From an uncultured Spartobacteria bacterium (lineage in GTDB: Bacteria; Verrucomicrobiota; Verrucomicrobiia; Chthoniobacterales; Terrimicrobiaceae), in NCBI GenBank assembly GCA_903915315.1, contig CAIWSO010000313.1, positions 1-31,531 of the forward strand: a stretch of DNA of 31,531 nucleotides, written 5' to 3'. The position numbers were made by a program, and so were the translations under genes. The notes below the pieces were generated by a model. The model did no database searches and had not been told where the DNA came from. It saw only the letters and a list, made by a program, of their open reading frames with translations. Positions 1-31,531 of the stretch are shown one piece after another. How positions within the stretch are numbered: position 1 is the stretch's first letter; every line of letters begins with the position of its first letter.

Positions 1-60
1 GACTCTTTGTTCATTGCGGCGGATTTCATAGAGCGGGCTTCGGCATGGGAAGAAATGGAT

Positions 61-936
61 TTACGCCTTCGGATTCACACTGGCCTCGATTTCCGCTTCC
101 ACATTGGGGTAACGGAAGGGATAGCCATTCGACAAGGCGACCTGGGGAATGACGCGAACGCTGTCCAACATGACCCGCGAAAGCTCGCCGAGTGAGAGGC
201 GAAGAGCGAAGGCTGGAGCGGGTAAAATGGCTGGCCGATGAACAGCCCGAGCAAGAGCCCGGGTGAAATCGGTGTTCCGAACAGGTTCTGGGCACACGGC
301 ATTCACTGGTCCGGAGATCGACGCATTGGCAATCGCCCACAGAATGAGGCCGGCGACATCATCGACATGGATGCAGCTCATCCACTGGCGGCCGTTGCCG
401 AGGGGCCCCCCGAGGCCCATCTTGAAAAGCGGCAGCACGAATCGCATGGCTCCACCAGGTCCAGTCACAAAGCCGATGCGAAGCCGGACGATCCGCATCT
501 TTTCAGCGACTGAGCCCTGAGTCGCCTCCTCCCACGCCTTGCAAGTCTGAGCTAAAAAACCGGTCCCTGCGGGTGATGTTTCGCTGACGGGATTCTCTCC
601 CGTGTCACCATAGTAACCGATGGCGGAGGCATTGATGAGGATGCGTGGCCCGTCTGGAAGTCGCGAAAGTCCCTCCATGACGTGTCGCGTCGTCTCCACG
701 CGACTGCGAAGGATTTTTTCTTTTTTTTGGCGTGTCCACAATCCGAGGATCGACTCGCCCGCGAGATTCACAACGGCATCCAGACCGGAAAAGTCCGGAA
801 TGGCATCCAACGAAAATCGTCGAAATCCAGAGCGTTCGTTTCTCGAAAAACAAACCACTTCTTGGCCGCTTCTCAATGCCGCCGCTTGTAGGCGTGAGCC
901 GATATATCCCGTCGCGCCAATGATGCCGATTTTCAT
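61..936 (-). CDS. TIGR01777-family NAD-dependent epimerase/oxidoreductase (YfcH/SDR39U1-like)
   Basis: 291 aa. N-terminal Rossmann motif IGIIGATGYIG, plus VVNLAGE, SAIGYYG, QWMSCIHVDD and a C-terminal DUF1731-like segment. Confidence 0.9.
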   Translation of the reverse strand: MKIGIIGATGYIGSRLQAAALRSGQEVVCFSRNERSGFRRFSLDAIPDFSGLDAVVNLAGESILGLWTRQKKEKILRSRVETTRHVMEGLSRLPDGPRILINASAIGYYGDTGENPVSETSPAGTGFLAQTCKAWEEATQGSVAEKMRIVRLRIGFVTGPGGAMRFVLPLFKMGLGGPLGNGRQWMSCIHVDDVAGLILWAIANASISGPVNAVCPEPVRNTDFTRALARAVHRPAILPAPAFALRLSLGELSRVMLDSVRVIPQVALSNGYPFRYPNVEAEIEASVNPKA

Positions 937-1005
937 TTCAGAAGTTTAATTCTCATTTTCGAAAAGCGCGCGAATATTCCCAATGCTCGGATGCTGGCGA
1001 ATGCC

Positions 1006-1407
1006 TCATAGAAAGCGAATCGTCAGGGGGAATTTGTAGGATTCCCCGTTGCTGGCACGAATGGCGCCGATGATTAGGAATACGGCCCAGCAAATAACGA
1101 GGATGACTGGTAAGGCAATCGGAACGATGAGGCAGGAGCCAAAGAGGGCGACCAAGCCTGCGAGAAAAAACCACAGGCTCCATGAGATATGGTAGTTCAA
1201 GACTTCCCGGCCGGCGGCATCCATGCCTGGAACATCGTTTTTTTTCAGCAACCAAATGATAAGCGGGCCGAGGATGTGGCCGAACCCCACTATCACCAGA
1301 CCCGCCAACGCGCTGAGGTGCATGAGTGTGATCCATTGCCTCGTGTCGGGACCTTGCGACTTCGGTGGAAGCGGCGGCGGTTGGTAAGATGGGTCGGAAT
1401 TTTCCAT
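1006..1407 (-). CDS. DUF4870-family small membrane protein
   Basis: Likely start is the ATG at 1407 (MENSDPSYQPPPLPP), not the ORF-track start at 1569. Has a Pro-rich N-terminus, LMHLSAL, ILGPLIIWLLKK, GREVLNYHISW, IIGAIRASNGESYKFPLTIRFL and three hydrophobic segments. Confidence 0.8.
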   Translation of the reverse strand: MENSDPSYQPPPLPPKSQGPDTRQWITLMHLSALAGLVIVGFGHILGPLIIWLLKKNDVPGMDAAGREVLNYHISWSLWFFLAGLVALFGSCLIVPIALPVILVICWAVFLIIGAIRASNGESYKFPLTIRFL

Positions 1408-1519
1408 TTTCTGAGAATCGCTGTGGAGAGTCGGGAAATCAAGATTAGGCAATCTCCCCAAATTCAAAAAAACGAATGGAAAGCCGTCAAACGATCTGCT
1501 ATTCATGGCCTCACTATTT

Positions 1520-4500
1520 ATGAAAAATATCCCCCATTTGGCTCTCTCGCTTGTGGTGTCCGCTTTCATCTGCGCTGGTTCGGCTCAGGCACAGTCGCCC
1601 GCCGCTGCCGCTGAAAACGAAAAGGCCTACGAGCTTTTAGCAAACGCCGATTATGCCAATGCCGCAGTGGCGTATGACGAAATCATCAAAGGTTATCCTA
1701 CGGATATTTTGGTGCAGAGTTGCCGAATTCAGCTCGCCATGTGTCAGCTCTACATTGGCGAATACGACAAGGCTCTCACCAATTTGGACGACACATCCAA
1801 GGGGATGGAGCTGACGGCGGATCTTGTGATGTTGGTGGATAGTCTGCGTCCGCAAATTTACACCGCGAAAGCAGCTGTCCTTGCGGCAGCAGATGCGGGT
1901 CGCAAGGCGGCGTATGAGAAAGCGATCGCGAGTTACTCGGATTTTATCACCAAATATCCGGCACCGAAGTTCCCGGAAACCGAGTCGGCCATTTATGGTC
2001 GGGCCATGTGTAAGTTCCAAATCGAGGAATATGGAAAGTGCGCCGAAGATTTGGAGTTGAACATCAAGAGCTTCCCGGCCAGCCCATCGATTCCCTCCAC
2101 CAACAATCTGTTGGCGATCACCTTTGCGACTCAAGCGGCCCAAATCCTCACCAGCGAAGGTGGAGACAAGGCCAAAGGACTCGAAGTGGCCAAGCGGGCC
2201 GAGGAAATCCTGCTCAAAATCATTTCCGATAAAAAGGATCTCGTTCTTATGAACGATGCCAACTACCAGCTCGGTGAAATCGTTTTCATGAGAGGCGCTT
2301 TCAGTCCCGAGGAGGAGCGCCAAGCCATTTACAATAAGGCCGCCGAGTTCTATCTGGCGATTCTTCCCAAAGAGGATGTGGAGGAAATGCAAAAGGAAAA
2401 AATCAAGTTGATCGGCCCGCAGCGCGTCGAAGCTCTTCGCGCCAAAAACATGGTGCTCAAAAAGAAGCTTGAGAGAGACCTCGAGCGTGAGGGAAAAAGA
2501 CTCGCTGAAATCTCAGCCAAGCCGGATCAAACGGCATCCGCCTTCCTCAAGGTGGGTGAGATTTTCTTTAATTCCGGAAAACACAACGAGTCCCGGGTGA
2601 TCATTTCTCACATTGCGCCATTCCTAACAACGGAAGACGAAAAAATGCGGGCGCTATATTACAAGACGATGGGATATGCCGTCCAAAGTGTGGAGGCTCC
2701 CGCAGTCAAGTGCTACGAGGAGTTTGTGGCCTCTTACAAAGGCAAACCCATCGCCGAAAACCTGCCGTTTCTTATTGGTAATCTCTACCTCGGCCAAGGC
2801 AAAAACGAGGAATCCATCCGGTATTTTGACGAGTCGATCGAGCAGTATCCGAAGGGACGTTTGTCGGGATTATCTGTGGCTCAAAAGGCCCAAGCCCAAG
2901 TCGCCCTTAAAAAATACGACGAGGCCCTCAAGACTTTCTCGGACACCATCGCAAGCAATCCGACGCCGGATATCGGACTGATTGCCCAATATGGTATTGC
3001 CACCATCTATCGTGACACAGCCCGATGGGATGAGGCGCTCGCCGCCTTTAAGTTGACCAAAGAAAAATATGGCGATACGCCGCAGGGTGCTGAATCGGGC
3101 TACTGGGTTGCCGCTTGTATGCAGCAGAAGGGGGACAATGCCGGAGCCGCTCCCTTGTTTGAGGAGTTCATCAAAGCGAACGCCGACCATGTCTTGCTGC
3201 CTCTGGCGACATTTGCTCTGGGCAACGCACAGGTCGCCATTGGCCAGAAAGAGGTTGGTCTAGCCACTCTGGCACAGGTCGTCGAGAAGTTCCCCGATTC
3301 CTCGCCAGCTCCGTTCACCTACTTCTCTCGAGCGCAGGTTTTTTCCACGGATAAAAAGCCGGATGAGGTGACGAAGCTCATGCGTGAATTCATCGAGAAA
3401 TACCCGAAGGATGATAAAGTCTTCTACGCCTTCAACAGCATCGCGCAGAACGCCATTGTCGGCGGAAAACCCGATGAGGCTCTCGCGGCCTACTCCGAGC
3501 TTGTGGAAAAGTATCCCGATAACCCAAACTCGCCCGGTTCGTTGGTGAAAATCGCGGAGCTCCAGCGGGCACAGGCCGACCGCTTGGCGACGAATTACAG
3601 CTCACTCAAGCCCGAAGATCGTGAGAAGTGGAAAGCATCCATCGATGCCTCCGTGGCTTCCTTGGAGAAGCTGATCGCTAACTATCCTCAGAGTGCAGAC
3701 ATCGTGGCTGGTCTCCAATCGCTTCTAACTTGCCAACGTACTTTGATCCGCTCCTCACTCAGGTCGGATGCCGACGTGGAAACTTACTTTCAAGAGGTCG
3801 CCGAGAAAACATCCGATCCCGGCGCGAAGAGCAAGATTCTCTTTACGTTAGCCGCTTTCATCTCGGAAAAAGATAAACCTCGTGCCCTTGCCAAGATGGG
3901 CGAGGCCTACAATGCCTCTGTGGTTTATAGCCCTAAAGATCTGGACATCTATGGACTCGCGCTCATTGAGAGCGGCAAGGTGGATGAAGCTCAGGCCGTC
4001 TTCGAGAAGTTGATGGCCGATTATCCGATCCCCGAAGGAGTCAAGGAAACAGCTGCTCCTACGGCGGTTCAGGAGGCCCAAGCCACAGCTCTCTTTGGAA
4101 AGGGTCGCGTCGCGCAAGAACGTAAGCAAACAGCGGAAGCCGGAAAGATGTTCGAGCAGTTGAAAGTTCTTTACCCTTGGTCGCCCAAAGTTCTGGAGGC
4201 GAATTATGGTATTGCCCAGTCGCTCCGTGCGGCAGACAAGGCTGATGATGCCATCAAGTTGCTCGGAACAATCATCCGCGCCCAGAATGCCACCGCCGAG
4301 CTTCGCGCAAATTCCTTCCTTCTTTATGGCTACATCATGAAGGACAAGTCGGACAAGGAACCGGATCCCAAGAAAAAAGAAGAAGCGCGCGCATCTGCGG
4401 TCGATTTCTTCATGAAGATCCCTCAGTTCTACTCGGGCGTTCCTGCCGCCGCTGTGCCCGGTCTCTGGGAGGGGGCCCAACTCATGGAGCAACAGGCTGC

Positions 4501-4639
4501 CGCCAGCGCCGATCCGAAGTTCAAAGCGCAGCAACTCGGACGCGCCAAGGCTTCGTATGACCAAATCGTGAAGGACTTTCCAAATGACAAAATCGCTCCG
4601 CAAGCCAAGGAGCGTGCCCAAGCTCTCGCTGGATCGTGA
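1520..4639 (+). CDS. Large exported tetratricopeptide-repeat protein (BamD/CpoB-like repeats)
   Basis: Signal peptide MKNIPHLALSLVVSAFICAGSAQA from the ATG at 1520 (alternative ATG 1505). Many helical repeats end in YP/FP-x-S turns (KGYPTD, KSFPAS, EQYPKG, EKFPDS, EKYPDN, ANYPQS, VLYPWS, KDFPND). Confidence 0.85.
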   Translation: MKNIPHLALSLVVSAFICAGSAQAQSPAAAAENEKAYELLANADYANAAVAYDEIIKGYPTDILVQSCRIQLAMCQLYIGEYDKALTNLDDTSKGMELTADLVMLVDSLRPQIYTAKAAVLAAADAGRKAAYEKAIASYSDFITKYPAPKFPETESAIYGRAMCKFQIEEYGKCAEDLELNIKSFPASPSIPSTNNLLAITFATQAAQILTSEGGDKAKGLEVAKRAEEILLKIISDKKDLVLMNDANYQLGEIVFMRGAFSPEEERQAIYNKAAEFYLAILPKEDVEEMQKEKIKLIGPQRVEALRAKNMVLKKKLERDLEREGKRLAEISAKPDQTASAFLKVGEIFFNSGKHNESRVIISHIAPFLTTEDEKMRALYYKTMGYAVQSVEAPAVKCYEEFVASYKGKPIAENLPFLIGNLYLGQGKNEESIRYFDESIEQYPKGRLSGLSVAQKAQAQVALKKYDEALKTFSDTIASNPTPDIGLIAQYGIATIYRDTARWDEALAAFKLTKEKYGDTPQGAESGYWVAACMQQKGDNAGAAPLFEEFIKANADHVLLPLATFALGNAQVAIGQKEVGLATLAQVVEKFPDSSPAPFTYFSRAQVFSTDKKPDEVTKLMREFIEKYPKDDKVFYAFNSIAQNAIVGGKPDEALAAYSELVEKYPDNPNSPGSLVKIAELQRAQADRLATNYSSLKPEDREKWKASIDASVASLEKLIANYPQSADIVAGLQSLLTCQRTLIRSSLRSDADVETYFQEVAEKTSDPGAKSKILFTLAAFISEKDKPRALAKMGEAYNASVVYSPKDLDIYGLALIESGKVDEAQAVFEKLMADYPIPEGVKETAAPTAVQEAQATALFGKGRVAQERKQTAEAGKMFEQLKVLYPWSPKVLEANYGIAQSLRAADKADDAIKLLGTIIRAQNATAELRANSFLLYGYIMKDKSDKEPDPKKKEEARASAVDFFMKIPQFYSGVPAAAVPGLWEGAQLMEQQAAASADPKFKAQQLGRAKASYDQIVKDFPNDKIAPQAKERAQALAGS

Positions 4640-5268
4640 ATAAAAGGGAGCGCGCGGCGGAGCTTCTCAAGCGCCTCCCGGCTATCTATCCGAACGCTCA
4701 TTGCGAATTGGTCTATTCCAATCCTCTGGAGTTGCTGGTCGCGACGATTCTTTCCGCTCAGTGCACCGACAAGCGGGTCAATCTGGTGACCCCGGGGCTC
4801 TTTCGGCGCTGCCCGACTGCGGCGGATTACGCCGCTATTTCGCAGGAGGAAATGGAGGGACTGATTCGTTCAACGGGGTTTTACCGCAACAAATCCAAAA
4901 ATATCCGCGCCATGGCAACGGCTCTATTGGAAAGGCACGGAGGAGAGGTGCCCTCCACGTTGGAGTCGCTCGCGGCCCTGCCAGGGGTCGGGCGCAAGAC
5001 GGCGAACGTTGTGCTTGGTAATGCGTTTTCTAAAAACGAAGGGATCGTCGTGGACACCCACGTTTCCCGTTTATCGCAGCGATTGGGGCTGACCAAATTC
5101 ACGGACCCGATCCGCATCGAGCAGGATCTCATCAAACTTTTTCCGCGCTCATTTTGGACTGACTTCAGCCACTGCCTCATCTTTCACGGTCGCCGCCGTT
5201 GCCCTGCGCGCAAGCCGGATTGCGCCCAGTGTGAGTTGAATGATATTTGCCCCTTGGCCAAGGTGTGA
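4636..5268 (+). CDS. nth: Endonuclease III (HhH-GPD, 4Fe-4S)
   Basis: LLVATILSAQCTDKRVN, HhH motif LPGVGRKTANVVL, VVDTHV and Fe-S motif CPARKPDCAQCELNDIC (C-X6-C-X2-C-X5-C). The GTG start overlaps the upstream TGA (GTGA 4636-4639). Confidence 0.95.
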   Translation: MNKRERAAELLKRLPAIYPNAHCELVYSNPLELLVATILSAQCTDKRVNLVTPGLFRRCPTAADYAAISQEEMEGLIRSTGFYRNKSKNIRAMATALLERHGGEVPSTLESLAALPGVGRKTANVVLGNAFSKNEGIVVDTHVSRLSQRLGLTKFTDPIRIEQDLIKLFPRSFWTDFSHCLIFHGRRRCPARKPDCAQCELNDICPLAKV

Positions 5269-5320
5269 AGAGCGGGGGTCATTTTGTCCCGTTGCTCGGA
5301 ATCGGTAGTGCACAAAAAAG

Positions 5321-5349
5321 TTGAGCGTTTCGATTCCAGTGGTCACAAT
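5321..5349 (+). promoter_or_regulatory. Possible sigma70-type promoter for fabV
   Basis: TTGAGC (5321-5326), 17-nt spacer, CACAAT (5344-5349), ending 10 nt before the ATG at 5360. Both boxes match consensus at 4/6. Confidence 0.3.
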
Positions 5350-5359
5350 CCGAGGTCTT

Positions 5360-6550
5360 ATGGTTGTCGCTCCCAAAATCCGTGGATTTATTTGCACCAC
5401 AGCTCATCCGGAAGGATGTGCCAAACATGTCGCTGAACAAATTGCCGTGGTGAAAAACCGCGGGCCAATTGCCAACGGTCCCAAGAAGGTGCTCGTGATC
5501 GGCTCATCCACCGGATACGGGCTGGCTTCTCGGATCGCCGCCGCGTTCGGTTCGAATGCCGCGACAGTCGGTGTTTTCTTTGAGAGGGCCAGTGAGGGTG
5601 ACCGCACCGCGACAGCCGGGTGGTATAATTCGGCCGCATTCGAGCGCGAAGCTGCCGCTGCCGGACTTTACTCCCGTTCCTTCAATGGCGACGCCTTTTC
5701 CGATGCCATGAAGTCGGAGGTCATTGCCGCCATCAAGCAGGATCTGGGACAAGTGGATTGCGTGATTTACAGTCTGGCTTCCCCGCGTCGCACGCATCCC
5801 AAAACCGACGAGGTTTTGAAATCTGTGCTCAAGCCGATTGGCGAATCTTACACAAATAAAAACCTCAATACCGGGAACGGCGTGGTGAACGAGATCACGA
5901 TTGATCCAGCGAACGAGGATGAAATCGCGCAAACCGTGGCGGTGATGGGCGGCGAGGATTGGGAGATGTGGATGGAGGCCCTTGCATCGGCAAACGCCCT
6001 TGCTCCTGGTGTTCAGACGCTCGCTTATTCCTACATCGGCCCCGTGCTCACGTGGCCTATCTACAAGAACGGCACCATCGGCCAAGCCAAACTCGATCTC
6101 GAGCGCGCTCAGAAAGCCCTCGATCAAAAGCTCGCGCCGCTCGGCGGGAAGGCTTGGATATCCGTCAACAAGGCGCTTGTCACGCAAGCCAGTTCAGCCA
6201 TCCCAGTCGTTCCACTCTATATTTCTCTTCTCTATAAAATCATGAAGGCCGCTGGGTCGCATGAAGAATGCATCGAGCAGATGGATCGTCTTTTCCGGGA
6301 TCGTTTGAGCAGTGGAAATCCCCAACCCGACAAGGCTGGGCGCATCCGATTGGATGATTGGGAAATGGCGGATGGTGTGCAAAATCTCATCAGCGAGCGC
6401 TGGTCCGCGGTGAATACGGAAAACTTCGCCGAGTTGGCGGATTTTGCCGGTTATCAGGCGAACTTTCTCAAGCTTTTCGGATTCGGCCTCGATGGAGTCG
6501 ACTATTCCGCTGACACGGATGTCGCCGTTTCCATTCCGTCGATCTCCTGA
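5360..6550 (+). CDS. fabV: Enoyl-[ACP] reductase FabV / trans-2-enoyl-CoA reductase
   Basis: Start at ATG 5360 gives MVVAPKIRGFICTTAHPEGC. Contains IGSSTGYGLASRI, YSLASPRR, VMGGEDW, catalytic Y-X8-K (YKNGTIGQAK) and KALVTQASSAIP. Confidence 0.95.
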   Translation: MVVAPKIRGFICTTAHPEGCAKHVAEQIAVVKNRGPIANGPKKVLVIGSSTGYGLASRIAAAFGSNAATVGVFFERASEGDRTATAGWYNSAAFEREAAAAGLYSRSFNGDAFSDAMKSEVIAAIKQDLGQVDCVIYSLASPRRTHPKTDEVLKSVLKPIGESYTNKNLNTGNGVVNEITIDPANEDEIAQTVAVMGGEDWEMWMEALASANALAPGVQTLAYSYIGPVLTWPIYKNGTIGQAKLDLERAQKALDQKLAPLGGKAWISVNKALVTQASSAIPVVPLYISLLYKIMKAAGSHEECIEQMDRLFRDRLSSGNPQPDKAGRIRLDDWEMADGVQNLISERWSAVNTENFAELADFAGYQANFLKLFGFGLDGVDYSADTDVAVSIPSIS

Positions 6551-6574
6551 TTTTCAAAGCCGTCTGACTGAGGC

Positions 6575-8203
6575 CTAGGCCCTCAGGAACCTTTGAGCGA
6601 TGGGCATTCGGCGACCGATTCCGAATGCCCGACTGGTAACACGTAGGCCTAGTGCGGCCTGCTCGCGTTTGTATTCATTGAAGTCCACCTTGCGTGTCAC
6701 CCATTGAACGGTTTTGGCATCAAATCCGTGTGCAACGATGGCATCCACCCCAAGATTTTCTTCAACGTAAAGCCGGAGGATGGCATCCAGTGTTTCATAG
6801 GGAGGGAGGGTATCCTGATCGGTTTGGTCGTGACGAAGTTCGGCACTCGGTGGTTTGTCGATGGTCCGGCGGGGAATGATTTCCGAATCGCGATTCAAAA
6901 ACTCCGCTAACGCGTAAACCATCGTTTTTGGAACATCGGAGATCACGGCGAGACCGCCGCACATGTCTCCGTAGAGTGTGCAATAGCCGACCGCTAGCTC
7001 GCTTTTGTTGCCGGTGGTGAGAAGCAGGTGGCCGAACTTGTTCGAAAGGGACATGAGCGTGAGTCCACGAAGGCGCGCCTGCATATTTTCCTCGGTCGTA
7101 TCTTCGGGAAGGCCCTCAAAAACGGGTCGCATCTGCTTTTTAAAGGCCTCGAAGCTATCCGCGATGGGAATAGTGTGGTAGGTGATGCCCAAATTGTGGG
7201 CAAGAGCGGCGGCGTCCTCCAAGCTATGGGACGAAGAATACGGGGATGGCATTGCGATGCCGGTGACTTTGTCCGCGCCCAAGGCCTCGACTGCGATGCA
7301 GGCTGTCACGGCGCTATCTATGCCTCCGCTCAGGCCCAGCACGGCGGAGCGGAATCCGCACTTGGAGGCGTAGTCCCGTAAGCCCAGCACCAGAGCGCTT
7401 CGAAGGTCACCCATGTCTGTTGAAGGTTCGGGTTTCTGGCACGGCGACTCGTCAACTAGCAGTTCTGCCTCCACAAACCCGGGTGCGCTTTTCAGGTTCT
7501 TTCCATCGGCCCCGATGGCGAAGGAGTATCCGTCAAAGACCAGTTGGTCATTCCCGCCTACGGCATTGCAGTAGTAAAAGGGAATCCGATTTTTCTGGGC
7601 TTGGGAGCACAGCATTTCGGCTCGACGGGCGGGTTTGCCTATTTGGAATGGCGAGGCGCTGAGATTTAGGATGGCTTGTGCACCAGCATCCACAAGGATT
7701 CTGACGGGATCGCATCCGTAGAGCGGGCGAGGCAGATATTCGGCAGGCCAGACATCTTCGCAGATCGTGACCCCGAAAAGACGACCATGGATTTCCAGAA
7801 CCGAGGGTCGAGGTCCGGGTTGGAAATACCGGGCCTCATTGAAGACATCATAGGTCGGTAGCAAAGTTTTATAAACCCAGCGGATCGGTTTTCCCTGCTC
7901 CAGCACGGCGGCGGCGTTGAAGAGGGGCTTTCCTTCTGGGGAGGGATTCCACTGTACGCAACCCACGATCCACGTGGCGGAGCCCGTGGCACTGTGGATT
8001 TCCTCCAGCGCCCGCAGGCTTGCTGGGACAAAGTCCGATTGGAAAAGCAAATCTTGCGGGGGATACCCAGTGAGAACGAGCTCTGGGGTCAGAATGATTT
8101 CCGCTCCACGGCGCTCAAGGGAGCGGCAGGCATCCTTAATCTTACGTGCGTTGCCGGTGAGGTCACCGACGGTCGAGTTGATCTGTGCGAGTCCGATTTT
8201 CAT
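6575..8203 (-). CDS. nadE: Glutamine-dependent NAD+ synthetase
   Basis: N-terminal nitrilase domain with an E-K-C triad (PELVLTGY, YKTLLP, ICEDVW). C-terminal synthetase with GLSGGIDS, ENMQARLRG, TGNKSE, YCTLYGDM and KPPSAEL. Confidence 0.95.
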   Translation of the reverse strand: MKIGLAQINSTVGDLTGNARKIKDACRSLERRGAEIILTPELVLTGYPPQDLLFQSDFVPASLRALEEIHSATGSATWIVGCVQWNPSPEGKPLFNAAAVLEQGKPIRWVYKTLLPTYDVFNEARYFQPGPRPSVLEIHGRLFGVTICEDVWPAEYLPRPLYGCDPVRILVDAGAQAILNLSASPFQIGKPARRAEMLCSQAQKNRIPFYYCNAVGGNDQLVFDGYSFAIGADGKNLKSAPGFVEAELLVDESPCQKPEPSTDMGDLRSALVLGLRDYASKCGFRSAVLGLSGGIDSAVTACIAVEALGADKVTGIAMPSPYSSSHSLEDAAALAHNLGITYHTIPIADSFEAFKKQMRPVFEGLPEDTTEENMQARLRGLTLMSLSNKFGHLLLTTGNKSELAVGYCTLYGDMCGGLAVISDVPKTMVYALAEFLNRDSEIIPRRTIDKPPSAELRHDQTDQDTLPPYETLDAILRLYVEENLGVDAIVAHGFDAKTVQWVTRKVDFNEYKREQAALGLRVTSRAFGIGRRMPIAQRFLRA

Positions 8204-8206
8204 GAT

Positions 8207-8902
8207 TTACCAAAATCCCCATTGGCGGGTGGACATAATGTAAATGCCCAAGCCGAGATTGGTGATCGCATGGGCCAGAATGCAAGCCGAGAGACTGCCT
8301 GTGCGGACTGCCACGAGATTGTAGGCGATGCCGCACAGGAGGGCGGCGGGCCAATCCGCTGCTTGGTGAACCAACATGAAAGCTAGCGCCACGATAAAAA
8401 AGGAGCGCCATTGTAAGGCGCCAATCGGAACATTGGTGAAATCCTCCTTGATCAAAAAACGCATCAAAAATCCGCGCCAGAAAAGCTCCTCCAAAACCGG
8501 AACAACAATCACCAGGCGCGCGAAGCGGGCCAGCACCGACGTCCAGTAAAGAAACGGGCTCGATTCGAATAGGGTGGGATCAAATCCCTTCAAGCGGGGA
8601 GGGAAACCAAACAGCACCTGAGGCGCGATCCATAAGCCGAGCACGGCAAGTCCTGTGACTGTCGCAAACAAGTAACCCTGCCGCTTGCCCCAGGAATAAG
8701 CTTTCCAAAAATAAAGAAGGGCAGCCCCGCATAGCAGGGTTTGAAGTGGATAAATCCCCTGTTCCGGGAAATGAGCCCAGATCGAGTCGCCTCCAAAAAT
8801 CCTCACCAGCGGAAGCAACGCGAGCGCGCCTATGAACAAGGCGAAGGGCAACACATGAGCGGCAAGCGAAGATCTCATCGCCGGGATTTTCGGTGTCGTC
8901 AA
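8207..8902 (-). CDS. CPBP (CAAX prenyl protease-like/Abi) intramembrane metalloprotease, resembling the exosortase-associated CAAX-related family
   Basis: VPVLEELFWRGFLMR (EExxxR), FMLVH and ILAHAITN (HxxxN), with a C-terminal WGFW and multiple TM segments. Start is TTG 8902 or ATG 8878. Confidence 0.85.
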   Translation of the reverse strand: MTTPKIPAMRSSLAAHVLPFALFIGALALLPLVRIFGGDSIWAHFPEQGIYPLQTLLCGAALLYFWKAYSWGKRQGYLFATVTGLAVLGLWIAPQVLFGFPPRLKGFDPTLFESSPFLYWTSVLARFARLVIVVPVLEELFWRGFLMRFLIKEDFTNVPIGALQWRSFFIVALAFMLVHQAADWPAALLCGIAYNLVAVRTGSLSACILAHAITNLGLGIYIMSTRQWGFW

Positions 8903-8907
8903 AAAAA

Positions 8908-10098
8908 CTAGAGCGTTTCGGGGGCTTCCAGTAGCTCCGCAATGCGCTTCAGGAGTCGCCCGGCTGCGCCGCCATCGATCACGCGGTGGTCGAAGCTGAG
9001 AGTGAACTGGGCTTCAATGACGGGAACAAATTTTTCCTGCGTGGCGTCCCACGATGGCACTGTCTGTCCCGCGCCCATACCGAGAAGGATGGTCTGCTCG
9101 GGGAGGGGAATAGGAGTGGCCAGAGTGAGCCCGAATGTGCCGTAATTGGTGATGGTGGCGATTGATCCGCCGGTATCGTTCGCTGGGAGGCGACGCTGCC
9201 GCGCCAATTCGACGAGTCGGTTGTAGCGGGAAACGAGATCATCGAGTGGGAATTGGTCGGCATTCCGAATCACCGGCACAAGAACGCCATCCTCCGCTTC
9301 CACAGCGAAGCCGATATCGACGGAGGGCGGATGAACGATGCGGTCACCGATCAGGCGGCCGGCAGGGGCGCTGTTCTCGCCGAGCGCGATCGCAAGCGCG
9401 CGAAGAGCGTAAAGGGCTGGGCCGGGCTTCGAGGGGTGGCTTTTGCGGTGGGTGAGAAGATTGTCGAGATTGATCGGCCGGCAAACAGTGGCTAGCGGAC
9501 GCGACCAACTGCGGATCATTGCATCGGCTACCGCTTTTCGCATGGGCGAGGCAGGTGTGATTTTGTTGTTCTCGATGCTGCCCATGAAGCGCTCAAGGTC
9601 TTCGATGGTGACCCGTCCCCCTGCACCGCTGCCGGGGATGCCAGCGAGATCCGAGGATCGGAGACCTAGTTCGACCATGCGCGCTTTCATGCGCGGGGAA
9701 AGGTAACTCACGCCGCCTGCATGGGCAGGGACGGGCAGTCCGCCGGGGACAGTTGGCTCGACGGTCTGGGGCTTTGCTGGTGCGGCGGGACGTTTTTTCT
9801 CCGGTTTGTGTTTGGGTGATTCCTCAGTATCGAGGCCAAGGCGAGCGGCTTCCTCGCTGGTCACTTCGATGTGGCCCAAAATGGCGCCGACGGGATAGCT
9901 GATACCAGCTTCAGCCGTGATGCTGACGAGTTGACCGCTGCAGGAGGCCGTGACCGCCATCATGGCCTTGTTGGTCTCGACCTCGATGATGTCGGCATCC
10001 GCCTGCACGGTGTCGCCTTCCTGATGGAGTATGCGGACGATGGTGGCCTCTGCGATGGATTCGCCGAGTTGGGGCATTTGAATGGGTACGAGTGCCAT
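8908..10098 (-). CDS. 2-oxoacid dehydrogenase E2, dihydrolipoamide acyltransferase
   Basis: One lipoyl domain (MPQLGESIAEA...VETNKA), a peripheral subunit-binding domain (SPRMK...GSGAGGRVTIEDL) and a catalytic domain with TNYG and LSFDHRVIDG. Confidence 0.9.
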   Translation of the reverse strand: MALVPIQMPQLGESIAEATIVRILHQEGDTVQADADIIEVETNKAMMAVTASCSGQLVSITAEAGISYPVGAILGHIEVTSEEAARLGLDTEESPKHKPEKKRPAAPAKPQTVEPTVPGGLPVPAHAGGVSYLSPRMKARMVELGLRSSDLAGIPGSGAGGRVTIEDLERFMGSIENNKITPASPMRKAVADAMIRSWSRPLATVCRPINLDNLLTHRKSHPSKPGPALYALRALAIALGENSAPAGRLIGDRIVHPPSVDIGFAVEAEDGVLVPVIRNADQFPLDDLVSRYNRLVELARQRRLPANDTGGSIATITNYGTFGLTLATPIPLPEQTILLGMGAGQTVPSWDATQEKFVPVIEAQFTLSFDHRVIDGGAAGRLLKRIAELLEAPETL

Positions 10099-10104
10099 GG
10101 TGGT

Positions 10105-11067
10105 TCAGCTAAGTAGCAGGCGCCGGGCTGCGGCGGCTATGGTGGATGCGGTTGGGCGGTGGACGGACCAAAGATCGGGATGGTAGGGGACGGGGGTATC
10201 TTTTGCGTTCACACGCATGGGTGCGACGTCTAAGAGACCGAAGCCCTCAGCGGAAACGCGGGCAATGACTTCGGCGGTGACACCGCCCCAGGGCCATTCT
10301 TCGCTCACGCAAAGGAGGCGGCCGGTTCGGGCCACGGAGGCCAAAATCGTATCCGTGTCGAGTGGCTTGACGCTGCGGAGGTCGACAATCTCGAGTTCGA
10401 ATCCATCCTCGGCGAGTTCCGTTGCGGCGGCGAGAGATTCATGGAGCATGGCGCCGTGGGTGACGATCGTGGCATCGCGACCCGCCCGCGCCAAACGCGC
10501 CTTGCCGATCGGGAGTGATGTCTCGGGAAGCGAATCGGCTTTGAGATGGTTATAAAGGAACTTGTGCTCGCAGAAGATGACGGGGTCATCGAGAGCGACG
10601 GCATCAAACAGCATGGTATAGGCGTCCTCGACCGTGGCAGGGGTGAGTACGACCAAGCCGGGGTAGTGGGCATAGAGCGCCTCCATGCTCTGACTGTGAA
10701 AGGGTCCGCCTCCAGAGGTGCCTCCCGAGGGGAGGCGTACCACGATCGGGCAGGGAACACCCGTTCTGTAGTACAGGGTCGCTGCGTGATTCACGATTTG
10801 GTTGAGTCCGCAGGTGGAAAAATCCGCAAACTGCATTTCCACGATCGGCCGCATGCCTTCGATCGCTGCGCCTATCGCCATTCCGACGATGGCGTCCTCA
10901 CTCAGCGGGGCATCAAAAACGCGACCCGGAAATTCTTTGGAGAGATTTTTGGTGGCTTTGAATGCGCCGCCGAAGCTTCCGATATCCTGGCCGTAGAGAA
11001 AAACCCGGGGGTCGGTGGCGAGGGCCTTCTGTTGAGCAAGGCGAATGGCTTCTAGATAAGTGATCAT
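10105..11067 (-). CDS. 2-oxoacid dehydrogenase E1 beta subunit
   Basis: GQDIGSFGGAFKAT, DAPLSE, RPIVEMQFADF, GGPFHSQS, DPVIFCEHK and IVDLRSVKPLD. The ATG overlaps the E1alpha stop (11064-11067). Confidence 0.93.
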   Translation of the reverse strand: MITYLEAIRLAQQKALATDPRVFLYGQDIGSFGGAFKATKNLSKEFPGRVFDAPLSEDAIVGMAIGAAIEGMRPIVEMQFADFSTCGLNQIVNHAATLYYRTGVPCPIVVRLPSGGTSGGGPFHSQSMEALYAHYPGLVVLTPATVEDAYTMLFDAVALDDPVIFCEHKFLYNHLKADSLPETSLPIGKARLARAGRDATIVTHGAMLHESLAAATELAEDGFELEIVDLRSVKPLDTDTILASVARTGRLLCVSEEWPWGGVTAEVIARVSAEGFGLLDVAPMRVNAKDTPVPYHPDLWSVHRPTASTIAAAARRLLLS

Positions 11068-12074
11068 GATGTGGCGTAATGCTCACGGTATTCCGGACAG
11101 GAGAGCGCCGCCCAGTCGTCCTCTTCGGGATCGGGTGTTGGTTCGCGGCGGACGCGGTCAGCGGTGGAGTTGACTTCCGTCTCGACCTCGCGGCGCCAAG
11201 ACGCGTGTTCCTCTGCGGTCGCCCACTTTTGCTCGAGGATGTGGTGTTCGGCAATGGCGAGGCAGTCTCCACCGAGCGGAGAAGCTTTCAATTTGGGATC
11301 GACGTATTGACCATCATCATGCTCGCCATGGCCGACGAGGCGTAAAAGGTCGGCGACGACGAGTTGGGGGCCGCCACCCTCGCGGGCGTTCTGAACTGCA
11401 CGGCGAAGCGTTTGCAGGCAATCCAATAGATTTGTTCCATCCGCCTTGTGGCCGACAACGCCGTATCCAGTGGCTTTGTCCAAGAGATCTGCGCAAGCGT
11501 ATTGGCGGGAATTCGGTGTCGAGTAGGCATACTGGTTATTGGCCACCACGACGACGAGGGGGAGCTTTTCCACAGCGGCGGCGTTGAGGCCCTCGTGAAA
11601 GGCTCCGGTCGATGTGCCTCCATCGCCGATGCAGGTCGCGCCGACGACGCCACTCTCGCCCTTGAGGCGCCGTGCAAAAAGGGCACCGGAAACAGCGGGG
11701 ATCATGGCACCCAGATGGCTGATCATGGCGTAGTAGCCATCGCGGGGACGCCCACGGTGGATATTTCCATCCCTGCCCCGCATGGAGCCGAGTTGAGATC
11801 CGAGATAGGTGCGGAGCGTATCAAGAACGGTGTCACCGAATGCCAAGCGGCCGGCCTGATCGCGGATGAGGGGGGCAAAGATATCGCCTCGGTGGAGATG
11901 GATGCCGACCGAGACGCTCAAGGCTTCCTGTCCGCGACCGAGAAAGACACCGCCTTTGATCATTCCCGCCCGATAGAGGCTCGCCAGCTTTTCCTCCAGC
12001 ACACGGGACAGAAGCATAATGCGGTAGGCCTTGATATAATCGGCCTGAGTTACAGCGGCGCTCGTCTTTGGCAT
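11064..12074 (-). CDS. 2-oxoacid dehydrogenase E1 alpha subunit (ThDP-dependent)
   Basis: GRGQEA, ThDP-binding motif IGDGGTSTGAFHEGLN...NNQYA and RLVGHGEHDD loop. Start is ATG 12074 or GTG 12080. Substrate specificity cannot be determined from sequence. Confidence 0.9.
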   Translation of the reverse strand: MPKTSAAVTQADYIKAYRIMLLSRVLEEKLASLYRAGMIKGGVFLGRGQEALSVSVGIHLHRGDIFAPLIRDQAGRLAFGDTVLDTLRTYLGSQLGSMRGRDGNIHRGRPRDGYYAMISHLGAMIPAVSGALFARRLKGESGVVGATCIGDGGTSTGAFHEGLNAAAVEKLPLVVVVANNQYAYSTPNSRQYACADLLDKATGYGVVGHKADGTNLLDCLQTLRRAVQNAREGGGPQLVVADLLRLVGHGEHDDGQYVDPKLKASPLGGDCLAIAEHHILEQKWATAEEHASWRREVETEVNSTADRVRREPTPDPEEDDWAALSCPEYREHYATS

Positions 12075-12081
12075 TTGCACG

Positions 12082-12111
12082 TTTATATGAAAAACTTGCG
12101 GCCTCCTGCAA
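12082..12111 (-). promoter_or_regulatory. Possible sigma70-type promoter for the E1alpha-E1beta-E2-CPBP-nadE operon
   Basis: On the minus strand: TTGCAG (12111-12106), 18-nt spacer, TATAAA (12087-12082), then 7 nt to the ATG at 12074. Confidence 0.4.
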
Positions 12112-12136
12112 ACATTCGTTGCGTTGAGATGTGTTT

Positions 12137-14359
12137 TTAATGGGCTGCGGGCGGCAGAACCTGCACGGAAATCGGCGTTGCCGTGGCGAGATGAATGTCT
12201 CGTTGGGGAAATGCCAGGCTGATGCCGGCGGCACTCAACGCATTGTAAATCGAGAGCCTCAGCTCGCTCGGTACGCGATTGGCCGTTCCGATAACTTGTT
12301 TATCGACCCAGTAAAGTAGGCGGAGAACGATGGAGTCAGCGCCAAAGTCGTGAAAAAACACGTTTGTATCGCTGTTTTTTAAAACATCCGGATGCGATTT
12401 GGCGATCTGGGCAATGATTTCAAGGGCCTTCTCGACCGGGGAAGTGTAGCTGATTCCAACGAGGATTTCCTGCCGGACGTGACTGTCGGTGAGGGTCCAA
12501 TTCACCACGGTGCCTTGAAGGATAATGCTGTTCGGAATGAGGATTTCGACGCCGTCGGCGCGACGGAGTTGCGAGCAACGGGTGCCGATTGAGGTCACTG
12601 TTCCGGCATAGGCGCCCACATCGATGATGTCGCCGATGCGAATCGGGCGCTCAAAAAGGAGGATGATGCCGCTGATCAGATTGTTGACGAGTTGCTGGGA
12701 ACCAAATCCTACGGCGATCGCGGCCGCGCCCCCAAGCAGGGCGAAAATGGTGAGGGGAATCTTCACTACGGCCAGCGCGACAAGGCTGATGCAAACGAGA
12801 AGAAAGGCATTGCTGAACTTTTGAATGATGGCGCCGGTATTCGCATCCAACGAAAACCGGGCACTGAGGCGGGCTCGGATCCATCGACTGGAGGCGGCGG
12901 AAATCAGGCCGCCGAGGATGAGAATAAGGAGGGCCGTTAGCATCATCCCCAGAGTCACTGGGCTGGGGCGCTGGATAACCTCGCCGTTGATGAAAACCGA
13001 ATCGTTGAGATGGAAGATTTCGGTATTCCACAATGTTCCTATCTCTCCACCCAGCGAGGCCGCCGCGACATTGAGTTTTTGCCCCATGTTCAATTGACCC
13101 CTTCGCTCGGTGAGATCGGCATTGGCCAGAGTGAGGAGCTGTACCAGATGGTCAAATTCGGTTTCCCATTTCGACAGAGCCGCATCTTCTTGGGTGAAAT
13201 ATTTTTCCACCAACGGCCTAATGGTGTCCGGAGCCTTCTGATTCGGGTCGTCGAGTAGAGCCTGTGCGGCTCGGCGGCGCTCTTGGGTCTTTGCATTCAG
13301 GTTGGCGATGAGGGGGTGCCAGGTCTGCACATCCTGCATGCGGTCATTCACGGCCCTTGCGGTTTTTTCAAAGGACTTCGGGTCGCTGGTGTTCCAGATA
13401 TCGTGCCGCGCCTGCCAGATTTGAGAACGAATCAGAAGACCGATCCGGCGATACTCGGAGATTTGGATTTGATTTTCCAGTCCCTGCATGAGGAGGGAGC
13501 TGAGCTCTGGGTAGCGGCGAAAGGTGCCTGAGGAGGGCAGGGACTTGACTTGATTCTCGAGATCCTTGGCAGTTTGGGCGCTCTCGGCCTCATCCTTCTG
13601 GGCCTGTTCCCGTTTGGCATTCAGCAATCCAGTAGGAAAAACTACATACCCTTTGAGGTGGTCCAAATATTTGTTGGCCATTTTGATGCGGGCTTTCTGA
13701 AGTTTCATGTCCGCATGGAGGAACGACGAGTCGGTGCGGGCTTGGTGCTCGGCATAGGCGACTGCTACCCGAAGATCCTGTAGCTTTCGTTGCCACGCCA
13801 ACTGGGGGGTGGCGGGGGTGCCGGTGCTCTGAAGGACTTGGAGTTCGGACTGGGCTTTTTTTAGTTCCTCAAAAGAAATCCGGTTTTGCTCGGTACGGGA
13901 CTCGGCGATTTTTTCTAATGCCGCAAGCCAGTTCAGGGCCTGCCAGAGGTCAAGGCGGGCTGAGTCAAAAGCATCGAGCCCTGAATCGGCGTTGATGACG
14001 GGCGGCTTGAAGTTGGCTATTGCGGCCTCCGCTTCGGCGGTTTGGGAGAGGAAGGCCTGCGTTCTCTTGGCCTGCTTCTCCTTGGATGTCTTCATTTCCA
14101 CGATCTGCCCGAGCAGGTGGAGGTAGTCGCGGAATTCTTCGGGGGTCGCGGGTTCGTTTTTTTGGAATCCCTCGAATCCTTCATCTAGGGCTCTTGTGAG
14201 CATGTCGGCGTAGTCCGGTTCGAGTGGGGTGGGAGTGGGGTTCGATGCGGCGGTTGGGGTGGGAGCGGGCGAGGTGGCGGGGTCTTGGGCTAGGCTTGAT
14301 CCCGGCAGGAAGGCCATGGCGATACTCAGAGAAATCGCGGAGGGGAAAAAATACCGCAA
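12137..14359 (-). CDS. Large MscS-family mechanosensitive channel with an exported helical N-terminal domain
   Basis: C-terminal MscS signature GGAAAIAVGFGSQQLVNNLISGIILLFERPIRIGD, IPNS, VVNWT and ISLAFPQRDIHL. A signal peptide follows TTG 14359 (ORF track uses GTG 14389), then a Pro/Thr linker and a long helical region. Confidence 0.9.
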   Translation of the reverse strand: MRYFFPSAISLSIAMAFLPGSSLAQDPATSPAPTPTAASNPTPTPLEPDYADMLTRALDEGFEGFQKNEPATPEEFRDYLHLLGQIVEMKTSKEKQAKRTQAFLSQTAEAEAAIANFKPPVINADSGLDAFDSARLDLWQALNWLAALEKIAESRTEQNRISFEELKKAQSELQVLQSTGTPATPQLAWQRKLQDLRVAVAYAEHQARTDSSFLHADMKLQKARIKMANKYLDHLKGYVVFPTGLLNAKREQAQKDEAESAQTAKDLENQVKSLPSSGTFRRYPELSSLLMQGLENQIQISEYRRIGLLIRSQIWQARHDIWNTSDPKSFEKTARAVNDRMQDVQTWHPLIANLNAKTQERRRAAQALLDDPNQKAPDTIRPLVEKYFTQEDAALSKWETEFDHLVQLLTLANADLTERRGQLNMGQKLNVAAASLGGEIGTLWNTEIFHLNDSVFINGEVIQRPSPVTLGMMLTALLILILGGLISAASSRWIRARLSARFSLDANTGAIIQKFSNAFLLVCISLVALAVVKIPLTIFALLGGAAAIAVGFGSQQLVNNLISGIILLFERPIRIGDIIDVGAYAGTVTSIGTRCSQLRRADGVEILIPNSIILQGTVVNWTLTDSHVRQEILVGISYTSPVEKALEIIAQIAKSHPDVLKNSDTNVFFHDFGADSIVLRLLYWVDKQVIGTANRVPSELRLSIYNALSAAGISLAFPQRDIHLATATPISVQVLPPAAH

Positions 14360-14382
14360 TGTGGATTTATGAAGATTTCCTA

Positions 14383-14410
14383 TTGTCACAACTTAAAAGA
14401 ACGTTACTAT
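14383..14410 (+). promoter_or_regulatory. Likely sigma70-type promoter for rpmE-prfA
   Basis: TTGTCA (14383-14388), 16-nt spacer, TACTAT (14405-14410), in an AT-rich region between divergent genes. Confidence 0.5.
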
Positions 14411-14426
14411 GCACACCCTTTTACAA

Positions 14427-14654
14427 ATGAAGCCAGAAATTCATCCCAACTACGAGGAGTCCGTCATTGTGTGTGCGTGCGGCGCAACCTATCACACCCG
14501 CTCCACCCGTCAAAACATCAAACTCGGCATCTGTGCCGCTTGCCATCCGTTTTTCACGGGTGAACAAAAATTTGTGGATACGGCCGGCCGTGTTGACAAA
14601 TTCATGCGCCGATACGGCACAGTGCGCGCTCCCCGCGCCGTCAAAAAAGCCTAA
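14427..14654 (+). CDS. rpmE: 50S ribosomal protein L31 (Zn-binding, C+ type)
   Basis: MKPEIHPNY from ATG 14427, with CAC and CAAC Cys pairs and HPFFTGEQKFVDTAGRVDKF. Confidence 0.95.
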   Translation: MKPEIHPNYEESVIVCACGATYHTRSTRQNIKLGICAACHPFFTGEQKFVDTAGRVDKFMRRYGTVRAPRAVKKA

Positions 14655-14672
14655 CTCGGATTTTATTTTATC

Positions 14673-14712
14673 AACGGTAAACAGGCTCGCTGCCTGTTTA
14701 CCGTTTTTGTTT
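14673..14712 (+). terminator. Intrinsic (rho-independent) terminator between rpmE and prfA
   Basis: Perfect 14-bp inverted repeat AACGGTAAACAGGC (14673-14686) / GCCTGTTTACCGTT (14692-14705) with a 5-nt loop, followed by TTTGTTT. Confidence 0.75.
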
Positions 14713-14716
14713 ACCT

Positions 14717-15793
14717 ATGGATTTTGAACCGTTGATCGAGCGCAAGCGGCGACGTTTCGAGGAGCTGGAGCGCGAGATCGCCTCGCCCGACCTCTTCGAT
14801 AATGCCCGCCGCGCGAGGGAGGTTCTGCGTGAGCACGGCTCCACTAGAGAGTTGCTCGAAGTTTGGAGCCGCTTTGAGAAGGCCTCTCGCGAAATCGTCG
14901 AAAACCGCGAACTGGCCTCTAGTGAGGACAAGGAAATGGCGGCGATGGCGAAAGAGGAAATCACTCGTTTGGAATCGGAGGTCACGTCCCTCGAGCGCGC
15001 CGTCCAAGTGGCGCTCCTTCCGCCCGAGCCCGATGAGGATCGTGACGCCATCATGGAAATCCGCGCTGGCACTGGCGGCACCGAGGCGGCCCTTTTTGCC
15101 GCTGATCTGTATCGCATGTATTGCCGATACGCCGATTCCTTGGGGCTGAAGGTCGAAGAGTTGGAGTCCAGTCCCGCCGATCTCGGGGGCTTTCGTGAAA
15201 TCATTTTCCGTATTTCTGGAACCTCTGTTTTCCGCCGTTTCCGGTATGAAAGCGGTGTTCATCGCGTGCAGCGCGTTCCCGCCACGGAGGCGCAGGGCCG
15301 CATCCATACATCAACGGCGACAGTCGCCGTTTTGCCCGAGGCCGAGGAGGTGGACATCGAATTACGCCCCGAGGATATTCGGATCGAGGTTTGTCGAGCA
15401 GGTGGACCCGGTGGACAGGGCGTGAATACGACGGACTCGGCCGTGCAGGTCATGTATATTCCGACCGGTCGTATCGTTCGATGCCAGGATGGTCGCAGTC
15501 AGCAAAAAAACAAAGAGGCCGCATTGAAAATCCTGCGCTCCCGATTGCTTGAGGACAAGCGGCGCGAGGAAGAAGCCAAATACTCCGCTCATCGCAAGAG
15601 CCTCATCGGAGGTGGTGGACGTGAAGAAAAAATCCGGACCTACAACTTCTCCGAGAATCGTGTCACCGACCATCGAATCAAAGTTTCCCTTTACTCACTC
15701 GACCGTTTTCTCGGCGGCGAGGTGGGCGAATTGATTGATGCGCTTCAAGCTAGCGATATCGAGCAGCGCCTCAAGGATTCCGGTATTGCTTGA
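14717..15793 (+). CDS. prfA: Peptide chain release factor 1
   Basis: EIRAGTGGTEAALFA, ESGVHRVQRVPATE (PxT recognition loop), GPGGQGVNTTDSAV (GGQ) and EKIRTYNF. Confidence 0.97.
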   Translation: MDFEPLIERKRRRFEELEREIASPDLFDNARRAREVLREHGSTRELLEVWSRFEKASREIVENRELASSEDKEMAAMAKEEITRLESEVTSLERAVQVALLPPEPDEDRDAIMEIRAGTGGTEAALFAADLYRMYCRYADSLGLKVEELESSPADLGGFREIIFRISGTSVFRRFRYESGVHRVQRVPATEAQGRIHTSTATVAVLPEAEEVDIELRPEDIRIEVCRAGGPGGQGVNTTDSAVQVMYIPTGRIVRCQDGRSQQKNKEAALKILRSRLLEDKRREEEAKYSAHRKSLIGGGGREEKIRTYNFSENRVTDHRIKVSLYSLDRFLGGEVGELIDALQASDIEQRLKDSGIA

Positions 15794-15909
15794 TGGAAAT
15801 TTGGTTGCAGATTCCGGCAGTCGCCGCTGTCGTGACATTTATTTGCCACAATAATACGGGATCGAGCCTTGATTTGGATTGAATTCGAAATCGGGATTCT
15901 GCATTTTCA

Positions 15910-16548
15910 ATGAAAACTATGTCGTTTCCTCGGATGCTGCCCTTTCATGCCGTCACTATTCTGTGTGCCCTATGCGCCTTCATTGGCGGTTCTTTGGCGC
16001 AGGAGGTCGGCTTGGTCTCCGAGGCTAAACCGAAGGAGTCCCCGAAGCCCGAAAAAAAAGCGGATTCCGCCCTTGTTCATGAGGACGTTCTAGCGAGGGC
16101 CACGCCTGAGAATATTTCCGTTGTGGTTACGATATCCAGTCAGCGGGTTCATTTGAAAGTGGGCGAGGAAATCGCGATCGATGCCCCGGTTTCCTCAGGG
16201 CGACGCGCAGAGTGGACTCCCAAGGGGGGCTTTGTGATTGTGCAAAAAACAGTCAACCACCGCTCGACGCTTTACGGAAGTTTTGTGAGTACGGAAGGGC
16301 GCACAGTTAAATCCAATGCAAATAGCAGGACAGATGTTCCTCCCGATGGGGCCTCTTTTGTCGGAGCACCCATGAAGTGGTTTATGCGACTGGGGAGCCA
16401 TGCTCAGGATTACACCACATTTGGGATGCATGCTGGCAAGTTGCCAGGCTATCCAGCTTCTCATGGGTGTATTCGTCTGCCAGAGCGGATAGCGAAGCTG
16501 ATTTTTGAAAAAGCTAAAATTGGCACGCCAGTGATGATTTTGGAGTGA
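15910..16548 (+). CDS. L,D-transpeptidase (YkuD family), exported
   Basis: Signal peptide ending SLA-QE, IDAPVSSGR, TPKGGF and catalytic HAGKLPGYPASHGCIRL. Confidence 0.9.
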   Translation: MKTMSFPRMLPFHAVTILCALCAFIGGSLAQEVGLVSEAKPKESPKPEKKADSALVHEDVLARATPENISVVVTISSQRVHLKVGEEIAIDAPVSSGRRAEWTPKGGFVIVQKTVNHRSTLYGSFVSTEGRTVKSNANSRTDVPPDGASFVGAPMKWFMRLGSHAQDYTTFGMHAGKLPGYPASHGCIRLPERIAKLIFEKAKIGTPVMILE

Positions 16549-16665
16549 GTTTGAAAGGCGCCACGCTCTCCGGTGAGGGGAGCGTAAAAACAGATTGCCT
16601 CAAATTTGATCTATTGGAAACAGATCAAGCTCCGCAGAAGGGAAGCGAATTTTGATGCTGGGAGT

Positions 16666-16848
16666 CTAGCGACTTCCTTGCATCGCAGAACCGAGTGCGC
16701 CACCGCCCTCCCAAGATTGGGGGCGATTCCAAGGAAGAGAACTTCCTGCATGTTGCGCTGATTCCTCTTCGGTTGCGCAGCTGACGAGTCCGCCGGCGGC
16801 AATAAGAATAAGGAGGCTATTCCTCAGGATTTTTAAAGATAACTTCAT
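16666..16848 (-). CDS. Small putative lipoprotein (60 aa)
   Basis: ATG 16848 gives MKLSLKILRNSLLILIAAGGLVSC, with a lipobox LVSC, followed by a short mature peptide containing LPWNRPQSWEG. Overlaps the upstream gene by 32 nt. Confidence 0.65.
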   Translation of the reverse strand: MKLSLKILRNSLLILIAAGGLVSCATEEESAQHAGSSLPWNRPQSWEGGGALGSAMQGSR

Positions 16849-17614
16849 CGCCAGGTTGGATGCTGAGACCACGCGTAATGCTGGTCGGTATGATATCTGC
16901 AATCGAGGTGGAAGGCTCCACGGAAGTGATACGAACGCGTCCGATCTCGGTGGATCCGCGCTTGACGATCAGTTCCGTGTTGCTGAGGACACCATTTTTG
17001 TCACCGATGCTCAGAACCACGAAATTCCAAGCCTGATTGACGGCAAGAACTCTTCCCATGAGATTTTTCCGCGCTGATTTCAGGTTGGCTTGATTTTCCT
17101 TCTGCTTGTAATCGGCGAGTGCGGCTTTTTTGGATTCTAATTCTTCGGTGAGTGATTTATTGAGCCCTTCAAGTTCCGTAATCCGAGTTTGTTTTTCGTC
17201 ATCGGCTGGAGCGGCGGTGGAGGCAGCGGTCGCAGCGGCAACAGCCACTTTCAGGGCTTCGATTTCGTCTCCTTTGGTTTTGAGATCGGTGGTCAAGGTA
17301 GCGATCTCCGCTGTTTTTTCCGTCAGCTTGGTGTTGGCTTCGGTGAGATTGGTCTGGGTGGTGGCAAGTTCGGTTTTAAGTTTCGCGACTTGGGATTCAG
17401 TCTGCTCCAGCTTCGCAGTCAGGACGGTCTTTTCCGCTTCCGAGTCCGTCAATTTTTTCTTTGTTTCCTCAAGTTCGGACTTGGTTTTTTCCAAGTCGGC
17501 TTGGGTGGAAGCCAGTGTCTCTTTCGTTTGAAGAAGGGTTGTTCTGTTAACGTAGCCCACACCTGCGGAGGCAAGAGAGATGACAATCGAAAGAATAATA
17601 AGGATTTTACCCAT
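16817..17614 (-). CDS. Membrane-anchored coiled-coil protein with a C-terminal beta domain
   Basis: Likely start ATG 17614 (MGKILIILSIVISLASAGVGY, a TM anchor). About 150 aa of heptad repeats precede the C-terminal GRVLAVNQAWNFVVLSIGDKNGV...IGRVRITSVE...IQPGDEV. Confidence 0.8.
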   Translation of the reverse strand: MGKILIILSIVISLASAGVGYVNRTTLLQTKETLASTQADLEKTKSELEETKKKLTDSEAEKTVLTAKLEQTESQVAKLKTELATTQTNLTEANTKLTEKTAEIATLTTDLKTKGDEIEALKVAVAAATAASTAAPADDEKQTRITELEGLNKSLTEELESKKAALADYKQKENQANLKSARKNLMGRVLAVNQAWNFVVLSIGDKNGVLSNTELIVKRGSTEIGRVRITSVEPSTSIADIIPTSITRGLSIQPGDEVIFKNPEE

Positions 17615-17773
17615 GAGGTGGAGGAATCGTTGAAAGCAATTTTCTATCTGGCGAAAACGTGCTCCACAAGTGTCAAATTGGGTTTTTTGTTGTTTCTGCG
17701 TTGGTCGTGATGCCTCCCTAAACAAAAGAGTCGGGACAAGACCCCATACCGCGATGGGCGGGGGCTCCTTAAT

Positions 17774-20092
17774 GTGCGCCCCGTGAAAACAAATTTCCAT
17801 GTTGGTCGATTCTTTCTCGCAACATCCTTGGCGGCTTTAGCGGCGGTTTCAACAAGCCCGAATTCAAATGCCGATGAGGGGTCAGGAAGCACTCTGAGTT
17901 CCCACGATAAACCACATAACCAGTATGCCGAGGTCCCACTTTTTCAATCGACCCATGATCGGTTGGATGGCGTTTTGGCCAAGCGCGACTATTTGATTCG
18001 ACTCCCGGAGCACGTTCGTTTCGAAGCCGGCAGTGAGATTCTCCTGACATATCGGGCGTCACCGCTCCTCATGCCCGATGTTTCGACCCTCAGCGTGCGA
18101 CTGAATGATCGCGAACTCACCAGCGTGCGACTGGGGTCTCAAAAAGGGGCATCAAGTCAGGACCCAAGCACGCTCCGCATTCCCGTCAGCGCTGGTATGC
18201 TTCTGCCGGGGTGGAATCGAATCAGCCTCGGTTGTCTCCTTCAAACGACCGAAGAGATGTGCCGTGATGTCGACAACCCCGCCGCTTGGCTGGAAGTTGA
18301 AGCGGGTAGTGCTTTGAAGCTTTCGTATTCAACTGTGCCGTTATTTCCAGAGATCCAGCGATTCCCCCACGCGATGACAGAGCCTCAGCTCCTGGTTTTA
18401 TCTGATCGCTTTGCCACTGGGAGCAAGAAAAAGCAGGAGCCCGTTGTCTCCGTGTTGATGCCTTGGGATGCGGGGGAATCGGAGTTGCGGACGTTTTTGA
18501 TTTGCACCGCCCGAATGGGACAGACGGGATACGTGCGCCCAGAATCAATTTTGTCAGCGGATTTGAGTGCCTTCGATGCCGATTGCGAATCCCGTAACGG
18601 CATCCTTATTGCGACCAAGGAAGCCCTTGCCAGCGTCGATTTGCCGGCCGAACTAAAAAGCACGATCGCGGGACTCAAGAACGGGGAGGGATTGCTGGCT
18701 GAGATCATTGTTGGAGACGCTAAATCCACGCAGCGTCGCTGGATGGTTTTGAGTGGAGGGGATGGTGAGGGGTTGGAAAAAGCCGCACTCACTGTGGGAA
18801 GTTCGATGGCATTAAGAAACACGACCTCGAACCCCCTGATCGTCACTGAAGAGCCGATTGTATCTCCTATCGAGGAAAGAATGGCGCAGCCAAAGACCGG
18901 GGCGGTGAAGCTGGGATCCCTGCCTGGTGGCGACATGATCCTTCGGGGATTGTTCCGGCAAGCGGGCGAGCGGGCGCTTGTTTTCCCTCCTGGATTTCAA
19001 ACGACCTCCCGAAGCCATTTGGACTTAGATTTTTCTCATGCAGGAAACCTAGAAAAAACATCCGCGTTTGATGTGAAGCTGAATGATGTGCTGATTGGCA
19101 GCATTGCTTTGACGCCGGAGAACTCAAATCCAAGCCGCCGGCGCTTGGCTATACCGGCGGGAATCACTGGTCGTGACCTGTCCAAGCTGAGTGTCTCCAG
19201 CTATCTGGATATCGGCCGTGCCGATTGCGCTCACATCGTCGAGGAGCGGGCTTGGCTCAATATTGCGGGATCTTCCATGCTCGATATCAATATTGCTCCA
19301 CTCGAGATCAATGATCTGAGTCGTATCGGCCTGCTCTGTCAGCGGGATGCATTTCTTCGTCGGGCGGCACTTATTGTTCCCGAGTTGCCGAGCCAGGACC
19401 GCGATGAACTCATCAAAACTCTGGCTCTTAACCTCGGCAGCCAGCTTGCCAGTATGCCCATCCTCTGGCCCCAGTTGGCTACCTATGCACCAGGGATACC
19501 TGCTACTGTGACTCGCGTAGAGAAGCGCTCGGGATTGGTTTTAGGATCGGCTTTTCAATGGAGCGAGGCCCTCCCTTCAAAAACTCCACTCGTCATACAA
19601 GCGGTGGACGGGAAAAATGACAAATTGTCCTTGAGGGGAGAGGCGGTCTCAGTGGGCGATTTTGATCCTTCGATGGCTTTTGCCCAGTTGGTTCCATCCC
19701 CATGGACCCAAGGGGAGATCTTTGCCGCGGTCGGCGGTATCTCGGGTTATGGTGGCGGCAGCGCCATCGCGATGCTCACGGATCTCGAAGTCGGAGAGCG
19801 CCTGACCGGAACGGTGGCTGCGATCGATGATCAGAAGAGGATCGTGACTTACGATGTGAGATACATTCAAGAGGTGTCCCTCTCCGAGCAGTTGACACGC
19901 GGATTTGCCTCTGGCGTCACGAAAGAGCAGGCCGAAAACGAAAAAATCGAAAAAGCTGAAGCCCTTACACTGGCTTCTATGATGGACAAGTGGCTGATCG
20001 TTGGGGCCATTTTCACTTTGGCCGTCTTGTTCCTCATTCAACGATTGGCCGTGCGTCGCCGAGAAATCAAAAACAAGGGGAGGGATTTGTGA
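17774..20092 (+). CDS. BcsB-like periplasmic co-synthase subunit (cellulose synthase subunit B family)
   Basis: 772 aa with a signal peptide, an internally duplicated jelly-roll module (SVRLNDRELTSVRL...CRDVDNPAAWLEV versus DVKLNDVLIGSIAL...DCAHIVEERAWLNI), LVPSPW in the second alpha/beta module, and a C-terminal TM anchor (WLIVGAIFTLAVLFLI) with a basic tail. Confidence 0.75.
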   Translation: MRPVKTNFHVGRFFLATSLAALAAVSTSPNSNADEGSGSTLSSHDKPHNQYAEVPLFQSTHDRLDGVLAKRDYLIRLPEHVRFEAGSEILLTYRASPLLMPDVSTLSVRLNDRELTSVRLGSQKGASSQDPSTLRIPVSAGMLLPGWNRISLGCLLQTTEEMCRDVDNPAAWLEVEAGSALKLSYSTVPLFPEIQRFPHAMTEPQLLVLSDRFATGSKKKQEPVVSVLMPWDAGESELRTFLICTARMGQTGYVRPESILSADLSAFDADCESRNGILIATKEALASVDLPAELKSTIAGLKNGEGLLAEIIVGDAKSTQRRWMVLSGGDGEGLEKAALTVGSSMALRNTTSNPLIVTEEPIVSPIEERMAQPKTGAVKLGSLPGGDMILRGLFRQAGERALVFPPGFQTTSRSHLDLDFSHAGNLEKTSAFDVKLNDVLIGSIALTPENSNPSRRRLAIPAGITGRDLSKLSVSSYLDIGRADCAHIVEERAWLNIAGSSMLDINIAPLEINDLSRIGLLCQRDAFLRRAALIVPELPSQDRDELIKTLALNLGSQLASMPILWPQLATYAPGIPATVTRVEKRSGLVLGSAFQWSEALPSKTPLVIQAVDGKNDKLSLRGEAVSVGDFDPSMAFAQLVPSPWTQGEIFAAVGGISGYGGGSAIAMLTDLEVGERLTGTVAAIDDQKRIVTYDVRYIQEVSLSEQLTRGFASGVTKEQAENEKIEKAEALTLASMMDKWLIVGAIFTLAVLFLIQRLAVRRREIKNKGRDL

Positions 20093-21345
20093 GAATCGTG
20101 CTACTGGCTCTCATTGCGGTGATCGGGTTGCCGTTCGCCTTTGCTGCCGGGACCGAGGGGGGCCGAAAAACCCTTCTGGTTTACGATACCATCGCCAAGC
20201 CGTTCTCTCTCATGAACGAGATCGATCCGATCCTCATGGGCTTGACCCGATTCGATGCGGAGCCCGAAAAAATCGAAGCCGCCAAGCTTCAAGCATCCGA
20301 TATCGAGAGGGCTGATTTTATTGTGCTGGTGGGGGTTGGCGGCTCGCCGACGCTCAGTCCCGATTGCATAAGGATGTTGCAGCGCGCAAAAAAACCGCTT
20401 CTGTGCGTCGGGCACGCTGTCAACGGACCTGGCTCGGGCACCTTAAAAAACCAACCGATTCAGAAAGCCGTCGTCGATTATCGCGAGACCACATGGCCCG
20501 TGCGATTGGATCCATTTTTCCGGTTGTCAGCGGGCGAGTCTCAAATTCTCTCCCAGGTGGTGGGCGGTGGGGCCCCTTTGCCGCTCGCATGGCGATCGGG
20601 GAACAGATTCGCATTTGCCTCCCTTCCCGGTGAACCCGTTCTGGCGATGATCTTCTCCGATCTTCTTCTGGATTTTTACGGGGTGAAAAATATTCCCTCA
20701 ACAGGGCTGGTTTTCATGCTGGATGATTACCATCCGGCCTCCGATCCTTCCATGTTGCGACGTTTGTCGGATTACATGGCCTACAAGCATATCCCCTTCA
20801 TCGTGCTCACTCAGTCGCGGGATGTGCCGGCGGATGCGACCGATCTCATGCCGAGGGAAACGTATTTGGATTCGCTCCGCTACGCCCAGGCGCGCGGGGC
20901 AAGGATTTTTCTGGATGCGTCGGCGGATCCTGTTCTGGATCGCGAGAGTTTCAGTGCCGATGGGGTGATCCCCATGGGCGCTGAAAGCCGTCCGACTATC
21001 TCCATCGAAAGCGGCGATAACTTCACGCTGTATGTCGGAAGCCGCTATTTCCAGGATACGCCAGGGAGCGATCCAGTGCCCTACCGAAGTCATGCTCCGC
21101 TTCTCCTGGCCAATGGCGGGGTTCTATTACCCGCAAACATCTTGGGGGGGATGGACGGAATTGCCCTTGATGAAGTCCGGAAAAATATCGGCCAGATTGC
21201 GCGGTTGCGTGGGGGCGTGGCGGGCATCGTCATGCCGGCTTGGCTCCCCTTTCAGCATGTCCGGGATCTTGTGGACGCCTGTCTGCAGTCCGCCCTTCCC
21301 GTGATAGATCCCCTCGGTTTTGGTCCGAACCCCGACTCCCAATAA
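20089..21345 (+). CDS. DUF2334-like polysaccharide deacetylase-fold protein, probably catalytically degenerate
   Basis: GTG 20089 overlaps the upstream TGA and follows GGGGAGGG. Signal peptide present. The segment FMLDDYHPASDPSMLRRLSDYMAYKHIPF resembles the DUF2334 N-terminal motif, but the expected His motifs are not visible. Confidence 0.6.
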   Translation: MRIVLLALIAVIGLPFAFAAGTEGGRKTLLVYDTIAKPFSLMNEIDPILMGLTRFDAEPEKIEAAKLQASDIERADFIVLVGVGGSPTLSPDCIRMLQRAKKPLLCVGHAVNGPGSGTLKNQPIQKAVVDYRETTWPVRLDPFFRLSAGESQILSQVVGGGAPLPLAWRSGNRFAFASLPGEPVLAMIFSDLLLDFYGVKNIPSTGLVFMLDDYHPASDPSMLRRLSDYMAYKHIPFIVLTQSRDVPADATDLMPRETYLDSLRYAQARGARIFLDASADPVLDRESFSADGVIPMGAESRPTISIESGDNFTLYVGSRYFQDTPGSDPVPYRSHAPLLLANGGVLLPANILGGMDGIALDEVRKNIGQIARLRGGVAGIVMPAWLPFQHVRDLVDACLQSALPVIDPLGFGPNPDSQ

Positions 21346-21356
21346 TTTTTGTAAAA

Positions 21357-22982
21357 ATGAAAACCAACCCACTGATTTGTATTCTCGTTCTCGTCACCAG
21401 CAGCATTGTTGCAGCGCAGGACGGAGTGACTCTCGATCCTGCCGTGGAGGCTGTCCGTCTCTCCAATAACGGCCAGCATGCGGAATCCATCGAATGCCTG
21501 AAAAATGCCCTGCTTGGAGATCCTGGAAATGAGAAGTTGAAATACCGTCTCGCGGGGGAATTGGTTTTTGACCATCGCCCAGCGGAGGCGCGCGCCTGCT
21601 TGGAGGAGTTGAGTCGCTCGTGGAATGCCGATATGGCATCCATGGCGGCGAACAGCCTCGCCACTCTCGACCGCTTGGAGGAGGCGGAAAAAAAAGCCCG
21701 AGCACGCCCATCATCGCCGGAAGCTCTCCGTCAGCAGGCCGAATACCAAGCCCGAAAAGAACGTCTCGAGCGCCAGCAGAAAGTCTTTGATCTCATCGCC
21801 GCCAATAAGGATGACGATGCCGTCGCGCAGATCGACGAGTTGGAGGTATTGGGTGACTCCAATACGGCGATGCGGCTCGAGAAGGCCTATGCGCTTTCCC
21901 GACTCTCCCGTAATGACGAGGCGTTGAATGTGCTCAAGGCCATCCCTCTTGAAGAGGATCCGGATGGAACTGCCCGACTCGCCCTTGCTAGCTTGCTGTC
22001 GCGCGATGGTCGCACAACGGAGGCTGTCAGAATCTGGAGGAACATCCGAGAGTCGGGCGGTGACTCTGCTGCCAGCCGCACGGCCGCGCAGGAGATGAGG
22101 GTCCTTGCTCCCGCCTACAACACGGATTGTTGGGCGTGGGGAGAGCTCGACCTCTATGGCACATATCTCTCTCGATATGAGATTGGTGTTGCGGCAGGTC
22201 GACTCCGGGAGGGAACATTTGTGCCTGGAGCCCGCTGGATTGAGCCGTTCATTCAGGCGGATTTCAGTTTGGATTCAAGTTCCTCGAGTTCCTCGGGAGG
22301 ACAGGGGCTTTCGACCATCTATAATGAAAACTTGGCTGGATTCCATGCGGGCGTCCGTGTTCGTCCATTCGCCGCACAATCCTTTGTTCTGTATGTGCTA
22401 GGCGGCACTCAAAAAGATCTTCGCGGCACCACCCAGCATCGCGCGAAATGGTTCTCCGAACTCATCGCTGGGGTCAACGGCTACTGGGCTTGGGGGCCGG
22501 GCAATGAATGGATTGAAAGCGATCTCGAGGCGGGAGGCTTGAGCGGAAAGGCGTCCCAAGACAGCTCTAAAGCTTTTCGCTCGTGGTCACCCAGGGGATG
22601 GACACCCGTTCGAGGGAGGTATGATTGGTTTGTCGAGGCCGGTGGAGATGCCGCTTACTACAGTCGTCTTCCGGATGGCATTGCCTATCTCCAGTCACGC
22701 CAAGGTGTCCGCTTTCTCCAATGCGGCAAGTCCGCCGCTTTCGACGCCTATGCACTCCAAAACCTTACGATGGATACGAAGGGGAACTACTACGACAACT
22801 ACTTTGAAGCCGGTCCCGGCATCCGATTGATCACTTCACCCGTTGGGGCTGCCGTCTTCACGACGAGCGTCGACTACCTTGTTGGTTCGTATCTGGGGCG
22901 GAACTACGCGAATACGCGGGGCGATACCGCCAGCACGTATTCGGACTTTCGCATCACTGCCGCCCTCTCACTCCGCTGGTAA
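21357..22982 (+). CDS. TPR + C-terminal beta-barrel outer-membrane protein (NfrA/BcsC/PgaA-type export porin by analogy)
   Basis: ATG 21357 gives the signal peptide MKTNPLICILVLVTSSIVAAQ. About 250 aa of TPR-like helices precede amphipathic aromatic-rich beta strands. The chain ends FRITAALSLRW, with the terminal aromatic residue typical of BAM substrates. Confidence 0.75.
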   Translation: MKTNPLICILVLVTSSIVAAQDGVTLDPAVEAVRLSNNGQHAESIECLKNALLGDPGNEKLKYRLAGELVFDHRPAEARACLEELSRSWNADMASMAANSLATLDRLEEAEKKARARPSSPEALRQQAEYQARKERLERQQKVFDLIAANKDDDAVAQIDELEVLGDSNTAMRLEKAYALSRLSRNDEALNVLKAIPLEEDPDGTARLALASLLSRDGRTTEAVRIWRNIRESGGDSAASRTAAQEMRVLAPAYNTDCWAWGELDLYGTYLSRYEIGVAAGRLREGTFVPGARWIEPFIQADFSLDSSSSSSSGGQGLSTIYNENLAGFHAGVRVRPFAAQSFVLYVLGGTQKDLRGTTQHRAKWFSELIAGVNGYWAWGPGNEWIESDLEAGGLSGKASQDSSKAFRSWSPRGWTPVRGRYDWFVEAGGDAAYYSRLPDGIAYLQSRQGVRFLQCGKSAAFDAYALQNLTMDTKGNYYDNYFEAGPGIRLITSPVGAAVFTTSVDYLVGSYLGRNYANTRGDTASTYSDFRITAALSLRW

Positions 22983-22987
22983 ATCTC

Positions 22988-25657
22988 ATGGACACTCTTC
23001 ATTCAGTTTTTGTCATTCTCGCCTACACCGCCGCTGTTGGTTTCCTGGTTTTCGGGATCGACGACGTCTTTTTTGATCTGCAATTCCTGCGCTATCTGCG
23101 GAGTAAAAAAGAAAGCGTTCCGATCACTCTCAATGAACTGAAAAATGAGCCGGAGCAATTGATTGCCATTTACATCCCAGCATGGATGGAAGGCGGCATC
23201 ATTAATCGCATGGCGGAGTATGCCAAAAAGGTTCTCATTTACGACCGCTACGATATTTTTATTGGGGTCTATCCGAATGATGCGGAAACAAACCGATGCG
23301 TGGATGAGTTGGTGCGGGTTTCTCCGCGCATTCACAAGGCCGTAACGCCAAACCCGGGGCCGACCTCGAAGGCGGATTGCCTGAATGCGATTTATAAGGC
23401 CATGCTCAGTCATGAAATTCCGGGCAAACGCGAGTATGCTATCATTGCCCTGCACGATGCTGAGGATGTTCTGCATCCGCTGATTCTCAAGGTTTACAAC
23501 TACCATGTGCCCCGGACTTTTGACATGGGCCAAGTGCCGGTTTTTCCACTCGAGTTGACCCCCTGGCGTTATTGGGTGGGGAATTCGTATATCGACGAGT
23601 TTTCCGAATGGCATATGAAAGACATGTTCGCCCGCGAAGCGATGGGAGGTATGGTGCCATCCGCGGGAGTGGGGACTGCGTTCTCCCGTGCCGCCATCGA
23701 CTTTCTGGCTAAAAAATATGAGGTCGGCCCCTTTCTGATCGGGAGTTTAGCGGAGGATTACATGGTGGGAATGGAGCTGTGCCGCTCGGGGTTCCGTACC
23801 GGATTTATTGACTATCCGGTGGAGCGCGAGGTCCTGCGCCGTGATAAGGAGGGGCGGACGATTTCCAGTCGTAAAGTCACCGAACGCGTGGCTGTTCGCG
23901 AAAATTTTCCACTTGAGTTTATTCAGGCGGTGAAACAAAAGGCCCGTTGGATCGTGGGAACGGCCTTTCAGGGGTGGGAGCACGGAGGTTGGTGGGGATC
24001 GACGGCCGTGCGATACACTTTGTTGCGGGACCGTCGCGCACCGCTCGTTCATTGCATCAACGCGAGCGGATATTTTGTGATGGCCTATGTGATCGCCGAG
24101 TTTCTGGTCCAGCACTCGGGGCTTCGAAATAGCCTTTTTCTCCGGCCCTTGTTTCAGGAAAACAGTCTTCTTTGGCGGATCGTTTTGGTGGACACGGCGC
24201 TGCTCTGCTACCGGGTCACGCAGAAGGTGTCCTGCGTCTCAGATGCCTATGGTCTTCGCCAAGGGCTTTTTGCGATTCCGCGCTATCCGGTCGTTAACTT
24301 GATCAATATGACCGCCACCATTCGCGCGGGCTGGATTTATATGCAGCATCGGCTTTTCAAAAAACCGCTGGCATGGACAAAGACGACCCATGTTTTTCCA
24401 GGGGTCGCGGAGCTACAAGAGTTCGCCACTTCGATCGAAGAGTTGCTTGTGGATGAGGGCCTCGTGAGCAGAGAGGACTTGGATAAAATCCTCGAAAAAA
24501 ACAAAGGGAGTTCGGCTCCAAGCGCCCTCTTGCAAATGCAGCTCATGGATGAAGAGCAGTTCACCTCCGTGTGGAGGCGTTTTTCTGGCCTTAAAAGCTT
24601 CGTTGTGACTCCTGAGGATATCCCGATGGGGGAACTCAATCGGTGGCAGGAATCGGATGCCGTTCGATTCGGCGGGATGCCTTGCGCTGAGACGGAGGAC
24701 GGATCCTCTCTGTTCGGTTTCGTCGAGCCACCCAAGCCAGAGGATCTGGGTGAAATCGCGGCCATCTTTGGCTCCCCCGTGGAAGCCCGCCTCATACCGC
24801 CGTCGAATTTCATTTCGCTTAGGAATACGATTTACCCACGGCGTGTCCTTCAAAGCCAGCAGCTTTGCCCACTCAACGGGGTATTCCAAGCCTTAAGCGC
24901 TTCGGATCAACGCAAGGTTCGTGAGTTTCAAATGACGCGTCGGCGATCTCTCTCGGATGCCATGATGCATCTGGGATTCATTCCCGCTGCGGAAGTGAGG
25001 CGTCACTACTCCGAGTCGCTCGGCGTCGAGGGGGCCGACTTTTCAAAATTGACCCTCAGTATATCGATTATGAGAACGCTTGGCCCTTTGTTTTGCGAAG
25101 TTCACGGACTCCTTCCACTGAATGACGGGAGTATCGGTGTGATGAACCCGATTCACCCAGATACCATCGCCCGCATTCAGGGTTTACTTGGATCTGCGAT
25201 TCCTTTCCGGGTCGATACGCCACCAGCTTTCATGAAAATGTGGCACGACTTCATGGTTCTGCAGTTCTCCCAGGATTTCTTGATGGAGAACCTAGTGGAA
25301 TCGAAGGTTCTTCTTTCCGATCACGCCGTGCGGGTCAAAAAAATGCAGCGCTTGATCGAGGGACCGGTAGATCGTCTGTTGGTGCAACTGGGGCTTGTGA
25401 ACAAGAAGCAGTTATTCCAGGCGATGCGGCAGACCTCTGGCCTCGAGGTGGCGCAAGCGGGGGATGCGCCCATTGGTCTCGAGGCCGAGGAATTGCTCGC
25501 TCCAGGCTTCGCCGCGCGAAGCGGGATCATCATTCATCAAATCCGTGATGACGGTATCACTTTCCGCCTCACAAATCTGCCGTCCGAAAATGACCTGATT
25601 GAGGTCACGGAACGGTGCGCGGGAATGCCGGTGAGCTTCAAAATTCAAAATCCATGA
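22988..25657 (+). CDS. nfrB: NfrB-family processive GT2 glycosyltransferase with C-terminal MshEN-like repeats
   Basis: Close motif match to E. coli NfrB as I recall it: GIDDVFFD, IPAW, GVYPND, PGPTSKADCLN, LHDAED, YIDEFSE, VPSAGVGTAFSR, SLAEDY, VRENFP, QKARW, RDR, and WTKTTHVFP immediately followed by an MshEN-like region. Confidence 0.9.
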   Translation: MDTLHSVFVILAYTAAVGFLVFGIDDVFFDLQFLRYLRSKKESVPITLNELKNEPEQLIAIYIPAWMEGGIINRMAEYAKKVLIYDRYDIFIGVYPNDAETNRCVDELVRVSPRIHKAVTPNPGPTSKADCLNAIYKAMLSHEIPGKREYAIIALHDAEDVLHPLILKVYNYHVPRTFDMGQVPVFPLELTPWRYWVGNSYIDEFSEWHMKDMFAREAMGGMVPSAGVGTAFSRAAIDFLAKKYEVGPFLIGSLAEDYMVGMELCRSGFRTGFIDYPVEREVLRRDKEGRTISSRKVTERVAVRENFPLEFIQAVKQKARWIVGTAFQGWEHGGWWGSTAVRYTLLRDRRAPLVHCINASGYFVMAYVIAEFLVQHSGLRNSLFLRPLFQENSLLWRIVLVDTALLCYRVTQKVSCVSDAYGLRQGLFAIPRYPVVNLINMTATIRAGWIYMQHRLFKKPLAWTKTTHVFPGVAELQEFATSIEELLVDEGLVSREDLDKILEKNKGSSAPSALLQMQLMDEEQFTSVWRRFSGLKSFVVTPEDIPMGELNRWQESDAVRFGGMPCAETEDGSSLFGFVEPPKPEDLGEIAAIFGSPVEARLIPPSNFISLRNTIYPRRVLQSQQLCPLNGVFQALSASDQRKVREFQMTRRRSLSDAMMHLGFIPAAEVRRHYSESLGVEGADFSKLTLSISIMRTLGPLFCEVHGLLPLNDGSIGVMNPIHPDTIARIQGLLGSAIPFRVDTPPAFMKMWHDFMVLQFSQDFLMENLVESKVLLSDHAVRVKKMQRLIEGPVDRLLVQLGLVNKKQLFQAMRQTSGLEVAQAGDAPIGLEAEELLAPGFAARSGIIIHQIRDDGITFRLTNLPSENDLIEVTERCAGMPVSFKIQNP

Positions 25658-26847
25658 AAATTCAAAACCATCGAAGTTCCAAAAAGGGTACCGTAGCCGT
25701 CATAGTGGGCACGCGTCCGGAAGCTATTAAGCTAGCTCCGATTATCCAGCAACTCCAGGCCTCCAAAAAATTGCAACCGCTCATTGTCTCGACCTCGCAA
25801 CATGGCGAGATGGTGGGCCAGATATTCTCGAACTTCGGGATCACCGCAGATCTCGACTTGGAGGTCATGCGTCCTAGGCAAAGTCTGTGGGATCTGAGTG
25901 CCATTCTCTCTACTGAATTGGGAAAACTTTTCAGCACCACGCAAATCAACGCTGTCTTGGTGCAGGGAGATACGACATCGGCATTCATCGGGGGGCTTTG
26001 TGCCTTCTACAATAAAATCCCGCTGGGGCACGTGGAGGCAGGTCTTCGTTCGCACAACCGGTATTCCCCGTTTCCCGAGGAGCTAAACCGAACGATGCTC
26101 AGCCGCCTTTCTAGCTGGCACTTTGCCCCCACCGAGTATTCAGCGGAGCTTTTGAGAAAGGAAAATATCCCTGAAAATACCATTTATGTTTCCGGCAACA
26201 CGGTGGTGGATGCGTTGCATTGGATGGTCGATCGGCTCAAGCCGCGCAGTCTTCCAGGTGGTCTCATGGATGGCTCTCGTAAGCTTATTCTCGTGACCTG
26301 CCATCGCAGAGAAAACCTCGGCCTGCCCATGCGTTCGGTGGCTCTGGCTATCAAGTATATCGCGGAGAGCCATCCGGAGGTGAATATCCTCTTTCCGATG
26401 CATCCCAACCCCCTCGTGCGCGAATCCATTATTCCCATTCTCGCCCACCAACGCGGTGTTTTTCTTTGTGAGCCGTTGAACTATGATGAGTTTCTGGACG
26501 TTCTCAAAAAATCTCACATCGTCCTCTCCGATTCCGGCGGCGTCCAAGAGGAGGCCACGGCGCTCGGGAAGCCGGTTTTAGTGCTGCGGCGCGAAACCGA
26601 GCGACCGGAGGGCGTTGAAGCTGGAACCCTCCGCTTGGTCGGCACGGATGTGCAGGACATCCTGCGCGAAACCGAGAGATTGCTTTCGAATGACGACGAT
26701 TATCTCGCGATGACAAAGGGGTCCAGTATCTACGGTGACGGCCATGCTTCAGAAAAAATCATCCGAATTCTGGAGGATCAATTGGCCACCTCGGAATGCT
26801 GTATGCCTATTCCGTCTGCACAAGAGCGCAGGCACTTTGCCCATTGA
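25654..26847 (+). CDS. wecB: UDP-N-acetylglucosamine 2-epimerase (non-hydrolysing), makes UDP-ManNAc
   Basis: The ATG at 25654 overlaps the nfrB stop (ATGA). Contains GTRPEAIKLAP, VQGDTTS, GHVEAGLRS, PFPEELNR, VTCHRRENLG, HPNP and SDSGGVQEEA...RRETERPEG. Confidence 0.95.
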   Translation: MKIQNHRSSKKGTVAVIVGTRPEAIKLAPIIQQLQASKKLQPLIVSTSQHGEMVGQIFSNFGITADLDLEVMRPRQSLWDLSAILSTELGKLFSTTQINAVLVQGDTTSAFIGGLCAFYNKIPLGHVEAGLRSHNRYSPFPEELNRTMLSRLSSWHFAPTEYSAELLRKENIPENTIYVSGNTVVDALHWMVDRLKPRSLPGGLMDGSRKLILVTCHRRENLGLPMRSVALAIKYIAESHPEVNILFPMHPNPLVRESIIPILAHQRGVFLCEPLNYDEFLDVLKKSHIVLSDSGGVQEEATALGKPVLVLRRETERPEGVEAGTLRLVGTDVQDILRETERLLSNDDDYLAMTKGSSIYGDGHASEKIIRILEDQLATSECCMPIPSAQERRHFAH

Positions 26848-26855
26848 AATCCACT

Positions 26856-27254
26856 ATGAAACCCATTATCCCCCTGCCTCCGATTTTACTCATCGATGAT
26901 GATCCACTTGTCATCGAGACCCTGCGCGATCTTTGCGAGAGCATGGAATGCCATCGCCAACTTCACCATCTCGATACCGGAAGCGCCTTCGATGCGGCTG
27001 CCGATCCCACGCTGGGCCTCATCATTTGCGACTATCGTTTCCCGAGTTCGAGCGGCGTTTCTTTTATCGAGCAGGTTCGCAAGCGGGGTATTGAAACACC
27101 CGTTCTCTTCATTTCGGGAACACCTGACAGCGATGCCGTATTGAAAGCGGCAAATCTCAAGCGGACTGCGTTTCTTTCCAAGCCATTCACGATTTCACGA
27201 TTCCGCGAAGCCATTTACGGGCTGCTGGAGTTAAGCCCATCGGTTGCCGCATAG
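26856..27254 (+). CDS. Stand-alone response regulator receiver (CheY-like)
   Basis: 132 aa from ATG 26856. Has the acidic pocket LLIDDD, phospho-acceptor ICDYRFP, switch residue FISG and conserved Lys LSKPF, with no output domain. Confidence 0.88.
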   Translation: MKPIIPLPPILLIDDDPLVIETLRDLCESMECHRQLHHLDTGSAFDAAADPTLGLIICDYRFPSSSGVSFIEQVRKRGIETPVLFISGTPDSDAVLKAANLKRTAFLSKPFTISRFREAIYGLLELSPSVAA

Positions 27255-29774
27255 TTAATCACAGCGAATCGCTCGTGCTGGGGGGATGCGCGAGGCGCGG
27301 CGGGAGGGCATCCATGCGGCAAAGACAGCCGCAGGAATAATCCATAACGGCGTTGTTAAAAGCACATCCAGAGGATAGCGAAGTTCAATCGTCCATCCAA
27401 AAAACGCCTTGTTGATCACCCAAGTGAGAATCATGGCCATGCTCGCCCCGCAGGCGACTCCGATGAGTGAGGCAAGAAGACCGATCATGGCGGCCTCCGA
27501 TAGAACTAGGCATTGGATTTGGGCGCGGGAGGCGCCTTGGGAGCGAAGGACGCCGACTTCGCGTTCCCGCTCGAGTACAAGAGTTGTGAGGGAAAGGAGG
27601 ACTCCTGCAATGGCCACAACGACTGCGATTGTCCGAAGAACAGAGGTGACGGCAAAAGTCTGATCAAAAATCTCTAAGACCCGTTGGCGAAGGTCCGCAT
27701 TGGTGTAAATCGAAAATTCGCCCTCGTGGCTGAAGGTTTCACGAAAGTCCGCGCCGAGTGCTGCCGTTGCCGAGGAATCTTTGAGTGTGATGGACAAGGA
27801 GTGGAGGCGCTCGTCGTTCCAATATTCCGAAAATGTGGTTCGCTCGATCATCACAAGTCCACTATCGCGCGTGAAATCTTTAATGATACCGACAACAGTG
27901 AATCTTGCAGCGCCCTTGGGTGACGTGAATTCAAGGGTATCGCCGGGTTCCGTCCCGTGCTTGGTGGAAAAGCTCTCCGAGACGGCCACCATGCCTGTTT
28001 TGTGGAACTGTTCACGGGCCCCATCTAGCGCTCGAACGAAATCAAATTCTCCGCGGGCTTGGCCGTCAATGACCGCCAAGGTGGCTGTTTTTTCTCCCCA
28101 GGGAACCGGCATTTCGCGAAAGGTGCCTAGTTCCTTGACGCGCGGATCGCGACGTATCCAATCGACGGCATTTGCCGGCATGAAGCTGGTGAGGCCTGCG
28201 ATTTCGTTCGCTGCTGGGGCGATAAAGAGATCCGCAACCAGCGTTTGGCCGAGCCATGTGGTGACACTGGCTCTAAATGAATGGATCATCACCGAAACAC
28301 TCACTGTCATTGCTGCAGCCACCGCGAGGGCGGCGATGGTGACGGCATTTCGATGTAGCGATCGCGTTAAATGCTGGCCGGCTAGGCGAACCAACCAACC
28401 CGGACCGCGAACAACGGAGCAAAACGCATTCACTGTCACGGGAACAAGCAGAGAGAATCCGGCGATAAGCAGCCCGACGGCAACGAATCCCAGCAAGCGC
28501 CCGCCGCCAGTGAGAGTCCAGTAGGAAATAATAGAAGCCAAAGCCAGAGCGCAGATACCAAAAAGACCCCAGCGTTTGGATTGGATGCAGAAGGAATCCA
28601 TCAAGGATCCATTTCTCAAAACAATCGCCGGATCGCATGCGGCGGCCTCGGCTGCGGGTCGCCAGGCCGCGAGCAGAGACGAGCCGACGCCGACGACTAG
28701 AGCGAGAGCAATCTGATCGGGCTCGATGAAAATGCGGTCGATGGAGATCAGCGCATAGAGGGAGGAAATGGTCGTCCCCACGGGGGCCGCAAGGAGGGAT
28801 GCTAGCGGCCCTGCGATTCCGATGCCCAAGAGGGTTCCGAGCAACCCTTCGGCAGCTCCCTCACCGAGAAAAAGACTCGTGACCTCAGTCTTGGTTGCAC
28901 CGTTGGCACGAAGGATGCCGATCTCGTGTCGGCGACGCACGATTGATGAAGACAGACTATTATAAATCAAAAAGACACCGACCACCATGGATACTAAGCT
29001 GAGTGCGGTGAGGTTGAGTTGGAAGGCGGCCAGCATCACTTCGGTATCCGAGCCCCTGCGAGCGGGCGGGCCCACTATTGCATCCGGAGGTGCTATTTTT
29101 CGGAGTGCGGCGATGACGGGTTCCATCCGAAGCGGATCGGTGACTTGAATCTGAATGGAGGTTAAGCGCCCCTGCCGATCGAGGAGTTCTTGAGCCCAGC
29201 CGATATCCATCGCTGCCACTCTGGGGTCAGCCGTGACGAGCGCGTCGTCGGTTTTAAGCTCAAAGGAGGGGATGAGCGTGACGGATTTTCCTGCAGCGAG
29301 TACCCGAAGAGGTCCAGAAGCTAGGCGCGAAGAGGATACGGCAATGACGTTTGGTTCGCGCATCCATTTTTCAAGGTCTATGGATGCTCCACTCGGAGAT
29401 TGAAGTTCAAACGCGCGCAAATTCCCGCCAGTGAAAGGATCGACGCCAAGGAGGCGAAAGTAATCGCCCGGAAATTCGGGGAGGGTGACGACCCCTTCCA
29501 ACAAGGGCGTGGCTGCGATGACACCGTGTGTCGCGGCGACAAGCGGGAAGAGCGTTTCGGGTAAATCTCCACGTATTTCCAGGTGGGCTCGGCCGGCGAC
29601 GAGGCCGACCGCATTGCGAAAGCTTTTTAAGGCCCCCCTATTGGCAATCTGGATGGATAAAAAGACGGCAATCCCGATCGCGATGCTGAGAATGTTGAGC
29701 GATGGCAGGAGAGGATGCCTGATCCATTGGCGAATGATCTGCCGCCAAAAGAGTGTGCCGAACCGAGGCGTCAT
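27255..29774 (-). CDS. ABC transporter permease with two FtsX/MacB-type domains
   Basis: 839 aa with two halves, each a TM helix, periplasmic domain and FtsX segment (RRRHEIGILRANGAT; EREREVGVLRSQGAS). Confidence 0.9.
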   Translation of the reverse strand: MTPRFGTLFWRQIIRQWIRHPLLPSLNILSIAIGIAVFLSIQIANRGALKSFRNAVGLVAGRAHLEIRGDLPETLFPLVAATHGVIAATPLLEGVVTLPEFPGDYFRLLGVDPFTGGNLRAFELQSPSGASIDLEKWMREPNVIAVSSSRLASGPLRVLAAGKSVTLIPSFELKTDDALVTADPRVAAMDIGWAQELLDRQGRLTSIQIQVTDPLRMEPVIAALRKIAPPDAIVGPPARRGSDTEVMLAAFQLNLTALSLVSMVVGVFLIYNSLSSSIVRRRHEIGILRANGATKTEVTSLFLGEGAAEGLLGTLLGIGIAGPLASLLAAPVGTTISSLYALISIDRIFIEPDQIALALVVGVGSSLLAAWRPAAEAAACDPAIVLRNGSLMDSFCIQSKRWGLFGICALALASIISYWTLTGGGRLLGFVAVGLLIAGFSLLVPVTVNAFCSVVRGPGWLVRLAGQHLTRSLHRNAVTIAALAVAAAMTVSVSVMIHSFRASVTTWLGQTLVADLFIAPAANEIAGLTSFMPANAVDWIRRDPRVKELGTFREMPVPWGEKTATLAVIDGQARGEFDFVRALDGAREQFHKTGMVAVSESFSTKHGTEPGDTLEFTSPKGAARFTVVGIIKDFTRDSGLVMIERTTFSEYWNDERLHSLSITLKDSSATAALGADFRETFSHEGEFSIYTNADLRQRVLEIFDQTFAVTSVLRTIAVVVAIAGVLLSLTTLVLEREREVGVLRSQGASRAQIQCLVLSEAAMIGLLASLIGVACGASMAMILTWVINKAFFGWTIELRYPLDVLLTTPLWIIPAAVFAAWMPSRRASRIPPARAIRCD

Positions 29775-31531
29775 TCCGGCACTTTGGCAGCGGCTTTGTG
29801 AAGAAGATTTTGGAGCCGCTTGACCGCTTGCGGCGAGGAGAATTTGCCGCCCTCCTTATTGTAAATATAGAAGGAATCCATCGCCACATCCATCTCGGTC
29901 GTGATGCGCGAAATCTCAATGCAGGCGTCGGCCACGCCCATAGCCCGGAGGAGATCGTAAAGCAAGCCGAGGCGATCGGGGGTCTGGATGTCAACCAGCG
30001 TGTAGGCGGGGTGTGAATCGTTATCGATCGTGATCCGGGTGGGGAGATCGAATTCTTGTGAAAGCCGGTAGGTCAGAAGTCGGGTGTCTTTGCTAATGAG
30101 GGGCGTGAAGTCGTATTCCTCGACACCGAGAGATTCGGCAAGGCGGCTTTCCACGGCTTGCATATCGCGGGGACTACTGACCGGTTGAAGGTTGGTGCTG
30201 GCTACGCGAAAGATATCCAGCGCCAGGCTGTCCGTGCGGGTATAAATGTCAGCACTCAGGATGTTGAGTTTCACGGAAAGGAACGCGCCGGCAATGCGCT
30301 CGAGGAGTCGTGGGCGGTCCCATCCGCAGACCCACACTTCTGTGTAGCCTTTCTCGGGCTTCGGAATCCAGCGGAAGGCGGGCGCAAGAGCAAGCGATTC
30401 GTCTGCATCGCGCCGCTCGAAAAACAATTGGAATAAATTGAGGTGCTCGGCAATTTCCTCTGGCTCGTAACTTAAGAAGTAACGGGCAGGCATGAACTGA
30501 AAATGGGCATCGCAGGCGTCTCGGAATTCCGGGCCGAGTTTTTTCATGGCAACGTCCCTTTGCTGAAGCCTGTCGCGGCGGCTTTGTTCCATGGCATCGA
30601 CTCCACCCTCCAGGTATTGCTTGGTTCGGCGGTAGAGCATCCACACCAAACCCTCTTTCCAGTCCGACCAGTTCTGGTCGCTGGTACCCATGCCATCCGC
30701 GAGCGTCAGAAGCATGAGGGCGTCGAGGTTTTTTCGGTTTCCAATGATGCGGGCAAATTCCTCGGTGGTCGTGGGATCATCGAGGTTTCGCGTTTGCGAC
30801 ATTTTCGACATCAAGTAGTGCGAATCCACAAGCGTGATCAGCATGCGGCGGCGATCGGGGGTGAGTTGGAGGCGTCGGGCGACCTTGTGCGCCAAGAGAG
30901 CGCTGGCTTCTTCATGGTGGCGGGTGTTCGCGGATTTTCCCACATCGTGGAGGAGAATGGCGAGGTAGAGGATAGCCGGGTCCTCCAGTTTCTGAAAAAT
31001 CTGACGATAACCGCGGAGTTTCGGTGAGTCCGCAAACAGAACGGCATCCAGCTTTTCGATGCAAACGAGCGTGTGTTCGTCCGCCGTGTATCGGTGGTAG
31101 AACTCGTGTTGAACAAGGCAGTCGAGATCACCGAATTCCGGGATGTATCGGCCGAGTACTCCAAGGTCATGCATCAGTCGAAGAGTGCGACCGACTTCTC
31201 CCTTGCGGGAAAGAATGGCGAGGAAAGTCTCGCGAGCCATGCTTGCATACTGGAATGTGCGGTCAATCAGGTGCAGGCGACGGGCGACGAGATCGGCGAG
31301 TTCGGGGTGGAACTCGAGTTGACGCACTTGGGCGTGGTGGAAGGCCCGCATCAAGCGATACGGGTCGTCATTGAATATATCACGGGACTCGGGCTCGATA
31401 CGGCCGTTGCTGATGATGAAGCGGTCGAGTTTTTCGGGTTTCTGGCGAACACCGAAAAGTCGGAGAAGTCCGGAGCGGGCGGGCTGGGGGATGGCCTCCA
31501 TTTTCCGCAAGGCGCTCTCGGTGACTAAATA
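29771..31531 (-). CDS. glnD: [Protein-PII] uridylyltransferase, 3' part (5' end lies outside the window)
   Basis: The frame is open to the window edge (YLVTESA-LRKM). Contains LVQHEFYHRYTADEHTL, HD motif LLHDVGK, and two ACT domains (DRPRLL...ADIYTR; DRLGLLYDL...DSFY). Its stop overlaps the permease ATG. Confidence 0.93.
   Translation of the reverse strand, partial: YLVTESALRKMEAIPQPARSGLLRLFGVRQKPEKLDRFIISNGRIEPESRDIFNDDPYRLMRAFHHAQVRQLEFHPELADLVARRLHLIDRTFQYASMARETFLAILSRKGEVGRTLRLMHDLGVLGRYIPEFGDLDCLVQHEFYHRYTADEHTLVCIEKLDAVLFADSPKLRGYRQIFQKLEDPAILYLAILLHDVGKSANTRHHEEASALLAHKVARRLQLTPDRRRMLITLVDSHYLMSKMSQTRNLDDPTTTEEFARIIGNRKNLDALMLLTLADGMGTSDQNWSDWKEGLVWMLYRRTKQYLEGGVDAMEQSRRDRLQQRDVAMKKLGPEFRDACDAHFQFMPARYFLSYEPEEIAEHLNLFQLFFERRDADESLALAPAFRWIPKPEKGYTEVWVCGWDRPRLLERIAGAFLSVKLNILSADIYTRTDSLALDIFRVASTNLQPVSSPRDMQAVESRLAESLGVEEYDFTPLISKDTRLLTYRLSQEFDLPTRITIDNDSHPAYTLVDIQTPDRLGLLYDLLRAMGVADACIEISRITTEMDVAMDSFYIYNKEGGKFSSPQAVKRLQNLLHKAAAKVPE

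Follow-up and report, generated by a model that had tools for sequence, protein, structure and literature searches.

Escherichia coli NfrB belongs to the GT2 synthases; its DxD and QxxRW motifs are followed by two TM helices and by a tail in the cytoplasm that is an MshEN domain (PMC8669469, PMC8669472). It is genetically linked to WecB and to a DGC, and its partners are NfrA, which combines TPR and beta-barrel parts, and YbcH. The MshEN domain works as an allosteric switch, and G491L was the most damaging change, impairing NfrB function (PMC8669469). In Vibrio cholerae MshE (5HTL), the G11L and G40I mutants bound c-di-GMP poorly, if at all; canonical MshEN accepts neither c-di-AMP nor other nucleotides, and XpsE has lost c-di-GMP binding via similar changes (PMC5013675). 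Thermus thermophilus PilF (6F8L, 8PDK, 9G1W) carries three consecutive GSPII/MshEN modules N-terminal to a PilB/GspE-type ATPase. Two of these bind c-di-GMP and GSPII-A is blind to it; GSPII-B binds at nanomolar level without the Arg of the motif, so the motif rules are not absolute (PMC11731258). The same 2024 paper reported triple GSPII arrays only in Deinococcus-Thermus PilF. Moreover, the degenerate T2SSE_N docking domains XpsE_N (2D27/2D28), EpsE N1 with EpsL (2BH1) and Xanthomonas PilB_N with PilZ (7LKM) have lost c-di-GMP binding and function with a protein partner.

The window analysed here is the whole 31,531-nucleotide stretch of a contig from an uncultured Spartobacteria bacterium (Verrucomicrobiota). 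It contains an operon around an nfrB-like gene, with the following genes and catalytic domain.

17774-20092, + strand: BcsB-like gene, first of the upstream operon genes (17774..22982)
to 21345, + strand: DUF2334-like gene of the upstream operon
to 22982, + strand: gene of the upstream operon for a 580-aa TPR protein
22988..25657, + strand: nfrB-like gene, 889 aa, ATG start (ORF list and sequence)
23162..24094, + strand: GT2 catalytic domain, aa 59-369 (Pfam PF13641, 3.4e-31; PF13632, 2.8e-29)
25654..26847, + strand: wecB, UDP-GlcNAc 2-epimerase (Pfam Epimerase_2, 1.2e-103; TIGR00236, 4.5e-130)
26856..27254, + strand: stand-alone receiver (REC) protein (Pfam Response_reg, 2.4e-17)

The TGA stop of the nfrB-like gene, at 25655-25657, overlaps the ATG of wecB (ATGA), and the receiver gene lies two genes downstream of the nfrB-like gene. 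The upstream operon genes are syntenic in 10 congeners. A coiled-coil gene also flanks the operon in the window; the same gene is found beside a stand-alone triple module in two congeners (G012 and G013).

Against the NCBIfam NfrB model NF008411, the 889-aa protein scored 450.6 bits over residues 7-668, below the equivalog cut-off of 1170, indicating that it is an NfrB homologue and not an equivalog. The signatures of processive GT2 enzymes (DxD, TED, QxxRW) were found as DAED at 157, AED at 255-257 and QKARW at 317, with the Thr of TED, which E. coli has, replaced by Ala. The two TM helices, the cytoplasmic tail and the genetic link to WecB are shared with E. coli NfrB. The partners, on the other hand, appear to be different. 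WecB and a TPR protein are present, and Pfam and NCBIfam searches found no YbcH in the operon; BcsB-like, DUF2334-like and TPR proteins would stand in for NfrA and YbcH. The receiver gene is found here where E. coli has the linked DGC. WecB supplies UDP-ManNAc, and a processive NfrB-type GT2 with a co-operonic WecB would most likely make a ManNAc-containing exopolysaccharide.

The C-terminal part of the protein, residues 476-889, consists of three tandem modules of the MshEN/GSPII fold.

24413..24862, + strand: repeat 1, aa 476-625, MshEN fold (VIA-align Z 10.3 to MshE 5HTL over 138 residues)
24863..25258, + strand: repeat 2, aa 626-757, MshEN-like (profile against PDB and C-subdomain match)
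24857..25000, + strand: four-helix bundle of repeat 2, aa ~624-671, deleted in an 841-aa clade (alignment, secondary structure, contexts, tree)
25259..25654, + strand: repeat 3, aa 758-889, MshEN fold (Z 12.5 to MshE 5HTL_B over 127 residues)

Profile-profile self-comparison aligned the repeats in one register, with repeat 1 against repeat 3 at 93% probability (E 3.7e-7), repeat 2 against repeat 3 at 66% (E 5.5e-5) and repeat 1 against repeat 2 at E 2.4e-3. AlphaFold models (pLDDT 90.8 and 91.4) predicted three units, each made of a four-helix bundle and an alpha/beta subdomain, packed into a compact block (pTM 0.86-0.89). Repeat 1 corresponds in position to the MshEN domain of E. coli NfrB (hhalign against NfrB 475-745: 96.9%, E 1.7e-10). 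The best PDB sequence match was PilF, and repeat 3 matched PilF at 3e-14 and MshE at 3.8e-4 by profile. In the structure search with repeat 3, the best seven of 48,161 chains were all MshEN, GSPII or T2SSE_N domains. Among the top structure matches were the degenerate docking domains 7LKM, 2D28 and 2BH1, with Z 10.0-12.4 to 2D28 and 7LKM.

Because repeat 1 was the only part aligned when Foldseek and VIA-align were given the complete tail, a second model covering residues 622-889 was made. Repeat 2 as a whole stayed unmatched in the structure search of this model since repeat 3 wins each alignment. Its assignment rests on profile evidence (MshE E 1.1e-7, PilF E 1.6e-7, GSPII-A 5e-5) together with its C-subdomain, which matched EpsE N1 with Z 6.0. 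Repeat 2 also holds a conserved block, LGPLFCEVHGLLPL...NPIHP. TAL effectors, which gave the top E-values for repeat 2 in the profile search, were rejected as an artefact: the match is a 13-residue resemblance (LGPLFCELHGLLP against the TALE repeat LLPVLCQAHGLTP) summed over ~20 repeats, with no single stretch significant. A match to the C-terminus of fumarase C, and Z values of 4-7 to fumarase and CARD, were set aside as generic helical-bundle similarity.

These results agree with a preliminary description of this DNA, which had proposed three MshEN-like repeats in an NfrB longer than that of E. coli. The length comparison holds (889 aa against 745 aa for E. coli K-12 NfrB), as do the coordinates, with codon 482 starting at 24431 and the stop codon at 25655-25657. 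The spans given there (482-616, 653-744 and 764-889) are better replaced by the limits ~476-625, 626-757 and 758-889. The MshEN fold is adopted by repeats 1 and 3 according to structure matches, and by repeat 2 according to its profile and C-subdomain.

The array resembles that of PilF in its three consecutive modules, whereas it sits C-terminal to the GT2 domain of a synthase in which Pfam found no ATPase domain, and its motif is kept in none of the modules. Repeats 1 and 3 share with MshE the fold and the hydrophobic heptad skeleton, but RLG and the terminal Gln of the motif are lost. A further likeness is that E. coli NfrB, too, has more than one motif pair, with an incomplete one towards the C-terminus (NF053729, 28.5 bits). 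The protein described here differs in having three full modules, in which all contact triplets are replaced. The motif pair of repeat 1 lies as follows.

24431..24583, + strand: motif pair of repeat 1 (motif alignment; NF053729, 22.0 bits)

In repeat 1, motif I (aa 482-505) has SIE where PLG or RLG is expected, and motif II (aa 509-532) has SAP for RLG, with F525 and W529 replacing two Leu. By hhalign, SIE maps to P489-L490-G491 of E. coli NfrB, whose own first motif is R-PLG and not RLG, and SAP maps to R517-L518-G519. Motif II of repeat 2 (aa 654-677) has SLS with R653 just before; this R-SLS...G arrangement, in which Leu is kept and Gly gives way to Ser, itself a small residue, is the least degenerate. 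In repeat 3, motif I (aa 764-787) has FLM and motif II (aa 793-816) has PVD. The glycine in the third position of the motif (MshE G11 and G40, E. coli NfrB G491) is replaced by E484, P511, S656, M766 and D795. The hydrophobic skeleton is kept, with R/L/small/G in motif II of repeat 2 and P-V...G-L-V in motif II of repeat 3. All five motif strings of the preliminary description were found at aa 482, 509, 654, 764 and 793, and its claim that RLG is replaced in each was borne out by alignment, by NF053729 and by regex; its set was incomplete, as a very degenerate first half-motif of repeat 2 at ~630-651 had been missed.

Pfam PF05157 gave nothing on single repeats and only 25 bits on the whole tail. 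PF05157 covers the C-subdomain and not the 53-residue motif, and the motif was therefore assessed with NCBIfam NF053729, a curated model of the 53-residue c-di-GMP motif with a cut-off of 38 bits. Repeat 1 scored 22.0 bits and repeat 3 scored 14.1 bits, both below the cut-off, and repeat 2 gave no match. As controls, E. coli NfrB scored 53.5, and the repeats of P0058, a metagenomic protein (JGI), scored 72.4, 37.9 and 35.9. The c-di-GMP receptor motif of MshEN (Wang 2016) is a tandem of 24-residue units, RLGxx(LVI)(LVI)xxG(LVI)(LVI)xxxxLxxxLxxQ; neither its strict nor its relaxed form was matched by regex at any place in the protein or in the close members of its family. P0058 is similar in length (891 aa), carries a GT2 domain and three MshEN modules (three PF05157 stretches) and has an adjacent BcsB-like gene; in contrast to the protein described here it keeps RLG-type motifs, and the tails are only ~20% identical. 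No WecB or receiver gene was found on its 10-kb contig. A word-based search of limited sensitivity with P0058 as query found essentially P0058 alone, and perhaps P0089, as canonical triple-MshEN synthases.

The replacements are shared across the family. Among 29 members, the Gly position of motif I in repeat 1 is Glu in 25, Asp in three and Ser in one, SAP is kept in 27-28, and the Gly position of motif II in repeat 3 is Asp in 25; the Gly columns of repeat 1 are never Gly. The triplets standing in place of R-L-G (S-I/V-E, S-A-P, S-L-S/A, x-L-hydrophobic and P-V-D) differ from each other, and each is conserved. The dN/dS was 0.02-0.09 per repeat and 0.03-0.04 for the GT domain. The near-invariance of the replacement residues in 29 relatives, together with the low dN/dS, indicates a conserved new state and not decay.

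The machinery of c-di-GMP signalling was searched for in the host genome, which is 87% complete. There were zero matches each to GGDEF, EAL and PilZ; ten strings returned by a G[GAS][DE]EF regex over six-frame ORFs all lay outside GGDEF domains, in agreement with the negative HMM search for GGDEF. The genome encodes one REC-HD-GYP-like protein, in which YD and GFP replace HD and GYP, and a DAC-type c-di-AMP cyclase. Among 23 congeners at least 90% complete, GGDEF was found in five, with one to three genes each, and these five carry the same degenerate motifs. Of 24 congeners, 23 were found to have the tail, and one of these is 100% complete and has no GGDEF. Binding of c-di-GMP by the tail has very probably been lost, and the three modules would descend from c-di-GMP-binding modules.

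The stand-alone receiver was followed through related loci. It is linked to the operon in 11 loci, down to relatives of 30% identity. In the window it adjoins wecB, as it does in G021, G004, G016, G023, G014 and G008, and it stays in the loci of P0016, P0019, P0034 and P0060 (30-49% identical) despite rearrangement; it is not in the locus of P0058, with its canonical motifs. The phospho-acceptor Asp of the receiver in the window belongs to a CDYRF motif; in the P0034 receiver, the alignment places Ser at this position. The receiver is absent from the 841-aa clade, including genome-wide in G009, G018 and G020; this clade is monophyletic in the tree and has the helix bundle of repeat 2 deleted. 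Loss of the receiver and deletion of the bundle were probably a single evolutionary event. A strict correlation between the receiver and an intact repeat 2 was considered and rejected, as it fails for G011, where the receiver is absent, repeat 2 is kept and the synthase is present.

In view of the purifying selection and of the receiver conserved nearby, a domain regulated by a protein is more plausible than a dead one. Most likely the tail is a module for protein interaction that works independently of c-di-GMP, and the receiver may drive it. More broadly, we consider it probable that the c-di-GMP-blind NfrB tail serves as a protein-interaction or regulatory platform, for which the receiver is the most likely input. 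The tail block would work like XpsE_N with XpsL, EpsE N1 with EpsL and Xanthomonas PilB_N with PilZ, which it resembles in fold (Z 10-12) and in the positions at which c-di-GMP contacts were lost, and from which it differs in its glycosyltransferase context and its triplication, with the receiver as a candidate partner. The gene neighbourhoods suggest the receiver as partner of the tail only tentatively; the most likely place of its action would be the four-helix bundle of repeat 2 or the vicinity of that bundle. In a still more doubtful version, phosphorylation-dependent docking of the receiver on the remodelled bundle would switch the synthase on and so take over, in bacteria that have abandoned c-di-GMP signalling, the role of c-di-GMP in E. 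coli NfrB; a second-messenger receptor module would then have been rewired to two-component input. The triple module also occurs as a stand-alone protein in G012 and G013, so its role cannot be cis-regulation of the synthase alone, and it may be a general adaptor.

A tail that serves solely as a structural or constitutive scaffold, used for oligomerisation, docking of other machinery or cell positioning, with no signal input and with control only at the level of expression, is unlikely. The compact predicted block fits this, as does the fact that the 841-aa clade and G011 keep the synthase without the receiver. Moreover, in G012 and G013 the triple module lacks the NfrB GT domain and has a ParA/MinD-like ATPase and a coiled-coil protein as neighbours, which would suit a scaffold. 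However, the linkage of the receiver survives changes of gene order down to 30% identity, the homologous E. coli domain is an allosteric switch (PMC8669469), and the near invariance of the substituted pocket residues suggests a specific contact.

Binding of another small ligand, such as c-di-AMP, another cyclic oligonucleotide or a metabolite, via the remodelled pocket was judged quite improbable. The conserved SAP, F525 and W529, together with C703, H706 and H723 of repeat 2, are what a specific site would show; the DAC-type c-di-AMP cyclase of the genome and a CdaA gene a few genes away in the P0034 locus also speak for it. Nevertheless, c-di-AMP and other nucleotides are excluded by canonical MshEN (PMC5013675), the acidic E484 and D795 at Gly positions disfavour a phosphate-bearing ligand, and the CdaA-GlmM neighbourhood commonly occurs as its own unit. 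Least probable of all is that c-di-GMP is still bound, in a non-canonical way, by at least one repeat and continues to activate the synthase: the retained skeleton, the Arg-free binding by PilF GSPII-B, the GGDEF genes of five congeners and an incomplete genome with one HD-GYP-like protein speak for it, but both Gly of every pair are replaced at positions where G11L and G40I abolish MshE binding, NF053729 scores fall far below a cut-off that controls pass, no GGDEF, EAL or PilZ match was found, 18 of 23 high-quality congeners lack GGDEF and yet keep the gene under purifying selection, and the catalytic motifs of the HD-GYP-like protein are degenerate.

The preliminary description had suggested that c-di-GMP control was lost and that the domain is a scaffold or answers to another ligand or protein. 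The Gly replacements, the failed NF053729 test, the absence of GGDEF, the selection and the receiver all support this, and they narrow the choice between a constitutive synthase, a different ligand and a partner protein. A protein-interaction role of the tail is what we infer from this analysis.

No published description of an NfrB-type synthase with three degenerate MshEN modules was found in the literature, and triple GSPII/MshEN arrays occur beyond Deinococcus-Thermus PilF. The MshEN domain name alone is insufficient to annotate a synthase as a c-di-GMP effector. Few exopolysaccharide synthases besides NfrB are known to be activated by c-di-GMP directly via MshEN, and this clade shows the fate of such a switch where diguanylate cyclases are largely missing: the fold was kept and triplicated, and the pocket was rewritten. 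With the CheY-like receiver as a concrete candidate for the replacement input, the clade offers a natural test case for the repurposing of second-messenger receptors.

The synthase gene, the receiver gene of its operon and the neighbouring genes are:
22988-25657, + strand: nfrB-like open reading frame of 889 aa, with ATG start and TGA stop
26856-27254, + strand: stand-alone receiver of 132 aa; no other operon gene is a signalling gene
16817-17800, - strand: coiled-coil protein with weak crescentin/SMC-like matches, divergently upstream of the operon
27255-29774 and 29771-31510, both - strand: duplicated FtsX/MacB-type permease (839 aa) and HD plus ACT (GlnD-like C-terminal) protein, downstream of the operon

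The operon genes (BcsB-like, DUF2334-like, TPR, NfrB, WecB and receiver) share one orientation, and the order from BcsB-like to WecB was conserved in 10 congeneric genomes. The nfrB-like ATG lies 5 nt downstream of the end of the TPR gene, while its TGA overlaps the wecB ATG as ATGA. The GT2 domain covers residues 59-369 (Pfam, 3e-31). The catalytic DxD (DAED at 157) and QxxRW (QKARW at 317) motifs were both found, and the TED motif reads AED. The top NCBIfam match of the protein was NfrB (NF008411, 450.6 bits), far under the equivalog cut-off of 1170. The Escherichia coli K-12 NfrB is 745 aa long, in line with the approximate length given in the preliminary description. A homologue of the coiled-coil protein flanks the operon in two congeners (G021 and G014) and the stand-alone triple module in a third (G012).

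The preliminary description had placed three MshEN-like repeats in the C-terminal tail. Each of the five motif strings it quoted was found at the residue given, with codon 482 at base 24431. The tail indeed consists of three homologous units (r1, r2 and r3), but their boundaries are better set at 476-625, 626-757 and 758-889. Sub-alignments from 15 family members, compared with hhalign, placed the units in one common register (r1 versus r3, 93%, E 3.7e-7; r2 versus r3, 66%, E 5.5e-5; r1 versus r2, E 2.4e-3). The AlphaFold2 model of residues 470-889, built on a 32-sequence alignment (pLDDT 90.8, pTM 0.86), showed four helices followed by an alpha/beta subdomain, three times in succession; a second model covered residues 622-889 (pLDDT 91.4, pTM 0.89). 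The predicted r1 superposed on MshE (5HTL) with Z 10.3 over 138 residues and also matched Xanthomonas PilB_N and XpsE_N (Z 10). For r3, the superposition on MshE gave Z 12.5 over 127 residues; when 48,161 chains were scanned exhaustively, MshEN/GSPII/T2SSE_N domains took the first seven places and the next Z was 6.4. The r3 profile matched PilF at 3e-14, spanning all three PilF GSPII domains. In the model searches r2 was never chosen as the preferred structural alignment. Its MshEN assignment comes from the profile, which matched MshE (1.1e-7), PilF (1.6e-7) and PilF GSPII-A (5e-5); its C-subdomain aligned with EpsE N1 and GspE at Z 6.0-6.2. Within r2, the block LGPLFCE(V/L)HGLLPL...NPxHP (25094-25156, residues 703-723) is almost invariant. 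Its His706 and His723 are kept down to 25%-identical degenerate relatives and absent from P0058, a JGI metagenomic 891-aa triple-MshEN synthase with canonical motifs. The block may serve as a metal site or a contact site. TAL-effector matches of this block were rejected as spurious, reflecting chance likeness to the TALE repeat core.

The absence of RLG from every repeat, also described earlier, was borne out. Strict, core and relaxed (Wang et al.) c-di-GMP motifs gave zero matches in the window protein and ten relatives. The 53-residue NCBI c-di-GMP-motif model NF053729 (cut-off 38 bits) scored r1 at 22.0 bits and r3 at 14.1 bits, with no hit for r2; the E. coli NfrB MshEN domain scored 53.5 bits, and the three repeats of P0058 72.4, 37.9 and 35.9 bits. 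The alignment of the family with E. coli NfrB (hhalign, 96.9%, E 1.7e-10) equated S482-I483-E484 with P489-L490-G491 and S509-A510-P511 with R517-L518-G519. The glycine positions are taken as critical because MshE variants G11L and G40I bind c-di-GMP poorly, if at all, XpsE has lost binding by substitutions such as G11V and G40L (both PMC5013675), and G491L was the most damaging mutation of E. coli NfrB (PMC8669469). These positions are occupied by E484 and P511 in r1, S656 in r2, and M766 and D795 in r3. The letters RLG are not a sufficient criterion by themselves, since the Arg is dispensable in PilF GSPII-B (PMC11731258) and motif I of E. coli NfrB, which has Gln at the turn, is itself R-PLG. 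Loss of the motif was therefore judged by the model score together with the Gly, Leu and Gln positions. The tail is very probably blind to c-di-GMP. Close to the C-terminus of E. coli NfrB there is a further, incomplete motif pair (residues 670-745, PLGKFLVTEGVIS..., 28.5 bits with NF053729, under the cut-off).

Residues at motif columns (I and II, half-motifs) in 29 family members, identity down to about 25%
r1-I position 3: E 25, D 3, S 1
r1-II positions 1-3: S 27, A 27, P 28
r1-II two Leu positions: F 29 and W 29
r3-II positions 1-3: P 28, V/I 26, D 25

Three distant canonical-motif relatives (P0058, P0057 and P0052) have Gly at these motif columns. Against three close orthologues, NG86 dN/dS was 0.02-0.09 for each repeat and 0.03-0.04 for the GT domain. 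These comparisons of sequences indicate that the degenerate motifs are a conserved new state, not decay. The tail family is narrow, with only 33 clusters (50% identity) at E <= 1e-3 among 1.84 billion representatives, and those of its members that have a name belong either to Terrimicrobiaceae or to unclassified MAGs.

The preliminary description had proposed counting GGDEF and EAL genes in the host. Zero matches to GGDEF, EAL and PilZ were obtained in the window's genome, an 87%-complete assembly of 2.5 Mb in 589 contigs; identical searches were positive in control genomes, and a crude regex check concurred. Across the genus, searches found the NfrB tail in 23 of 24 genomes, against 6 of 24 for GGDEF. 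When the count was restricted to the congeners with a completeness of 90% or more, GGDEF was found in 5 of 23, one of the five being an 87-aa fragment; G009 (100% complete, 40 contigs) has the synthase, and GGDEF was not found there. The GGDEF-bearing congeners share these degenerate motifs. Therefore, c-di-GMP cannot be an obligatory activator across the clade. The window's genome also encodes one DAC c-di-AMP cyclase. Its sole HD_5 (HD-GYP family) protein (G000:C136:2109-2591, - strand) combines REC, coiled-coil and HD-GYP-like parts, with YD for HD and GFP for GYP. Its three PilB/GspE-type ATPases (C471, C481 and C398; L005-L007) gave good Pfam MshEN matches, and their N-terminal motif pairs are also without RLG (e.g. 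HVT.../PIE..., DYI...).

In four congeners (G004, G016, G023 and G008) the receiver encoded after wecB is about 80% identical, against only about 53% for the NfrB tail; its identity was 95% in G021 and 46% in G014. Far more distant members retain it in the locus despite altered gene order. Among these relatives, which are 30-49% identical, it lies immediately 3' of wecB in P0016, is separated by one opposite-strand gene in P0019 and P0034, and has moved upstream along with wecB in P0060. It was not found on the 10-kb contig of canonical-motif P0058. The P0019 locus (L037:12881-17813) runs on from the receiver into a hybrid histidine kinase, another receiver, a PAS histidine kinase and a HATPase protein, a cluster that is possibly the cognate phosphorelay. 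The P0034-linked receiver (L035:13011-13421) has Ser at the phospho-acceptor Asp position and has no conserved Lys, and by its sequence resembles a pseudo-receiver; the Ser is a hint that phosphotransfer counts for less than binding. At the P0016 locus, the permease and HD plus ACT pair likewise lies 3' of the operon.

An 841-aa subgroup is without residues ~624-671, exactly the r2 four-helix bundle, and the receiver was missing from all five of its loci. No orthologue was found genome-wide in G009, G018 and G020, the control G016 being positive at 4e-61. The ML tree recovered the subgroup as a single clade (100/100) lying within receiver-positive lineages. G011, with r2 intact and the receiver absent, formed an unresolved trichotomy with it. 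This fits loss of the receiver first and then of its putative docking subdomain, the r2 helix bundle. The two losses probably go back to a single event, which makes this evidence no more than suggestive.

Taken together, an NfrB-type synthase carries three MshEN-fold modules without c-di-GMP contact residues, under purifying selection and with a linked receiver, in genomes in which no diguanylate cyclase gene was found. By analogy with XpsE_N, EpsE N1 and Xanthomonas PilB_N, the tail would be a protein-interaction platform. The linked receiver may tentatively be its input. A tail acting as a constitutive scaffold seems unlikely, and one binding another small ligand more unlikely still. Residual, non-canonical c-di-GMP binding is the least probable. 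Degenerate MshEN domains are already known in secretion ATPases (PMC5013675). Junkermeier and Hengge reported a conserved MshEN domain in 1,705 of 1,841 NfrB homologues, leaving the remainder undescribed; the MshEN-bearing ones were predominantly from Proteobacteria, with rare Gram-positive cases. Triple GSPII arrays were reported only for Deinococcus-Thermus PilF, according to a 2024 paper (PMC11731258). Our full-text literature search returned no account of a triple degenerate MshEN synthase or of a receiver linked to one.

The triple module also occurs apart from the synthase. Two congeners encode it as a free-standing protein with a length near 490 aa (L028:3155-4615 in G012 and L029:4441-5940 in G013), which shares 39% identity with the tail of the window protein. 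Its gene neighbours specify a ParA/MinD-like ATPase and a coiled-coil protein, and the query used here detected no NfrB GT domain in these two genomes. In G012, the ATPase, with weak BcsQ similarity, lies 3' of the module and the coiled-coil gene divergently upstream. The reduced locus of G022 (L031:2895-6922) runs from a BcsB-like gene through a tail fragment of 235 aa to wecB. The fragment comprises only the r2 C-part and r3, and the DUF2334-like gene, TPR gene and GT domain are missing. These free-standing and reduced forms indicate that the triple module has, or can acquire, a role beyond cis-regulation of the synthase.
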